From assembly GCA_934140355.1 (NCBI GenBank), contig CAKPBH010000002.1:1-61236 (forward strand): a stretch of DNA of 61,236 bases, written 5' to 3'. Origin of the DNA: an uncultured Bacilli bacterium. GTDB taxonomy: Bacteria; Bacillota_I; Bacilli_A; RF39; UBA660. Below the pieces are notes generated by a model, which had not been told where the DNA came from, did no database searches, and worked only from the letters and a program-made list of their open reading frames with translations. The position numbers were made by a program, and so were the translations under genes. Positions 1 to 61,236 of the stretch are shown piece by piece (positions within the stretch are counted from its first letter, which is position 1; each line of letters begins with the position of its first letter).

Positions 1-154
1 AGCTGAATTTTAGCTCTCTCACAAAGTTCATTTATCATTAGTTTTTGGTTCCACCAACACTACTTGACAAAGAACCTAATAAATTCTAAAATATCAGTTT
101 CTCTTTCTTTTATTTTTTTCTAAGTAAGTATTTTCCCCTTATCATATTTTTATG

Positions 155-1945
155 TTACCCTTTTTTAATCAAACTTTTCCTTTTTCCTTTAGACGTCATA
201 GACTGCTGTTTAGAACCATCTTTTATCTCTAAACTAGAAGGCGATAAAAATTCCTGCTCTAATGTTTTCTTAATTTTAGGAAGAAGGTATCCATATAATT
301 GTCCAACTTGATTTTCTTTTATCTTTGAAAAAACAGGATGATTTAAGTCACCACCACATCTTAAAGTAATTATCTTCATCTCTTCTTCACTTAAATGATT
401 TAATACAAAATCAACTTGTTCTTTAGAATAAGGTTCCATTAATTGATAAATCGTTTTTAAATTTTGGGTTCGTTTTTTCTTCTTTTTTTGTAATTCTTTT
501 AAATTCTTAAGAGCTTGATCTGGATCTTGCATATATTCTGTAAAATAAGCAATTTGTTTTTCCTCTCTAATTTTTGCTAAGGCTCTTTCTTTAATTTGAC
601 GGATACCTTCACGACTCATCTGAAATTGCGCCCCTAACTCTCCTAAACTTAAAATAGGACCTCGAAAGCCATAACTCGATATTAATACTTCTTTTTCGAT
701 TAGAGTTAATGAACACGTATCTAACAGCGCTCTTGTTTTTGTAATCATGTCATGATTCACTACAATTTCTTCAGGAGATTCTTCAGTTGCAGGAATAAAA
801 TCTTCGATCTCTCTTTCATCTTCTTGTACTAATTTATTGATACTAGTTGTACCATCTTGAATCAACTGAAATCCTTTAAATTCTTCAACAACTACGGGAG
901 ATACCTCTAAATAAGTAGCAATCTCCTCAATTGTTGGTTCCCGATTTAACTTAAAACGCAAATGAGATACGGCTTTTTTATAAGTATTAATTTTGGCATA
1001 CATATGATCAGGAATTCTAATACTTCTACTTTTTTCTGTAATAGCAGCCGTAATAGCCGCTTTAATTCGATAAACCGCATAGCTTGAAAATTTAACATTC
1101 TTACTAGCATCATATTTTTCTACTGCTTTTATCAAACCAATATTACCTTCTTGAATTAAATCAAGAAGAGATAAACCATTTTGAGGATAGCGTTTTGCTA
1201 CACTAATGACTAATCTTAAATTGCTTTTAATAAAAGTTTGTCTAGCCTCTTCATTTCCTTGTAAAATTTGTTCCATTAATCTTTGCTCTTCTTCTTGGGA
1301 AAGTAAAGGAATATCTCCAATTTCTTTTAAGTATTTAACTAAAGTTTCTTCTGGCTCATAAGAAGTTTCCGCTTGTCTGTTTTTCTCCCTATTCACCTCT
1401 ATTTTTGTATCATTTAACAAGTAGTATGTATTGATGATATCAACTAATATATTATCTTTAAGCATTTTATCTAACTCCCCCATTGAAATCTGGGGATTAT
1501 ATTCACTAGAAATTACCGTTAAGGCCTCTTGACTTTTTTCATTACAAGCTAAAATTTCTATTAATTCATAAGAAGTTAAAGGATAATGATAGATACGAAG
1601 AAAAGAAGTTAAACCATACATATTTTCTAAAGCCATATTTAGAATATTACTTTCATGAAATCTTTTATTAATATAACGATTTATCACAACACCTGGCCGC
1701 CTCATCATCTCTTCTTCCGCTAATTTTGTTAGTTTTTGATTCAATTTTTCTTTGATCAAATCAAAATTTTCTTCTCTATTCTGCTCAAGTAATGCCATAG
1801 CCATTTTACTAACCTCTTGATAAAATTCTTCTTTTGAGAATATAAGATAATCAAATTTTTGATAAAGATCATCCACTATTAACTCTAACATTTGTGATAT
1901 TTGTTGTGGATTTAATTTACTTATTTTTTCCTTTAAAAAATTCAT
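155..1945 (-). CDS. Atypical long sigma-70 family RNA polymerase sigma factor (RpoD paralogue)
   Basis: 596 aa. Region 2 [20 protein letters not shown]. Region 2.3/2.4 FSSYAVYRIKAAITAAI. Region 3 SIRIPDHMYAKINTYKK. Region 4 LSLGELGAQFQMSREGIRQIKERALAKIR. Extra N-terminal extension of about 200 aa and C-terminal extension of about 110 aa. Confidence 0.8.
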   Translation of the reverse strand: MNFLKEKISKLNPQQISQMLELIVDDLYQKFDYLIFSKEEFYQEVSKMAMALLEQNREENFDLIKEKLNQKLTKLAEEEMMRRPGVVINRYINKRFHESNILNMALENMYGLTSFLRIYHYPLTSYELIEILACNEKSQEALTVISSEYNPQISMGELDKMLKDNILVDIINTYYLLNDTKIEVNREKNRQAETSYEPEETLVKYLKEIGDIPLLSQEEEQRLMEQILQGNEEARQTFIKSNLRLVISVAKRYPQNGLSLLDLIQEGNIGLIKAVEKYDASKNVKFSSYAVYRIKAAITAAITEKSRSIRIPDHMYAKINTYKKAVSHLRFKLNREPTIEEIATYLEVSPVVVEEFKGFQLIQDGTTSINKLVQEDEREIEDFIPATEESPEEIVVNHDMITKTRALLDTCSLTLIEKEVLISSYGFRGPILSLGELGAQFQMSREGIRQIKERALAKIREEKQIAYFTEYMQDPDQALKNLKELQKKKKKRTQNLKTIYQLMEPYSKEQVDFVLNHLSEEEMKIITLRCGGDLNHPVFSKIKENQVGQLYGYLLPKIKKTLEQEFLSPSSLEIKDGSKQQSMTSKGKRKSLIKKG

Positions 1946-2054
1946 TTTCTAACCTCCTCGTTTTTTTCGTGCCTGTCTATTGTATCAAATTTTTTAAAAA
2001 AAATCTCTATTTTATAAAAAAAAGAATTAGTTTGTTGATGACTAATTCTTTTGT

Positions 2055-2669
2055 CTATCCCCTTGGAATCTTCAAAATTTGACCAACACGCAAAAGATTG
2101 CTAGTTAAATTATTGTAACTTTTAATTTTATCTATAGTTGTATTGTATTTCTTAGCAATACTGTAAAGATTATCCCCACTTACTACTTTGTACGTCAAAT
2201 CAGTATTATTGTTTTGATTTGGAATCTTCAAAATCTGTCCAATACTCAAAAGATTAGAGTTTAATTGATTGAATTCTTTTAATTCATTAACAGTTGTATT
2301 GTATTTCTTAGCAATACTATATAAGCTATCTCCTGATTGAACAAGATAATTGATTGTACCATCACTATCTTCTTCACTACTAGTTGGTATTTTTAAAGTT
2401 TGATTAATATTTAAAAGATTGCTAGTTAAATTATTGTAACTTTTAATTTTATCTATAGTTGTATTGTATTTCTTAGCAATACTATATAAACTGTCCCCCT
2501 TTTTCACCGTATAAGAAATATACTTTTGACTTCCTTCTGTCTGAGTTGGTATTTTTAAAACTTGGTTAATACTTAAATTGTTTGAAGTCAAATGATTGAT
2601 TTGTTTTAATTCATCCACAGTTGTATTGTATTTCTTAGCAATACTATATAGACTATCTCCTGATACCAT
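2055..2669 (-). CDS. LysM-repeat protein fragment; 3-prime segment of the split amidase/LysM gene
   Basis: Begins MVSGDSLYSIAKKYNTT, i.e. inside a LysM domain. Three further complete LysM repeats follow (GDSLYSIAKKYNTT...LKIP). The ATG at 2667-2669 lies in element-derived DNA. Confidence 0.85.
   Translation of the reverse strand: MVSGDSLYSIAKKYNTTVDELKQINHLTSNNLSINQVLKIPTQTEGSQKYISYTVKKGDSLYSIAKKYNTTIDKIKSYNNLTSNLLNINQTLKIPTSSEEDSDGTINYLVQSGDSLYSIAKKYNTTVNELKEFNQLNSNLLSIGQILKIPNQNNNTDLTYKVVSGDNLYSIAKKYNTTIDKIKSYNNLTSNLLRVGQILKIPRG
2092..2484. repeat. 71-bp perfect direct repeat inside the LysM coding region (copies 2092-2162 and 2414-2484)
   Basis: aaaagattgctagttaaattattgtaacttttaattttatctatagttgtattgtatttcttagcaatact occurs twice, corresponding to LysM repeats 2 and 4. 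Confidence 0.85.
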
Positions 2670-2671
2670 TT

Positions 2672-4240
2672 TTATGGAACATTTTGAAAAGCAAAGAAAA
2701 TATCTATCGTTTTATCTTGATAAAGATCGATTTTATAAATTAAATTCATTAATAATACTCTAGTTGGATTATCGAATGATAAAAACTCATCAATATATTC
2801 TTCTAACTTTTCCTTATCTATCTCATTTTCATTGCTTGATCGATTGATTAATTCATCCATACTTCTTTTATTTTTATCTCTTTGTTGTTTTAAACTCTTA
2901 CTTATTCTTAAATATTGTTCTTCATCAATGATACCCCTTAGTTTATCCATATAAGTTTTATCTAAATTTTGAGTTAATTGATCATTTGCTATTTCTAAAC
3001 TTTTTAATTGTTTTTCTATTTTTACATCATGATCTTCAATTTCTATATTATTAATAGCACCTTTAATCTTATTTTTATCTAAATACTTTTTACAAACTTT
3101 TTTTATGTTATCTAAAATGACACTTTCTAATATTTCATAATTATTTGTATGTGTTGTACAAACATGATATTTCGAATATGTCCGATAATAATTGCAAATA
3201 GTATAACTTCTTCTTGTTTTATTTTGATATCGAATTGCTATTCTATGCCCACAATCACCACAATATAAAAGTCCATCTAATAAATAAGTTCTTTTCTTCT
3301 CTGGTCTTTTCACATTTTTAGGAAGTAATGATTGAACGTAATTAAAGGTATCTTTATCAATAATAGCCTCATGAGTATTTTCTACAATAATATAATCACT
3401 TATCTTATTTTTCACAACTTTTTTTAATTTATAATTTATCTTTTTAGTTTTACCTTGCACTGCATCACCTACATAAATTCTATTCGTTAAAATTGCCTTA
3501 ACTGTTGTATCAACCCACACCCCATATTCCTGAGAAATACAATTTCTATTTATACATTTCATATTCCATACATAGTTATAATAAGATGCCGGAGTTTTAA
3601 TTTTTCTTTTTGTTAATTCCCCCGCAATAAAATGATATGTATTACCTTTAAGTGCTAAATCAAAAATTAATTTAACAACACTTGCTTGTTCTTCATTTAT
3701 AATTAAATGATTTTTATTATTTGGATCTTTTTGATACCCAAATGGACATCTTCCCGACACGTATAATCCATCTTTCATCCTTGAATGCAGACTACTTTTA
3801 ATCTTTTTAGAAATATCTTTAGCATACATATCATTCATAATGGCTTTAAAAGGCGCTATATCATTATTAGTATTATCTATAAAAGTATCTATTCCATCAT
3901 CAATAGCAATATATCTAACATGATTATTGGGAAAATATTTTTCAATTAACTCTCCTGTACCAATATAATCTCTGCCTAATCTTGACATATCTTTAGTAAT
4001 AACCATATTAATTTTATTATCTTTAATATCTTTAATCATTCTAATAAACGCTGGCCTATCAAAATTAGTACCACTAAACCCATCATCAACATATTCATCA
4101 ACTACTTTATAATGATTCTCTTTCACATAACTACTAAGTAAAATTCTTTGACTAACAATACTATCCGATTTGTGCGTTAAATCATCTCTTGATAATCTAA
4201 GATAAAGCCCAACTTTAAAGCAATGATTCTCTTGCATCAA
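2672..4240 (-). CDS. Large serine recombinase (resolvase N-domain, recombinase domain, zinc ribbon, coiled coil)
   Basis: 522 aa. YLRLSRDD...SIVSQR (catalytic Ser region), DDGFSGTNFDRPAF, KDMSRLGRD, GRCPFGY, Cys cluster YCGDCGHRI...ICNYY...HVCTTH. SpoIVCA/phage-integrase-like layout. Confidence 0.9.
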   Translation of the reverse strand: MMQENHCFKVGLYLRLSRDDLTHKSDSIVSQRILLSSYVKENHYKVVDEYVDDGFSGTNFDRPAFIRMIKDIKDNKINMVITKDMSRLGRDYIGTGELIEKYFPNNHVRYIAIDDGIDTFIDNTNNDIAPFKAIMNDMYAKDISKKIKSSLHSRMKDGLYVSGRCPFGYQKDPNNKNHLIINEEQASVVKLIFDLALKGNTYHFIAGELTKRKIKTPASYYNYVWNMKCINRNCISQEYGVWVDTTVKAILTNRIYVGDAVQGKTKKINYKLKKVVKNKISDYIIVENTHEAIIDKDTFNYVQSLLPKNVKRPEKKRTYLLDGLLYCGDCGHRIAIRYQNKTRRSYTICNYYRTYSKYHVCTTHTNNYEILESVILDNIKKVCKKYLDKNKIKGAINNIEIEDHDVKIEKQLKSLEIANDQLTQNLDKTYMDKLRGIIDEEQYLRISKSLKQQRDKNKRSMDELINRSSNENEIDKEKLEEYIDEFLSFDNPTRVLLMNLIYKIDLYQDKTIDIFFAFQNVP

Positions 4241-4434
4241 TTAATTCTCCCTTTTTCTTGAGAATAATGCCTATTTTCAGAAGGCAATACTATCCTAAAT
4301 TTATCGCAAGTGATATTAAACCTTTGTTTAAATTCCATTTTTAATACTTCAGTGATTACTTCGTTTAAAGATTTAGCATTATCCTGAAATTTTAAATTAA
4401 CTTTATAATTAACCATAGAGTTTAATACCTCCAA
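4237..4434 (-). CDS. Small hypothetical protein upstream of and overlapping the recombinase gene (possible accessory or directionality factor)
   Basis: 4-nt overlap with the recombinase start. The likely real start is M7 at about 4416, preceded by GGAGG. No recognisable motif. Confidence 0.35.
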   Translation of the reverse strand: MEVLNSMVNYKVNLKFQDNAKSLNEVITEVLKMEFKQRFNITCDKFRIVLPSENRHYSQEKGRIN

Positions 4435-4561
4435 TTAATTCTATGGTTATGATTTTGGCTTTATGAATATTCCCTTTTCTCATAAATTTTCATGATAAAG
4501 TTCATCATCTTATTTTTCTTTTAAGGCACTAAAGCAAAAAAATCATAACCATAAGTTAATT

Positions 4562-5056
4562 TCAAATTGGAAGTATTTGAACATTATCTGGATAACCGCT
4601 CATTGCATCTATCAAAATATTTCTAACCTTATCCTGTGAAATATCATTATCAAGAGCAATTTGTTTAATATTATTACTTGCTTTCAAAAGATCTTTTCTT
4701 ATCTTAATTTCTAATGATTTAGAGATAGATTTTCTAGATAAATTTATATTTAAGTCCTCTAAAATTCTTTCATGACATTTTCTGCAAACAAACCTTCTTT
4801 TATATAGAATTAAATAGCATTTAAATTCTGCTATTTTATTATACTTAATTTTAATAGGTTTTAATCTATCATGCACTGATTTTGTATATCTATCACATTT
4901 AGGACATTTAATTTTAGAAACAGTACCTTGTAATGATATAATCTTTATTTTCTCATGATTTTCTACTTTTTCTTCAATTGATAATACCTTTACATTAGTA
5001 CCTTTTAACCCTATTAATTCTTTAACTTCTTTCATTATCACATTACTCCTTTGCAA
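4562..5056 (-). pseudogene. ISL3-family transposase, N-terminal fragment only (zinc finger and HTH; DDE domain missing)
   Basis: CPKCDRYTKSVHD...RRFVCRKCHERILEDL...RKSISKSLE...IALDNDISQDKVRNIL. Ends at ..ILPI*, where the DDE domain normally begins. 164 aa versus about 400 aa for intact ISL3 transposases. Confidence 0.7.
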
Positions 5057-5191
5057 GAATAATTAAAAATCAGCATACAAAACAGATTAAGAATACTACA
5101 TATTTTTTAAAAAATGTGATACTATAAAAATACATATGAAACTAATTTAATTATTCTGCAACTTAATTATATAATAGTTCATATGTATATT

Positions 5192-5222
5192 AAAAACAGA
5201 TGCCATTTTGACATCTGTTTTT
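5192..5222 (-). terminator. Rho-independent terminator downstream of the Doc operon (bidirectional hairpin)
   Basis: aaaaacagatg-ccattttga-catctgttttt: 8-bp perfect stem flanked by an A-run and a T-run. Confidence 0.6.
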
Positions 5223-5331
5223 ACTTTGAGCAATTCCCACTAACTCGTGTTGTTTCTTAATAAGTTGTTATATCAGATTTTACCAGATGATTTTATTTTT
5301 TGCTAATACATATATAAACATTTATATTTAG

Positions 5332-5760
5332 TTAATCTCTTTTTTTTGAGACATTACCAATAATCTTAGATTTGAAACATTCCCAGCTTTGTTCATCACC
5401 ATTACTTGCAATTGTAGCCATCGCTTCAAATAGTTCTTCTTCACTTAAATTAATTTCCATTCCGTTAATTTGATATGTCATAATCATAGCCATTAAACCA
5501 GTTCTTTTATTAACATTTTTAAAGCAATGCGTAGTAGCAATATTATACCCCAATCTACATGCCTTTTCTTCTATTGTTGGATAAACATCTTGGCCAAAAA
5601 AACTTGCAAAAATAGAATTAACTGCCCCTTGAAATAAAGCCCCTGTATTATCAATAAAACCTAATGCCTCGTTATCTTCGCTAGCAGCTGCTAATTTGTC
5701 ATGAATGAGCAAAATATCCTCTTCAGATAAAAACTCTCCTACATACCCTTCCATTTTCAT
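5332..5760 (-). CDS. doc: Doc (death-on-curing) family Fic-fold toxin
   Basis: 142 aa. Doc-type motif HCFKNVNKRTGL (HxFx[DN]xNKRT). Start overlaps the upstream stop (TAATG). Confidence 0.85.
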   Translation of the reverse strand: MKMEGYVGEFLSEEDILLIHDKLAAASEDNEALGFIDNTGALFQGAVNSIFASFFGQDVYPTIEEKACRLGYNIATTHCFKNVNKRTGLMAMIMTYQINGMEINLSEEELFEAMATIASNGDEQSWECFKSKIIGNVSKKRD

Positions 5761-6317
5761 TATTTTAGTCTCCTTAAAAGATTATTATATTTCTTTATGT
5801 TATTATTTAATAAATTATTAAATGTTTCATTATTAATTTTTGATTTATTGATAAAAGGTTTCAAGTCATTAAAATCTTTTAAATAATTATTAGATATTCC
5901 ATCATAATTATTTTCATACAATATATCAGCCAACTCAAAATCTTTATTTACACTCTTCTCAAGTATCTTAACAATTTCTTCATCACTCATTTTTTTTGAT
6001 TTTAAATAACTTAATATTATACTAAAACGGTCATAATCTAACATAATTGGAAACCATTTTATTATAGTAGAATAATCAAAATCGGCTAGTGAAGTATAAA
6101 AATTAGCACTTTTTGATAGACTATTGATGGATATTTTGTTAACGAAATCATAATTATTTTTTAAAATAAACTCTATAGTTCTATCATCAAGAAATTCTCT
6201 AAGTATCGCAATTCTTTTATTTAATTTTGTTTCTAATAATTCATTTAGTGAAATATTATTTATATTTTCTAAATTATTTCCCATTACTATCCCTCCAAAC
6301 TGTTTTAACTGTAACAT
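5760..6317 (-). CDS. Hypothetical protein translationally coupled to Doc (candidate non-canonical antitoxin)
   Basis: Likely start is M12 at about 6284, preceded by GGAGGG. Helix-rich, Asn/Lys-rich, about 174 aa. No Phd/YefM-like motif recognised. 1-nt stop/start overlap with doc. Confidence 0.4.
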   Translation of the reverse strand: MLQLKQFGGIVMGNNLENINNISLNELLETKLNKRIAILREFLDDRTIEFILKNNYDFVNKISINSLSKSANFYTSLADFDYSTIIKWFPIMLDYDRFSIILSYLKSKKMSDEEIVKILEKSVNKDFELADILYENNYDGISNNYLKDFNDLKPFINKSKINNETFNNLLNNNIKKYNNLLRRLK

Positions 6318-6599
6318 ATTTATTAAAATTTGTCAAAATAATTCTAGCAATGGATAGTGTAAAATTGTTTTGACTGTACAAAAAAAGAGTTTACCTCATT
6401 AATTCAAGATATAGTGAAAGAAAAAGAATAATTGAAAGATATAAAAACTATCTTATAAAATATTGAAAATAGTTTAAAAATACATTGAACATTAAAGTAT
6501 GTTCTTCTGTAGAATCACATATCTCACATAATGTAGCAAAATATTTTTCATATGAATAATAGAAATGATAACGCTATGAAATATCATTATTTTTTATCA

Positions 6600-7907
6600 T
6601 CATCTTAATAAATCTAATATATCTTCATATTTAACTATCATTTTTTCTTGAGTTTTCGTATCTTCTATTTCATAATGATTACCATCAAATTGATTCCCTA
6701 ATATGATCATTTTAGGCGTTCCTAATACAGAAACATCTTTTATTCTATTACCAATACTCAAATTTTCTCTATCATCAATGATAGCATTAATATTATTCTG
6801 TAGTAAATAATGATATAGCCTTTCTCCCTCTTTTTGATTTTTTTCACTATAAATTATTTGAACCTTGTATGGAGCAATGTCATATGGTAGTGAAAATCCT
6901 TTGATTTTATCATTTTCTCTAATTACATTACTCTCGATTAAACAAGCAATAATTCTTCCTAAACCAATTCCATAACATCCCATATAATATGGTTTTTTCT
7001 CTCCATTTTCATCTATATAGAAAAGCCCCATACTATTAGAATATTTTGTTCCCAGTTGAAAATTATTTCCTAACTCAACAGTACTATATTCTTTCAGATT
7101 TTTAATATCACTTACTCCTAATTGTTTAAGATATTCATCTTTATTATCAAACGCTAAAACTTCTTTATTAATACCAATATCATTTTTCTCATCATAAAGC
7201 GTTTTATCTTCTCCCAAATTAGTGATTGCTTGAAACTCCTCAGCAACTTTACCACCAATAACCCCATTATCACTAATAGTTGGTATAATCTTAATTCCAA
7301 GTCTTTTAAATATATTTAAATATACCTGATGCATTAATTCGTACGTTTTTTGCATATCTTCTTCTGTTTTATCAAAAGAATAAGCATCCATCATAACAAA
7401 TGTTCTTGGTCTAAATAGATAACCTCTAGCTCTAATTTCTTTTCTAAATTTTTCGCCAATTTGATAATAAATAGCAGGCAAATTTTTATAAGAAGATAAT
7501 CTATTATTTCCAAATATAGTAGCACATTCCTCTGCAGTTGGCGCAAGTCCATATTCTCCTAAATTATTACTTATGGTAAACATGATATCCCCCTCTTTAG
7601 TGTAAGCATCCCATCTACCAGATTGTTCCCATATTTTTCTTGGCTGAATCTTTGGAAATTCTACTTGAATACACCCTGCCTTATCTAACTCATCAATAAT
7701 AATATTTTCTACTACTCTTTCTAGTTTTGTCCATAAATTGCCATAACCATAAATCCCACTTTCAAATTGATATAACTCTCCTAGTTTCATCAAAATATCT
7801 TGACCAGAATAATTAGTATCAATATCATTTAAATTAATTTTTTTAATATTTAATCTGCTTAATCTCATTTTACTCATCCTTTCTTCAACAAAAAAAGAAT
7901 GACACAT
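6600..7907 (-). CDS. proS: Prolyl-tRNA synthetase, bacterial-like but lacking the INS editing domain
   Basis: Class II motif 2 region FRKEIRARGYLFRPRTFVMMDAYSF. Motif 3 GCYGIGLGRIIACLIE. Anticodon-binding C-terminus. Likely start is M14 (about 7868) after AAAGGA, giving 422 aa. The upstream T-box carries a CCU specifier. Confidence 0.85.
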   Translation of the reverse strand: MCHSFFVEERMSKMRLSRLNIKKINLNDIDTNYSGQDILMKLGELYQFESGIYGYGNLWTKLERVVENIIIDELDKAGCIQVEFPKIQPRKIWEQSGRWDAYTKEGDIMFTISNNLGEYGLAPTAEECATIFGNNRLSSYKNLPAIYYQIGEKFRKEIRARGYLFRPRTFVMMDAYSFDKTEEDMQKTYELMHQVYLNIFKRLGIKIIPTISDNGVIGGKVAEEFQAITNLGEDKTLYDEKNDIGINKEVLAFDNKDEYLKQLGVSDIKNLKEYSTVELGNNFQLGTKYSNSMGLFYIDENGEKKPYYMGCYGIGLGRIIACLIESNVIRENDKIKGFSLPYDIAPYKVQIIYSEKNQKEGERLYHYLLQNNINAIIDDRENLSIGNRIKDVSVLGTPKMIILGNQFDGNHYEIEDTKTQEKMIVKYEDILDLLR

Positions 7908-8095
7908 AAGGAGTCATAAAGACGGTGCCATCCTTTTATTTTACTTAATTACGATAACGGCTATTTCACCGGAAATGTTTTCATTTCACTCCGAAGGTAG
8001 GAATTAAATAGTATCATAACTTGTTCACACTATACCAAGCTCACTTTTATGCTTAACCAATTAATATTCCTTCATCACTGATTTGACCTTATTGT
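7885..8095 (-). promoter_or_regulatory. T-box riboswitch leader with Pro (CCU) specifier, controlling proS
   Basis: Read on the minus strand: GA/K-turn region cagtgatgaagga; distal loop tagtgtgaac; specifier aattCCTAccttcgg (about 7999-8001); F-box ccgtta (about 7955-7960); T-box aaaggatggcaccgtc (about 7921-7936); then hairpin atgac-N9-gtcat followed by a T-run. Coordinates are +/-1 nt. Confidence 0.7.
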
Positions 8096-8204
8096 ATCAC
8101 ATTATATTGTTACTCACAAGCCCCTTTATACAAATAAGTATAAATTCATGATTATTTCTTTCTCACATGCCTACTCTTATATTTTTATATTTTGCATAAA
8201 TGAT

Positions 8205-9065
8205 TTATCTCCACTCTTCAAATCCCATTTTATTTTCAAAATTAGTAATAATAACTTCCTCTACCTTTCCTCTTTTTCTTCCACTAGCACTAATACTTCT
8301 TTTTGCTTCGATGATATGAATATGAAAATCTTTATATAATTCATTTACTAAAGTAGTATTATGATTAGATAACATGACATAACAGCCTCTATCGGATAGT
8401 TCTTTAAATACTTTAGCAAGCCTTCTTTGTTCTTCTTTCCCAAAACCTTCTTCAGTATAACTATTAAATGTTTTAGTATCTGAATCGTATGGTGGATCAA
8501 AATAAATGAAATCTCCCTTTTTAGCATCTTTTACAGATTCTTCAAAATCAACCGATAGCACCTTGACATCATTATAATTTAAATACCCACATATCACCCC
8601 TAAATTTTGTCCTTCATAAGTATTTACTTTAGTTTTCTTTCCAAAAGGAACATTAAATTCATTTTTACTGTTAACTCTATATAATCCATTAAAACATGAT
8701 TTATTTAAATAAATAGTGCGAGCGGCTCTTTTCACATCCGTTAGTCTATTGAATTTCTTTTTATCTCTATCTAAATTTCTTATTTCATAATAATACTTCT
8801 CCGAATGTTCTGCTTCATGATGGTTCAATTCTTTGCACATCGCTTCAAATTTTTGCCCATCCTTAATACATTCATAAACATTCATCAATTCTTTGTTAGA
8901 ATCATTAATTACTGCCTTTTTAGGAGATAACTCAAACAACAATGCGCCTCCCCCTACAAATGGTTCATAATAAGTATTAAACTCGTCTGGAACATATTGT
9001 TTTAATTTATCTATTATCTGTCTTTTTCCTCCTGCCCATTTTACAAATGGTTTTCCTTTAATCAT
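8205..9065 (-). CDS. dam: DNA adenine methyltransferase, Dam family (GATC-type), orphan
   Basis: KPFVKWAGGKRQII, EPFVGGGALLFEL, catalytic FIYFDPPY. No adjacent endonuclease gene. Confidence 0.9.
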   Translation of the reverse strand: MIKGKPFVKWAGGKRQIIDKLKQYVPDEFNTYYEPFVGGGALLFELSPKKAVINDSNKELMNVYECIKDGQKFEAMCKELNHHEAEHSEKYYYEIRNLDRDKKKFNRLTDVKRAARTIYLNKSCFNGLYRVNSKNEFNVPFGKKTKVNTYEGQNLGVICGYLNYNDVKVLSVDFEESVKDAKKGDFIYFDPPYDSDTKTFNSYTEEGFGKEEQRRLAKVFKELSDRGCYVMLSNHNTTLVNELYKDFHIHIIEAKRSISASGRKRGKVEEVIITNFENKMGFEEWR

Positions 9066-9312
9066 TCCTATTCACCTTATCTCTCTATCACTAATCTTAC
9101 TCAATTACCTTTTTTAAATGCTTAAAAAATTATTGATTTTTTAAGAACTTATTTCCAAATTTTTCTAAAATTACCCTAAGGAAAAAATTTTTCCTCATCA
9201 CTTTCTTAAGAATAATTCCAAAAGCTTTCTATCATTATACCATGCAAAAAGACATTTTTCTTCAAAATGCCTTAATTTTTGTTATATTTTCTGGAATATT
9301 ATTCATGATTTC

Positions 9313-9942
9313 CTATTTATTTCCCATAAAAAGAGTATCACCTGATTTAACAATATAATAACTACTATCAATAGGTTGATAAGGAATATTTAAATAACTT
9401 GTCAGCGCAATAACAATCGCTTCACCTACTTCTTTTAGATTATTTTTTAAAAAATTAGCTTCCTTCTCATTATCAATATTTCCATAATAAATAATAATAC
9501 TTTCATTATTTTTAGTATCTCTGATTAATTGATTATAATCAAGAGCCGTATCACTAGGCAATCTTCTTTGATAGTATTTTTCCACTTTTAAACCAACAGT
9601 ATTTAATTCATCCGCTATTTTTTTCGCTAAAGTACTACTATTTCTAAGAGCATAAACAATTTCAGCATTCTCTCCCCCAGCAGTCAAGGCATTAGAAATA
9701 ACAATAACATCATTTCCTTTTCCATAAGTTGATGTAATTCGACTAACCCGATCATCCATATTTATAGTCTCATCACTATCTCTAGTTAAAGAAGTAGGAA
9801 CACCATAAGCACGAAGACGATCATAAATATATTTACTTAACTCTAAATTATAATTTTTTTCCGTAATTCCATTAACACTACTTCCAATATCTTCCCCACC
9901 ACGATAAGCATCAATAACAACTTTCTTATCTACTCTATCCAT
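9313..9942 (-). CDS. Amidase_3-like (N-acetylmuramoyl-L-alanine amidase fold) fragment; 5-prime segment of the split gene
   Basis: VVIDAYRGGEDIGSS..GITEKNYNLELS...VISNALTAGGEN resembles CwlD-type amidases, but the His zinc ligands appear to be replaced. Ends SSYYIVKSGD (start of a LysM), then 7 element-encoded residues TLFMGNK*. No signal peptide. Confidence 0.75.
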   Translation of the reverse strand: MDRVDKKVVIDAYRGGEDIGSSVNGITEKNYNLELSKYIYDRLRAYGVPTSLTRDSDETINMDDRVSRITSTYGKGNDVIVISNALTAGGENAEIVYALRNSSTLAKKIADELNTVGLKVEKYYQRRLPSDTALDYNQLIRDTKNNESIIIYYGNIDNEKEANFLKNNLKEVGEAIVIALTSYLNIPYQPIDSSYYIVKSGDTLFMGNK

Positions 9943-9985
9943 AAAATATCACCTAATGTATTTTATGTTTTTTCAAAGAGAAAGG

Positions 9986-10921
9986 TTATATTTCAATAGT
10001 TGTTTCATCAATAAAGTGATAACTCGTTTTATATTTTAATTCCCTCATCAAACGAAATAATGCATCATCTTTAGCTTTAGCTTCTAACATAATATCAATA
10101 GAAATAGGATATTTTTTTATCATTTCTAAAAATAAAATAAAAGCATCACTATCAATATAATCATTATGACTTCTTATTTCTTTTTTGTTTTTAGGACTAC
10201 TAAAATGAATTTTAGGAGGAATATTTTTATTTTTCCAAGTTAAAAATACTTGTTCTAAATAATCTTCCAGCGGCTCTTCTGTCGGATTGCAACAGTGATG
10301 ATGATAATCTAAAACAACAGGAATATTAAGTTTAGAAGAAAGATAAAGACAATCCTTAATATTAAAAATTTTATCATCATTTTCAATAGCAATAATTTCT
10401 TGTAAATGTTTGGGAAGTTTTTTAAAAGTATTAATAAATCTAGATAAAGATAAATCTTTACCAAAGGTATTTCCCCCTACATGAAGAAGTAAAATTTTTT
10501 CATCAATCTTCATTGCTTTCAACAATTGGTAATGATATTCCAAAAGAGCAATGGATGAAGCAATAACCTCTTTTCTAGTACTATTTAAAACACAATATTG
10601 ACTGATATGAAAATCAAAACGCATCTTAGTTTTCTTCAAAATTTCTTCTATTTTTTTATAAAACGATAGATAAGGGGTAATGTACGAAAAAGAAACAGAT
10701 GGTGCAGTAGCAAGAGGAATTAAACTAGATGAAGCTCGATAGAAATGAATGTTATTTCTTTGATTATAAATTAATGTTTCGATTAAAGCATTAAGGTTAG
10801 ATTTAATAATCCGATCTAACTTTTCATAGTTTTGTTCCTTCTGAAAAACAGTTAGTGGATAAGGGGTAGAAGTAGAAGATTTAATAGAGGAACTAATAGC
10901 AACATAACCTAAGCGTATCAT
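9986..10921 (-). CDS. uvsE: UV damage endonuclease UvsE/UvdE
   Basis: Collinear with B. subtilis UvsE from memory: IRLGYV, FYRASSSLIPLAT, LLHVGG, IENDDK, LDYHHH, KIHFSSPK, IRSHNDYID, IMLEAKAKDDALFRLM. Confidence 0.9.
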   Translation of the reverse strand: MIRLGYVAISSSIKSSTSTPYPLTVFQKEQNYEKLDRIIKSNLNALIETLIYNQRNNIHFYRASSSLIPLATAPSVSFSYITPYLSFYKKIEEILKKTKMRFDFHISQYCVLNSTRKEVIASSIALLEYHYQLLKAMKIDEKILLLHVGGNTFGKDLSLSRFINTFKKLPKHLQEIIAIENDDKIFNIKDCLYLSSKLNIPVVLDYHHHCCNPTEEPLEDYLEQVFLTWKNKNIPPKIHFSSPKNKKEIRSHNDYIDSDAFILFLEMIKKYPISIDIMLEAKAKDDALFRLMRELKYKTSYHFIDETTIEI

Positions 10922-11126
10922 AAATAATCACCATCATTAGTATGGAAATAAGAAAGCAAAATCATCCCCCTTTTATAAAATTATTGTATAAAAAAAAGAA
11001 GAATCACCAAATCTTTGATCCCTTCTTTTAATCATTAATTTTAAGCTAGCTACTAAAAAATTTTAATAAAAAGTTCTTCTATTTGAATCAAAATTGATAA
11101 TAAGAATAAATAACAAGAATAAACTA

Positions 11127-12023
11127 TTATTTCTTCTCTGTCTTAGGAAAGTAATCCCCTATTAATTTATCTGTTGTAAAGATATAATCATAAAATGCCC
11201 TTATTTCTTTACATAAAAGCAATTCTTCTTTTTGAAATTCTAATTTTTTAGGAATCGAAATTAAACAAAAGAACAGTGCTTTTTCCTCAGGAAGCATTGG
11301 ATAATGCCCCTCATAATTACGAAGTAAATTATAAAAATCAAATTCTTTATAATATTTTTGATAAAAAATAACTAAGTCATAAACAGGAATATCTCTTTTA
11401 CTTTTGCCCCAACTAATAAAATAAGGTTTAGTTTCTAATAAGTAATGTTCTAAACTTAAATTGTTATGAATTTGTGTAATACGAACTCTTTTCTTTTCCT
11501 CAATAATTTTATACCAATTTTCAATTTGATTTTGACAATAATGCATAGATTGAAAAAGTTTAGATATGTTGCGAATAAAAAGATAATGTGCTGGAGACAT
11601 ATACTCTTCTTGCTCAATTAATTCTGCAATATCTTGATAATAATTCATCAAATAATCTAATCTTTCTAAAATTTTTTCATATATCTTTTTATAAGTATCA
11701 TCATCTATATCTTTATAAAAAGTAGTTTTGCTATGTAAAAGAGTTAATAATTTAATAATATCAGCAGCTTTTTCCTCCTTAGGAAGAGGAGTATCTTCAA
11801 TATAATGATAAATTTCATAGTTTTTAGTCTTATAGAGAATATGAGGAAAATAATCAAAAGATCTAGACTTTAAATACTTATATAAAGGTTCTAGATCATG
11901 ATTTTTTCTCTTAATAACAAAAGTTTGCGATCCGGTATCAATAATTCGAATATGATTTCGAATGGTAATTTTTTGGGTGGTAATATTTAGTTTTGAGAAT
12001 AATTCTCTTAATTCCTTATTCAT
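11127..12023 (-). CDS. CotS/YsxE-family spore coat protein (kinase-like fold)
   Basis: 298 aa phosphotransferase-like layout (..FVIKRKN.., LTLLHSKT, IHNNLSLEHYLL). Overlaps the upstream spoVID/sipL-like gene, as in the B. subtilis spoVID-ysxE operon. Confidence 0.55.
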   Translation of the reverse strand: MNKELRELFSKLNITTQKITIRNHIRIIDTGSQTFVIKRKNHDLEPLYKYLKSRSFDYFPHILYKTKNYEIYHYIEDTPLPKEEKAADIIKLLTLLHSKTTFYKDIDDDTYKKIYEKILERLDYLMNYYQDIAELIEQEEYMSPAHYLFIRNISKLFQSMHYCQNQIENWYKIIEEKKRVRITQIHNNLSLEHYLLETKPYFISWGKSKRDIPVYDLVIFYQKYYKEFDFYNLLRNYEGHYPMLPEEKALFFCLISIPKKLEFQKEELLLCKEIRAFYDYIFTTDKLIGDYFPKTEKK

Positions 12024-12813
12024 TAGAGTTAGGGATAATTAATTTTGTTCCCGGTTTAATTTGTTCTATATTATTATATAAACTAATTTGTTCTTTATCC
12101 ACATTATATTTCTTGATAATACTATCAATAGTATCTTCCTCATGAACAATATAAACATGATAAGTTACATAACTATCTGCATTATCAACATTCTCAAAAA
12201 TATTAAAATTATTTTGCAGTTGACTTTCTTTCGAATCCTCTTTATTTTCTAAAATGATAGAATCAATCGTTGGTCGGGTAACATTAGAAGAAAACGCAAA
12301 AGAATCGGGGTGGGATGTCTCAATTTCTTCCTTTTCCTCTCTACTCTCACTATTCTTTTGTATTAGCGTATCATCGGAAGACAACTGATTGATTTCGGGA
12401 AAATTAATATCCACTAATTCTGCCTCGGTTGCATTTGGAGTAGAATCCATCTCTTTAACTTCCTCTTTTTTCTTTTCAACCCCTTCTAAATATAAATCAA
12501 TATTTACTTGCAATGATTCATTATTAACCACCTCATAATAAAAATTATCAATATCGATAGAGATCGTATCTAAATCATACTTATTGTCTAGTTCAATATC
12601 AAAAGGAATTTTAAAAGAAAAGTTTTCACGATTAATAGAAGATGCTGTTATTTTATAATCTCCACTAATATAAAACTCTCCACTAATTCGATCTTCTTTT
12701 TTAATACTTAAGGTATGTTCTAAGGAAATTGAAGTAATTTCATTAACGTTGGTTTTAAAGAGTAAATCTTTTTTAAAGGGTATTATTTGTTTCATATTTA
12801 TCCATCCTTTCAA
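12016..12813 (-). CDS. SpoVID/SipL-like spore coat morphogenetic protein with C-terminal LysM
   Basis: C-terminal LysM YHVYIVHEEDTIDSIIKKYNVDKEQISLYNNIEQIKPGTKLIIP. Acidic middle region. N-terminal beta-rich domain. Likely start is M7 at about 12795, after AAAGGA. Confidence 0.55.
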   Translation of the reverse strand: MKGWINMKQIIPFKKDLLFKTNVNEITSISLEHTLSIKKEDRISGEFYISGDYKITASSINRENFSFKIPFDIELDNKYDLDTISIDIDNFYYEVVNNESLQVNIDLYLEGVEKKKEEVKEMDSTPNATEAELVDINFPEINQLSSDDTLIQKNSESREEKEEIETSHPDSFAFSSNVTRPTIDSIILENKEDSKESQLQNNFNIFENVDNADSYVTYHVYIVHEEDTIDSIIKKYNVDKEQISLYNNIEQIKPGTKLIIPNSNE

Positions 12814-12838
12814 GTAATTATATGAATTTGGATAAAAT

Positions 12839-13882
12839 TTATACTTCCAAAAAGTAAGTTACTTTATGAAAAGAATAAAGCAATGGTTTAATTTCTTCTT
12901 CTCTCTCTTGAGAACAAATAATCCATATTTCTTTTTGTGCTACAGTTAAACTAGCCGATAATATCATTTTTCTCTCATAAGTATTTTTCCGAGGATTAAA
13001 TATCGCTTCCATTGTATCTTCCATTAAGTAAGGTAAAATAACTATAGGATATGTTTTTTTAGTTTTAAAAATATTCTCACAACAATATTCTTGTTCTTGA
13101 TAAACAATGGTTTGCTTATCTTTTTTAAAAAAAGCTTGATCCTGAATTAATTTTTTTTGATCACTTTCTTTATCTACTGCAATTAGATAATCCACTGCCC
13201 TATATTTTTCAATCATCCGGCCCAAAAGTTGCATTAAAGATTTATTCTTTGCAACAGAAGATGGAGCTTGATAAAAAAATACTTTAATTTCTTTTTCATC
13301 CTTTAAAATCATTTCATTAATTTTTTTGATATTCTCTTTTAAAAATTGCTCGGTTATCATTGCAAGTTCCCTTTGAGAAAGATAAGTATCAGGACAATAA
13401 AGCCACTTTTGTTCTTGAAGATATTTAGAATATTTAATAGATAAAGATATTTGGTTCTTCAAAAGAAAATGATTTGGATATTTTTTTAATAAAATTAAAG
13501 AATGATTTTCTAAAATAATATCATCAATATCTAAAAAAATAGTATACGTTTTCCTAGATATTGACTTTGCTATTCTCTGATTTAGAACCTCATCATCAAT
13601 ATATTTTTTTTCTACAACATATTTTTGATAATCACTTAAAATCTGTTTTAAAATATTTTTTTGATTTTTGTTTAATTTTGTGTTATCCAATTTAACTCTT
13701 TGATCAGTTAATGGAATAAGTAACTGATGAATAAAATCAAACATATAACTATCCATAGTAGTTTCCTTTAAAGTTTGATAAATATCTTCATCTTCCTTTT
13801 TAGAAAAAGCAATTCTTCTTTTAATCAATTGATAAGTTAATGTTTCTAAATAATTTGTTTTCTCATCTTTTAAAAGAATCAC
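12839..13882 (-). CDS. UvrD/helicase-IV-like protein, C-terminal part, catalytic motifs degenerate
   Basis: ENIFKTKKTYPIVILPYL aligns with T(I/V)HKSKGLE.D.VIL. ERKMILSASLTVAQKEIWIIC aligns with R.LYVA.TRAK..L.I. 4-nt overlap with the upstream ORF. Confidence 0.35.
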   Translation of the reverse strand: MILLKDEKTNYLETLTYQLIKRRIAFSKKEDEDIYQTLKETTMDSYMFDFIHQLLIPLTDQRVKLDNTKLNKNQKNILKQILSDYQKYVVEKKYIDDEVLNQRIAKSISRKTYTIFLDIDDIILENHSLILLKKYPNHFLLKNQISLSIKYSKYLQEQKWLYCPDTYLSQRELAMITEQFLKENIKKINEMILKDEKEIKVFFYQAPSSVAKNKSLMQLLGRMIEKYRAVDYLIAVDKESDQKKLIQDQAFFKKDKQTIVYQEQEYCCENIFKTKKTYPIVILPYLMEDTMEAIFNPRKNTYERKMILSASLTVAQKEIWIICSQEREEEIKPLLYSFHKVTYFLEV

Positions 13883-14868
13883 CCACTCCCCTCTTCTTGT
13901 CTGAAATTTGAAGATTTTTGATAAATAATTTTTAGATTATTTTCTAAGAAGAAAGTATTTTGATGATAATGATAAACAATGCTATTTAAATATAAAAAAT
14001 TAGCAATATCAATTTCAGCTTTCGTTTCCAATGTTTCATTTAAGATAGTACGAAAATTCTTTTTCCTTTTAATAATTTCAGATTGAACAAAATCCTTTAA
14101 AGATAATTTACTTTCTAAAAATTTTCTTTTATATAAATAAGCATGATAATCCCTAAAAGTTTCAAATTCCAAATAATCTCGATTAAGATAAATATAAGAG
14201 TCAAAGTTTTCATAAATCTTAGTAAAGATTTTTTTGTGAGGAAATACCGTTTCCAATAAATAATTTCTAAAAATTGCATATTTTTTTTGGGTAGTTAATC
14301 TTTTTTCGCCTTCGTTTAAAAATTTTTCTTGATATTCTTTTAATAAGTAAATTTTAACATTTATTTTTGCATCATTTAAAGATTGTTTTAAAGAATAATA
14401 ATCTTCTTTCTCCTTGGTAAAAATAAGGATTTTTTGATCAGAAAAAATGTTTTTTTGAATAAAATACTTAACTTTACTTATGATAAAAGAATAATAATGC
14501 TCCCGAATAAAATAAACCATTATATTCTCATTACTTAATAAAATATTTTTTTGTTGATTATCTAGTTTAGGTGAAAATATATGGCAAAGAAATTGTTGAT
14601 CCTTTTCTAGTTCTTGTTTTATTACTTTCATATTATGATGTTTTAAGATTTGTTTTTCTTTTTGTTTTACTTGCTTAATTTTCTGATAAATTGGATCAGA
14701 CTGATATAAAATCTCTATTTTTTTCATTTCCGAAAAAAGATAAGAATATTGTTTCATAAAACAAGAATAAGTATGATAATCAATATAAACATTTTTACTC
14801 AAAAAGTTTGTATATTTGTTTAAAAAATTTTTCATATCATAGTAAACTAAATTTAATGATTCGTTCAT
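13879..14868 (-). CDS. UvrD/helicase-IV-like protein, N-terminal part, Walker A destroyed
   Basis: LDNQQKNILLSNENIMVYFIREHYYSFIISKVKYFIQ...QKILIFTKEKEDYYSLKQSL aligns with LNxxQxxAV...LLVLAGAGSGKT...ILxxTFTxxAAxEM. Helicase-IV-type insert EIDIANFLYLNSIVYHYHQ. Confidence 0.35.
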   Translation of the reverse strand: MNESLNLVYYDMKNFLNKYTNFLSKNVYIDYHTYSCFMKQYSYLFSEMKKIEILYQSDPIYQKIKQVKQKEKQILKHHNMKVIKQELEKDQQFLCHIFSPKLDNQQKNILLSNENIMVYFIREHYYSFIISKVKYFIQKNIFSDQKILIFTKEKEDYYSLKQSLNDAKINVKIYLLKEYQEKFLNEGEKRLTTQKKYAIFRNYLLETVFPHKKIFTKIYENFDSYIYLNRDYLEFETFRDYHAYLYKRKFLESKLSLKDFVQSEIIKRKKNFRTILNETLETKAEIDIANFLYLNSIVYHYHQNTFFLENNLKIIYQKSSNFRQEEGSG

Positions 14869-14953
14869 TTTTCCATTCCCTTCTATGCTAATAATATATC
14901 ACAAAGAAGAAAAAAAGAAAATATCTTATAACAGTTGAAATCAAATATTTTTT

Positions 14954-16096
14954 TTGTTATACTTAAAGTATGTTACGGGAGAGGATTTTATGAAGGAAAA
15001 ATTGAAATCGATAGAGAAAAAAAAATTATATTTAGCAGGTGGTTTTTTACTGGCTATTGTCATTATTTTATTTGGAGGAGCATTTCTTTATAATCGCTTC
15101 TTTTATAAAAAATCTTATAGCGAAATTGAAGATATTATGGTAAGTGCTTCTCAAAATTATTTAAAAAAAAATAAGGACAGATTACCAAAACAATATAACG
15201 AAGTACTTACCTTAACAGAAAGCGATTTAACAAGTGCTAGCGAAATGAAAACAATTGCAGAATACTTAAAAAATGATAGTATTGCTTGTACAGGAAATGT
15301 TAATGTAACTAATATTAATGGGGAGTATCGTTATATACCAGAACTAGATTGTGGGGAAAAATACAAGACATTAAAATTTATAGACTACATTAAAAAGACA
15401 GTTAAAATTGTAGAGAACGGGAATGGATTATACCAACTTAATGATGAATTAGTTTATCGAGGAGATAACGTTAAAAATTATGTTAAATTTTCTGGAAAAA
15501 CTTATCGAATTGTAAAATTTAGTGATGATAGTCCCGTAATTATTTATACAGAAAAAACAGATAATGCAGTGTGGGATGATCGCTATAATATAGATAAAAA
15601 TTCTAATTTGGGAATTAATGATTATTCGGTTAGTAGAATTAAAGATGTTGTTGACAAAATTTATAAAAATGAAAAAATTATTTCTAAAGATCAAAAATTA
15701 ATGGTTATTGCTCACAATTTGAATGTAGGAAAAAGATCTGAAAACGATACAGATAAAACGGGAGGGTTAGAAAAAAGTGCAATTATTGAAAATCAGTTTA
15801 TTGGTCTATTACCATTATCTGATTATTTAAATGCCAGTTTGGATCAAAATTGTGTCAAATCCACTAGTCCTTCTTGTATGAATTATAATTATTTATCAAA
15901 GTTTCGGTATAGTTGGTGGACAATGACGGCAACAAATACAAATTCCTTCCAAGTTTATAAAGTTGGCGCTACTAAAAATGCTGAATTATCTTCAGCAGTT
16001 GGTAGTGGATATCTAAGACACGTTTTGTACTTGACTAAAGATGCTTTGTATGTTTCTGGTACAGGTACTTCATCTGATCCATATATTTTAAAATAA
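14954..16096 (+). CDS. Membrane-anchored surface protein of the pilin-associated GLY..YRG.NV.NYV.F family
   Basis: Likely start is the ATG at 14990, after GGGAGAGGA. N-terminal TM helix. GLYQLNDELVYRGDNVKNYVKFSGKTYRIV. C-terminal SWWTMT...YVSGTGTSSDPYILK, a module shared with ORF 52505..53986. Confidence 0.5.
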   Translation: MLYLKYVTGEDFMKEKLKSIEKKKLYLAGGFLLAIVIILFGGAFLYNRFFYKKSYSEIEDIMVSASQNYLKKNKDRLPKQYNEVLTLTESDLTSASEMKTIAEYLKNDSIACTGNVNVTNINGEYRYIPELDCGEKYKTLKFIDYIKKTVKIVENGNGLYQLNDELVYRGDNVKNYVKFSGKTYRIVKFSDDSPVIIYTEKTDNAVWDDRYNIDKNSNLGINDYSVSRIKDVVDKIYKNEKIISKDQKLMVIAHNLNVGKRSENDTDKTGGLEKSAIIENQFIGLLPLSDYLNASLDQNCVKSTSPSCMNYNYLSKFRYSWWTMTATNTNSFQVYKVGATKNAELSSAVGSGYLRHVLYLTKDALYVSGTGTSSDPYILK

Positions 16097-16162
16097 TAAT
16101 CATAAAAAAAGAAGCTTTTTCTACAATAAAGAAAGTTTCTTTTTTTTATTTCTATCATCAAA

Positions 16163-17059
16163 TTAATTGTTAGAATTAAAAGGATTTTGATTCCCAATAT
16201 CATTATATTGTGCTCCTTGATTCATCACCAGTTGAACTGGTTGTTGTACATTTAATGGTTCTTGATTCATCATAGGTTGAACTGATTGTTGTGCATTTAA
16301 CGGCTGTTGATTCATCATGGGTTGAACTGGTTGTTGTGCATTTAATGGTTCTTGAGCCATCATTGGTTGAACTGGTTGCTGTACATTTAATGGTTCTTGA
16401 TTCATCATGGGTTGAACCGGTTGTTGTGCATTTAACGGCTGTTGATTCATCATAGATTGAACTGGTTGTTGTGCATTTAATGGTTCTTGAGCCATCATTG
16501 GTTGAACTGGTTGTTGTGCATTTAATGGTTCTTGATTCATCATAGGTTGAACTGGTTGTTGTGCATTTAACGGCTGTTGATTCATCATGGGTTGAACTGG
16601 TTGTTGTGCATTTAACGGCTGTTGATTCATCATGGGTTGAACCGGTTGTTGTGCAGGTTCTGGTTGTGAATGATTATTTTTTTCGTTTTTTAACTTGTTG
16701 TATTTTATAATTCCATAAATAAATAATACAAAAACACTTAAACCATAAATGATTGAAACAATCGAACTTATACCTTCTGGTAATAGCGTGTGTTCTGTTT
16801 CGACACCATTAATCGTTGTTGTAGATTTTCCGGTTAAAAGTACACAAGCCACAAGTATCCATCCAACCAACTTATTAACGGTTAATTTTCCTAATAAATA
16901 GACGTTAGAAAACGGAAGCCAAGCTAAAATAGTCCCCTTTCCGTAAACTAACTTGTTAAATTTACTTAAAAATAATGACGTTGCAATATAAACAGCGAAA
17001 ATCACAATAAGTATAACAACTAAAACACCTACTAATGCTCCTCCAAAAACATTTTCCAT
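16163..17059 (-). CDS. Membrane protein with C-terminal Gln/Pro-rich 15-aa tandem repeats
   Basis: About 4 TM helices in the first 125 aa, then about 10 copies of PVQPMMNQ(Q/E)PLNAQQ. Confidence 0.7.
   Translation of the reverse strand: MENVFGGALVGVLVVILIVIFAVYIATSLFLSKFNKLVYGKGTILAWLPFSNVYLLGKLTVNKLVGWILVACVLLTGKSTTTINGVETEHTLLPEGISSIVSIIYGLSVFVLFIYGIIKYNKLKNEKNNHSQPEPAQQPVQPMMNQQPLNAQQPVQPMMNQQPLNAQQPVQPMMNQEPLNAQQPVQPMMAQEPLNAQQPVQSMMNQQPLNAQQPVQPMMNQEPLNVQQPVQPMMAQEPLNAQQPVQPMMNQQPLNAQQSVQPMMNQEPLNVQQPVQLVMNQGAQYNDIGNQNPFNSNN
16205..16666. repeat. 45-bp in-frame tandem repeat, about 10 copies
   Basis: Recurring unit ttgaactggttgttgtgcatttaa(c/t)gg(c/t)t(g/c)ttgattcatcat(g/a)gg with point variants. 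Encodes the 15-aa repeat. Confidence 0.9.
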
Positions 17060-17090
17060 ATTACTCCTCCTATTCTACATTTTTAATTTT

Positions 17091-17194
17091 ATCACAAAAA
17101 TATTGATAAGTATATATTTTATTACAAAAATATTGATAAGTATATATTTTATTACAAAAATATTGATAAGTATATATTTTATTACAAAAATATA
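17091..17194. repeat. 30-bp intergenic tandem repeat, about 3.5 copies
   Basis: at(c/t)acaaaaatattgataagtatatatttt repeated head to tail immediately upstream of the start codon at 17059. Confidence 0.95.
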
Positions 17195-17202
17195 ATTTAT
17201 AT

Positions 17203-17244
17203 AAAAAGCTGTAATGAAACAATTTATTCCATTACAGCTTTTTC
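17203..17244 (-). terminator. Rho-independent terminator after pyk (bidirectional hairpin)
   Basis: aaaaagctgtaatg-N13-cattacagcttttt: 10-bp perfect stem (17207-17216 / 17230-17239). Confidence 0.8.
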
Positions 17245-17267
17245 AATATTTTTTTAAAATACAATTT

Positions 17268-18674
17268 TTAGATTTCCTCTATTTTCATAAAGTTTGTAAT
17301 TTTATTTCCAGTATTAGGAAAACCACCAGTAATAATGATATATTCTCCCTTTTCTAACTTGAAGAATTCAGTTGCTTTTTCTTTTCCGTTATCTACTACC
17401 TCATCTGTTGAGTTATATTCCTTTACAAGAACTGGATATACTCCATAATTTAACGCAAGCTCATGAGCAGTTTTTTCGTTAGGTACAGTGGCTAAAATTG
17501 GAGCAACTGGTCTTAAGTTACTAATTTCTCTAGCTGTACGTCCTGACATTGTAGCAGCAACAATTACTTTTGCATCAATATCATTACTTGCTGTTACAAC
17601 ACTCTCAGCAATAGTTGAAGTAATATCTTTTTTGCTATTGTACGTATAAGTAGGATTAGCATATTTTTCAACTGCTTCACAAATTTCTGTCATTTTTTGT
17701 ACCGTTTCCACTGGATATTCACCCATAGTTGTTTCATCACTTGTCATAATAGCATCACAACCCTGTAATACAGCATTAGCAACATCTGTTACTTCAGCAT
17801 TAGTTGGACGAATACTATGTTTCATTGAAGTCATCATTTGTGTCGCCATAATTACACCTTTTCCTTGTAAATGACATTCATCAATCATCATTTGTTGATA
17901 CAACGGCAAGTTTTCAACACCAGTTTCAATTCCTAAATCACCACGAGCAATCATAATATAATCACTAGCAGACACGATTTCCTTTAAATTGTCAATGGCA
18001 TATTGCGTCTCTACCTTAGAAATAATCTTCATGTTAGGACGTCCAAATTGTGCGCAAAGTTTCCTTACTTCTTCAACATCATCAGCGCTATTTACAAAAG
18101 ATAAAGCTAAATAATCTCCATCATTATCACAAGCATATTGAATATCTCTTTTATCTTCATCCGAAATGAATGGAATATCTAATTTAATACCTGGAATACA
18201 TACACCACGACGTGATTTGATTGTACCACTATTGATAATTCGACATGTTACACCATCACTTTCTACTGATTCTACAACTAGCTTATAAAATCCATCATCT
18301 AAAAGAACACTCATTCCTACTTTTAAATCTTTAACAATATTTCTATAATTGAAAGATATCTTTTCTTGATTTCCCTTATCTTTAAGATCTTCTTCAACAA
18401 TTCTAATAGTATTTCCTTCTACTAACTCAATGTAGTCACCATCAAATGTACACGTTCTTAAATCTGGTCCTTTTGTATCATATAAAATAGCAATATGTTT
18501 TCCCAATTCTTTATTTGCTCTTTTCACTAAATCTTCATCTAATTTTCTTTCTTCAATACTAGCATGTGAAAAATTAATTCTAGCAACATTCATTCCTGCT
18601 TCTACAACACCCTTAAAATTTTCCCAACTTTGTGTAGATGGTCCGATGCTACTAATAATCTTTGTTTTCTTCAT
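17268..18674 (-). CDS. pyk: Pyruvate kinase
   Basis: MKKTKIISSIGPS, NVARINFSH, YDTKGPDLRT, MIARGDLGIE, ATQMMTSM. 468 aa. Confidence 0.95.
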   Translation of the reverse strand: MKKTKIISSIGPSTQSWENFKGVVEAGMNVARINFSHASIEERKLDEDLVKRANKELGKHIAILYDTKGPDLRTCTFDGDYIELVEGNTIRIVEEDLKDKGNQEKISFNYRNIVKDLKVGMSVLLDDGFYKLVVESVESDGVTCRIINSGTIKSRRGVCIPGIKLDIPFISDEDKRDIQYACDNDGDYLALSFVNSADDVEEVRKLCAQFGRPNMKIISKVETQYAIDNLKEIVSASDYIMIARGDLGIETGVENLPLYQQMMIDECHLQGKGVIMATQMMTSMKHSIRPTNAEVTDVANAVLQGCDAIMTSDETTMGEYPVETVQKMTEICEAVEKYANPTYTYNSKKDITSTIAESVVTASNDIDAKVIVAATMSGRTAREISNLRPVAPILATVPNEKTAHELALNYGVYPVLVKEYNSTDEVVDNGKEKATEFFKLEKGEYIIITGGFPNTGNKITNFMKIEEI

Positions 18675-18708
18675 TTTACTTCACTCCTTCTTTAAAAATT
18701 CATTACTA

Positions 18709-18738
18709 AGTATACTATAAATAATGATAATATGTCAA
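18709..18738 (-). promoter_or_regulatory. Putative sigma-A promoter of pyk
   Basis: Minus strand TTGACA (18733-18738), 18-nt spacer, TATACT (18709-18714), about 35 nt upstream of the RBS GAAGGAG. Confidence 0.45.
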
Positions 18739-19122
18739 TGTTTATATAATAATCATCTCAAAATTTTGTTACAGTTCAGCCAAGGAAATGAATTTTGTAG
18801 ATAAATCCTTATAAAAAAAGTAAATTTGATGTTTTAGAAATATATCCATTAATTGAAAATATAAATTTTTTAACTATTTTTCGAGTTTTTTGATACTTTT
18901 TGAACTGGTTTTTTTCGAAAATAACATTTATTCCTTATTTTATCTAACTAAACTGTAATAAAATTTTAACTATAGTTTAGTCGAAAGAGGATAAAATACC
19001 TACGTACAATATTGAAAAAGTCATTAACAGATAAAACTAATCCTAAATTGAAGTAAGATGATATTCAATTTTTTCAAATTCCAAATTCCCCTAAAACTTT
19101 CTCACTTCTTTCAAAACATAAT

Positions 19123-19161
19123 AAAAAACCACCTCTAAAATAAATCCAAAATTTAGAAGTG
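19123..19161 (-). terminator. Rho-independent terminator after the BI-1 family gene
   Basis: Minus strand cacttctaaa-N12-tttagaggtg (one G.U pair), followed by gttttttatt. Confidence 0.55.
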
Positions 19162-19212
19162 ATTTTTGATGAACTTCAAATTGAAAATACTTTTTTTAAA
19201 TTTGAAAGAGAA

Positions 19213-19848
19213 TTAATTTTTATCTTTTCCAAATAATTGAAGTAGTCTTAAAAAGATATTGATAAAATCCAAATATAAATCAAAAGCTCCATAAATAGCC
19301 AACTGTTCACTGTCATAGCCTCTTTTGATAATTTTTTGAACATCATATGCAACATAAATAGTAAATATTGCTAAAACCAAAATACATAGAATAATATTTA
19401 AAGTATTATTCATCAAGAAAATATTGATTATCTCTAAAATAAGTGATGCAAATAGTGCAATAATCAAGTATAATCCATAATTGGATAAATCAAACTTATC
19501 ACTTTTTCCTAACATAGCAAATAGAAAAAAAGTAAGAGCACTTGCTAAAAAAATCCAAATAATGCTAGTAATTTCATAGACAACAAAAATACTCGAAAAC
19601 GTTAAACCAGTTAAAGCACTATATCCTAAATATAAAACCCTCGCTGTAGATTCGGACATTTTATGAATTCTAGCACCAAGATAGATTGCAATAATAAATT
19701 CTAAAAGTACAATAACTAAATAAGTAGAACCACTAAAAATAAAATTTAAAGCACTGATATTTGTACTAATTAAATAAGCGGTTAGAAAGGTTACAAAAAG
19801 CCCCAATCCAAACCATTTAAAAACTTTTGAGAGAAATTGATTTTCCAT
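19213..19848 (-). CDS. Bax inhibitor-1/YccA family membrane protein
   Basis: 7-TM profile. C-terminal AFDLYLDFINIFLRLLQLFG is typical of the family. Confidence 0.8.
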   Translation of the reverse strand: MENQFLSKVFKWFGLGLFVTFLTAYLISTNISALNFIFSGSTYLVIVLLEFIIAIYLGARIHKMSESTARVLYLGYSALTGLTFSSIFVVYEITSIIWIFLASALTFFLFAMLGKSDKFDLSNYGLYLIIALFASLILEIINIFLMNNTLNIILCILVLAIFTIYVAYDVQKIIKRGYDSEQLAIYGAFDLYLDFINIFLRLLQLFGKDKN

Positions 19849-19881
19849 AAATATTCCTTCTTTCTTGATTTTTATTTTAAA

Positions 19882-20742
19882 TTATTCATAACTACTAGTA
19901 ATTCCATAATATTCTTCTAGCGATAAATATTCCCCTTTATTGTATAACTTTGTAGCTAAATCTTCTCCAACATAACGAAGGTGCCATGACTCATATTGAT
20001 ACCCTGTATATTTTTCCTTTCCCTTTGGAAAACGAATTGTAAATCCATAGCGATAAGCATTTTCATGAACCCATTTTCCTTCATCAGTATCAGCGAAAGT
20101 ATCATCAATACTGTTCAAATCAAAACACAATCCTGTCTGATGTTCAGAATATCCAGGTCTAGATGAATAAGTATCAGCACCTATCACTCCACTAGTAGCA
20201 ACATAATTATTATATAAATTCACCTGATACTTATATGAACGATAACCACTAGCAATATAAATATTTAATCCCAAAGCACTCGCATCGCTTTGCATTAATT
20301 TAAACTTCTCATAAGCTGTTTTATCAATACAATTATTGCATCGCTCACTAGTAATTTTTTGATAAGGATTTTCTGGTTGATAGTCCTCAGGTAGCTTATA
20401 AGTCTTATTAGCAATTACATGATTTTCAATCGTAGCAATTCTTCCCTTTATTGTTAGAGTATATCCCTTTTCAGTAAGATATTCTCCATCAGCAAGATTT
20501 TCAAATTCTATCGCATTCTTGGGAGCAGGTTCTAATTTTTTAGAAGTACTAGTAGCATTTTCTTTATTAATATTTTCCTCCTCTTCACTTCTCTTTCCTG
20601 CTAAATCATTACCAGATTGTCGGTTTGTTAATTTTGTTTTTTTCATTATTCCTATTCCTCCTAATATAAGAATAAGTACAAAAACCGAAATTAGAATAAA
20701 AATACATCTATCCTTTTTTAATTTTTTCTTTTTCTTTTTCAC
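19882..20742 (-). CDS. VanY-type D-alanyl-D-alanine carboxypeptidase (peptidase M15B), membrane-anchored
   Basis: SGYRSYKYQ, SEHQTGLCFD, ESWHLRY motifs. N-terminal TM helix. Confidence 0.85.
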   Translation of the reverse strand: MKKKKKKLKKDRCIFILISVFVLILILGGIGIMKKTKLTNRQSGNDLAGKRSEEEENINKENATSTSKKLEPAPKNAIEFENLADGEYLTEKGYTLTIKGRIATIENHVIANKTYKLPEDYQPENPYQKITSERCNNCIDKTAYEKFKLMQSDASALGLNIYIASGYRSYKYQVNLYNNYVATSGVIGADTYSSRPGYSEHQTGLCFDLNSIDDTFADTDEGKWVHENAYRYGFTIRFPKGKEKYTGYQYESWHLRYVGEDLATKLYNKGEYLSLEEYYGITSSYE

Positions 20743-20772
20743 AAGTATCCTTCTTTCAATAGTATTTTCTAT

Positions 20773-22281
20773 TTATTCTTGTACTAAAAGATTGTTTCCT
20801 GTCATCTCTGGTGGCACTACTTGATCCATTAAATTTAAAATAGTAATTGCAATATCTCCTAATTTTCCCTTTTTCAAACGAACATTCTTATCTAAAACAA
20901 TAAAGGGAACAACATTAGTTGTATGTTGAGTGTTAACGCTTCCATCTTGATTTATCATAACTTCACAATTTCCATGATCAGCAGTAATAATCACCTCATA
21001 TTCTTTCAAATTAATATGGTTAATGATTTTCTTCAAACAACTATCCAATGTTTCTACCGCCCTAATCGCAGCATCATAATTTCCAGTATGTCCTACCATA
21101 TCACCATTGGCAAAATTTAGAATAATTAAATCTGGGTGATTTTCCCTAACTTCTTTAATTAAAGAATCCGTAATCTCATAAGCGCTCATCTCTGGCTTTA
21201 AATCATAAGTAGCGACCTTTGGAGAAGGAATTAATATTCGCTTTTCACCTTCTAATTGTTTTTCTACTCCCCCATCAAAGAAATAAGTAACGTGTGCATA
21301 TTTTTCTGTTTCAGCAATACGAAGTTGCGTAAGTCCTAGCTTACTTACATGTTCTCCCAGTGTAGATACTAAATCATCCAAATGGTAAAGAGGTGTTGAA
21401 ATGACTTCATCAGAAACTGGCATAAGTGTTGCTAGCTTAAGATTAGTTAATTCTTTTTTGGTAAAAGGATTAATCTTATCATTAGTAAGAAGACTAGCTA
21501 ATTCTCTAACACGATCTGGTCTAAAATTAGCAAAAACAATTCCATCATTTTCATCAATTAATCCCTCAGTTAAAATTGTTGCAGGTTTAATAAATTCATC
21601 CGTAATATTTTGCATTTGATTTTCTTCCCAAGCCTCCCTAGCCGTTGCATAGTTTTTTGATGATCCTACAGTCATTGCATCATAAGCCAATTTTACTCGA
21701 TCATAATTATTATCTCTATCCATAGCATAATACCTACCACTAATACTAGCAATTTTCCCAATACCAATTTCTTGGATTTTTTCTTCTAAAGCCCGAATGT
21801 ATTTCTCTCCTGAATAAGGACTAGTATCTCTACCGTCAGTAAATATATGAAAATATACATCCTCCACCCCAGCTTCTTTAGCAGCATCTAAAATAGCATA
21901 AAAATGATTAATATGAGAGTGAATTCCTCCATCACTCAACAATCCCATAATATGCAACTTACTACCATTTTCTTTTACGTGATGAAAAATACTTTGAAGT
22001 ACTTTATTCTCATGAAAAGAATTTTCCTTAATTTTAGCATTAATTAATCCTAATGGTTGATAAACAATTCTACCAGCCCCAATATTCATATGCCCTACTT
22101 CACTATTTCCCATTTGACCTGCAGGCAATCCTACAAATTCACCACTTGCCTCCAAAGTAGTATTTGGATATTCCTTCATTAATCTTTCAATAGTAGGTTT
22201 TTTTGCGTGATAAAAGGCATTCCCATGCTCCTCCTTACTTAACCCTACTCCATCTAAAATACATAATAATACTTTCTTCAT
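20773..22281 (-). CDS. gpmI: 2,3-bisphosphoglycerate-independent phosphoglycerate mutase
   Basis: LCILDGVG, GNSEVGHMNIGAGR, SDGGIHSH, FTDGRD, ITADHGN. 502 aa. Confidence 0.95.
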   Translation of the reverse strand: MKKVLLCILDGVGLSKEEHGNAFYHAKKPTIERLMKEYPNTTLEASGEFVGLPAGQMGNSEVGHMNIGAGRIVYQPLGLINAKIKENSFHENKVLQSIFHHVKENGSKLHIMGLLSDGGIHSHINHFYAILDAAKEAGVEDVYFHIFTDGRDTSPYSGEKYIRALEEKIQEIGIGKIASISGRYYAMDRDNNYDRVKLAYDAMTVGSSKNYATAREAWEENQMQNITDEFIKPATILTEGLIDENDGIVFANFRPDRVRELASLLTNDKINPFTKKELTNLKLATLMPVSDEVISTPLYHLDDLVSTLGEHVSKLGLTQLRIAETEKYAHVTYFFDGGVEKQLEGEKRILIPSPKVATYDLKPEMSAYEITDSLIKEVRENHPDLIILNFANGDMVGHTGNYDAAIRAVETLDSCLKKIINHINLKEYEVIITADHGNCEVMINQDGSVNTQHTTNVVPFIVLDKNVRLKKGKLGDIAITILNLMDQVVPPEMTGNNLLVQE

Positions 22282-22296
22282 CTTTATTCCTTCTTT

Positions 22297-23031
22297 CTAA
22301 TTTTGTGGTATTGCTTGCCATTTTTGAGCCAAAACAAAAAAATGACCATCAACACCCATACTTTCACCACTTGTAGAATCTATTTGATAAATTATCTCTC
22401 CACATTCCATATCTCCTGTAACATCTCCTAAATTTACATTATTACAAGTATATGGACATTTACTAAAATCGGAACATATCCCAGATTTTGACGTTTGACA
22501 ACCAGATAAAGAGAATTTCCCAGTGGATTCATTAAAAGAATACGACTGACAGATTCCTACCTTAATAGAAGAATCAGATTTAGTTCCAAGAGTAATTGTA
22601 TAATCCTTACTAGGAGATTGAGCTATAATATATTTAACTTCCGTTATTGGAGTAAAATTAGTTACACACTCACTCATATCAGTTGTATTTGCAAATGTAA
22701 AACTATTATTTTTTTTATTAAAAATAACCATACCTCCAAGCTCTTTATTTTCCTCTAAAGTATCAAGATTATCCACATTAATGTAGCACTCATCAGCATC
22801 TTTGCTCGTTAAAAAATTATAAATAGAATTTTTATGATCAGTCACATAAAGTTCTGCTGCTGTTTCCAGTATTTTTTCTTTCGTTTTATTTTGTTTTACC
22901 TTTGTTCTTTCTAATGATGAAGAAATACTTGGTATTGCTATTCCCATAATCGCTGTTAAAATCACTAATGCTGCTAATAGTTCAATTAAAGTAAACCCCT
23001 TTTTATTTAATTTTTTACTCACCTCTATCAC
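22297..23031 (-). CDS. Prepilin-type N-terminal cleavage/methylation domain protein (type IV pilin or pseudopilin-like), Cys-rich C-terminus
   Basis: KKGFTLIELLAALVILTAIMGIAIPS class III signal. 244 aa. Confidence 0.8.
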   Translation of the reverse strand: MIEVSKKLNKKGFTLIELLAALVILTAIMGIAIPSISSSLERTKVKQNKTKEKILETAAELYVTDHKNSIYNFLTSKDADECYINVDNLDTLEENKELGGMVIFNKKNNSFTFANTTDMSECVTNFTPITEVKYIIAQSPSKDYTITLGTKSDSSIKVGICQSYSFNESTGKFSLSGCQTSKSGICSDFSKCPYTCNNVNLGDVTGDMECGEIIYQIDSTSGESMGVDGHFFVLAQKWQAIPQN

Positions 23032-23218
23032 CTTACCTAATTTGTATTATAATTTATTTTAATAAAAAAAACAACTGTCTAAGAAAAAAAAGATAAATTT
23101 ACTTCTTCAAATAAAATTTGAAGAAAAAGATTAAAATTTTTAAAAAAATTATCTTGAATTTATCTTTAATAATTAAAATAAATATGTTATACTCAAATAA
23201 AAATAAGAAAGGTAGAAG

Positions 23219-25891
23219 TTGATAAAAATGAAGAAAAATAATAATCAAATAAATAAAAAAGGATTTACTTTAGTAGAATTACTGGCGACCGTTGCTATTT
23301 TATGTTTAATACTAGGAATTACTGGTAGTTATGTTATTCAGACAATGAAACACTCTGATGAAACAGCAACCGTCCTTACAAAAAATAGTATTAAAAAAAT
23401 GGCCAACACCTATATTGAAGAATATCCCGAGGATGTTGTTTGGAATGACATCTCTGGTGATACAAGTAAATATACTTGTATTTCCACCCAAAGCTTAATA
23501 AATAAAGGATATATTTCTTCTAAGGATAGCAAAATAGACACTAATAAGTACGTTTTAGCAATTAAAGATGCCAATCAAACCATCACTACTAGTGATTCAG
23601 ATAACAAAAATTGGTGTAACTCCACAATTAATAATACCAATAAAATTGCAATTCCAACCGCTAAAAATTACTGTAGCAATAATACATATACTGGTGATAA
23701 TGTTGCCTTAGTCAATGAGGTTTCAGATGCTGGATTTACTATCTCCCCTACTATAGCAACAAAAGCAGGAAATTATCAAATTGTTTTTAATCTTAAAGAT
23801 GGATATGTTTGGCAAGATGACACTAGAGACGAAAAAAAAATAACTTGTTCCATCAAAAAAGCGACTCCTACTCTTCAAATTACAAGTAATTCAATGGGAG
23901 AAAGTGGAAAAAATTTAGAGGATACAACAATTACTATTCGATCTGACGTTGAAGGCACCATAGCTCTGAAAACATCCAATAAAGATGTTGCTAGTGCAAG
24001 TATTTCTGATTCTAACGAAAAAATTTTTGCTAATACAGATAAAAGTATTACCATCCAAAAATTTTCTAGTAAAAAATCAGCAACTTATATTACAATAACA
24101 TTAACCCCAACTGATACTAATTATAATAAAACATCTGTAGTTTATACAATTGCAAATGTAAGCAAAAAAACAATTGATGTTCCAAAATGTAATGTTCTGT
24201 ATTTTAACAATCAACAACAACTTTTAATTAAGGAAGACTCTACATATTATTTATACAATCATAAACAAAGAAATGTTGGCGAATATGAGGTAACGATTCA
24301 AGCAAAATATGGATATCAATTTAAAGATAGTACAACAAGAACAACACAAACTTGTGAAATAAAAGCACCAATTGTATTAGCAACTTATACCAATGCTACT
24401 TGTTCAAAAAAGCAAAAAAAAGTAAAATATTTAGAAACATACAATAAAACGTATTCCAAGCAAGATGAATATAAAGAAGAAAATCTTTGTTCTCCTACCA
24501 AGACTGGATATACATTTAATAAATGGACCACTACTGATGGTTCAACAATCAATAACAATTCAAAAGTTAATAAGTGGACTGATCACAATCTTGTAGCTAA
24601 CTGGACAGCAAATACATATAGTGTGACATTAGATTTAAATGGTGGAAAAAATGAGAACAATACTTTAACAAACTACACCTTTACAGCAACTTATGACAAA
24701 CCGTTTAGCGTTGTTGGTTATAAGCCAACAAAAATGGGATATGCATTTAAAGGATGGTACACTGCAAGAGATGGTGGAAGTAAAATCGAATCTGGTACTT
24801 GGAATTATACTAGTGATCAAATTTTTTACGCTCACTGGACAGCAAATAAATATAAAGTGACATTAGATTTAAATGGCGGTAAAAGTTTAACCCCAGCAAC
24901 TAACCCACTAGAAGCAACTTATGACGAAGATTTTAGCGTTGATGGTTATAAGCCAACAAGAGAAGGATATACATTTGACGGGTGGTACACTGCAAGGGAT
25001 GGCGGAAGTCAAGTCAAAGGGACTTGGAAATGGACAGATGATAGCTCTAAAACTTTTTATGCTCACTGGACAATAAATAAATATACAGTATCAATTAATG
25101 TAAATAACCCAAGCCTTGGAACTGTTAGTCCAACCGCTATAAATAATGTTCCTTATGGAACAAAATATTGGGTAAATGGAAGTACTCTATCTTTCTCTAA
25201 TGGTACCAACATTACCGCTTCCAACCTAACAAAAGATTATTATAAGACGGCTTTTAGTTCATGGTCATCAACAAGTGGAGAGATTAAAGGTAATACCACT
25301 ATAACAGCAAATTTTACAGAAACTGCATATAAATGTACTGTTACTTTCGCTCCTAATGGCGGCACATTCAATGATCGTTCATCAGAAGATGATAGGACAA
25401 AAGAGTTTGTTTATGGCGTTGAAACAACCAAAGGACTAAGAGGACCTGTTTCTTATCACAAGGCCAAAAGAGATGGTTATGAAGTTGTTGCTGGAGCGCA
25501 ATGGATTGATAGGTCTGGAAAAACTTTTACCACCGGAAATAAATATTCAGCAGAACAACTATGTGAAAATTCTATAAACAGTTTAAAAACAGGTAATAGA
25601 AGAATAACCCTAAGAGTTAATTGGAAAGCAATTGATACAACAGCTACTTGTACAAATAAAACATCAAAGGGTAATGTATATCTTTGTGAAGGGGCTCCAT
25701 GTGGACTATCAGGAAATTTTCAAAGTAACATAATAGACACAATTTCTCCAGGAACAAAGTTATGTTTATATCTCGAGAAAGAGATAGGAGACTGTAGTTG
25801 TGATTTAGGATACACTAGTATAAGCGGAAAGATGGTTAGGACTACATATAAGGGGCTAACGGGATACACTTGCTCTGGATGTTACGGATAA
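23219..25891 (+). CDS. Giant pilin-like protein: prepilin signal fused to Listeria-Bacteroides (Flg_new) repeats and a Cys-rich C-terminus
   Basis: NKKGFTLVELLATVAIL. Three repeats of the type TK(T/M)GY(T/A)F.GWYTARDGGS...FYAHWT.NKY.V. TTG start at 23219 or ATG at 23228. Confidence 0.8.
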   Translation: MIKMKKNNNQINKKGFTLVELLATVAILCLILGITGSYVIQTMKHSDETATVLTKNSIKKMANTYIEEYPEDVVWNDISGDTSKYTCISTQSLINKGYISSKDSKIDTNKYVLAIKDANQTITTSDSDNKNWCNSTINNTNKIAIPTAKNYCSNNTYTGDNVALVNEVSDAGFTISPTIATKAGNYQIVFNLKDGYVWQDDTRDEKKITCSIKKATPTLQITSNSMGESGKNLEDTTITIRSDVEGTIALKTSNKDVASASISDSNEKIFANTDKSITIQKFSSKKSATYITITLTPTDTNYNKTSVVYTIANVSKKTIDVPKCNVLYFNNQQQLLIKEDSTYYLYNHKQRNVGEYEVTIQAKYGYQFKDSTTRTTQTCEIKAPIVLATYTNATCSKKQKKVKYLETYNKTYSKQDEYKEENLCSPTKTGYTFNKWTTTDGSTINNNSKVNKWTDHNLVANWTANTYSVTLDLNGGKNENNTLTNYTFTATYDKPFSVVGYKPTKMGYAFKGWYTARDGGSKIESGTWNYTSDQIFYAHWTANKYKVTLDLNGGKSLTPATNPLEATYDEDFSVDGYKPTREGYTFDGWYTARDGGSQVKGTWKWTDDSSKTFYAHWTINKYTVSINVNNPSLGTVSPTAINNVPYGTKYWVNGSTLSFSNGTNITASNLTKDYYKTAFSSWSSTSGEIKGNTTITANFTETAYKCTVTFAPNGGTFNDRSSEDDRTKEFVYGVETTKGLRGPVSYHKAKRDGYEVVAGAQWIDRSGKTFTTGNKYSAEQLCENSINSLKTGNRRITLRVNWKAIDTTATCTNKTSKGNVYLCEGAPCGLSGNFQSNIIDTISPGTKLCLYLEKEIGDCSCDLGYTSISGKMVRTTYKGLTGYTCSGCYG

Positions 25892-25908
25892 GATAAAAAG
25901 GAGGAATC

Positions 25909-26700
25909 ATGAAAAAGAAAAGATTTATTTTAATTTCGCTCTTAAGCCTATTTATTTTAATACTATGTTTTGTCTGCTTTGTTGTTTTATACAATAATAT
26001 AATTGGATTTTCTAATCATCATCAGAATGATGAAGAAAAAGAAACTAAATCAGATAAATACTATGTAGATTCTTTTGAATTTACCAATAAAAGAACAATT
26101 GATATTTGTAAGAAGAATCAAAAAGAAAATTGTCTTTACCTAACACGTGATCTTTTTGATATTAAAGAGAAAAAAAATATTACTGAAGTAAACAATTTTT
26201 TAAAAGAAAATAATGCTACTAATCAAGAATATTATAATAGATATTTACAATCCAATCTTTCAGATGAAGCTTGTCAATTGGTAAAAAACAATTTAAATCA
26301 CCGTAGCTATCCTACTATCGAAAGTTTTTTATACCAAGATGATTCGGTTATTTCTATAGTTATCAATCGTACCATGACAGATGTATGTACCAAAGATTTT
26401 GAAAATCCGTGGCCTAGTAGTTATTTCTGGGATATCAAAAGAAATCGAGAAATAACAAATCAAGAATTCATGAAATTAATCAATGTTACAGAAGAAGAAG
26501 TATTAGATAGTATCGAAACATATGTTAGTAGTATTTCTGAAAATAATCAAATAGAGCTTGATATGAAAGACGTTTTACAAGAAAATGGCAATTATAAATA
26601 TATTACATTCTACTTAAGTGATAAATCTTTATGGGTAGGATTTATGTTAAAAGATTTAAATGATAAATATGTTTTTTTAACCACAACTATTGAGAGCTAA
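25909..26700 (+). CDS. Membrane-anchored hypothetical protein
   Basis: N-terminal TM helix. 17 nt downstream of the giant pilin gene, after an AGGAGG RBS. No motif recognised. Confidence 0.35.
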   Translation: MKKKRFILISLLSLFILILCFVCFVVLYNNIIGFSNHHQNDEEKETKSDKYYVDSFEFTNKRTIDICKKNQKENCLYLTRDLFDIKEKKNITEVNNFLKENNATNQEYYNRYLQSNLSDEACQLVKNNLNHRSYPTIESFLYQDDSVISIVINRTMTDVCTKDFENPWPSSYFWDIKRNREITNQEFMKLINVTEEEVLDSIETYVSSISENNQIELDMKDVLQENGNYKYITFYLSDKSLWVGFMLKDLNDKYVFLTTTIES

Positions 26701-26711
26701 TTTCAGTATAA

Positions 26712-27719
26712 TCAATTTGCTCTACTGTACACCCTCCCCTTTTCTATCTTGATATTCTTATAATATAAAAGTTCTGATACTGTCGTAAATTGATAGCCAT
26801 CTTTTAGGAGTTCTGGAATAATTAATTCTAAACTATTCGCCGTGGCACTATAGATATCATGCATTAAAATAATATCACCATCGCTTATATCTTTCATTAC
26901 TCTTTTATAAATATTTTTGGAACTATGATATTTCCAGTCTAATGTATCAATATTCCAAATAATAATTGGTCTATCAATTAAGGATTGAATTCTTTTATTA
27001 TAAGTTCCATAGCTAGGCCTTACTAGGGTTGGATAATGATTAATAATATTAAAAATGGAATCATCTACTTTTTTGATTTCATTTTTTATTTCCTCATTTT
27101 TTAGTTTGGTTAGTAATTTATGACTAAACATATGATTTCCTATTTCCATATTTAAGTTATCCATTCTTTTAATAATTTTTTCGTTTCCTTTGATATTGGT
27201 ACCAAGTATAAAGAAGGTTGCTTTAATATTATATTTTTCCAAAATATTTAGAATTTTAGAAGTATTATGGTTGGGACCATCATCAAAAGTTAAAGCAATC
27301 ATAGGTTTATTTATATCAATCATTTTATTTTGAATATAATCATATTCTTTTTTTTCCTTAGATATAGAAGTATCTATCTTTACTTTATCTTCTTCTAAAT
27401 TTACATTAATATTTTTACTCGTTTCTCTTACTAATATTCCATTCTCTTCATAAATGTAAAAAATAAGATTTAGACGATTACTTTCATTAATATAATCATA
27501 ATCAATAAATAAATAGTCATTTTGTTTTTTAGTATAAGAATTTAAATAAGTTGTTATATAATTATCAATTTCTTTTTTATTAAAATAAGGATATTCAATA
27601 TAAGTATTTTCATTAAGTAATATTTCTTTATTTAAAATTATCTCTCTTCTTTCATAAAAGTACATCAGCATTAAAATGAAAAGAGTTGATGTAAGAAGAA
27701 GAAAGATATTTTTTTTCAT
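26712..27719 (-). CDS. Polysaccharide deacetylase (NodB family), membrane-anchored, PdaC-like layout
   Basis: ALTFDDGPNHNTSKIL..ATFFILG, GNHMFSH, LVRPSYG, ILMHD. Confidence 0.85.
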   Translation of the reverse strand: MKKNIFLLLTSTLFILMLMYFYERREIILNKEILLNENTYIEYPYFNKKEIDNYITTYLNSYTKKQNDYLFIDYDYINESNRLNLIFYIYEENGILVRETSKNINVNLEEDKVKIDTSISKEKKEYDYIQNKMIDINKPMIALTFDDGPNHNTSKILNILEKYNIKATFFILGTNIKGNEKIIKRMDNLNMEIGNHMFSHKLLTKLKNEEIKNEIKKVDDSIFNIINHYPTLVRPSYGTYNKRIQSLIDRPIIIWNIDTLDWKYHSSKNIYKRVMKDISDGDIILMHDIYSATANSLELIIPELLKDGYQFTTVSELLYYKNIKIEKGRVYSRAN

Positions 27720-27803
27720 GTTATCACCTATTTAAGAATATTCGAATAAATTTCTACATATTAACAAAATTATTCGACAATTCTCCCATAATTTATTTGT
27801 ATA

Positions 27804-28079
27804 ATGAATTTAGTTGAAAGGAAGGTGATGTGTATCGAGATAAAGATTATTGGTTCTAATTGTTCAACTGGTAAAAGGTTGAAAAACATGATTGAGCGAG
27901 TTAGTAAGTCTATTCATAAAGATGTTTTGATTCGTGAATTAAATCATGCAAATGATAGAAAGAACTATAACGTTAGTATGATTCCGGCTTTAGTTATTGA
28001 GGATAAAATAATTAGTCAGGGAAAAGTACTAAGCGATAAAGAAATAAAAAAATTAATTGTAAGTAATGTTACAAACTAA
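27804..28079 (+). CDS. Small thioredoxin-fold protein (thioredoxin_3/MTH895-like) with an incomplete CxxC
   Basis: IEIKIIGSNCSTGKRL...IPALVIEDKIISQGKVLSDKEIKKL. The likely start is ATG 27828, because the TATAAT at 27799-27804 overlaps the first ATG. Confidence 0.55.
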   Translation: MNLVERKVMCIEIKIIGSNCSTGKRLKNMIERVSKSIHKDVLIRELNHANDRKNYNVSMIPALVIEDKIISQGKVLSDKEIKKLIVSNVTN

Positions 28080-28110
28080 TAGACACCTCTAAATATTAGT
28101 TACTACTCCT

Positions 28111-28150
28111 AAAAAAACCAGTTAGGTTTCACTCCCCTAACTGGTTTTCT
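28111..28150. terminator. Bidirectional rho-independent terminator between convergent genes
   Basis: aaaaaaa-ccagttagg-tttcactcc-cctaactgg-tttt: 9-bp perfect stem. Confidence 0.8.
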
Positions 28151-28151
28151 T

Positions 28152-30152
<2,001 letters not shown>

Positions 30153-30255
30153 TCATTCTCCTTATAGATTTATTTTATCAAAAATTAAAAGTATTGGGGG
30201 AATAATTTACTATGAGAATACTTCCTTTTATTTTTCTTAGGGTAAGGAATATTTT

Positions 30256-30948
30256 TTAAGATTTGAAAGCATCCCAAATAAAATTATCAGCATATTCTTG
30301 ATAGAGGTAATATTCTTGATAAGTATTAATAGTATATCCTAAGATAAGATATTTTTTTCTTAATTTAAGGATAAAATTATCTTTTAGAAGATTTAAATCT
30401 ACAGCTAAAAAATCAAGATGAAATAGGTTGAATTTTAAGAAAAAATGAAGTGGAAAATAATTGGGAAGAAAACGATTTAATAAAAGACCTAAAGGATAGG
30501 TTTTATTTTCTTTCCTCAAAAGATATAAAGGAACGAGATAAAAACTCATCATTGCGTATGGATAAGGATAGTCTGATAATTCTTCTACTAATTTTTTTAT
30601 TAGTATTTTTACTCTACTATCCCATTTAATTTCCAATAAAATAGGCACACTCCCTGAAATAAAAGTTAAAACATCTTTTAAATAAGGAATATCTGGATAA
30701 TTTTTTAGATCTTTTTTGGTTAATTGACTTACTTTTTTATTGGTGTTGTATATTCTTTTTAGAGTATCATCGTGGTAAATAATTAATTGCTGATCCCTAG
30801 TCATTCTTACATCAAGTTCAACTGTATAATTTCTTTTGATGGCTTCTTTTATGGATAAGAGGGTATTTTCTTGATATTTTTCATGAACGCCACGGTGGGC
30901 AATTTTGTTTTTCTTTAAGAAAGAGACAGATTTCAAATTCATCACCAC
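30256..30948 (-). CDS. Glycerophosphodiester phosphodiesterase family protein
   Basis: IAHRGVHEKYQENTL, ELDVRMTRDQQLIIYHDDTL. Confidence 0.8.
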   Translation of the reverse strand: MVMNLKSVSFLKKNKIAHRGVHEKYQENTLLSIKEAIKRNYTVELDVRMTRDQQLIIYHDDTLKRIYNTNKKVSQLTKKDLKNYPDIPYLKDVLTFISGSVPILLEIKWDSRVKILIKKLVEELSDYPYPYAMMSFYLVPLYLLRKENKTYPLGLLLNRFLPNYFPLHFFLKFNLFHLDFLAVDLNLLKDNFILKLRKKYLILGYTINTYQEYYLYQEYADNFIWDAFKS

Positions 30949-30987
30949 TATACTTTATTAAAAAAATGATAAAATATCAAAAAAGTA

Positions 30988-31016
30988 TTGATTTTATCTT
31001 ATAGCTATGATAAAAT
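30988..31016 (+). promoter_or_regulatory. Sigma-A type promoter of tRNA-His
   Basis: TTGATT (30988-30993), 17-nt spacer, TAAAAT (31011-31016) with an upstream TG. 12 nt before the tRNA. Confidence 0.6.
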
Positions 31017-31028
31017 ATTTATTGTCAT

Positions 31029-31105
31029 GGCGGATGTGGTGAAGGGGTTAACACATTGGATTGTGGTTCCAACATGCGTGGGTTCGAGTCCCACCATCCG
31101 TCCCA
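31029..31105 (+). tRNA. tRNA-His (anticodon GTG) with G-1 and encoded CCA
   Basis: Acceptor G-1/GCGGATG pairs with CATCCGT/C73. Anticodon arm TTGGA-TTGTGGT-TCCAA. T-arm GTGGG-TTCGAGT-CCCAC. 3-prime CCA. Confidence 0.9.
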
Positions 31106-31118
31106 TTTTATTGACAAT

Positions 31119-31144
31119 AAGAGTACTTTTGTACTCTTTTTTTA
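31119..31144 (+). terminator. Rho-independent terminator after tRNA-His
   Basis: aagagtac-tttt-gtactctt followed by a T-run. Confidence 0.8.
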
Positions 31145-31191
31145 TTGAAAATTTTTATCATCAATAACTGAAAAATAATTCATTTAAAAGC

Positions 31192-31221
31192 AAAAAAATA
31201 GTTACAACGTAACATGTAACT
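31192..31221 (-). terminator. Putative terminator downstream of ORF 31362..32039
   Basis: Minus strand agttaca-N8-tgtaact followed by attttttt. Confidence 0.5.
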
Positions 31222-31361
31222 ACTTTAAAAGCCTTTATAACATTTATAGACTTACCACTATATATACTTTGTATTCTCATAGTGATAATCTACTCTTTAT
31301 TCAATTTTTAACAACTTGTTTTCCTCATTTTATTTTTAATTTTAACATTCAAAACAAAACA

Positions 31362-32039
31362 TTATTTTTCTAAAACTCTTGTTCTCCTTAGCGTTGTACC
31401 CAAATTTTTCTCTTGAGAAAGTCCTTGATATTTTGTTGGATTTTTCTTTTTCTTCTTTTCAGAAACGATATTATATTCATTTAATTCCGTTTCTTTCATT
31501 TTATATTCATTAACAAAATTTCCCTTTTTCTGATTGCTTTTATAATCAAGAATATCTTTCAGCTTAAAAACTGCATAAGTTCCAGGTGCTGCAAAGATAA
31601 ACACCCCAATAGCACTCATCCACTCTCCTCCAACAACACTCATAGAAACAAAGGATAGAACTATACCAATAGCAGAGAGTAATGTTGATACCCCCCAGTC
31701 GACAGTTGTATTTTTTAAATCAATATTTTTAGGAAAATTTTTCGACTTATTCTCAAGATACTTTGTGTAATTAGCTTGTAACCATTCTTTTACGTCTTGA
31801 TAGTAATTATTTGTTAATTTCTTAATTTGTCTTTTTGGTACTATCTGGGGTTGTTTTTCTAAACCTTTTACATCATATTCATATCTATAATAAAGTTCTA
31901 TTTCATCCTCATCATTTAGCTCTGCGACAATTCTACTAATAGATCCAGCTTTACCATAAAATGACAACTGGTGTATGATCTTTTTCATAAAATCCCCCCT
32001 TATTGGGCTTATTATAATACAGAAATTACAAAAAAGCAA
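31362..32039 (-). CDS. Hypothetical membrane protein
   Basis: Likely start is M18 (about 31988) after AAGGGGGG. Two central TM helices. Lys-rich tail. Confidence 0.5.
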   Translation of the reverse strand: MLFCNFCIIISPIRGDFMKKIIHQLSFYGKAGSISRIVAELNDEDEIELYYRYEYDVKGLEKQPQIVPKRQIKKLTNNYYQDVKEWLQANYTKYLENKSKNFPKNIDLKNTTVDWGVSTLLSAIGIVLSFVSMSVVGGEWMSAIGVFIFAAPGTYAVFKLKDILDYKSNQKKGNFVNEYKMKETELNEYNIVSEKKKKKNPTKYQGLSQEKNLGTTLRRTRVLEK

Positions 32040-32071
32040 ATTAATTAACTTGTTATTAATTAATTCGCTTT

Positions 32072-32749
32072 TTAGCCACTTTTTAATGCTTTTTGCAAAA
32101 TTTTTCTTTTCTGTTGAATAGAAAAACGATAACGATAATGATTTTTAGGAATATTTGAATAAAAAGCATTCATTTTTTCTAAGTCTCGTTTTAGTTTTTG
32201 TCGAAAAAGGGGTGAATTTTCTTTTTGTAAACAAGGCCCTAGATATAACTGCTTTTTCGTATAAAAACGATATCCCCTCCCAAAAACAATAATCGTATAA
32301 ATGATATTAGCATCCATTACAAGAATTTCTTTTTTAATATAATAGCCTAAACTAGTTACCTTTTTTCTTAAAAAATCTAGATCATTATTGCTTTGGATGA
32401 TCAGGGTGCTAATATTTTTTAGTTTTTGATAACCTTGATTTAAGATTCCTACAATGGTATGTGCACCCATGCCAGAGATAATTACGGTTGTATTTTTTTG
32501 GGGGATGATGTTTTCTAAGCCATTACTTTGAATTGGCTCTATTTTTTCTTCTAAGTGGTATTTCTTTATGTTTTTTTTAGCATTGTTTAAGGCATTTTCA
32601 TTAATATCGCTAGCAATAATCTGAGCGTTTTGATATTTTTTCGCAAGAGCAATAGCTAAAAGTCCATGGTCACAGCCAATATCAATATAGTTTTCATTTT
32701 CTTCGATTAAATTGGCAAGACACTGTAATCGTTTGGATAATTTAGTCAT
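32072..32749 (-). CDS. trmK: tRNA (adenine22-N1)-methyltransferase TrmK
   Basis: [31 protein letters not shown]. Conserved position downstream of rpoD. Confidence 0.85.
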
Positions 32750-33842
32750 TTAAGAAATCCTTTAGTTTTCTACTTCTTGATGGATGTCTTAATTTTCGTA
32801 AAGCTTTGGCCTCAATTTGTCTGATTCTCTCTCTAGTTACACCAAACATTTGCCCTACTTCTTCTAGGGTTTTGCATGAGCCATCATCAAGACCAAAACG
32901 TAATCTTAAGACTTGTTCTTCTCTTTCTGTTAGCGTTAATAAAACATCGCTAATTTCGTCTTTTAATAGTTCATGAATGGTATATTCTTCAGGAGACATA
33001 CTTCTTTCGTCTTTAACGAAATCTCCTAAGTGAGAATCATCTTCTTCTCCAATTGGTGTTTCTAAGGAAACTGGATCTTGAGCAATTTTAATTACTTCTC
33101 TAATTTTTTCAACAGGCATTCCCATTTTCTTAGCAAGTTCCTCATCGGTTGGTTCACGATTTAATTCTAGAGTTAATTGTCTTTGATATCTAGATAGTTT
33201 ATTAATTGTTTCTACCATATGAACGGGAACACGAATGGTTCTAGCCTGATCAGCAATAGCTCTAGTAATGGCTTGTCTGATCCACCAAGTGGCATAGGTT
33301 GAGAATTTATATCCTTTATTCGCATCAAATTTCTCAACGGCTTTCATTAGCCCGATATTTCCTTCTTGAATTAAATCAAGGAAAAGCATTCCTCGACCAA
33401 CGTATCTTTTTGCAATACTAACGACTAGACGAAGGTTTGATTCAGCTAAGATGTTTTTTGCCTCTTCGTCTCCTGCAGCAATTCGTTCAGATAATTTGGT
33501 TTCTTCTTCTAGGGATAATAAGCTAATTCTTCCGATTTCTTTTAAATACATCCGAACAGGATCATTGATGGATAAATCTTTAGCAATGGTGTTATCTTTT
33601 AGGATATCTTCAATATCTCCTCCAACATCTTCATCTGAGTCATTTCCTACTTCTGATTCGTCGTTTACGATTTCAATTCCTGCTTCAATTAGGGAATTAT
33701 ATAAATCATCTAGGGAATCACTATCTAAATCTAGTCCTTTTAGGCCATTAGCTAGTTCTTCATAAGTAATAAATCCTTTAGTTTTTCCTTTTTTAATTAA
33801 TTCTTCTTTTCTTTGTTCAAATGTTTTGATTTCTTCAATCAT
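32742..33842 (-). CDS. rpoD: Primary RNA polymerase sigma factor RpoD/SigA
   Basis: [91 protein letters not shown]. Confidence 0.97.
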
Positions 33843-35562
33843 TATTCTTCACTCCTCTTATTTTCATCATCTCGGCAATGATGGAAACTTGTTTCATAGG
33901 GTCGGTTTCTTTTTTTAGGTCTTCATTTAATTTGTCGATGATATTTTTTTTATAATAATAATTAATACATTTTATATAGTCTTCAATTTCTTCCTTGGTA
34001 TACGTACTTTTTAAATTTAGAGTAAAAATATCTTGAAATGTATCAGCGACGTTTGTTTCGGTTTCTAAATACGTGATAAAATCAGCGACAATGAGTTGTC
34101 CATATTTGTGATAATAAGCAATAATTTCATTAAATAGTCTTCTTTTTTTATCATCTAGTATCATTGAAACGGTATCTTCTGCTTTTAAAACGACATCAGG
34201 GGACTTAGTCATATAGTATAACAAATTATCGGTCGCTTGTCTATATTGTGTATTATTTTTCCTCCTTATTTCTTTTTGAATGGGAGGGACAATACTTATT
34301 TTGCTTTTTTTCTTGTATTCTAAATAGCGGCTATTTAAGGTACTATACTCCATATTAAAACGGGTTGCTAATTTTTTTAAAGTTAATTCCACTAAAATTT
34401 CATCTTTTTCTTTTAATAGTTCATGAATGATCTGATTGAGATAAATACTCGTTTCTTTAGTGTCATTTAGATTTTTTTCTTGGCTTAGAATGTTCATTTT
34501 GAAATCAATGACATTCATTGGATTTTTTATTTTTTCTAAAAAAGCAGCTGCTCCTCTTTTGATAATGAATTCATCGGGATCTTTTTCTTCTAGACGGATG
34601 ATCTTTGTATCAACCATAGCTTCTTCTAATAAAGGAATCGCATGGATTGTTGCTAATTCTCCAGCCTTATCTCCATCAAAGCATAGGATAATATGGTTGG
34701 TGATTTTTTTTAAAATTTGGATATGATTTTTGGTAAGAGAGGTTCCCATTGGCGCAACACAGTTATTGACTCCGATGGTGGACGCTCTAATGACATCAAA
34801 ATATCCTTCCATGATGATGATGCTATCTTCTTTATTTAATTTACTATGGGCTCTATGATAATTGTATAAAATGTTTCCTTTATCAAAAATTTTAGTTGCT
34901 TTGGTATTGATGTATTTGCTACTATCCTTAGTTTGATAAATTCTTCCCCCAAATCCGATTGGGTTTCCATATAAATCATGAATAGGAATCATGATTCTAT
35001 CGTTAAAGATATCTTTTTGTTCTGTATTTGTTAATCCCAAGTCAATTAAAGTGTTTAAGTCATACTGATTTAAAAGAAATGGAGTTAGTGGTTGTTTCGA
35101 GATGGAAAGTCCTATTTCAAATTTTTTAATGGCCTCACGGTCAATTTTTCTGTCTTCTAGATATTTAATAGCGTTTTCTCCTAAAATACTATTGATGTTA
35201 TTCTGATAGTACTTAATTGACAAAGACATGATTTCATAATATTTTGTATTTTTATTTTCTACTCTCTCTGTATTGACTTGGTAGCCATCTTCACTTGCAA
35301 GTAATTGAATCGCTTGTCCATATGTGATATTTTCCATACCAGCTATAAAATTAAAGATATTGCCTGCTTTTTTACAGGCGAAGCACTGAAACATATCTAG
35401 TCTTGTTGAAACAGACATTGAGGCGTTGTTATCCGCATGAAAGGGACAGAGCCCCCAATAATCCTCCCCTCTTTTTGTTAAAGGGATATATCTTTCGACA
35501 ATTTCTTTAATGGGATGTTTTCTTCTGATTGCTTGAACGGTAGCTTCATCAATATGTGCCAT
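33835..35562 (-). CDS. dnaG: DNA primase
   Basis: Zn finger [15 protein letters not shown]...[28 protein letters not shown]...LCFDGDKAG. Confidence 0.95.
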
Positions 35563-35694
35563 GACATCACCCTCTAATATTAATATTCTACATAAGTTTG
35601 TAATTTCCTTTTTTTCTTCTTTATTTTTTTAAAAAAGTTTTTTATTTGACACTTTTTTGACATTTTTTTAAAGGAAAAATGCTGAATCAGTATT

Positions 35695-36783
35695 TTACTG
35701 AATAAACATACAGTCTCCAAAAGAAAAGAATTGATATTTCTTGGAAACTGCTTCCTTATAGGCATTTAAGATGATTTCTTTGGAACTAAAGGCCGCTACT
35801 AACATGATTAGGGTGGATTTTGGAAGATGGAAGTTAGTAATTAGAGCATCGATGGCTTCGTATTTGAATCCAGGATAAATAAAGATGTTTGTCCAACCGG
35901 AACATTCTTCAAAGTGGTGATATTTTTTCATAATAGTTTCTAATGTTCTGGTAGTGGTAGTACCAACGGCAATAATTCTTCTTCCTTCTTCTTTGGCTTT
36001 ATTTAGTTGATTAGCTACTTCCTTTTCCATGCTATAAAATTCACTGTGCATAGTGTGTTTGGTTACGTCCTCGACATTAACAGGACGAAAAGTTCCTAAT
36101 CCAACGTGTAAGGTAATATAACAAATATTTACTCCCTTATTAGCAAGAGTTTGTAAGAGCTCTTTTGTAAAATGTAAGCCAGCAGTTGGGGCTGCAGCAC
36201 TACCGATATTTTTGGCATAAACGGTTTGGTAGCGTTCTTTATCTTCTAATTGTTCTTTGATGTATGGAGGAAGTGGCATAGTTCCTAGTTGATCTAATAT
36301 TTCATAAAATAGTCCATCATAAGTAAATTCGATTTCACGGATTCCTTCTTCCTTAGTAGTTATACATTCTGCTTTTAACAAACCATTACCAAAATTTAAT
36401 TTTGTCCCTACTTTTACTCTTTTTGCAGGTTTTACTAAACATTGCCAGATATCTTTTTCTTGATTTTTTAACAGTAATATCTCGACATGAGCATTGGTTT
36501 CTTCCTTTATTCCAAATAGTCTTGCGGGTAATACTTTGGTATCATTTAAAACAAGAGTATCCCCCTCTTTTAAATAATCAGTAATATCAGAAAATATTTT
36601 ATCCCAAGTTTCCCCTGTTTTTCTATCTAAAACCATCATTTTGCATTTATCCCTTTTTTGGCTTGGGTGTTGTGCGATTAATTCTTCTGGTAAATTATAA
36701 TCAAAATCGTCTGTTTTCATTTTTAACACTCCCTTTTTTTCGTACTTTAGTATTATAACACAAGAAAAAAGAAAAAGAGACAA
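35695..36783 (-). CDS. queA: S-adenosylmethionine:tRNA ribosyltransferase-isomerase
   Basis: Real start is probably M22 (about 36720) after AAAGGGAG: [45 protein letters not shown]. Confidence 0.95.
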
Positions 36784-36793
36784 AAATGTTTCT

Positions 36794-39763
36794 TTATTTT
36801 TTGTTTTCTTTTTCGATATCTTCTAATTTAACACTAACAAGTTTACTAACCCCGGATTCTTGCATCGTAATTCCATATAAGGTATTAGCAAACTCCATTG
36901 TTTTTTTCTTATGGGTAATTAGAATGAATTGGGTTTTGTTACGGTATTCATCTAAATAGCGACCAAAACTCTCAACATTAGCGTCATCTAGAGCAGCTTC
37001 TACCTCATCTAGTAAACAAAAAGGAACTGGCCTTACATTTAGTATTGCAAATAATAGAGAAATAGCAGTAAATGTTTTTTCGCCCCCACTTAGAAGAGTA
37101 ATATTTTTTAAGTTTTTCCCCGAAGGAATGGCCTCTATTTCAATTCCTGTTTCTAATAAGTTATCAGGATCAGTCAGTCTTAATTCAGCACTTCCTCCCC
37201 GAAACATTTGATGAAAGACTTTTTTAAATTCAAGACGGATGCTTTCAAAAGTTTTCAAAAACTTCTCTTTCATGATGTCATCCATTTCTTTCATGATTTC
37301 TAAAAGCGTACTTTCTGCATTTTTTAAGTCTTGTCTTTGACTATTTAAAAATTCATATCTTTCTTTTAGTTGTTTGTATTCTTCGATTGCCTCAACATTA
37401 ACATAACCTAGTGACTTAATTTCATTTTTTAAGTCTCTTACTTTTTCCCGAGCGATATTTTCTGGTATTTCTAGTTTGTAATTATTAATAGCGGATTCAT
37501 AGGTAAGATTATATTCTTCTCCTAAGGAAATTAATAAATTATCTAGTTTAATATCCATAGTATTTCTCTTAATTTCTAATTCTTTTAAGACTTTTTCTTT
37601 TTGACTAATATTAGCATTATCTTGTTTGGATAAGGCTTCTATTTCATTGATATGTTCTTCAATATTTTTCTTTTTACTGGTCAAAAGATTAATTTCTTTT
37701 TCAATATTATCATGAGAAGCAATAGCACTATAATACATATTTAGCATTCTCTCTAACTCTTGGTCGCTACTATTTTCTTGGATGGCGGTGCTATTTTTAA
37801 TCTCTAATTCTAAGGAGGCAATGAATTCTTGTTGCTCGATTAATTTTTTCTTTTTTTCATTAATCACTTCTTCACTAGCTTTGGTGTTGGTTGTTTTTTC
37901 TAGTACTTCTTGATTCAAAATATCTATTTTTTTATTTTGAGTAGTAAGTAAATCTTCTAGTTCTTTTCTTTTTTCTTTTTTGCTTTCTTGCTCTAAAAGA
38001 CTATTTTCTAAATCATATTTTTCTTTGATAATATTATTTTTATTTTGAATACTTCCTCCAGTTATCGAACCCCCAACATTAATGACTTGTCCATCTAAAG
38101 TGACAATTTTATAGCGATTAAAAATACTTTTACTGATATCTGCTGCAGTATCAATATTTTCACAAATAATAATATTTCCCAAAAGATTTGTGATAATATT
38201 TTGATATATTTCTTGATATTCTACTAAATTAGAAGCAAGATCAATAAAACCAGGAGCATTTTTTAACTTTTCTAAAGTTTGACTATCAATGGTTCTTGGC
38301 TTAATGGTATCAAGTGGAAGAAAAGTTGCCCGACCTAAGTTATTTTCTTTTAAATAAGTTACCATCTGCTTAGCATCATGAGTAGTATCCACTACCAAAT
38401 AATTAATACTAGCAGATAGGGCTGTGGTAATCGCTGTAGTATAAAGATTATCCATAGTAATTAAAGAACCAACGATATGATGAACACCAACAAGACGTTT
38501 ATTATTCAAAATACTTTTTACAGAATGAGGAAGGGAACTACTTTTTTCTAAAGAATCACGCAAATAATTGATTTTATATTCTAAGTTGCTGATCTCTTGG
38601 TGGTTTTTTTCTAGCATACTAGTTAGTTTATTTTTGTATTCTAATTCTACTTGTAGTTTTTGACTTGTGTCTTTTAGTTTAGTAACCTCCTCAGTTAATT
38701 TAGCCTGTTCTGTAAAAATAGAATTATTTTGTTCATTTAATGTATTCTTCGCTTTTAAAAGTTGTTCTTTTTGACGAATTAAGTTTTCTTCTTCTTTGGA
38801 TTTATCTGTAGCACTATATTGTTCTTTCATCTTGAAAAGCCGAATATCTGCATTAATTTTTTCAATACTTTTAGTCAGTTCTATCAAAGTATTTTGTTCT
38901 TCTCTTAACCTTTCTTCTAATTTCTTTTGTTCATCTTTCTTTTCTAAAAGCTCAACGTCATAAGTAGAATGTGTACTAGATAGTTTGACTACTTCATCTT
39001 TTAGATTGTCAATTTTTTCAACAAGGATTTTTTCTTCGTGGGTTAGTTTAGTAATGTCAGAGGCAATTAAAGAAATGTTTAAATTAGATAGAACATCTTT
39101 TACTTCCAGGTATTTAGTAGCATCCCTACTCTGACGCTCTAGAGGAGTAAGATTGTTTTCTAATTCATTAATAATATCATTTACCCGATTTAAGTTTAAG
39201 TTGGTTCTTTCCAATTTTTTAACCGCTTCTTCTTTTCTTTTTTTATATTTCATCACCCCAGCAGCACTTTCAAAGACCCCTCTTCTATCGGCTGGTTTTG
39301 TAGATAAGATTTCGTCGATTTTTCCTTGAGAAATAATATTGAAACTTTCTTTATCAGCACCAGTATCAGTTAAAAGATTAGTAATATCTTTTAATCGACA
39401 TTTCTCATTGTTTAAATAATATTCATTTTCGCCACTACGATAGATAACCCTTTTTACAGATACTTCTGTATATTGAATAGGAAGATAGAAATCAGTATTA
39501 TCAAAGATTAAAGTTACAGAGGCACTATTTAATGGTTTCCTACTTTTACTACCTGAGAAAATAATATCCGTCGCCGTCTCCCCTCTTAATGATTTCATCG
39601 ATTGTTCTCCCAGCACCCATCTTACCGCATCAACAACATTGGATTTCCCACTTCCATTTGGCCCCACAATTCCATTGATGTTTTTTTCAAAATTAATTTC
39701 TATTTTATCGGCAAAGGATTTAAAGCCGTATGCTTTTATTGTTTTTAAATACATCTTTATCAC
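36794..39763 (-). CDS. smc: Chromosome segregation protein SMC (short coiled-coil form)
   Basis: GFKSFA...[13 protein letters not shown] Walker A. Hinge region. [17 protein letters not shown] signature. [10 protein letters not shown] Walker B. Likely start is the ATG at about 39754. Confidence 0.95.
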
Positions 39764-39890
39764 TCTCTTACATCTTGTTTTAGTATAGCTTATTTTTGTT
39801 GGTTTTACAAGCTAGTTATCTTTTTGTAAATTCTAAATTTTTAGTCCCCAGAGTAAGAAAAGTTCATCATTTTAACCAGATGAACTTGCC

Positions 39891-41621
39891 TTACTTTATT
39901 TGAATAGATTTTTTATATTTATAGGTATAACCAAAGTTATCTTTTACTACAATTGTCACAGATTGAGTTCCAGTTTCAAATTTTGTCGTATCATATATTT
40001 TTACTACTGAACACCCCGCTAGACCACTACAAGTAATTTGTGAGCTTGCTAATTGAGTTCCTTTTGTTATGGATGATGGCACCGTTACAGTTGGCACCAC
40101 TGGAGTTGCTTTCGCATAGCCATTACCAGAATTTCCCGTCATAGTACTTGTGCCTGACCATGTGGGCATGCTTTGATTTCCAGCCTTCATTGTAGCATTA
40201 ATAAACTTTCTTCCCGAATAATGATAAGAGCAGGAAGTTGTTGATGTTCCGTTCGAACAACCCGATTTTGGCGTAGTACTGCTAGCAGAAGTAATAGCAA
40301 CACAACCAGTATAGCCAGAAATATAAGAAGATCCACCAGAAGCACCGCCAACAACTGAACTTGCTAAAACACCACCGGAAGCACCGCCATAATAACCTCC
40401 ACCTCCACCAGCAGAATAAAAATAAGATGCAGATGCCGACGAACCATAATATCCACCATAACCAAAACTTCCATTAGTACCAGTTGCACCACTAGAAGTA
40501 GGAATTTGTCCTCCAGCAGTTTGCGTTGCCCCAGAGGCAGGAGTATATGTTGTTGTATTAGAACTATTTGCTCGTTGGTACGTTCCAACACCTCCCGTTA
40601 AGGCTCCACCAACCCCGCCGGTCATTGTCTTGCTTAAATATGTACTACCTCCACCTCCGCCAGCAGCAACCATAATTCTTGAAGCCAATGATGAAGTGGT
40701 ATTCCAAGTTCCGGAAGTTAATCTAAAATCGGTAGCGCCTCCCCCGTTAGCATTATAATTTCCCGTCTCAGAAGTAGAATAACCACCGTGACCACCACCG
40801 TTAAAACAATTGGCAGCTTTGTATCCATTATAATATTCTCCAACATAAACATAAAGATTAGCAGATTTTAATAAATCAATAATCCCAGAAGTATAAGCGC
40901 CTTTGCCACCTACGCCACCATTGGTACTTCCACCTTGAGCTCCCCAAGCTTCTAATTGATAAGCTCCTGCATGATCCGGAGTAAAGGTTTGATAAGAACC
41001 CGTATAGGAAAAAGTTTTAGCAGCAGTAGTAAAAGTAATACTCGTATTTAAACTATAAACATATTTAGAATTGGTATCATCATAATAATAATCAGCTTCG
41101 TACAATGTCCCAGAAATTAATTTCTTCCCATCTAAATACTCAATAGCACTAGTGCTACTAGATGATGTCGCAACCCCAATATTAATTGTAATTGGAGATG
41201 ATGTTGCATTTTTAACCATAATTACTGCTGTTTTATTAGAAGATGCACTAATACTACCACTAGTTGAAACAGCACTATCACTACTTTTAGCAATAGTAAT
41301 GTTACTAGAAATAGTATCCGGAGAAACCATTTGGTACCATATTCCATAATAAGCTGTTGCAGTACTTTGATTATTAATATTTACATTAAATACTTCATAA
41401 GAATTTGCCGCAACAGAAACCTCTTCGTACTCCTCTAATTTACTAAGTTTAACATCAAAAGACAGATTTAAACTCACAATATCATTGGCTGTTTCATTTT
41501 CACTAGCAAATTTAGCATAAGTATTTTTTAAAACAAAACCAGATAGCGTAATTACTATTAATAATAATAGATACATCCCTTTTCGATTGAAATGGTATTT
41601 TTTTTCATGAAAAGACATCAT
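39891..41621 (-). CDS. Secreted glycine-rich-domain protein with TasA/SipW-type N-terminal signal region
   Basis: TM helix followed by NTYAKFASENE. AWGAQGGSTNGGVGGKGAYTSG...LYVYVGE...FNGGGHGG...NGGGATDFRL...IMVAAGGGGGS...SAGGGGGYYGG, resembling the bacterial/ALK-type Gly_rich domain (recalled from memory). Confidence 0.65.
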   Translation of the reverse strand: MMSFHEKKYHFNRKGMYLLLLIVITLSGFVLKNTYAKFASENETANDIVSLNLSFDVKLSKLEEYEEVSVAANSYEVFNVNINNQSTATAYYGIWYQMVSPDTISSNITIAKSSDSAVSTSGSISASSNKTAVIMVKNATSSPITINIGVATSSSSTSAIEYLDGKKLISGTLYEADYYYDDTNSKYVYSLNTSITFTTAAKTFSYTGSYQTFTPDHAGAYQLEAWGAQGGSTNGGVGGKGAYTSGIIDLLKSANLYVYVGEYYNGYKAANCFNGGGHGGYSTSETGNYNANGGGATDFRLTSGTWNTTSSLASRIMVAAGGGGGSTYLSKTMTGGVGGALTGGVGTYQRANSSNTTTYTPASGATQTAGGQIPTSSGATGTNGSFGYGGYYGSSASASYFYSAGGGGGYYGGASGGVLASSVVGGASGGSSYISGYTGCVAITSASSTTPKSGCSNGTSTTSCSYHYSGRKFINATMKAGNQSMPTWSGTSTMTGNSGNGYAKATPVVPTVTVPSSITKGTQLASSQITCSGLAGCSVVKIYDTTKFETGTQSVTIVVKDNFGYTYKYKKSIQIK

Positions 41622-41765
41622 ATTCCTCCTAACTAACCCCTACTTTATTATTCTAACTCTATTTTACTATAATTTTTTTAAAAAGAAAAGAACCTTATGA
41701 CAATCCAGTGAAAAAATGGTATCAAAAAGTTCTATAACCTCTTCATTTAAAAGCTAATTTTTTGC

Positions 41766-44264
41766 TTAACTATATTTTCCCTTCTTTTGAAAAGTAAAAT
41801 TTTTCGGTTGCATCGTTTTAATATAATTGTAAGCATTTGTATATTCACTCTCTGCTCGACTATCATAAGGAAGACAAGCAGAAATAATAGCATTTTCATG
41901 TGTAATACCAATGAACCAATCTTTTGATCCAATAATATAAACAAAATCTTTTACCTCTAGTGGAACATAATACTCCACATCAATCTTTTCGCTACTATTT
42001 TCAAGTTTTGTATAGTAGATATCATTAATTGTTAAATTGAATCTTTCTTGATCCGTTTCTTCTGACGGAGTAAAAATATAAGGTTGTTTTCTTGGAAAAA
42101 GAAATCTTGTTGAATTCAAATAATACTTATCTTTTGTTTTTCTATCTTTTTTAGAAAGAATATAATTCATCACATCTTTTTTCATATAATCACTATAACA
42201 AGTTGTTCCTAATGGAATAAACTCCTTAAAAACTAAAGACTCAAAATTCATCTTTTTCATCAACTCTTGGTGATGAACATCTGTGATGGTAATCATTTCG
42301 ATATCGCAATCCCCACGCTGAATAATTTGGCAACCAACTTCCTTTAATAGAACTATCACTCTAATAAATAAAGATTCATCTGTAATGGTTGGATCAATAC
42401 TATTGATATTTAGCATATTTCCATTTACAGTTGCTGGTAAAACATACCGCGTATCTTCTGTCTTAATATAAAATGCCATACCACATGGATCAGTAATACA
42501 AAATCTAAGAAAATCCTCTCCCTTTCCTCCTACTTTAAAACAAGAACCACTATTAATCCCATCTACTACTTCTGGAAAAGTAAGTTGATATCTAAGACCT
42601 TCAAATTCTCCCGAAAGAAAAGGAATAGCACTTTGAATTCGTTTTTTTCCTTCTTTGTGTAATGCTAAAGTTCTTCTTAAAACTTCTTCTGGTGGTTCAG
42701 TACAATATTTTCTAGAATTTAATATCTTAGATAAGGCATCTAAACTAATCCCTGTTTCATTAGGTTTTAATTGATACAAAAGTACTTTTGAAATATCAAT
42801 AATATCCAAAATAGAATAGATGGAAAGATGTTTATTTTCTTGCTGTTTTTTTAATATTTCCTCTACAATTTCTGAATAATGATTCAAAATAGTGGGCAAT
42901 TCTTCATTTAACCCTAATGCTTCCTTATTTAAAACCATTCGCAAAAGACAGTCATTATCTCTTTTAGAATTTCCTAATAAAAATTGAACAAAATGAGCAT
43001 CAGGAACAATTTTACCCTGTTTCCCAATAACATAAGGTAAATCAATATCAGAGAATAGAAAATAAATATCTTTGATTCCAATCGGCTCTTTCCTCTTCGT
43101 CATCTGATAATGTTTCATATATTTTAAAACATCTTTTTTCAAATAATATTCTTCTCTTTCTTGAATAACTTGCGTAATGAGATTAGTCGCTTGTTCAAAT
43201 TGAACTTCTTGTGGATAAATTTCTTTAATTTTTCGCAAATTATTCATAAATGGAATAGCATTCTGCTTTAAATCATCTCCACAAAATTTCTCAAAGAAAG
43301 AAATATCATTTTTCTCTAGAGCATGATACAATTGATACTCTATTCCATGATAATAGTATTTATCTTGATTTTCTAAGCGATATTGTCTTCGCAAATCCTT
43401 AGCTAGAGCATAACTAGCCCTTTTCTCAGACGCAGATGTAGCATAAGTAAAATAATCTTCTAATACCTTTTTACTACTATCATACCCTAATGCCATATAC
43501 ATCTTAACTACGCCAACAAACAACTCCTCAACGGAAAAATCCCCCTCTTTACGTTTAGCGATTTCTATTAAAGATACAATATGCCTTCTAGATACTTCTT
43601 GGAGATAAGTTTTAGACAGTTCCTTCCCAGAAATAATGATGATATCCGTATCAGTATTTTTTAAAGAAAGTAACACTTGAAATTTTGCATAAATTAATAA
43701 TTCCCACTCATTTTGAATTTTTAATAAAGAAAGAGGAGAAAATTGATAATTAGCGATACTATTTTCTAACATTCCCGAAAGATAAGAATTAAGATGATAT
43801 TTAGATTGAACTTCCATAAAAACATCAATTTCTATACTTTCATTCAAATTTTGATGTTCTAAATATTGGTAAAAGTTAGAAAGAGGTAGTTTCTGTAAAT
43901 ATTTCTTTACTTTTTCCTGGGCTATTTTTGAAGCCTTCAAATAATCACTTGCAAAAATATACTCCCTAATCTCATCATCTACAAGTTCCAAAATCTCTTT
44001 TTTCATACGGTTAGGCGGAAGAGAAATAATTTTTTCAAAGAGAAAGAAATCCCTTAACATTTCTTTCTTTTTTTCATTATCTACACTTAAGAAAATAACA
44101 TTTAACTCCTCAGAAGAAATTTGATCAAACGCCTGATCCTCTAGCATTTTTGTAAATTGTTTCGCATCAATTCGTTGAAACTGTTGTCTAATTTTTAAAA
44201 TATTGTTATTCATACAACTCACTCCTTTTCTAGGTATTATAAACGAACTAGACTTATTTTTCAA
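41766..44264 (-). CDS. Large hypothetical protein (about 815 aa)
   Basis: Likely start is M18 (about 44213) after AAAGGAG, 41 nt downstream of the uvrC stop. No motif recognised. Confidence 0.5.
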   Translation of the reverse strand: MKNKSSSFIIPRKGVSCMNNNILKIRQQFQRIDAKQFTKMLEDQAFDQISSEELNVIFLSVDNEKKKEMLRDFFLFEKIISLPPNRMKKEILELVDDEIREYIFASDYLKASKIAQEKVKKYLQKLPLSNFYQYLEHQNLNESIEIDVFMEVQSKYHLNSYLSGMLENSIANYQFSPLSLLKIQNEWELLIYAKFQVLLSLKNTDTDIIIISGKELSKTYLQEVSRRHIVSLIEIAKRKEGDFSVEELFVGVVKMYMALGYDSSKKVLEDYFTYATSASEKRASYALAKDLRRQYRLENQDKYYYHGIEYQLYHALEKNDISFFEKFCGDDLKQNAIPFMNNLRKIKEIYPQEVQFEQATNLITQVIQEREEYYLKKDVLKYMKHYQMTKRKEPIGIKDIYFLFSDIDLPYVIGKQGKIVPDAHFVQFLLGNSKRDNDCLLRMVLNKEALGLNEELPTILNHYSEIVEEILKKQQENKHLSIYSILDIIDISKVLLYQLKPNETGISLDALSKILNSRKYCTEPPEEVLRRTLALHKEGKKRIQSAIPFLSGEFEGLRYQLTFPEVVDGINSGSCFKVGGKGEDFLRFCITDPCGMAFYIKTEDTRYVLPATVNGNMLNINSIDPTITDESLFIRVIVLLKEVGCQIIQRGDCDIEMITITDVHHQELMKKMNFESLVFKEFIPLGTTCYSDYMKKDVMNYILSKKDRKTKDKYYLNSTRFLFPRKQPYIFTPSEETDQERFNLTINDIYYTKLENSSEKIDVEYYVPLEVKDFVYIIGSKDWFIGITHENAIISACLPYDSRAESEYTNAYNYIKTMQPKNFTFQKKGKYS

Positions 44265-46059
44265 GAGTAGTAGTAGCAGAAGTATCCAAAATATTTTTTA
44301 AATGATTAGCAACCTCAAGAGGGAGAATTTCAGCTAAAGATTGAACACTAGCTTCCCTCATGTTCGCTATAGTATGATATTTCTTTAATAATTTATTTTT
44401 TCTCACTTCCCCTATTCCATCAATATTATCTAAAATACTGACTAAAGAACCCTTACTTCTAATCTGTCGATGATAATTAATGGTAAAGTTATGCACCTCA
44501 TCCTGCATTTTGGTTAAAAGTAAGAAAAGACTACTTTTCTTATCAATAGGAATAAAACAAACTGGATTTCCACCAAGTAATTCCGAAGTATTATGCTGCT
44601 CATTTTTCTTTAACCCCGCAACAGGAATATCTAAATTTAATTCCCTTAATACTTCACGAGCTACGTTTAATTGTCCCAAACCACCATCAACAATAATTAA
44701 ATCAGGTCTTGCAAGTTTATCTTTCAAAACCCGAAAATACCTTCGATAAATTACTTCTCGCATTGTACCATAATCATCATTCACATCCTTCATGATTTTA
44801 AATTTTCGATACTCATTTTTAGCAGGAACACCATCAATAAATACAACCATTCCTGAGACATTAAAATTCCCAAACAAGTTAGAATTATCAAACAACTCAA
44901 TTCTACTTATTCTCTCTATCTTCAAAAGATGCGCTAAATCTGTAAGAGCACCTTGTGTTTTTTCTTCATTTCTCTCAACTAAAGTTAATTGCTCGTTTAA
45001 ATAATTTTTAGCGTTCTCAATCGCTAAATCTAGCATTTGTTTCTTCTTTCCCTTTTGAGGAGTAATAAATTTTAACTGAAAAGCCTGCGTTAAAATATCT
45101 TTTTCAACAATAGAAGGAACAATTACTTCATGAGGTTTTACTTTATGTTTATCATAAAATTTAGAAATATAAGTCATTAATTCTTCTTCAACAGTATCAA
45201 TCATTGGATAAAGACTACTTTGATGATCCAATAACTTACCCCCTCTTATCAATAAAAGATGAACAGATAAATAGCCATTTTTGGTATAATAACCAATAAT
45301 ATCTCGATTATAATTATCATCTAATTCTACTTTTTGCTTTTCTAAAGTAATAGAAATATAATCTAAAAGTTCCTTATATTCTTTAGCCTTTTCAAATTGT
45401 AACTTATTTGCTGATTCTTCCATTTTCTGCTTTAATTTATCAGTAATAATCTTATGATTACCATTTAAAAAAGAAATAATCTCATTCTTCATTTGAACCA
45501 TAACTTTTTCACTGATATCATTTTCACAATAACCTAAACATTCTCCAATATGATAGTATAAACATACCTTCTTAGGATACGTCCTACACTTTCTTAAAGG
45601 ATAAAGCCGATTGATCATATCAACAACTTTCCTAGCCGCTGTTACATTAGGAAATGGCCCAAATAACTTTTTATCCTTTGTTTTTTTTATATTTGGATTT
45701 CTCACCACAGAAAGTCGAAATATTTTTTCATTCGTAATTTCAATATAAGGATAAGTCTTATCATCTCTTAGAAGAATATTGTATTTAGGATCATACTTTT
45801 TAATGAGATTGATCTCCAAAAGAAGTGCCTCTAAATTAGAAGAAGTCAGAATATACTCAAAATCAACAATATCCCTTACTAACATAGCCGTCTTCCCCGT
45901 ATGACTAGATTTAAAATAAGAAGTCAAACGATTTTTTAAATTTTTAGATTTTCCTACGTAAATAATAATTCCATTTTTATCTTTCATCAAATAACAACCC
46001 GGATGATGAGGAACAAGCCTTAATTTTTCATCAATCATTAGTTTCTCTCCAAATTTCAT
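44254..46059 (-). CDS. uvrC: Excinuclease ABC subunit C
   Basis: GIY-YIG: PGCYLMKDKNGIIIYVGKSKNLKNRLTSYF. UvrBC-binding and endonuclease V domains. C-terminal HhH. Likely start is M8 (about 46038). Confidence 0.95.
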   Translation of the reverse strand: MKFGEKLMIDEKLRLVPHHPGCYLMKDKNGIIIYVGKSKNLKNRLTSYFKSSHTGKTAMLVRDIVDFEYILTSSNLEALLLEINLIKKYDPKYNILLRDDKTYPYIEITNEKIFRLSVVRNPNIKKTKDKKLFGPFPNVTAARKVVDMINRLYPLRKCRTYPKKVCLYYHIGECLGYCENDISEKVMVQMKNEIISFLNGNHKIITDKLKQKMEESANKLQFEKAKEYKELLDYISITLEKQKVELDDNYNRDIIGYYTKNGYLSVHLLLIRGGKLLDHQSSLYPMIDTVEEELMTYISKFYDKHKVKPHEVIVPSIVEKDILTQAFQLKFITPQKGKKKQMLDLAIENAKNYLNEQLTLVERNEEKTQGALTDLAHLLKIERISRIELFDNSNLFGNFNVSGMVVFIDGVPAKNEYRKFKIMKDVNDDYGTMREVIYRRYFRVLKDKLARPDLIIVDGGLGQLNVAREVLRELNLDIPVAGLKKNEQHNTSELLGGNPVCFIPIDKKSSLFLLLTKMQDEVHNFTINYHRQIRSKGSLVSILDNIDGIGEVRKNKLLKKYHTIANMREASVQSLAEILPLEVANHLKNILDTSATTTLEK

Positions 46060-46951
46060 ACCACGATTTTAATTTTGATAAACCAACACCACTGATATTT
46101 TTAATCACATCCCAAGTAAGAGAAAAACTCTTTTTCATTTCTTTTAAATCCTCTTTAGCCGTTTGACATACCTCGGCATTATCTTTACAAACACGAGTTG
46201 TAATTTCTAAATAAGTAGTAATGGTTTTTTCTTTAGCCTTACTATATATTCTAGTGGAAGTATCTTTAATCTCCTCTTTATAGCCAGGAAATTTTGTCTC
46301 AATTTTAGAATCAATAGCATAAAATAATTTTAAAACCTTTAATTTAGCAGAATCCGATAATTCCTCAAAAGTTCTTCCATGAATAGTTCCTTGATAAAAG
46401 AGAAAATCAACAACTTTAACAAACCCTTCTTTTATGGTAGGAGTAATTTTAGAATTTATCTCCACCTCTTGATTAACATTTTCTAGATAAGCAACTACAT
46501 TAGCATCCAAAGACGAATTTTGACTATTTTGATTGCTTTCATTTCCCCCAGATTCCTCCCCCGAAGTATTTTTTGTTGTATCTGAATGTGTACTAGATAT
46601 AGTATCATTAGTACTATCAGTGGTATTATTATAATCATTATCTTCAATGGTAAGAAAAATATTTTCATTTAACTTTTTTAAATCACTTACCTTTCCTTCA
46701 ATTGGCGTTGTTTTCTTCTGATTGCTGATGTCAAACGAAATTTGATCACCAAGTTCATATTTTTGATTAGTACTGATTTTATACTCCTGATCGTCCGAAG
46801 TAGTCGCTAAAATATAGTGATTTCCTAAATAAGAAACTGTTGCATAAACGGTAGACTTGGTATGATTAGTTTTTAATAAAAGTACTGATAAAATGATAAC
46901 TAATATAGATAGCAAAATAATGATAAAAAGATAAAAGTTACGCTTTTTCAT
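46031..46951 (-). CDS. Membrane-anchored hypothetical protein with Ser/Thr/Asn-rich linker
   Basis: N-terminal TM helix FYLFIIILLSILVIILSVLLL. Immediately upstream of uvrC. Confidence 0.5.
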   Translation of the reverse strand: MKKRNFYLFIIILLSILVIILSVLLLKTNHTKSTVYATVSYLGNHYILATTSDDQEYKISTNQKYELGDQISFDISNQKKTTPIEGKVSDLKKLNENIFLTIEDNDYNNTTDSTNDTISSTHSDTTKNTSGEESGGNESNQNSQNSSLDANVVAYLENVNQEVEINSKITPTIKEGFVKVVDFLFYQGTIHGRTFEELSDSAKLKVLKLFYAIDSKIETKFPGYKEEIKDTSTRIYSKAKEKTITTYLEITTRVCKDNAEVCQTAKEDLKEMKKSFSLTWDVIKNISGVGLSKLKSWYEIWRETND

Positions 46952-47129
46952 TTTCCTCTTTCCTTCCTTCTGTTTTATCTATTATACCATGTATTGATTT
47001 AGATAGTACAATTTTTTTAATGATTTGAAATTGTACTTTTTTTCATTTTAAAGAAAAAAGTATATTCTAAAGAGAACATACCAGCATAGCCAATCTTTCT
47101 AAATTTTTTTGAATTAAACACAACCCTTT

Positions 47130-48296
47130 TTAATCATTTCTATGCATTTTGGAATGAATCTTATTCAATACTTTTTTATATTCCCCATGATATTGTTTTG
47201 GAATAGATTGTTCTATATCGAAACAATTATCCCCATCCCCAATAAGCATTAACAATAATAAATCAAAATTTTTTATACTAGGCTCTGAAGACAAAATTTC
47301 TTCTAACCGATCATATTTATACATAGCAGATTTTCTTTTTGATTTATCATACATTTCTTTATAATATTTGATTTTTAAACTCAAAATCATTGCTTTATAA
47401 TTTTGATTTAACACATCATTTAGTGTTTTAGCTTTATCTTTATTTTTATTTTTTATAACTTTCTTCTTTTTTTGCTCTCCTATTTTACTAGAAGTTACTT
47501 TTATTACTTTTTTAGGTTTTTTAGAAATATCAACAACATTATTTTTTACTTTCAAAAAATCGTTATTGCTATTTTGCACGTTAGATGTGACAGGATATTT
47601 TTTTGTTGACAAATCTTTTGAAATTTTTTCACTATCTACCAAATATTCTTTAGGGGATTCTTTTTCAAACACCTCTAATTCACTAAACCAGCCAATTAAA
47701 CTATCCCATTTTTCTAAATCATAAAACCTATTCTTTCTTTCAAAATATCCCATCAATTGTTTTTTTAATTTAATATCAAGAACAGTATCTTTTTTTAATA
47801 AATTGCCTCCCATATTGAGTAATCCTAATCTTTCATATACTGCTAATTTTATTAATAAGTATTTTTCTAAACCAATTTGTTCTTTAAAATTTTCTAAAAT
47901 ATCTAAATCACAAACAGAAACAACACCCCTGCTGATTTTACTTCTGATTTCAAATATTTCTTTTGGAAACTCCAAATTCTTAGTTTGAATTACTCCATTG
48001 TAAAAAGCTGTGATTTCTTCTTCATCTTTTACTATTTTTTCATCTTTTCTTGTTCTCATATAAATTGTCATTAATTGACTTTGAATTATCCCATCATTTG
48101 GATAGTCTTTAGCAAATTTCCTAGCATCTTCATATCTTTTTTCAACGATCAATTTTTTTATTAATTTACTATCCTCTTTCGCTCTTTGCCATCTATATAA
48201 GGTAGAGGCACTGATATCAAATTGTTCTGATACTTCTTTTACAGATTTTATTTTTAATAAATCTAATATTTGACACTTTAACTCTTGATCATACAT
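47130..48296 (-). CDS. HTH-domain protein (Hin/transposase-type N-terminal HTH), otherwise unknown
   Basis: KSVKEVSEQFDISASTLYRWQRAKE, then about 340 aa without a recognised motif. Lys-rich segment. Confidence 0.5.
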   Translation of the reverse strand: MYDQELKCQILDLLKIKSVKEVSEQFDISASTLYRWQRAKEDSKLIKKLIVEKRYEDARKFAKDYPNDGIIQSQLMTIYMRTRKDEKIVKDEEEITAFYNGVIQTKNLEFPKEIFEIRSKISRGVVSVCDLDILENFKEQIGLEKYLLIKLAVYERLGLLNMGGNLLKKDTVLDIKLKKQLMGYFERKNRFYDLEKWDSLIGWFSELEVFEKESPKEYLVDSEKISKDLSTKKYPVTSNVQNSNNDFLKVKNNVVDISKKPKKVIKVTSSKIGEQKKKKVIKNKNKDKAKTLNDVLNQNYKAMILSLKIKYYKEMYDKSKRKSAMYKYDRLEEILSSEPSIKNFDLLLLMLIGDGDNCFDIEQSIPKQYHGEYKKVLNKIHSKMHRND

Positions 48297-48533
48297 ACAA
48301 AAAAACTCCCTTCATAAAATTGATTATAATTCAAACTTTTATAATAAAGTCAATTGAAATTATCACAATAAACTTATTAGATAGATTAATGTTAGTTTTA
48401 CAACTATCCTCTTTTATTCCAAGTTAATCATAATCAACCACAAGTTAATCATGCGTTCTTACCATAAATATTGACAAAAAAATAAAATTAATGTACCATA
48501 ATTAACACATATCAAAAAGAGGGAGAAAGTAAT

Positions 48534-49181
48534 ATGAAAGATATGGAAGAAAAATATATATTAAATCTAGAAAGACAATTTTATGCTACAATAGGAACAC
48601 AAAATTTAGATTCTAAAGATGAAAAAGAACTTTTTAAAACTAAGATATTTTTAGAAGGACTTAAAATCTGGATAAACAAAATGAAAAAATGTAGCATTGA
48701 CTACCAGGGATTTATTCAATATTTAGGTGTTGATATTCATTCAGCTTCAACAACCGAATTAAGAAAAGGTATAGCTGATAGTATCGCCTTAGATGAAATG
48801 ACGATAGTATCTCCATTTGCCGGTACTTTAGGATATGAAACAATGGATTTAACACTAATCGATCATGAACCAGTAATCATAGATTCTACAAAGAAAATTA
48901 GAAATGATATCATGAGTTCCACAGAATCATTTTTAACACAAAATCCTTATTCTAGAGAATATTTAAATGGACTTGATTCAATAGGACACATTGGAAAAGG
49001 TTTAACCATTGGGGCATATGGATATTTACAAGATAAAGATAAAGATGAGAAAATCAAATTATTACAAAGTTTTGGAGAAAAAAAACTACCAAGCTTCAGA
49101 GAAGAATATGAAACATTAAGAGATAAATATTTCTATGTTCTACAAACAGAAAAAAAAGAAATCCTTAAAAGAACGAGATAA
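48534..49181 (+). CDS. Hypothetical protein
   Basis: GAGGGAG RBS 8 nt upstream. 215 aa. No motif recognised. Confidence 0.45.
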   Translation: MKDMEEKYILNLERQFYATIGTQNLDSKDEKELFKTKIFLEGLKIWINKMKKCSIDYQGFIQYLGVDIHSASTTELRKGIADSIALDEMTIVSPFAGTLGYETMDLTLIDHEPVIIDSTKKIRNDIMSSTESFLTQNPYSREYLNGLDSIGHIGKGLTIGAYGYLQDKDKDEKIKLLQSFGEKKLPSFREEYETLRDKYFYVLQTEKKEILKRTR

Positions 49182-49324
49182 ATTAGATAATATTATTAAA
49201 TCAAAGCAAGAAAGTACAAAGAGTATTTTCTTGCTTTTTATCATTTTATAAAAAATATTGATTTATCATCGTAAAAAAACTTTTCAAATCACTACAATTA
49301 TATTATAATGAATTTGGTGATAAT

Positions 49325-50434
49325 ATGTTTAATCAATATCAAGGAATCATACATTTAGAAAAAGTACTGTTGGACAAATACAACTATCATTATCATGACG
49401 AAATTGATGATTTGACTAAAAATGATTTTATCGAATTAGAAGGAGAAGGAAAAGATGCTTTATGTTGGATAATATATGATGATGATAAATATTTATTCAA
49501 ACCCCTAGATGAAGCAAATTATAATCAATGGAGCGAACTCTTATCCCAAGAAATTGCTAAAATATTAAACATTCCCTGTGCCCAATACCGTTTAGCAACA
49601 CTAGGAGAAAAAAAAGGAGTCTTAACAAAATCTTTCTTAAAAAAAGAAGATACCCTTATTTTAGGCAGTGAGCTTTATCAAAATTTTCTTCATAAAATTC
49701 AATATCAAGAAATAAAACCAAATTTCCAAATTCCCGAGACTATTCTATTTAAAAAAGGAGAAGAAAAGAAAAAACTACTCTTTAATTACTTAAATAATCT
49801 ATCTTCTACCGTAGATATTTTAAAAAATAATAATGCCCTTTCTTCAGATGAAAGGCAAAAGATTACCGTAGATTTAGTCAAATTATTAGTATTTGATTTA
49901 ATTACCCTTCAAGGAGATAGACACGCAAATAATTGGGGGTTAGTAAGAAAAGAAAAAGGCTATTATCTTAGTCCCTTATATGACAATGGACTATCTTTTG
50001 GTTTAGGATATCCATTCATGGAAAGAAGAATTGAAACTTTTAGATCAGAAAACATGAATGCAAAGATGTTACATGATAACAAAAGAGTTAATCAACTACT
50101 CTATCAAACTACACCAAATTTTACTTTATCTATTAAAAATATTATTAATCCTGAACAAAGAAAAAAAGACAATCCACCACAAGTATTAAAAGATTTACTA
50201 GCATCAACTTCCCCAGAAATGAAAAAATGGATAATAGACAGTATTTTTCTTTTACAAGAATTAGGAATTGATGAAATAATCTCAAAAACAGAACAATTAG
50301 CCAATACGAAAATGGATGCAAATTTATATTACTATATCTCTGAGATTTTTGAATCAAATCTTCAAAATTTAGTACAAGTTATAGAAGAATATGGAAAGGA
50401 ACCAAGAAAAAATGCAGTATCAAAAACACTCTGA
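49325..50434 (+). CDS. HipA-like / PI3-4-kinase-like Ser/Thr kinase
   Basis: Catalytic loop LQGDRHANNWGL and LSPLYDNGLSFG (compare HipA GN.D.H.KN and APAYD). N-terminal YLFKP...SELLSQEIAKILNIP. Confidence 0.65.
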   Translation: MFNQYQGIIHLEKVLLDKYNYHYHDEIDDLTKNDFIELEGEGKDALCWIIYDDDKYLFKPLDEANYNQWSELLSQEIAKILNIPCAQYRLATLGEKKGVLTKSFLKKEDTLILGSELYQNFLHKIQYQEIKPNFQIPETILFKKGEEKKKLLFNYLNNLSSTVDILKNNNALSSDERQKITVDLVKLLVFDLITLQGDRHANNWGLVRKEKGYYLSPLYDNGLSFGLGYPFMERRIETFRSENMNAKMLHDNKRVNQLLYQTTPNFTLSIKNIINPEQRKKDNPPQVLKDLLASTSPEMKKWIIDSIFLLQELGIDEIISKTEQLANTKMDANLYYYISEIFESNLQNLVQVIEEYGKEPRKNAVSKTL

Positions 50435-50825
50435 TCAACTTGATCAACTAATAAGCCTATTTATTGACAATGGCTGTTCTACAAAATTAACCCTATCCTT
50501 TATCACAAATAATCTAGATTATATTTTAAAGGATAAAAATATTATGAATAAAATCTATTTTATTTGTAATAATACCGAAATCTATGCTATTTTAATCGTA
50601 GATGATAATAACTATTCTTGGTCTATTTGCCAAGATAACGTTTCCTACCCACTCGAGAAAAAAGGAGACGAAAATAGTGACTACGTTATTGAAAAGATAA
50701 TTAACTATGCTAATGAGAAAAAATTTAAAAAAGTAATTCCTAACAGTTCAAAAATGAATACGGAAACTAAAATTAAAACTTTAAGAAATATCAAATTAAA
50801 TTCAAATGGCTATCATATTCAATAG
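50391..50825 (+). CDS. Hypothetical protein overlapping the 3-prime end of the kinase gene
   Basis: 44-nt overlap in the ORF track (23 nt if the start is M8, about 50412). No motif recognised. Confidence 0.4.
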   Translation: MERNQEKMQYQKHSDQLDQLISLFIDNGCSTKLTLSFITNNLDYILKDKNIMNKIYFICNNTEIYAILIVDDNNYSWSICQDNVSYPLEKKGDENSDYVIEKIINYANEKKFKKVIPNSSKMNTETKIKTLRNIKLNSNGYHIQ

Positions 50826-50878
50826 AAAAATACTTATTTAGAATATTCTTTAAAATAAGAAAAAACTAAATAAGTATT

Positions 50879-52429
50879 TTATTTTTCAGTTAAAATCTCC
50901 TTTGAAATTCCACTTCCCATATTTGGATAAAATGATGAATAAATAAAATCAGTACTAAAAAGAAGAAGAAAAACAATACAAAAAATATTTAATATTTTTA
51001 CGTTAAATTTCTTGTAGAAATTATCTAAAACAGGAGCAACAATATAAGTAAACCCGCATCCTCCTAGGCCGAATACTAATAATCCTTCTAGACAAATTCT
51101 GCCTTTTATATTTAAAAAATAACCAGTATAATCCCAATATTTTAAATGTTTAAATGTTTCTAAATACCAAGCAGTTCCATATTCTACAATACCACATAAG
51201 AAAAATGTTGCTAAAAATAGACACAAAGGATTATCTCGATATTTTTTTAAAAGAAACAAGATTAAAACTCCACCCGTACCATAAATCGGTAACCAAGGTC
51301 CATGCATTGTTCCTCGATTCACAAAAGTTCCATCACTAAGAAGATGTAAAAATACTTCCCAAAGATAACCAATGATCGAAAACGTCATAAAAAATAAAAT
51401 ATAAGTTTTTAAATCATAATCCTTATCATAATCTACTTTTAATAACCGATTCATTCTCCCAACAGGAATGCTAAATTTATCTTCTGGATAACTTCCTGTG
51501 ACCAAATCATTACTTTCTAAATATGAATCATTTAGTAAATAACCCTTGCTTAATGTATCTTTTTTCCTTTGTCGCAAAGACATGTATGCCTCAGCGTACA
51601 AAGTTTCTTTATAAATATCAGAGTAAAAAATTCCACTTAAATTTAGAGTACATATTTTTAAAATATTCCATCCAATTAGGGATAAATCAATCAAAAATAA
51701 ATTCCACTTTTCTTTGCTTGTTAATTGTTTTGCTAACAAAAAAGCATCTTTTTTCGTAATATTAGGATTTTCTGCTAAAAGATATGGGATAAACTTGTAT
51801 TCATAATGTTTGATAACACCACCGATAATTGTAAAATTCCAAAGAAATTGATGCCATGATTTTACAAATAAAATATAAGATAAATGAAAAATTTTACGAA
51901 CACGATAAGGAAATAATAATCGATCAATTTTAGTATCTAAATACCTTCTTTTTTCTAAAAAGTATCTACATTTTCCAATTTCAAGAACTTGAATAAATAA
52001 AATACTAATGATAAAAACTAGAATACTACTAATAACGATAGTAATTTGCATACTAATTTTATTATGAAAGAAAATTTTATTAAAAACATTTAAAGAAGTA
52101 AATACCAGTGAACGACTACTAACGAGTTCATTAATGAAATAAGAAATAACGCCTTTGGTATATTTATTTTGAACTTTGATTTCTAATTTCTTTTCTAATT
52201 TAGTTTTTTCTAGTAATTCATCTAAAATTTCACTACTAGTTAGTCTTTTGTTACTAAGTAATTGTTCTACTTTCTTATCACGAATATCTACTTCTAAAAT
52301 ATTTTTAGTAGTATAGTTAAATCCACCAGCTAAACACAAAGAACAAATAAATACTAATAATACAGTTCTAAAATACCCACTCTTTACTTCTCTTTTTGCT
52401 TTTTTCTTTAAATCTTTACTACTCATCAT
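50879..52429 (-). CDS. Polytopic membrane protein, DUF975-like N-terminal half and CmpB-like (putative ABC-transporter type IV) C-terminal half
   Basis: YLWEVFLHLLSDGTFVNRGTMHGPWLPIYGTGGVLI is typical of the CmpB-like family. Multiple TM helices. Confidence 0.6.
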   Translation of the reverse strand: MMSSKDLKKKAKREVKSGYFRTVLLVFICSLCLAGGFNYTTKNILEVDIRDKKVEQLLSNKRLTSSEILDELLEKTKLEKKLEIKVQNKYTKGVISYFINELVSSRSLVFTSLNVFNKIFFHNKISMQITIVISSILVFIISILFIQVLEIGKCRYFLEKRRYLDTKIDRLLFPYRVRKIFHLSYILFVKSWHQFLWNFTIIGGVIKHYEYKFIPYLLAENPNITKKDAFLLAKQLTSKEKWNLFLIDLSLIGWNILKICTLNLSGIFYSDIYKETLYAEAYMSLRQRKKDTLSKGYLLNDSYLESNDLVTGSYPEDKFSIPVGRMNRLLKVDYDKDYDLKTYILFFMTFSIIGYLWEVFLHLLSDGTFVNRGTMHGPWLPIYGTGGVLILFLLKKYRDNPLCLFLATFFLCGIVEYGTAWYLETFKHLKYWDYTGYFLNIKGRICLEGLLVFGLGGCGFTYIVAPVLDNFYKKFNVKILNIFCIVFLLLFSTDFIYSSFYPNMGSGISKEILTEK

Positions 52430-52504
52430 TTACACCGCCAAAAACATTATTTTTTATCTAAAAAATACTTTATAAAACAAAAAATCACCATTAAATATAT
52501 TTCG

Positions 52505-53986
52505 TTATTCAATTGTATAAGGATCAGCATAAGTTCCAGTTCCACCAGTTACAATAATGGAAGCCTTAAGCCGTAAAATGGGACGTAAACCATAATCTTC
52601 ACTTGAACTAGAAGTAAAAATTTGGCTTTCACTTTTACAAAAAGCCAGTGTCGGGGGAGAAGAATTTCGAACGGTAGAAAACCAATAATACCCACCATTA
52701 TTTATCAATACATCATTATCGTTATAAGATGTGCCAGAATATGCCTCTGATAATGTAATACCAGTAATAATTTTAAAATCAGAATCTTGAATATTCCAGG
52801 CACTACTACCGTTACAAACTCCACCATATGCATAAGTACTATTACAATATTTTAAAGCTGCTATATTCAAGTTGTTTACATGATCATCACTACTAGGACT
52901 AGAATTAACAGTATATTTATCAGCAGTTCCATTTTCATACCCAACTGATCCTGTCATTTTATACATTGTGGTACATGTTCCTGTCGATGAAGTACTTTGG
53001 CAAGTATAGGGATAAGAATCTATTGCTGTAGTAGAATCACTATACCAAAGAAGAGTACTAGAATACACTCCAGTTAAAGAATACACACCAGTCGATGGAT
53101 TGAAGGTATATCCACTTCCATAATAATATCTATCTTTTACATCAACACTTACACCCGTAGTAATTAATTGAGAATAATTAGAACCAATACATTCAGGTGC
53201 TCCTCCACTAACTAAATAAGCACTTCCATCTTTCGAATAAGCAACACGCCATCCATTTCTTAAAAATTGATGTGCACTATTGTTACAATATCCCATATTT
53301 CCTTCATTTGTATAATTTGCATTATCCCCCATACAATTATATCGCGAACAACCATTATTCCCTGTATATTTCACATAAGAGCCAGCAGGTACAGAAGATA
53401 ATAATACAGGTGCTGGATATTCTAAAATACTATTATCTACCTCATCATTATCGGAATAAGCACCTACACCATCAACCTTTATCTTAGCACTAAAATTTTT
53501 ATCCACTTCAGTATTTTTAATCTTATCCGAAATATAAATACGAATATCAATATTTACACTCTTATTTGGTAATAGAATAATATCTTCTTTAATGATATTA
53601 TTAGTACAACTATCAAAAGGCTTAGCCTCTAATTTTCCCACTTTTACCATAACAAATTGATGATCAATTTCACTAGTAGCGGTTGTCGGCGTTAGAATAA
53701 CATTGAATTTATAAGGGACTGTTCCATTATTTGTAACAGTAACTCGGTAAGGAGTCAACTTTCCTACTTCTTCCTCACTAGAAATAGGAATTGAAGAATC
53801 CAGTGTAACATTTTCATCACTTTTCAACGAAACAGATAAATTACCAGTTTGATACACATTAGCTTCTTCATCAATATCAGTAGAATTAAAGATAGAATAT
53901 GTACTTCCAATCATTAGTATAGATACTAACACGATAGAGATAACACTAGTAATAATTAATCTCTTCTTTGAATCCATTTCCATCAC
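52505..53986 (-). CDS. Secreted protein with TasA/SipW-type N-terminal region and C-terminal GTGT..DPY module
   Basis: TM helix followed by GSTYSIFNSTDIDEE. Beta-rich VTVTNNGTVPYKFNV. C-terminal YYWFSTV...GLRPILRLK...VTGGTGTYADPYTIE. Confidence 0.6.
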   Translation of the reverse strand: MMEMDSKKRLIITSVISIVLVSILMIGSTYSIFNSTDIDEEANVYQTGNLSVSLKSDENVTLDSSIPISSEEEVGKLTPYRVTVTNNGTVPYKFNVILTPTTATSEIDHQFVMVKVGKLEAKPFDSCTNNIIKEDIILLPNKSVNIDIRIYISDKIKNTEVDKNFSAKIKVDGVGAYSDNDEVDNSILEYPAPVLLSSVPAGSYVKYTGNNGCSRYNCMGDNANYTNEGNMGYCNNSAHQFLRNGWRVAYSKDGSAYLVSGGAPECIGSNYSQLITTGVSVDVKDRYYYGSGYTFNPSTGVYSLTGVYSSTLLWYSDSTTAIDSYPYTCQSTSSTGTCTTMYKMTGSVGYENGTADKYTVNSSPSSDDHVNNLNIAALKYCNSTYAYGGVCNGSSAWNIQDSDFKIITGITLSEAYSGTSYNDNDVLINNGGYYWFSTVRNSSPPTLAFCKSESQIFTSSSSEDYGLRPILRLKASIIVTGGTGTYADPYTIE

Positions 53987-55141
53987 CTATCTTCCGATTA
54001 AATACACAACCAATCCAAGCAAAGTCATAACAGATAAGATAATTAAAAACATTGAAGTTGCAATCAAACCCTTATTGCCCTGTTTTTCCAAAGTTCTTAC
54101 CTTTGGTTTATCTCTTTTAAATTCAACACCCAAATCATTAATATCTGAAATACTACCAATGTCCTCTCCATCTTTTAATAAATGATTATTATCAACATTA
54201 ATTTGATAGCCACTTCCTGCATTGATACTGCCAATTTTTTGAAATTCCTTATTATAAATATCATAATTGGAATAATCAATATAATACACATTCTCCTCTT
54301 CTCTCGTTTCTAATTCCTCAGAAGTAATTTCTAAATTCTGATTCTCTTTTGGAATGGCTTGTATTTCATTAACACTAGGATTTACAACCCGATACCCCTC
54401 ACCAGTACGTTCTATAGCACGATAAGTATTTTCACTATCAACATACGGATCTTTTTTAACAATTCCAATCTCAGTATTGACTTTATCATCTTTAGATGTT
54501 ACATCCAAACTAGCTTGTTCATATTCATTTTTAGCAGAATAATTCAATGCACTTTCTAAATAATACTGTCTTCTTTTTCTACTGATATTATCTAACACCA
54601 TATTTGCAACCATTTCCGGCGTTTTATTTTCAATATCATTTCTCTTGCTCACTTCTAAGCGTTCTAACTCTTCTTCTAATTCCTTATAACTTACCCCTTC
54701 TAGTATATATTCATTTGTCCCACTATCTCCTGTTCGAATAACATAGCTAACTTTTTTGCCATGTTCCTCTTTTTCAATAATATTTGCCTTAAAATAATTT
54801 TCTACTTGTAATTTTTGTTTGCCCTCATCAATTATTTTTGCTTGAGACCCAATTTTTAAATCATGAATGGTATCTTCACTTCTTGCTCTCTCTATTTCAT
54901 TCGTTACCAAAAAAGAAAAAGATAATCCTTGAGGCTGCCTTAAATTTTTTACCACAGCTTTACACATTTCCGCACAAATGATTTTATAATTATCATGCAT
55001 CAAAGCATCTCTAGAAATGATTAAATTCCCCTGTCCTGTTTCTTTAGAAACTCTCACTTCATAGCCAATATCACGATAAACACCCCAATAATAAATTTCT
55101 CTATCACTTTCAAAAAAAGGTTTTAAATCATTCATATTCAT
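53987..55141 (-). CDS. Tail-anchored hypothetical membrane protein
   Basis: A single C-terminal TM helix GLIATSMFLIILSVMTLLGLVVYLIG. Abuts the downstream gene with no gap. Confidence 0.5.
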   Translation of the reverse strand: MNMNDLKPFFESDREIYYWGVYRDIGYEVRVSKETGQGNLIISRDALMHDNYKIICAEMCKAVVKNLRQPQGLSFSFLVTNEIERARSEDTIHDLKIGSQAKIIDEGKQKLQVENYFKANIIEKEEHGKKVSYVIRTGDSGTNEYILEGVSYKELEEELERLEVSKRNDIENKTPEMVANMVLDNISRKRRQYYLESALNYSAKNEYEQASLDVTSKDDKVNTEIGIVKKDPYVDSENTYRAIERTGEGYRVVNPSVNEIQAIPKENQNLEITSEELETREEENVYYIDYSNYDIYNKEFQKIGSINAGSGYQINVDNNHLLKDGEDIGSISDINDLGVEFKRDKPKVRTLEKQGNKGLIATSMFLIILSVMTLLGLVVYLIGR

Positions 55142-55322
55142 CTTTCCTTATCACTCCTTGCTATCATAATGTAAGAATAACATAAATCAAAAAAAAAATA
55201 AAGAGTTATTCATAAAATTTATTATTTTGGATACTCTATAAACAAATATTTATTTTTGTTGATTATTTATCTTTTCAAATTGACAAAAAGTTTTCTAATA
55301 TGATAGATTATAAGAAGAAAGG

Positions 55323-55916
55323 ATGGTACAAAAAATGTTAAAAAAATTAAATCAAATCATGAATGAAGCAATTTTAATTTCAATTATTTTTCTAGTATTA
55401 GGAATTATTTTCTTAATATTCCCCAATATTTCTATCCATGTTATTGCCTATTTAATTGCTATTATCTTAATTGGAAGTGGAATTTATTTAATCTTCTTAG
55501 AAATATATACGAAAAGTTTTTTCCTACCAGTTGATACGCTATTTAACGGGATACTTTCAACAATATTTGGAATCATTATTTTAATTTATCCTGATATCTT
55601 TAAAATCATGATTCCCATTATCTTAGGAACCTATTTTATTCTAGATAGTATTTTTAAATTAAAACTCGTTGTTTTATTAAGAAGAATAGACAATAATCAC
55701 TGGATAATTACTTTACTCTCAACCATATTATCAACAATTTGTGGAATAATTTTAATCTTAAATCCAACAGATGGATCAATTGCCTTAGCCCTATTTACAG
55801 GAATTTGCCTAATCATCTATTCCCTTACAGGAATTATTGATATGATTTTATTCAAGAAAAATATTCATGATTTAGTAAAAGCTTTTAAAAAAAATATCAA
55901 AATTATTGAAGAATAA
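55323..55916 (+). CDS. HdeD/DUF308 family membrane protein
   Basis: Six TM helices with the pattern GIIFLIFP...LIAIILIGSGIYLI repeated. Confidence 0.7.
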   Translation: MVQKMLKKLNQIMNEAILISIIFLVLGIIFLIFPNISIHVIAYLIAIILIGSGIYLIFLEIYTKSFFLPVDTLFNGILSTIFGIIILIYPDIFKIMIPIILGTYFILDSIFKLKLVVLLRRIDNNHWIITLLSTILSTICGIILILNPTDGSIALALFTGICLIIYSLTGIIDMILFKKNIHDLVKAFKKNIKIIEE

Positions 55917-55980
55917 AAAAATACTAATTTAGATATTCTCTCTTAGATAGAGGTTTATTCTAAATCAGTATTCTTTTTTT
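55914..55980. terminator. Bidirectional terminator hairpin between convergent genes
   Basis: aatactaatttaga (55920-55933) pairs with tctaaatcagtatt (55959-55972), 13/14, flanked by an A-run and a T-run. Confidence 0.55.
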
Positions 55981-56683
55981 AACATTTTTTTGGATTACAA
56001 ATTTTATTCACATTCGCTACACATTCAATAGAACATTTAATTTTTTCATAGCTTTCCTTCTCAATTTGTGCAGTCAACTCCATAAAAGCATCCGTTTGAT
56101 TCTCACTAATTCCATCTGTTATCGATTGGGGCTTACCATCTACTATTGAAATAATACTAGGTGCATAGATTCTCTTTTCTCCAGTTTCTATTTTTTCTCC
56201 CGTTTCAGTATCTAGCGTATAATTATCCAGTAGCGGATCAAAAAGTTGAAGCAATGTTTGATAATCTTCTGTTCCTTCTTTTACTTTTACCAAATTACCA
56301 TCCTTTATTTGATAACTATCCCTCATTTCTTTTATATTTATATAATAAATCGTAGTTAATCCAAGATCATTTCCCACTTCTAAAAGCGTTGAAATAACAC
56401 TTCTACACCAAGGACACTCAGGAAACCCTAAATATAGAACAAAACTTTCTGAAGCATCCATTTTTTCTTTTAATTGTTTTACACTCAAATAAACAACAGA
56501 ATTATTCTTATCAATGGTTAAATTTCTAGAAACCTTCCCCTCTATTTTTTGACCATTATACTCTTCATATTCTTTTTTAAATTTTAAAGAATCACGCTCT
56601 TCTCCTCCTCTTGTAGCACAACCACTTAAAAATAAAATCCCCACTACTATTATAATGAATATTTTTTTCATCAATTTTATCAC
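55979..56683 (-). CDS. Thioredoxin-fold lipoprotein
   Basis: Lipobox FLSGC. Active site PECPWCRS. Confidence 0.7.
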   Translation of the reverse strand: MIKLMKKIFIIIVVGILFLSGCATRGGEERDSLKFKKEYEEYNGQKIEGKVSRNLTIDKNNSVVYLSVKQLKEKMDASESFVLYLGFPECPWCRSVISTLLEVGNDLGLTTIYYINIKEMRDSYQIKDGNLVKVKEGTEDYQTLLQLFDPLLDNYTLDTETGEKIETGEKRIYAPSIISIVDGKPQSITDGISENQTDAFMELTAQIEKESYEKIKCSIECVANVNKICNPKKC

Positions 56684-56785
56684 CTACCATTATTCAGTAT
56701 AGAGGAGATTGATTTAAAAGACAATAAAGAAAAAGTTGAATTTTACTCAACCCAGCGTTTAGCAAAAAAAAGAGACCCAATGCCT

Positions 56786-57472
56786 CTATTTACAATCATT
56801 ATCTAATTTAATAGGAACTTGATAAAGCTCTATTTTCCCATTTTTATTTTTTCCTTTAATTTCTAAATAAACTTTAGATGAAGTAAGAGTCTTACAACTC
56901 CTAGAATAATCATCAACATGAATCTCTACTTCTTTCAAATAATCATCTAAACTGATATCCCTCTTTACTGGACAAGTACTGATCTTTTTCTTCTCCTCTT
57001 TATATTCTTCATATAAATTACAAGAAATTTCCTCATAGATAGTTGCGTTTTCTTCTCCACAATAATCAATATTAGATATATAAATAGAAGATTTTTCTTG
57101 ATTATAGGCAATACTGCCAGTAACTTTAAAATCCTCACAATCACTAGAAACTTTTTTTAAATAAAATTCATGATTATGGTAGTATAAAAAGATAAAAAAG
57201 AATAAAGTAAAAAGAAGAAGAAACAAAAGAAGAAAAAGCCACCTCGACATTGTTTTTTGCCTCTTTTGACTTCCCGTAATCATCGTATCAATATCCACAC
57301 CAAAAAGACGACTAATTTCTTTTAAAGTACTAATATCAGGAATATTCAAACCCCGCTCCCACTTTGAAACTGCTTGGTAAGTTACCCCCAACATATCAGC
57401 AAGCTGCTTTTGTGTTAAATGATTTTCTTTTCGCAAATTTTTAATAAACTTTTGAATATTCTCCTGCTCCAT
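56786..57472 (-). CDS. XRE-family HTH regulator with TM helix and extracytoplasmic domain
   Basis: LRKENHLTQKQLADMLGVTYQAVSKWERGLNIPD. TM helix WLFLLLFLLLFTLFFFIFLYY. Confidence 0.8.
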   Translation of the reverse strand: MEQENIQKFIKNLRKENHLTQKQLADMLGVTYQAVSKWERGLNIPDISTLKEISRLFGVDIDTMITGSQKRQKTMSRWLFLLLFLLLFTLFFFIFLYYHNHEFYLKKVSSDCEDFKVTGSIAYNQEKSSIYISNIDYCGEENATIYEEISCNLYEEYKEEKKKISTCPVKRDISLDDYLKEVEIHVDDYSRSCKTLTSSKVYLEIKGKNKNGKIELYQVPIKLDNDCK

Positions 57473-57488
57473 ATCTCTCCTACCACCA

Positions 57489-57722
57489 CTAATCTATGTT
57501 TTTTATTCCTGTAACCAAATAGCCCAATTTTTCGATTATTTCTTTTAATCGTTCAACATCAACCGTATCACGATAAATAATCACAACTTCCTGTCTTTCA
57601 ATATTACCCTTTACTTTTTTAATATTATCTTCCTCGCTTAGACTTTTTCTTATTCGATCAAGACAATTAGAACAATGCATTCCAGAGAGATAAATTACCA
57701 TTTTTTTATGAGAAAAAAGCAT
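57489..57722 (-). CDS. Heavy-metal-associated (CopZ-like) domain protein
   Basis: GMHCSNC metal-binding motif. Likely start is M8 (about 57701). Confidence 0.7.
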   Translation of the reverse strand: MLFSHKKMVIYLSGMHCSNCLDRIRKSLSEEDNIKKVKGNIERQEVVIIYRDTVDVERLKEIIEKLGYLVTGIKNID

Positions 57723-57827
57723 AATTATCCCTTCCCTTTCTTTATCATTATAGCTTTATCTTTAAAGTCTGTCAAATGATAATTTAATCTATCATTCCAT
57801 ACTTTTTTTACTAAACATAACATTTGT

Positions 57828-58301
57828 TTATTCTTCTTTTAACAACTCTTTTAATAGAAAAATTACCCGAAGAAGGATGAGTTCTTTATTTTTTTCTCGA
57901 GCAATTGCACCTACCTCTAACACTTCATCAAGAAAAATATCCCTCTTTCGATCATAAAGACTAATATAAACCAGATTATTTTTTCCACCTAAATTAAATT
58001 TATCTTCTCGATTTAATTTTCCCGTAATACCAATGCCATATCTACTATTAGCAAATTCAACAATCGCCTTACTCATATCCCGAGCAACTTCCATACTATA
58101 AACAGTATAGGCATTAATATCTTTTTCGGACACACCCAATTTTATCTTATAAAAATTAGAATATGTTACCGCACCAAAAGAAAATACTTCACTAGAACCT
58201 TCAATATTAGTAATTGCATTAGCAATATAACCTCCCGTTGCTGATTCCATTGTTGCAATACTCTCTTTTTTTTCTGTTAATATCTTGATGATTTCCTCCA
58301 T
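57828..58301 (-). CDS. CinA C-terminal domain / nicotinamide-nucleotide amidohydrolase PncC family
   Basis: IATMESATGGYIANAITNIEGSS. Confidence 0.8.
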   Translation of the reverse strand: MEEIIKILTEKKESIATMESATGGYIANAITNIEGSSEVFSFGAVTYSNFYKIKLGVSEKDINAYTVYSMEVARDMSKAIVEFANSRYGIGITGKLNREDKFNLGGKNNLVYISLYDRKRDIFLDEVLEVGAIAREKNKELILLRVIFLLKELLKEE

Positions 58302-58356
58302 TCTCCTTCCCTCCTTTTATTTTTTTATCTTATCATGAGAAAAAATTTCTGTCAAA

Positions 58357-58824
58357 TTAGTTAAAGGCTAGTTCGGTCTCGATATCTTGATCAGTATAAG
58401 CAATATATAAAAGAATTATCCCTGCTATAACAATAAATAAACTACTAAGAAAAGATAAATATACCTGTTCTTTCCTCTTTTGACTATCCGTATCTTTTAA
58501 ACTTTGTAAATCTTTGATACTATCTAAAAAATAATAAGAATAAGTAATTAAGGCACTAGCAAAAATAACAATCATTAATTCCCGATACCTTTTTTTACTC
58601 TCCTCTCGATTATAAATTAAAAAATCTCGTTCTAATTGATTGGCTATAAAAGAAAGAAGAATAATGATAATTAATACAAGCCAAATAATTTCTTCTATTT
58701 CTAATTTTTTTAGTCTAGAAACAAACTCTTCATTCATACTAATATATATGAAATATTGATTAAAAAGAAACATTAAAGTTAAAAAAAGACAAAAACCCAA
58801 TAATATGTGATATAATTTCAACAT
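58357..58824 (-). CDS. Hypothetical membrane protein
   Basis: Four predicted TM helices. No motif recognised. Confidence 0.45.
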   Translation of the reverse strand: MLKLYHILLGFCLFLTLMFLFNQYFIYISMNEEFVSRLKKLEIEEIIWLVLIIIILLSFIANQLERDFLIYNREESKKRYRELMIVIFASALITYSYYFLDSIKDLQSLKDTDSQKRKEQVYLSFLSSLFIVIAGIILLYIAYTDQDIETELAFN

Positions 58825-58848
58825 ACATTAAATGAGAAAGGAGTTATT

Positions 58849-59232
58849 ATGGAAAAGAAAAATCGTTTCGTTGCCAATCAAGTGGAAGATTTAAGATTAA
58901 GTGTAATTACTCTAGTAACTAGTCAAAATAATGGCATATTTGATGAAATCGAACGAGAATTCAACCAATCTATTACTTATCAACTACTAAAAGATAGCAA
59001 AACAAATTTCTATCTATTAGATTCCAGTCAACTACTTGAATTATGGCAAAAAGAACAAATAATAAAAATAGAATTAGGTTCCTTTTTTAAAGCATCAAAT
59101 AACAAACTTATTATAAGTATGCAAGAGATCATTAAAAAAGAAATTTTAGAAAGTGCTCTAAAAGATAATCTAACAGCAGAAGACGCTTATCATGGTTACT
59201 TAAAAAAAAGAAACCGATTCAAAAAAAGATAA
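58849..59232 (+). CDS. Hypothetical protein
   Basis: AAGGAG RBS. 127 aa. No motif recognised. Confidence 0.4.
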   Translation: MEKKNRFVANQVEDLRLSVITLVTSQNNGIFDEIEREFNQSITYQLLKDSKTNFYLLDSSQLLELWQKEQIIKIELGSFFKASNNKLIISMQEIIKKEILESALKDNLTAEDAYHGYLKKRNRFKKR

Positions 59233-59352
59233 AAAAACTACTTCCCTAATCAATGAAAGGAACAAATAAGTAGTTTTTTTCTTTAAAAGAAAATCCCCCA
59301 TTTTAACTTGTAGTTTTTAAGAAAATGATTTATAATGATGATGGTGAAGTAG

Positions 59353-60144
59353 ATGAAAACAAAAGAAAGAAAAAGAAAACAAAAAAAAATAACGACCACT
59401 TCTAAAGAAGATAACACACGTTCAAAAAAAGAAAATATTTATGATAAAATAGAAAAAATAATGATTCAATCTGCCATTACTTTTGGCCTTATTTTACTTT
59501 TAATCACTTGGGGAACAATTCCGGTTATCATAACTAGTCTATTTAATATAGATTATAAAAAATTACCACAAGCACTAAATGTATTTTTATCTTTTTTAAA
59601 TGATATAATATTAATTTTAATCTTAATATCCATATATAAAAAAGATATAGTAAGAGATTTTAAAAACTTCTTCCAAAAAGAGAATGTTTTAAAAAATATA
59701 AAAACCGCTGTTAGTTTTTGGCTATTTGGCTTAATGATTATGATAATTAGCAATTCTATTATCTCTACTATTACAAACGGACAACTAGCAGCAAACGAAG
59801 AGGCAGTAAGAAAATTAGTTCGTCTCTATCCTTTGTATATGGCTTTTCAACTCATTATTTATGCTCCATTAACAGAAGAAATTATCTTTCGAAAAAGTAT
59901 TAGAAATATTACCAACAATAAATACCTTTATATTTTTCTAACAGGATTTATCTTTGGAGGAATGCATGTCATTTCTTCTCTAAGTAGTATTTCTGATTTA
60001 CTTTATTTAATTCCCTATTGTAGTCTTGGATTTGTCTTTGGTTACCTTTATGATAAGACCAATAATCTCTTTTTTACAATCACAGCTCATGCCTTTCATA
60101 ATACATTAGCTCTTGTTCTTTATTTGATTCAGGTGATATTATGA
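59353..60144 (+). CDS. CPBP family intramembrane glutamic endopeptidase (CAAX protease-like)
   Basis: PLTEEIIFRKS, FGGMHV, AHAFHN motifs. Confidence 0.85.
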   Translation: MKTKERKRKQKKITTTSKEDNTRSKKENIYDKIEKIMIQSAITFGLILLLITWGTIPVIITSLFNIDYKKLPQALNVFLSFLNDIILILILISIYKKDIVRDFKNFFQKENVLKNIKTAVSFWLFGLMIMIISNSIISTITNGQLAANEEAVRKLVRLYPLYMAFQLIIYAPLTEEIIFRKSIRNITNNKYLYIFLTGFIFGGMHVISSLSSISDLLYLIPYCSLGFVFGYLYDKTNNLFFTITAHAFHNTLALVLYLIQVIL

Positions 60145-60965
60145 AAAAATTATTAATTTTGATTCTTAGCCTAATGCTAATTACTTTTGGAACCCTAATA
60201 TATAGTCGCTTTTTAGGAACCATTGGACTAAATACCAACGAAATTTCAATTCATGCAAATTTAGATGAAGGTTATCAAGGATTAAAAATTGTTCATTTTT
60301 CGGATTTACATTATAAAAAAGTAATTACCGAAAAAAGAGTTAAAGAACTCATCCAAGAAATTAATCGAAATAAACCAGATTTAATTTTTTTTACTGGCGA
60401 CTTATTAGATGAGGATTATACGTTAAATAACAAAGATATCAATTTTTTAATTAAAGAATTAAAAAAACTAAAAAGTACTTATGGAATTTATGCAGTTATG
60501 GGAGATAACGACTATAGCAATGAAGAAGGCGTTAAGAGTATTTACCTTCAAAGTAATATTACCCTTTTACATAATGAATCTATTTATCTTTACAATGAAA
60601 ATAATAATAAAATTCTTTTACAAGGATTAGGAAGCTATTTAAAAGATTTTGACTTAAAGCAAGCTACTCTGGAACAAGAAGATGAGAATTGTTACAAAAT
60701 TTCCTTGGTACATGAACCAGATGCTATAAATAGTATTCTAAAGCAAAAAAATCCCCCATCTCTTATCTTAGGTGGTCACTCTTTAAATGGTTCAATCAAT
60801 ATTCCTATCATCAAAAACCTATTTCTTCCTAAAGGGGCAAAAACAACAAAATGGGCAAATAACAATCAAAAAATCTATATCTCTAATGGGATAGGCGTTA
60901 ATAATATTAACTTTAGATTATTTAATCACCCATCTATTAATCTTTATCGTTTTATTACAAAATAA
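60141..60965 (+). CDS. Metallophosphoesterase (YkuE-like), membrane-anchored
   Basis: HFSDLHY, TGDLLD, GDNDY, GGHSLNG. Confidence 0.85.
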   Translation: MKKLLILILSLMLITFGTLIYSRFLGTIGLNTNEISIHANLDEGYQGLKIVHFSDLHYKKVITEKRVKELIQEINRNKPDLIFFTGDLLDEDYTLNNKDINFLIKELKKLKSTYGIYAVMGDNDYSNEEGVKSIYLQSNITLLHNESIYLYNENNNKILLQGLGSYLKDFDLKQATLEQEDENCYKISLVHEPDAINSILKQKNPPSLILGGHSLNGSINIPIIKNLFLPKGAKTTKWANNNQKIYISNGIGVNNINFRLFNHPSINLYRFITK

Positions 60966-61019
60966 AAGGAAACAAAAAAAGAGGCAAATGAAATTCTTTT
61001 TATCATCGCCCCTTTTTTA

Positions 61020-61236
61020 TTATACCCCCATTTTCATGTGTGTCCTTTGAAACAAAAATTTGCGAATCATATCAACTGGAATAACGGTTACAGCAAAGAT
61101 AAGCATAATCATAAATTCTTTTAAAGTTAATCCCGAAGTTCGAAATAAACTTCCCCCATAATAAATCATCACAATCTGTACCAAAACAACAAACAAAGTA
61201 ACAACAATAAACATTTTATTTTTAAAAATATTAGAA
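61020..61236 (-). CDS. C-terminal end of a P-type cation-transporting ATPase (partial; continues beyond the window)
   Basis: The reading frame stays open to the window edge (..SNIFKNKMFIVVTLFVVLVQIVMIYYGGSLFRT..L.LKEF), resembling the last two TM helices of Ca/Mg-type ATPases. Confidence 0.5.
   Translation of the reverse strand, partial: SNIFKNKMFIVVTLFVVLVQIVMIYYGGSLFRTSGLTLKEFMIMLIFAVTVIPVDMIRKFLFQRTHMKMGV

Follow-up and report, generated by a model that had tools for sequence, protein, structure and literature searches.

Two open reading frames on the minus strand of a 61,236-nt stretch of DNA from an uncultured Bacilli bacterium (hereafter the window) each resemble one half of a single amidase–LysM gene, raising the question of what separates them and whether the gene can be made whole again. 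The ORF at 9313..9942 (209 aa) matches Amidase_3 (Pfam, E 1.8e-18) and has the C-terminal end ...SSYYIVKSGD plus TLFMGNK and a stop codon, whereas the ORF at 2055..2669 (204 aa) starts with MVSGDSLYSIAKKY... and contains four LysM matches (Pfam). The sequence ATCAGG (minus strand) is common to both junctions, at 9346-9341 and 2664-2659, 6,682 bp apart. When the halves were joined in silico, a 1,206-nt, 401-aa ORF with Amidase_3 and four LysM domains resulted, and a search for uninterrupted orthologues, as called for by the original prediction, returned many intact 401-aa proteins with 82-83% identity at 100% coverage, in which the junction YYIVKSGDSLYSIAKKYNTT is identical. The syntenic empty site was found in two other loci (L001 and L002), with the order spoVID, ysxE-like, UvdE, amidase–LysM. 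Exact copies of the split alleles occur on 3 contigs and 2 further members are at least 90% identical, so the interruption is not an assembly artefact. These results confirm that an amidase–LysM gene is split inside its first LysM domain by a 6,682-bp element, the insertion point being a GG dinucleotide (CC on the plus strand) within the ...V-K-S-G|D-S-L-Y... codons. All sequence facts of the original prediction held, from the minus-strand halves 6.68 kb apart to their in-frame joining into 401 aa at a shared CC. The Amidase_3 domain is degenerate, its catalytic residues being lost. The two parts of the host gene are:

9341..9942, minus strand: host gene 5' part, codons 1-200, with the degenerate Amidase_3 domain and LysM strand 1, as far as the GG crossover
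2055..2660, minus strand: host gene 3' part, comprising the remainder of LysM 1, LysM domains 2-4 and the stop codon

The element spans about 2661-9340 of the window plus one copy of the CC/GG crossover. Its reconstructed attP, CCATAAAAATGGTATCA GG TGATACTCTTTTTATGG, forms an inverted repeat (15/17) centred on GG, and this supports placing the crossover at CC (plus strand), as predicted. The ends carry the following features:

9313..9342, minus strand: attL, GG crossover (9342-9341) and the element's P' arm (9340-9316)
2659..2685, minus strand: attR, the element's P arm (2685-2661) and GG crossover (2660-2659)
9249..9273, minus strand: terminator-like hairpin with T-run at the left end, found by folding, 10-bp stem
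9234..9242, minus strand: sigma-A-type extended -10 promoter TGGTATAAT facing the cargo, its position shared by most related elements

The P' arm in attL also encodes the seven-residue tail TLFMGNK and the stop codon, and the P arm in attR overlaps the recombinase stop codon; attR supplies the ATG of the 3' fragment. Element DNA thus provides both the 5' fragment's stop codon and the 3' fragment's ATG, as had been proposed. The terminator-like hairpin and T-run would stop transcripts arriving from the host gene; the hairpin is weak on folding (z -1.4) and was not called by a terminator scan, but many related elements have it too, their stems covarying.

The interior of the element, read from right to left end, holds:

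2672..4237, minus strand: large serine recombinase, 521 aa (Pfam Resolvase, Recombinase and Zn_ribbon_recom)
4237..4416, minus strand: conserved small ORF, 59 aa from ATG (MVNYKVNLKF...)
4417..4480, minus strand: family-conserved region 5' of the small-ORF/recombinase operon, from an alignment of 73 non-redundant loci
4562..5056, minus strand: ISL3-family transposase remnant, N-terminal zinc-ribbon part only (Pfam Zn_ribbon_ISL3)
5332..5760, minus strand: Fic/Doc-like toxin (Pfam Fic, E 4.5e-10; PHROG Doc-like toxin, E 5.6e-20)
5760..6317, minus strand: 185-aa protein ending in a stop codon that overlaps the Doc-like gene's start
6600..7907, minus strand: bacterial-type prolyl-tRNA synthetase without the editing domain (TIGR00409, 327 bits against a cut-off of 306.7)
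8205..9065, minus strand: D12-class (Dam/DpnM-like) DNA adenine methyltransferase (Pfam MethyltransfD12, E 3e-63)

The recombinase ORF was originally listed as 2672..4240, and the ATG start used by the family gives 2672-4237. The catalytic RLSRDD motif is present and the protein is intact, and 11 nt separate its stop codon from the crossover, bearing out a large serine recombinase at the extreme edge of the element. Its best solved-structure match is TnpX (catalytic domain, E 4e-26), and it is 35.6% identical to TndX over 98% of its length. The stop codon of the small ORF overlaps the recombinase ATG (ATGA), and 69 of the 70 loci examined have this ORF conserved ahead of the recombinase gene; no Pfam or PHROG match was found for it. 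By analogy with GirX and SprB, the latter of 58 aa, it is a candidate recombination directionality factor. GirX has 42 aa (PMC5595907). Within the conserved region upstream of this operon, CATAGAATT and GGAGG occupy 4446-4428. Among the 73 aligned loci, CATAGAATT is present in 61 and CATAnnnT[AT] in all 73. Since CATAGAATT misses the strict sigma-K -10, stands 18 nt from 'AC' and contains TAGAAT, which also fits sigma-A, the promoter of the recombinase operon has no assignable sporulation sigma factor.

The cargo varies between elements of the family and is largely of defence type. Homologues of the D12-class methyltransferase occur in 10 of 54 elements, and a DpnII endonuclease and an N6_N4 methylase recur in 8 each. 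The prolyl-tRNA synthetase (Pfam tRNA-synt_2b and HGTP_anticodon), found in the window element only among these 54, is a second ProRS, and its 90%-identity cluster has 938 members. The 185-aa protein matched no family in Pfam, NCBIfam or PHROG and may be the antitoxin of the Doc-like toxin, given the overlap of the two genes. The ISL3 remnant aligns with positions 19-138 of the 421 in the PHROG transposase profile. Because the recombinase matches a PHROG integrase family and two related copies lie on IMG/VR contigs, one might suspect the remains of a defective prophage, or else a chimera of assembly or binning. However, no phage structural, replication or lysis genes were found in the element (Pfam, PHROG), and on the IMG/VR contigs it is the 3.2-kb element itself that interrupts a lysin gene. 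Such an origin is extremely improbable, being effectively ruled out by this gene content, by the same split alleles on independent contigs and by a family with exact att sites in at least 80 genomes.

The window recombinase is divergent within its family, which is very large and tightly conserved: 120 clusters (90% identity) match it at 74% identity or more, and at least 80 species genomes, of up to about 522 tblastn-confirmed relatives, hold a copy at 70% identity or more. Across elements of 2.3-7.9 kb the attP is almost invariant, and the attB is the DNA coding Y-x-V-x-x-G|D-(S/T)-L of a LysM domain. In about 65 of 86 loci a LysM domain without its strand 1 follows the conserved attR, and both ends could be paired in 54 loci, 52 of which rebuild Y.V..|GD[ST]L in frame. 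The target genes encode Amidase_3-, PG_binding_1-, M23-, GH25- and LysM-only proteins, with insertions in differing LysM repeats and in unrelated LysM genes. Some of these are phage-type lysins, which indicates that target choice follows sequence rather than sporulation function. The target of the family is therefore the LysM-coding motif itself.

The original prediction likened the element to skin. Site-specific insertion by a large serine recombinase stands, as does a precise excision that would rebuild an orthologue-validated gene; a one-off element dedicated to this host gene does not, for the family is horizontally mobile and sits in several unrelated LysM genes. A domesticated, vertically inherited switch for this one gene, strictly on the model of B. 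subtilis skin/sigK, would suit the mother-cell look of the host gene (see below), the first-LysM-domain position common to the window, L039, L003, L066 and L067, and the fixation of the element in the available assemblies of the species. Yet recombinases are 74-98% identical and target amidase domains 37-90%, with a Spearman correlation of 0.32 and clear incongruent pairs: the window and L039 share 76% recombinase but 88% amidase identity, L018 and L039 91% but 44%. L005, L006 and L007 have identical recombinases despite a host-gene dS of 0.05-0.06. The sister lineage is polymorphic, since the close relative L039 (dS 0.07-0.11) is interrupted, its reconstructed attB being the L001 sequence, whereas L001 and many 401-aa alleles are intact. 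With differing cargo and insertion sites as well, strict domestication appears quite improbable, and the horizontal movement of the family is evident.

The nature of the host gene was then approached through its promoter and neighbourhood:

9959..9986, minus strand: sigma-K-type promoter of the split gene, AC-N17-CATAAAATA, then Shine-Dalgarno AGGTGA and the ATG at 9942

The motif (AC-N16/17-CATAnnnTA), which in this uncultured Bacilli host we take to denote sigma-K from the B. subtilis consensus, is kept in the orthologues L001 and L039. It precedes 12 of 45 targets against 15 of 1263 background ORFs (odds ratio 30, p 7e-12), and the 23 of 761 Shine-Dalgarno-preceded ORFs that carry it include 14 amidase–LysM and 6 CwlJ/SleB-like genes. 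Leaving the amidase–LysM genes aside, the motif is almost confined to CwlJ/SleB-like genes. As anticipated, genes for UvdE (Pfam), a ysxE-like protein (NCBIfam match below cut-off) and a spoVID-like protein (Pfam SPOCS_spoVID-N and LysM) lie 44 bp to 2.9 kb upstream, and the expected lack of a signal peptide extends to every restored ORF (hydrophobic, signal-peptide-like N-terminus in 0 of 45). Together, the missing signal peptide, the spoVID/ysxE neighbours and the highly specific sigma-K-type promoter point to probable late expression of the split gene in the mother cell during sporulation, most likely yielding a spore-coat or cortex protein.

Known systems share parts of this arrangement. 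The gin element of Bacillus cereus ATCC10987 (GirC/GirX, in gerE) is likewise a non-phage gene-intervening element of a spore former, with a large serine recombinase, a small factor in which no motif can be recognised, an attP whose inverted repeats flank a central dinucleotide, and precise excision that restores a mother-cell gene (here in silico), and its sporulation-specific excision has been demonstrated by experiment (PMC5595907). However, gin is 28.6 kb with three recombinases and the single target gerE (PMC5595907), whereas the present element is 6.7 kb, its family targets a domain-coding motif in many genes, and its small ORF overlaps the recombinase start. A mother-cell gene is also interrupted by skin (SpoIVCA/sigK), SPbeta (SprA-SprB/spsM), skinCd, vfbin, vrin and yin (yabG), in which a large serine recombinase is used and excision rebuilds a sporulation ORF (PMC4191935, PMC5025042, PMC5499854, PMC10747680). 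Those elements are prophages or remnants with one locus each, unlike the phage-gene-free, many-target family described here, and our literature search did not find the amidase–LysM gene among their known targets. In 'multi-targeting' large serine recombinases (Durrant et al. 2022, PMC10083194) one recombinase cluster likewise meets several target-gene clusters, and a definable attB motif is common to these targets; no mention of LysM was found in that study's text and the supplements searched. In contrast to those enzymes, the many targets here reflect an attB that falls on a repeated, conserved protein-domain motif, and not a relaxed specificity. A compact LysM-targeting family of gut bacteria has apparently been undescribed so far.

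The closest characterised recombinases, at only about 35% identity, are those of Tn4451/Tn4453 (TnpX) and Tn5397 (TndX), whose transposons are also small, carry the recombinase gene at the extreme end and use several target sites resembling the element ends. They differ in a GA rather than GG crossover, and the present element has the conserved small upstream ORF, no Mob/oriT gene that we could find, no DUF4368 match and a specific protein-domain-coding target of about 40 bp. TnpX and TndX, to our knowledge, work with neither a directionality factor nor developmental control. This kinship raises the possibility of a purely selfish element of the same style, inserting into any sequence that looks like the LysM motif, causing a permanent, tolerated knock-out and excising sporadically to move, with no developmental programme. 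Horizontal transfer, many target genes, presence/absence polymorphism between near-identical hosts, defence- or toxin-type cargo, and insulation from the host gene by the left-end terminator and own sigma-A-type promoter are all in keeping with it. Nevertheless, we consider it rather unlikely, as 52 of 54 loci retain both target halves as open, in-frame sequence, the targets have features of terminal-cell-only genes (no signal peptides, enrichment in sigma-K-type promoters), translation of the conserved small ORF is coupled to that of the recombinase gene, as for a directionality factor, and all five related assemblies, those of the window's species, remain interrupted at the host gene.

Restoration of the ORF follows automatically from conservative recombination and is no evidence for programmed excision; neither an attB nor an attP junction from the window's organism was seen, the exact joined protein being absent from a 15-billion-protein collection. 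On balance, a mobile LysM-targeting element in a mother-cell gene that is restored by excision is the best overall explanation, and we hold it to be likely. On this reading, the element's own large serine recombinase inserted the 6,682-bp non-phage integrative element at GG, pairing a nearly invariant attP with an attB that is the LysM-coding motif. The small ORF and recombinase gene form the conserved operon of the right end, the stop codon, terminator-like hairpin and sigma-A-type promoter stand at the left end, and variable cargo lies in the middle. Recombination of attL with attR by the recombinase, aided by the small ORF as directionality factor, would release a 6.68-kb circle and rebuild the host gene, so that full-length protein would be made only in cells where excision has happened. 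Mother-cell-specific excision is plausible, and the terminally differentiating mother cell would be its most economical timing, as the spore germ line would then keep the element.

The original prediction that an amidase–LysM gene is split inside a LysM domain was borne out by its reconstruction. At the coordinates first noted, the minus-strand ORF 9313..9942 encodes a 209-aa Amidase_3 protein that reads ...SSYYIVKSGD and then TLFMGNK up to its stop codon, while the minus-strand ORF 2055..2669 begins with MVSGDSLYSIAKKY... and contains four LysM matches. The sequence ATCAGG is common to both minus-strand junctions (9346-9341 and 2664-2659), which are spaced 6,682 bp apart, and joining the two halves in silico produced a 401-aa ORF. 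The proposed search for uninterrupted orthologues returned many 401-aa proteins with 82-83% identity and 100% coverage to the joined ORF, and the junction sequence YYIVKSGDSLYSIAKKYNTT is identical between the joined ORF and these intact proteins. With this match and the empty site, precise excision reconstitutes the ORF in silico. One intact orthologue lies in an uninterrupted syntenic locus (L001/L002) holding spoVID-like, ysxE-like, UvdE and amidase–LysM genes in this order. Split alleles were found on several independent contigs, which excludes an assembly artefact. When the element arms are rejoined, the attP of the window reads CCATAAAAATGGTATCA-GG-TGATACTCTTTTTATGG, a 15/17 inverted repeat around GG; this is the shape expected of a serine-integrase attP and fixes the crossover at GG, the plus-strand CC at which the halves had been joined. 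The attL and attR of the window share the core alone, and the sites have the features that define those of large serine recombinases, namely short length, imperfect inverted repeats around a central dinucleotide that is not palindromic, and the absence of a duplicated target. At the level of sequence, the insertion is conservative and site-specific, with intact att sites and an intact recombinase, and its precise excision would rebuild the gene.

The P arm at 2661-2669 of the minus strand is AAAAATGG in the window versus AAAAATTG in most of the family. The difference gives the 3' LysM fragment an ATG in frame, so that a truncated 204-aa protein with four LysM domains could be translated without excision; most other family members have no such start codon. 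Downstream of the split gene, the minus strand at 155-1945 codes for a sigma-70-family protein of 596 aa that is extended by ~200 residues at its N-terminus and for which every NCBIfam equivalog match fell below its cut-off. This gene is not syntenic with L001, where a phosphoglucomutase gene occupies the position.

The recombinase gene extends over 2672-4237 of the minus strand when read from the ATG used across the family (the ORF as listed extends to 4240), and 11 nt separate its end from the crossover. Its product contains the Resolvase, Recombinase and Zn_ribbon_recom domains (Pfam PF00239, PF07508 and PF13408, all above their cut-offs) and retains the catalytic YLRLSRDD motif. Decay of the window recombinase was considered and rejected: the enzyme departs from the family at 17 of 264 near-invariant columns, much like other members (15, 13 and 12), and keeps an intact catalytic motif. 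Searched against 5.8 billion proteins, the recombinase matched 120 clusters (at 90% identity) with at least 74% identity, some of them with hundreds of members, and a scan of one genome per species gave 522 confirmed relatives, the best 80 of which are 70-83% identical. Nearly all relatives belong to metagenome-assembled genomes of the gut (human, rabbit, ruminant and mouse) labeled as Bacilli, Tenericutes, Mycoplasmatota or Erysipelotrichaceae, and a few as Oscillospiraceae or Clostridium. The closest characterised enzymes are transposon recombinases: TnpX of Tn4451 is the best solved-structure match (E 4e-26), and TndX of Tn5397 is 35.6% identical over 98% of the length, so that even these nearest enzymes are only distantly similar. 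However, Tn4451 and Tn5397 have a GA dinucleotide at their ends and target, whereas the window and the family have GG, and the mobilisation or conjugation functions of these transposons (Mob/oriT, Tn916-like backbone) have no counterpart in a relaxase or Mob domain among the window cargo, as scanned with Pfam and PHROG. In its proposed working, the element resembles the known gene-intervening elements of spore formers, with gin as the nearest. The family differs from gin, other gene-intervening elements and TnpX/TndX in its domain-motif target in many genes, its extreme compactness and its very wide distribution in uncultured gut Bacilli. The literature searched, with incomplete coverage, contained no mention of LysM genes as targets of such elements and no paper on a LysM-targeting recombinase element.

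The ends were compared across the family. At the right end, within ~17 nt of the recombinase stop codon, ~65 of the 86 loci examined carry ...AAAAATGTTACATAAAAATTGTATC(A/T)-GG-nGAT..., directly followed by a LysM domain without its first strand. Upstream, 54 loci have the matching left end GGnGATACAATTTTTATGGGGAATAATGAG, and in-silico excision rebuilt the motif Y-x-V-x-x-G joined to D-(S/T)-L in frame in 52 of the 54. The attP is nearly invariant throughout the family, the attB consensus tTATAc.GT.aAAa.a-GG-aGATAc.tTaT..agtATtGC is LysM-motif coding sequence, and the window and all 50 attB/attP pairs have GG as the crossover dinucleotide. The junction lies anywhere from after residue 10 to after residue 417 of the restored proteins, indicating that different LysM repeats are targeted. 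About half of the restored proteins are Amidase_3–LysM orthologues, the remaining targets being PG_binding_1–LysM, LysM-only, small 2-3-LysM, GH25–LysM and Peptidase_M23–LysM proteins. Judged from these junctions, the target is a LysM-coding motif, not a gene. Two family members, on IMG/VR contigs L089 and L090 (7908-11582), are 3.2-kb insertions in a Peptidase_M23–LysM lysin gene that has a holin-like ORF beside it and, a few kb upstream along the contig, phage tail genes. Carriage in phage genomes could be a route of the elements between hosts. On the same contigs, a GH25–CW_7–LysM endolysin ~5 kb upstream was left intact.

Elements of the family range from 2,324 bp, comprising the small-ORF/recombinase operon and ~0.5 kb, to 7.9 kb. 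At the left end, the host frame enters a conserved tail and stop (GD-TIFMGNNE-stop in most elements, TLFMGNK-stop in the window), followed by an AT-rich hairpin with a T-run, whose stem covaries among elements, and then by a TGGTATAAT extended -10 oriented toward the cargo. A simple terminator scan left this hairpin uncalled because its stem is AT-rich. Read-through from the host promoter into the recombinase operon was considered and rejected, given the stop codon, the covarying hairpin with T-run and the TGGTATAAT promoter that follow attL in most elements. At the right end, 69 of the 70 loci examined have a conserved ORF of ~59 aa (MVKYKVNLKFKENGKSLNEIITEVLKIE...) ahead of the recombinase gene, with a stop codon that overlaps the ATG of that gene. 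Pfam and PHROG scans gave no family match for it. GirX has 42 aa (PMC5595907), and by analogy with GirX and SprB the small ORF is regarded as a candidate directionality factor. A stretch of ~65 nt preceding it is conserved family-wide and includes CATAGAATT in 61 of 73 non-redundant loci; CATAGAATT resembles a mother-cell sigma -10 (CATA...) but departs from the strict sigma-K pattern, and TAGAAT is compatible with sigma-A as well. Assignment of this promoter to sigma-E or sigma-K was dropped, since near-misses alone were found (CATAGAATT; an 'AC' spacing of 18 nt; TAATATT 20 nt upstream). The element in the window carries the following cargo.

4562-5056, minus strand: 164-aa ORF, ISL3-family transposase remnant with the N-terminal zinc-ribbon part alone (truncated IS)
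5332-6317, minus strand: Doc/Fic-like toxin gene and an upstream 185-aa ORF whose stop codon overlaps the toxin-gene start
6600-7907, minus strand: second ProRS, bacterial-type, without editing domain (TIGR00409, above cut-off)
8205-9065, minus strand: lone DpnM-like methylase (compared with L011, L017 and other elements)

Cargo differs among elements. A Dam/DpnM-like methylase occurs in 10 of 54, a DpnII endonuclease in 8 and an N6_N4 methylase in 8, and RhuM, AIPR, Abi_2 and TIR genes are also present among the elements. DpnM, DpnII and the N6_N4 methylase together make up a DpnII (GATC) restriction-modification cassette; as these recur in related elements, the window methylase may be a remnant of such a cassette. 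The window ProRS belongs to a 90%-identity cluster of 938 members and is absent from the other 53 elements; it might provide resistance or immunity against a ProRS-directed toxin. In the related genome L001, a ProRS of archaeal type is encoded nearby. The Doc/Fic-like pair is laid out as a toxin-antitoxin system, with an unusually long upstream partner that has no family match. Pfam and PHROGs scans of all element ORFs detected no phage structural, packaging, replication or lysis genes, and a prophage origin was therefore rejected.

We then compared the recombinases with their hosts. Recombinases are 74-98% identical (mean 85%), versus 37-90% (mean 51%) for the host amidase domains, and the two identities correlate weakly (Spearman 0.32), as illustrated by three pairs of loci.

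L018 and L039: recombinase 91%, amidase domain 44% identity
L042 and L046: recombinase 98.5%, amidase domain 72% identity
window and L039: recombinase 76%, amidase domain 88% identity

The interrupted locus L039 and the intact L001 are separated by a dS of 0.07-0.11, and the attB reconstructed for L039 is the same as the L001 sequence, so that presence of the element is polymorphic within a species-level lineage. Loci L005, L006 and L007 have identical recombinases at a host-gene dS of 0.05-0.06, which places the insertions after host divergence. Their 3' fragments gave an omega of ~0.1 against L057; we dropped this value as a sign of function while interrupted, because insertions younger than the host divergence confound the dN/dS test. 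This evidence for transfer counts against a strictly domesticated switch of the skin type, which we regard as unlikely. Two loci have unusual layouts. L020 (6726-13123) contains, in order, attL, the recombinase gene, an intact attP-like site (11510-11543), a 1.6-kb recombinase-less segment and attR, and L107, a 1,380-bp metagenome contig, has an attP-like site at 137-170 flanked by non-recombinase ORFs. Together they suggest recombinase-less cassettes moved in trans, or tandem arrays.

The host protein itself appears to be catalytically inactive. Alignment A1 revealed that its Amidase_3 domain (9343-9942, minus strand) no longer has either zinc-binding histidine or the catalytic glutamate, and the same loss is seen in its closest orthologues: AYRGG, ISNAL and IIYYGN of this clade align with GHGG, IHYNA and LVECAF of Cwp6, and more distant relatives, such as P0033 (GHGG, SNHVN, IVEYGF), keep the catalytic residues. 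The degenerate domain is still well conserved across species (82-83% identity) and looks like a non-catalytic pseudo-amidase, and given the lost residues the host protein is probably a structural, peptidoglycan-binding protein, not an enzyme.

The following promoter lies directly upstream of the split gene.

9986-9959, minus strand: sigma-K-type promoter ACCTTTCTCTTTGAAAAAACATAAAATA, followed by AGGTGA and ATG

AC-N17-CATAnnnTA is the sigma-K consensus of B. subtilis, and ACCTTTCTCTTTGAAAAAACATAAAATA fits it, the consensus being borrowed for an uncultured Bacilli host. The motif is conserved in L001 and L039 despite saturated synonymous sites relative to the window. The full motif precedes 12 of 45 family targets versus 15 of 1,263 background ORFs (odds ratio 30, p 7e-12). 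In a stricter control, 23 of 761 ORFs with a preceding Shine-Dalgarno sequence carried it, including 14 Amidase_3–LysM genes and 6 CwlJ/SleB-like hydrolases. The latter are a known class of sporulation genes and provide an internal positive control for the link between the motif and such genes. The same AC-N16/17-CATAnnnTA motif was seen at CwlJ/SleB-like Hydrolase_2 genes in L041, L047, L049, L068, L070 and L086, and in several genomes a CwlJ/SleB-like gene adjoins the LysM target gene (the downstream neighbour in L003, L004 and L008). None of the 45 restored ORFs has a hydrophobic, signal-peptide-like N-terminus, and spoVID and ysxE are neighbours of the split gene. The promoter motif, the missing signal peptide and these neighbours favour a late mother-cell role, which is the best reading of the split gene.

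How excision would proceed can be outlined from these parts. Recombination of attL with attR, probably aided by the small ORF, would release a 6.68-kb circle, and the full-length protein could be made only in cells after excision. No attB or attP junction of this organism was found, 5 of 5 related assemblies being interrupted; IMG/VR yielded no match to a free or phage-borne attP, and metagenome contigs yielded a single match, L107, which has neither a recombinase gene nor proof of circularity. These near-empty searches lend no support to excised circles. Excision timed to sporulation is a possibility that we put forward tentatively. A purely selfish element that excises sporadically is somewhat less likely in our estimate. 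A selfish element would pay least in a gene needed solely in a doomed cell, provided that it is excised there, and mother-cell coat genes and phage lysins both match that description. It is conceivable, though rather doubtful, that minimal elements have evolved to home to the DNA coding for LysM strand 1 and the GD[ST]L turn, a motif found, in these gut spore formers with small genomes, in genes needed solely in dying cells (phage lysins and mother-cell coat/cortex genes). An invariant CATAGAAT-type -10 would turn on the small-ORF/recombinase operon there, and the gene would be rebuilt, and the germ line would keep the element and its defence cargo. If true, this would be a general, portable 'terminal-cell safe harbour' strategy, as opposed to a single domesticated switch like skin.

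The split gene would join, as a new target, the few sporulation genes interrupted by excisable elements; more important is that the target is a domain-coding motif common to many genes rather than one locus. With ~50 matched attB/attP pairs, a candidate directionality factor and elements down to 2.3 kb, the family is a natural set of closely related large serine recombinases, useful for studies of site recognition and for tool building. It also shows defence genes (DpnII cassette, AIPR, Abi_2, TIR and RhuM) carried on tiny recombinase vehicles. Split LysM genes are likely annotated as pseudogenes or fragments in metagenome-assembled genomes and, as the family is present in hundreds of uncultured gut Bacilli species, sporulation gene rearrangement may be common in the gut microbiota.

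Follow-up and report, generated by a model that had tools for sequence, protein, structure and literature searches.

A 6.7-kb element of an uncultured Bacilli bacterium with predicted large serine recombinase attachment sites inside a LysM-amidase-like gene

The large serine recombinases (LSRs) TnpX and TndX, from the transposons Tn4451 and Tn5397, make their crossover at a GA dinucleotide between imperfect inverted-repeat ends and use targets that resemble the circle joint. TnpX needs no directionality factor for either direction of the reaction, and its gene is located at the element end, where circle formation builds its promoter. Both transposons carry resistance genes (catP, tetM) together with mobilisation or conjugation functions. 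Sporulation genes are also split by LSR elements, i.e. sigK by skin (SpoIVCA in B. subtilis, CD1231 and CD1234 in C. difficile) and spsM by SPbeta (SprA and SprB). These elements are prophages or prophage remnants of 14-134 kb. Their precise excision by the LSR rebuilds the sporulation gene in the terminal mother cell, and in C. difficile the factor of the skin element, an orphan protein of 72 aa, is produced from a sigma-E promoter with a start site 14 nt upstream of the start codon (PMC5025042, PMC4191935). As for phage LSRs, a symmetric attP of ~40-50 bp is paired with an attB of lower symmetry, and polarity is set by a central dinucleotide that is not palindromic; within the att site, the recombinase domain recognises the inner ~12 bp and the zinc-ribbon domain the outer segment, and the location of the crossover by half-site symmetry has been confirmed by sequencing for other LSRs (PMC12286644). 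A symmetric attP with cleavage at the central dinucleotide has also been described (PMC5595907).

The window analysed here, namely the whole stretch of 61,236 nt from an uncultured Bacilli bacterium, holds an integrated element of 6,682 bp (2661..9342, minus strand), whose genes are all co-directional with the host gene that it splits. On direct reading, the left junction (2649-2678) is atagactatctCCtgataccatttttatgg and the right junction (9324-9354) is ccataaaaagagtatcaCCtgatttaacaat, with copies of CCTGAT at 2659-2664 and 9341-9346, base for base as given in an earlier note on this DNA. Joining 9324-9342 to 2661-2677 yields ccataaaaagagtatca-CC-tgataccatttttatgg, a 36-bp near-palindrome; the inverted-repeat match of 15/17 around CC previously claimed for its arms was reproduced, and three further matches are found farther out. 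The crossover dinucleotide CC (GG on the gene strand) was read directly in its left copy, at the junction on the recombinase-gene side (2659..2660), and in its right copy, at the cargo-end junction (9341..9342). Like the arms and host halves that flank them, these copies are given without strand. One element arm, a predicted attP half-site (tgataccatttttatgg, 2661..2677), contains the recombinase stop codon (TTA at 2672-2674, TAA on the minus strand), as had been stated, so that the gene ends within the arm with only 6 nt of it coding for the recombinase; the same arm holds an in-frame ATG (2667-2669, minus strand) that starts a 204-aa LysM-only ORF. The other predicted half-site (ccataaaaagagtatca, 9324..9340), complementary to the first at 15 of 17 positions, encodes on the gene strand the tail of the truncated-amidase ORF (..DTLFMGNK-stop), and its G-D-T-L-F-M-G resembles the LysM motif G-D-S-L-Y-S-I. 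The host halves of the target site (attB halves) lie at 2634..2658, encoding ..DSLYSIAKK of LysM repeat 1, and at 9343..9367, encoding ..SSYYIVKS, which leads into the same repeat.

Since 2,000,000 chimeric joins of randomly chosen window positions gave at most 14/17 (35 cases) and no natural site in the 61-kb window shows a symmetry of 15/17 or more around a 2-nt centre, chance is excluded as the source of the symmetry. A degenerate pattern for both junctions matched these two places alone in the window, even when 2 mismatches were allowed, and had no match in 100 shuffles. The reconstructed empty site (attB) is not palindromic (3-6/17 versus 13-15/17 for the attP arms), and for this reason the joint is properly termed attP-like, the label it had been given at the outset, and not merely att.

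The gene at the element end (2672..4237, minus strand) encodes an LSR of 521 aa from ATG, or 522 aa from a TTG at 4240. Its Resolvase (PF00239, residues 12-158), Recombinase (PF07508, 183-308) and Zn_ribbon_recom (PF13408, 320-380) domains all score above the Pfam cut-offs, and its catalytic-serine motif GLYLRLSRDD aligns to ALYERLSRDD of TnpX with Ser17 opposite the serine of that motif, in full agreement with the LSR reading of the earlier note. The closest solved domain is that of TnpX (2MHC, E 4e-26), and no match of the solved-structure search reached past the catalytic domain. Homologues of the recombinase number in the thousands, the best 120 being 74-100% identical and 514-527 aa long; within the set compared, the window recombinase is the most divergent.

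Related loci were retrieved through the recombinase alone, and both junctions could be mapped in all seven. These seven independent elements of 2.9-6.7 kb share the same layout and have recombinases that are 75-94% identical; in each lineage, the recombinase is the last gene and is directly followed by LysM-coding sequence. A palindromic joint around GG is present in all nine loci analysed (13-15/17), with the recombinase-side arm kept as ACATAAAAAttGTATC(A/T) in all relatives and the cargo-end arm as (A/T/G)GATACnnTTTTTATGG. The two junctions of an element mismatch directly 5' of GG in L005, L010, L029, L033 and L037, and directly 3' of GG in the window and L005. Because the bases on either side differ in this way, the crossover is pinned to GG, the sole block always common to both junctions across the seven related elements, and the crossover proposed earlier at the central CC stands. 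The shared block measures 2-10 bp among relatives (GG alone in L005, GGAGATACAT in L010). As to CCTGAT, which had been put forward as the block common to both ends, the identity is real but partly coincidental, only CC being obligatory by comparison with the relatives. On these grounds, 2659-2660 and 9341-9342 are very probably the crossover sites within genuine att sites.

In the reading proposed here, attL and attR, which join a 6,682-bp integrative element to its host DNA, occupy 2644-2677 and 9324-9358, and the recombinase encoded by the element would make 2-nt staggered cuts at CC followed by conservative strand exchange, so that excision would give a circle and a repaired chromosome. The circle joint (attP) is predicted as ccataaaaagagtatca-CC-tgataccatttttatgg (CCATAAAAATGGTATCAGGTGATACTCTTTTTATGGGAAA as a 40-mer), and the repaired chromosome (attB) as TATTATATTGTTAAATCA-GG-AGATAGTCTATATAG (TATTATATTGTTAAATCAGGAGATAGTCTATATAGTATTG as a 40-mer), inside the first LysM repeat of a 401-aa amidase-like gene. 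A single degenerate 30-mer covering attL, attR, attB and attP found neither the empty site nor the circle joint in metagenome and genome collections, its matches (one in the metagenome scan and one in the genome scan) being unrelated LysM genes, and an attP-joint pattern from the family consensus had no match among viral contigs.

The host gene is divided into a 5' part coding for an Amidase_3 domain and the first LysM1 codons (9343..9942, minus strand), whose ORF continues to 9313 in the integrated state, and a 3' part coding for four LysM repeats (2055..2660, minus strand). Deletion of 2661-9342 fuses both minus-strand ORFs in frame into a 401-aa protein with Amidase_3 and four LysM repeats. 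Uninterrupted 401-aa orthologues are 82-83% identical and collinear without gaps, the nucleotide alignment to an uninterrupted orthologue crosses the junction gap-free, and one such orthologue adjoins uvdE, as does the window gene. No same-species uninterrupted allele was recovered for any host gene, the best among the retrieved homologues being 55-83% identical; with 83% identity, the closest uninterrupted allele therefore comes from another species. In-frame restoration of the ORF holds in five different host genes, and wherever the 5' part was recovered, each half of the gene is still an intact ORF. Altogether, these observations support a real, junction-flanked 6.7-kb element that would be excisable at the shared CC with restoration of a cell-wall amidase-like gene.

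In all cases, insertion has taken place where a LysM-coding repeat starts, although in different genes: amidases (at LysM1 or LysM3) and an M23-LysM gene, which adjoins phage genes (tail, lysin). The targeting of a motif that codes for a domain explains the presence of a single recombinase family in several genes and at several repeats. That the element splits a gene, that its target is a LysM-coding motif and that its family is very large all go beyond the earlier note. In some strains, a second, unrelated LSR element splits the same amidase gene at the codons of the Amidase_3 GGGDGAE motif. In the lineage of the window, substitutions (H to R and H to A) affect two presumed zinc ligands of the amidase domain, and the restored product may consequently not be an active amidase.

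The cargo of the window element, all on the minus strand, consists of an N-terminal fragment of an ISL3-type transposase reduced to its Zn ribbon (4562..5056), a Fic/Doc-family protein (5332-5760, within 5332..6317) preceded, with a one-base overlap, by a 185-aa ORF (5760-6317), a 435-aa class II aminoacyl-tRNA synthetase (aaRS) resembling a short proline-tRNA ligase (6600..7907; a similar 422-aa gene is carried by L029-L032), and a Dam-type (D12 class) N6-adenine DNA methyltransferase (8205..9065). Across elements, the cargo includes a DpnII restriction-modification system, a TIR protein, Fic/Doc, a Dam methylase and an aaRS paralogue. No Mob, relaxase, oriT-associated, conjugation or resistance gene was detected in the window element or in the Pfam-annotated cargo of six relatives, no transfer, mobilisation or replication gene in any element, and no phage structural, replication or lysis gene inside the window element. 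Megablast of the whole element gave no DNA match in 50,697 phage records or in the plasmid collection, and the Rfam scan of the window returned nothing but one distant tRNA. In a viral collection of 2.9 million contigs (IMG/VR), the family is present on two contigs only, where the element sits beside phage genes and not among them; the arm pattern retrieved the same two known contigs and no others.

A 59-aa ORF (MVNYKVNLKF..., 4237..4416, minus strand), whose stop and the recombinase ATG share bases (TGATG), recurs in every one of the seven related elements, again overlapping the recombinase start codon. The database search returned at least three homologues, no Pfam family matched, and the AlphaFold model, a single helix (residues 17-43, pLDDT 72), is uninformative on function. 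As proposed in the earlier note, the 59-aa protein is a candidate directionality factor, which might act alone or as a helper. The ORF, its ribosome-binding site and a box upstream of it are all intact in the window. This box, TCATAAA-N14-CATAGAAT (4438..4466, minus strand), is presumably sigma-E-like, by the consensus of the B. subtilis literature. Its CCATAGAAT part recurs in each of the seven elements (as CCATAGATT in L007). Only 3/7 elements fit the strict sigma-E pattern, which has two matches in 122 kb (both window strands), the box being one of them. Another box, AC-N17-CATAAAATA (9959..9986, minus strand), ends 16 nt upstream of the amidase ATG and is presumably sigma-K-like, again by the B. 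subtilis consensus. The same box occurs at the same place in L003, L030, L033 and L040, the last an uninterrupted orthologue. In five lineages, an AC-N16/17-CATAnnnTA box precedes the ATG by 16-25 nt, the background being 14 matches in 122 kb. The M23-LysM target gene has no sigma-K-like box, which counts against programmed excision. AT-rich DNA yields many weak promoter-pattern matches; a scan for sigma-70 promoters and terminators (80 matches for 60 expected, no terminators) was uninformative in such DNA.

To judge by eye from their sequences, the amidases have no recognisable signal peptide or N-terminal hydrophobic stretch. Together with the sigma-K-like and sigma-E-like boxes, this suggests that excision may take place in a sporulating mother cell. 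The operon of the small ORF and the recombinase would be switched on in that cell from the sigma-E-like promoter, and excision would rebuild a late, sigma-K-type, signal-peptide-less amidase-like gene comparable to cwlC, the element thereby behaving like the sporulation gene-intervening elements skin, gin and SPbeta. In B. subtilis, mother-cell lysis is performed by sigma-K-controlled amidases, for which there are two candidates in C. difficile (PMC517825, PMC3789822). Upstream, the window has ysxE-like and spoVID-like genes, both with scores below the NCBIfam cut-offs, and the related loci have genes for a SleB-type Hydrolase_2 and CotZ beside the target, with weak or faint SPOCS_spoVID-N matches; the remainder of the window yielded no core sporulation gene. 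The split of the same gene by a second, unrelated LSR element in some strains and the intactness of both gene halves also speak for the sporulation reading. The co-translation of the small ORF with the recombinase, at variance with the separately regulated factors of skin, SPbeta and gin, counts against programmed excision, and so does the fact that TnpX, the closest sequence relative, needs no directionality factor. The fit of the strict sigma-E pattern to only 3/7 elements, the low NCBIfam scores and the substituted zinc ligands of the window lineage weigh on the same side. We regard developmentally programmed excision, taken by itself, as evenly poised, and the whole explanation, i.e. an integrative element with a CC crossover whose excision rebuilds the gene in a sporulation-like manner, as reasonably probable.

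Other readings of the same junctions have to be weighed against this one. The palindrome might be a by-product of coding sequence, one arm being the recombinase C-terminus and the other mimicking a LysM motif; indeed, both arms overlap coding sequence and the cargo-end arm is LysM-like. However, the absence of a 15/17 match among the 2,000,000 random joins and the symmetry kept in seven lineages despite differing host flanks effectively refute such a coincidence, and the coding part of the recombinase-side arm is limited to its 6 nt, so that we give it a negligible probability. A DDE-type transposon, with CCTGAT as a 6-bp target-site duplication and the arms as terminal inverted repeats, would fit the window taken alone, where a 6-bp direct repeat surrounds imperfect inverted ends and an ISL3 transposase fragment is present. 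It is rejected as highly improbable, since the alleged duplication varies from 2 to 10 bp among relatives, which would not be the case with a fixed-stagger transposase; moreover, no element contains an intact transposase, the ISL3 fragment is unique to the window, and a single gene, that of a serine recombinase, is kept at the end of each element. It is also conceivable, if very unlikely, that the junctions are genuine former att sites whose recombinase or sites are dead, the gene being split for good. The window arms do carry two mismatches that are absent from the family consensus (TGG/CTC versus TTG/CAA), the window recombinase diverges most from the others, and the ISL3 fragment testifies to past decay inside the element. 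Against such a fossil stand a full-length recombinase ORF with all domains and the catalytic motif, the intact small ORF with its ribosome-binding site and upstream box, and two intact gene halves, while the mismatches lie at 7-8 from the centre and positions 7-9 vary across apparently healthy relatives.

More weight, albeit still that of a minority view, goes to an ordinary mobile genomic island with the same att chemistry, which would have knocked out a dispensable gene, integrating into LysM-coding sequence because this happens to resemble attP, and which would excise sporadically for transfer with its accessory or defence cargo. Conservation is much higher among the recombinases than among the host genes (75-80% versus 45-48% identity for the window, 84-87% versus 63-68% for the others), and those of L010 and L033 are 94% identical yet found in different genes (M23-LysM gene versus amidase LysM3). 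A variable, accessory-like cargo, the transposon resolvase TnpX as closest characterised relative and a window-lineage amidase domain that looks catalytically dead point in the same direction. On the other hand, wherever both halves of the split gene were recovered they are intact and frame-compatible, the identities of recombinases and host genes go in parallel, as expected from long co-residence, and the sigma-K-like and sigma-E-like boxes are exactly where the developmental model needs them. The lack of genes for transfer, mobilisation or replication throughout the elements and the near absence of the family from the viral collection also argue against an island.

A broader proposal, which we hold to be rather unlikely, is that of a large family of minimal 'DNA introns' homing to the first LysM-repeat codons (..Y-x-V-K-x-G|D-S/T-L..), not to a single gene, and excised at terminal commitment. 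Such elements would sit in lysis-type genes without a recognisable signal peptide, the hosts being a CwlC-like amidase and an M23-LysM gene, possibly a phage lysin. Excision might be triggered from a sigma-E-type promoter or by read-through from the host gene, the latter being possible because every cargo gene is co-directional with the split gene. The split gene might then shelter defence cargo (restriction-modification, TIR, Fic/Doc), a second and unrelated LSR family would exploit the same gene at the GGGDGAE codons, and lysis after excision might free circles for uptake by neighbour cells.

Besides, this locus provides a complete predicted LSR attachment set with a 36-bp core attP, an attB and a GG crossover. 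Natural attP/attB pairs are available from seven element lineages, with thousands more recombinase homologues in public metagenomes, and such pairs could be useful for orthogonal integrases and for studying the evolution of LSR site specificity. If excision is developmental, a cwlC-like amidase would join the rearranged sporulation genes sigK, spsM, spoVFB, spoVR, gerE and yabG, and the phenomenon would reach uncultured, low-GC (about 26%) gut-metagenome bacteria. As a warning for annotation, 'truncated' Amidase_3 ORFs and LysM-only ORFs that flank elements of this kind are halves of one gene.

In comparison with known systems, the recombinase of the window has the same domain architecture as the phage integrases of Listeria A118/LI, Bxb1 and phiC31, and the logic of its att sites is that of phage large serine integrases. 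Unlike these, it belongs to an element that is not linked to phage genes and to a family nearly absent from IMG/VR. TnpX of Tn4451 is the closest solved relative of its catalytic domain; in contrast to Tn4451 and Tn5397, the window recombinase gene points outward across the element end, the crossover falls at GG and there is no mobilisation gene. Compared with the larger, prophage-type skin and SPbeta elements, those of the window type measure 2.9-6.7 kb and have no phage genes. Excision of skin and SPbeta is regulated in sporulating hosts, whereas here both sporulation of the host and regulation of excision are presumed. The geometry of the C. difficile sigma-E promoter is similar to that of the 4438..4466 box upstream of the 59-aa ORF. 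In the skin element of C. difficile, the recombinase is expressed constitutively and development controls the factor alone (PMC5025042), whereas here both genes would share one promoter.

There is also a likeness with gin of Bacillus cereus ATCC 10987 (GirC and GirX), a small, non-prophage, LSR-driven element that splits gerE, a late mother-cell gene to which the presumably late amidase gene may be likened; its att site, too, is an imperfect inverted repeat in which the crossover dinucleotide is predicted to lie at the centre, and its direction is set by GirX, a protein of 42 aa without known motif, for which the candidate counterpart here is the 59-aa ORF (PMC5595907). Differences concern the target (gerE versus an Amidase_3-LysM gene), the number of recombinase genes (three in gin) and the position of girX, which is apart from girC whereas the 59-aa ORF overlaps the recombinase start. 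Moreover, excision has been shown by experiment for gin and is predicted here. No paper on a LysM-targeting serine recombinase or on an amidase gene split by an intervening element was found in the literature searched. To conclude, this is a known kind of system with a new target gene, and its large family is without report in that literature; unlike gin, the window family targets a repeated domain motif in several different genes.

The element, a 6,682-bp insert on the minus strand (2661-9342), lies within a gene, a splitting that went unnoticed in the earlier note although its reading of the junctions was sound. An Amidase_3-domain ORF (9313-9942, minus strand) ending ..YYIVKSGDTLFMGNK* and a four-LysM-repeat ORF (2055-2669, minus strand) beginning MVSGDSLYSIAKKY are fused in frame by deletion of 2661-9342, giving a 401-aa protein whose first LysM repeat reads ..YYIVKSG|DSLYSIAKKY... 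Uninterrupted proteins of exactly 401 aa, 82-83% identical to this fused product, are found in public metagenomes. In L003, a Hadza gut metagenome locus, such an orthologue lies directly downstream of uvdE, like the window gene. Since its DNA aligns with the reconstructed gene without a gap across the junction (TTGTTAAATCA GG AGATAGTC versus TTGTTAAATCA GG GGATAGCC), the element boundaries are right to within the shared core.

In the amidase part (9343-9942, minus strand), two presumed zinc ligands have been replaced, with YRGG in place of GHGG and SNALT in place of SNHIN, and the uninterrupted orthologous proteins P0009 and P0001 share both changes. The substituted stretches read IDAYRGG and ISNALTAGG. 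The Amidase_3 domain of this lineage is probably inactive irrespective of the element, and the substitutions suggest that the restored product may bind peptidoglycan rather than cleave it. Directly downstream of the split gene lies a 596-aa RpoD-like sigma factor (155-1945, minus strand) with an N-terminal extension of ~200 aa and a lysine-rich C-terminal extension; an ordinary 366-aa rpoD is also present in the window (32742-33842).

The bases quoted for the junctions in the earlier note were all correct on re-reading the window. CCTGAT is read directly at both ends (2659-2664 and 9341-9346), its CC falling at 2659-2660 and 9341-9342. When the right end (9324-9342) is placed before the left end (2661-2677), the sequence becomes ccataaaaagagtatca-CC-tgataccatttttatgg, with 17-nt arms complementary at 15 of 17 positions. 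The TAA of the minus-strand recombinase gene (2672-2674) lies, as had been stated, inside the arm. One of the two palindrome mismatches creates an in-frame ATG within the arm (AAAAATGGTATCAGG), 2 nt past this stop codon, where relatives have ATT; in the integrated state, this ATG could start translation of a LysM-only protein of 204 aa (2055-2669, minus strand), perhaps coupled with that of the recombinase. The junction palindrome is not due to chance. No natural site of the window reaches 15/17 symmetry around a 2-nt centre, nor was it reached in two million chimeras made by joining window positions at random, and a degenerate pattern spanning both junctions matches these two places only in the window and nothing in shuffled sequences.

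Homologues of the large serine recombinase (LSR) number in the thousands, the best 120 being 514-527 aa long and 74-100% identical. Genomic contexts of related elements, fetched via the recombinase alone, resolved into seven independent lineages (the window, identical to L028; L005/6; L007-9; L010/11; L029-32; L033-36; L037), with elements of 2.9-6.7 kb. All seven share one plan, in which host sequence is followed by cargo, a 55-63-aa ORF, the recombinase and then directly LysM-coding host sequence, and both junctions could be mapped in each. On the gene strand, the cargo-end junction reads host ..(Y-x-V-K-x) GG (A/T/G)GATACnnTTTTTATGGGGAATAATGA.. and the recombinase-end junction ..AATGTTACATAAAAAnnGTATC(A/T) GG AGAT.. 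before host sequence resumes. The stretch over which the two junctions agree is ATCAGG in the window, just GG in L005, CAGGAGATA in L007, GGAGATACAT in L010 and GGAGA in L033. A target-site duplication left by a transposase would have a fixed length, so this variable stretch rules out that origin for CCTGAT. A mismatch lies directly 5' of GG in five lineages and directly 3' of it in two. Since GG (CC on the plus strand of the window) is all that is common to the junction pairs of every lineage, the crossover is placed at CC, on the very symmetry axis proposed earlier.

The attP-like interpretation also holds beyond the window: the reconstructed attP joints (joined element ends) are symmetric at 13-15 of 17 positions in every lineage, compared with 3-6 of 17 in the reconstructed empty attB sites. 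We hold the att sites and the CC crossover, as assigned, with high confidence. LSRs make a 2-nt staggered cut in both partners, followed by subunit rotation and religation, and a non-palindromic dinucleotide sets orientation. Here, the staggered cut would fall at GG/CC in both partners before rotation and religation, and this non-palindromic dinucleotide would fix the orientation. A symmetric attP cut at its central dinucleotide is a general rule (PMC5595907), and crossovers inferred from half-site symmetry have been confirmed by sequencing for other LSRs (PMC12286644). Counted from the centre, arm positions 7-9 are the most variable, which agrees with a bipartite half-site. In the literature, the recombinase domain recognises the inner ~12 bp and the zinc-ribbon domain the outer segment (PMC12286644).

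The GG core coincides with bases one and two of the glycine codon in the LysM 'GD' motif. In five different host genes, the ORF is restored in frame once the respective element is deleted precisely. Three are amidases split in LysM1 (401, 453 and 405 aa), one is an amidase split in LysM3 (467 aa, L033), and one encodes an M23 peptidase with two LysM repeats (243 aa, L010, 7908-8378 and 11581-11874). The latter lies about 4 kb downstream of phage tail-endolysin genes, on a contig classed as viral by IMG/VR; two small membrane-protein ORFs precede it. Judging from these reconstructed sites, the target of the element is a motif and not one gene. The recombinases of L010 and L033 are 94% identical while their targets differ (M23-LysM versus amidase LysM3), which points to recent movement. 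Recombinase identity also tracks host-gene identity (75-80% versus 45-48% for the window, 84-87% versus 63-68% for the others), which is what long co-residence of element and host gene would give. The exact 30-nt attB predicted for the window is found in an unrelated LysM gene of a Halanaerobiales MAG (L002, CAZOON010000414.1, 1377-1406), so potential landing sites extend well outside the host clade. Within the window's own gene, LysM3 (position 927 of the reconstructed ORF, inside 2055-2660) is a near copy of the target, matching at 15 of 17 positions in the left half and almost identical in the right half. It is a likely secondary site, and the relative in L033 occupies LysM3.

All genes of the element are co-oriented with the split gene on the minus strand. 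In gene order, they encode a Dam-type methyltransferase, a class II aaRS of 435 aa resembling a short proline-tRNA ligase (6600-7907), a 185-aa ORF and a 142-aa Fic/Doc-family protein overlapping by one base (5332-6317), a 164-aa N-terminal fragment of an ISL3-family transposase (4562-5056; zinc ribbon only, with no catalytic domain following), a 59-aa ORF (start ATG 4416) and lastly the 521-aa recombinase (2672-4237; Resolvase, Recombinase and Zn_ribbon_recom domains). The catalytic domain of the latter is closest, among solved structures, to TnpX (2MHC, E 4e-26), with the LRLSRDD serine motif aligned. The ISL3 fragment, which relatives lack, is the remnant of an IS insertion within the element, and the Fic/Doc and 185-aa ORFs could form a toxin-antitoxin-like module. 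A short class II aaRS (422-435 aa) is cargo in two lineages, that of the window and L029-L032 (8108-9376), and adjoins a radical-SAM gene in the latter; it may act as a resistant paralogue or belong to a small module for biosynthesis or defence. Cargo is co-oriented with the split host gene in all seven lineages, so transcription from the host promoter could read through the element into the recombinase gene. Comparison of the element DNA with 50,697 phage and 72,556 plasmid records gave no match, and the surrounding DNA is ordinary chromosome (rpoD, dnaG, queA, smc, ligA, pyk, gpmI).

As to what would trigger excision, several observations point towards the sporulation elements skin, SPbeta and gin as models; in these, a gene of the mother cell is interrupted by an LSR element that leaves it solely in this terminal cell (PMC5595907, PMC5025042, PMC4191935). 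By analogy, excision here would be confined to the terminal mother cell, a programme to which we give about an even chance. In the main rival, which we consider less likely, the element would be an ordinary mobile island that simply inactivates the gene by inserting into it. Both gene halves are intact ORFs wherever both were recovered. The gene neighbourhood includes ysxE-like and spoVID-like genes just upstream, both below curated cut-offs; in relatives, a SleB-type hydrolase gene flanks the target gene, with genes for CotZ and DUF421 nearby. No signal peptide was recognisable by eye in any of the amidases, and CwlC is likewise not known to have one. In B. subtilis, lysis of the mother cell is the task of CwlC and CwlH, two amidases under sigma-K control, and two sigma-K-controlled amidases of C. 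difficile are candidates for the same role (PMC517825, PMC3789822).

Promoter patterns were scored with B. subtilis consensuses. The window, L003, L030, L033 and L040 have a sigma-K-like box, AC-N16/17-CATA(A/C/T)A(A/C)TA, at a distance of 16-25 nt before the ATG, a pattern with 14 background matches per 122 kb; L005 has the CATACAATA part alone, and the M23 target gene of L010 has no such box. A CCATAGAAT box precedes the small-ORF/recombinase operon in all seven elements. Only three of the seven, the window with TCATAAA and L029 and L037 with TAATATT, each 14 nt upstream of the box, match the strict sigma-E pattern, which has only two matches in 122 kb of window. Excision is predicted rather than observed, since no contig in metagenome, genome or viral collections carries the empty site or circle joint of this organism, and no uninterrupted same-species allele is among the retrieved homologues. 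The same amidase gene is split in L029, L032 and L037 by a further LSR element, unrelated to the first (recombinases of 524-529 aa). Its insertion point lies at the codons for the Amidase_3 motif GGGDGAE (6368-6372, ~6370 and ~7620, respectively; junction ..CCATCGCGA GG TGGCGATGG..), so that the gene is in three pieces; the sister strains L030 and L031 are without this second element. Its cargo comprises Fic, TIR, Bro-N or methylase genes. Two elements crowding into one gene agrees with a gene that the germ line can do without.

The 59-aa ORF is a plausible candidate for a directionality factor. Its TGA overlaps the recombinase ATG (TGATG), and its likely start, ATG 4416, has a GGAGG ribosome-binding site 8 nt upstream. 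The first 28 residues are kept in all seven elements (MV(K/N)Y(K/N)VN(L/F)KF..(S/P)LN(E/Q)(I/V)(I/V)TE(V/I)LK), the C-terminus is variable, and overall identity to the window copy is 37-58%. No Pfam family matches it, and the predicted model is a single helix (residues 17-43, pLDDT 72). TnpX, the closest relative, is not known to need a directionality factor. In its small size and orphan status, the ORF resembles the factors of sporulation elements, GirX (42 aa, PMC5595907) and CD1234 (72 aa, PMC5025042); unlike the factors of skinCd, SPbeta and gin, which are under separate control, it would be translated together with its recombinase.

As the mechanism is textbook, the att site would on its own attract modest interest. 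This interest is raised by motif targeting, by two LSR families in one gene, by co-oriented defence cargo and by the possible coupling of excision to terminal differentiation. In the open-access literature, we found no LysM-targeting serine recombinase, no amidase gene split by an intervening element and no description of the very large family to which this element belongs. It is a gene-intervening element of a class already known, LSR-borne and of non-phage type; its new feature is the target, namely the beginning of a LysM repeat within a cwlC-like gene.
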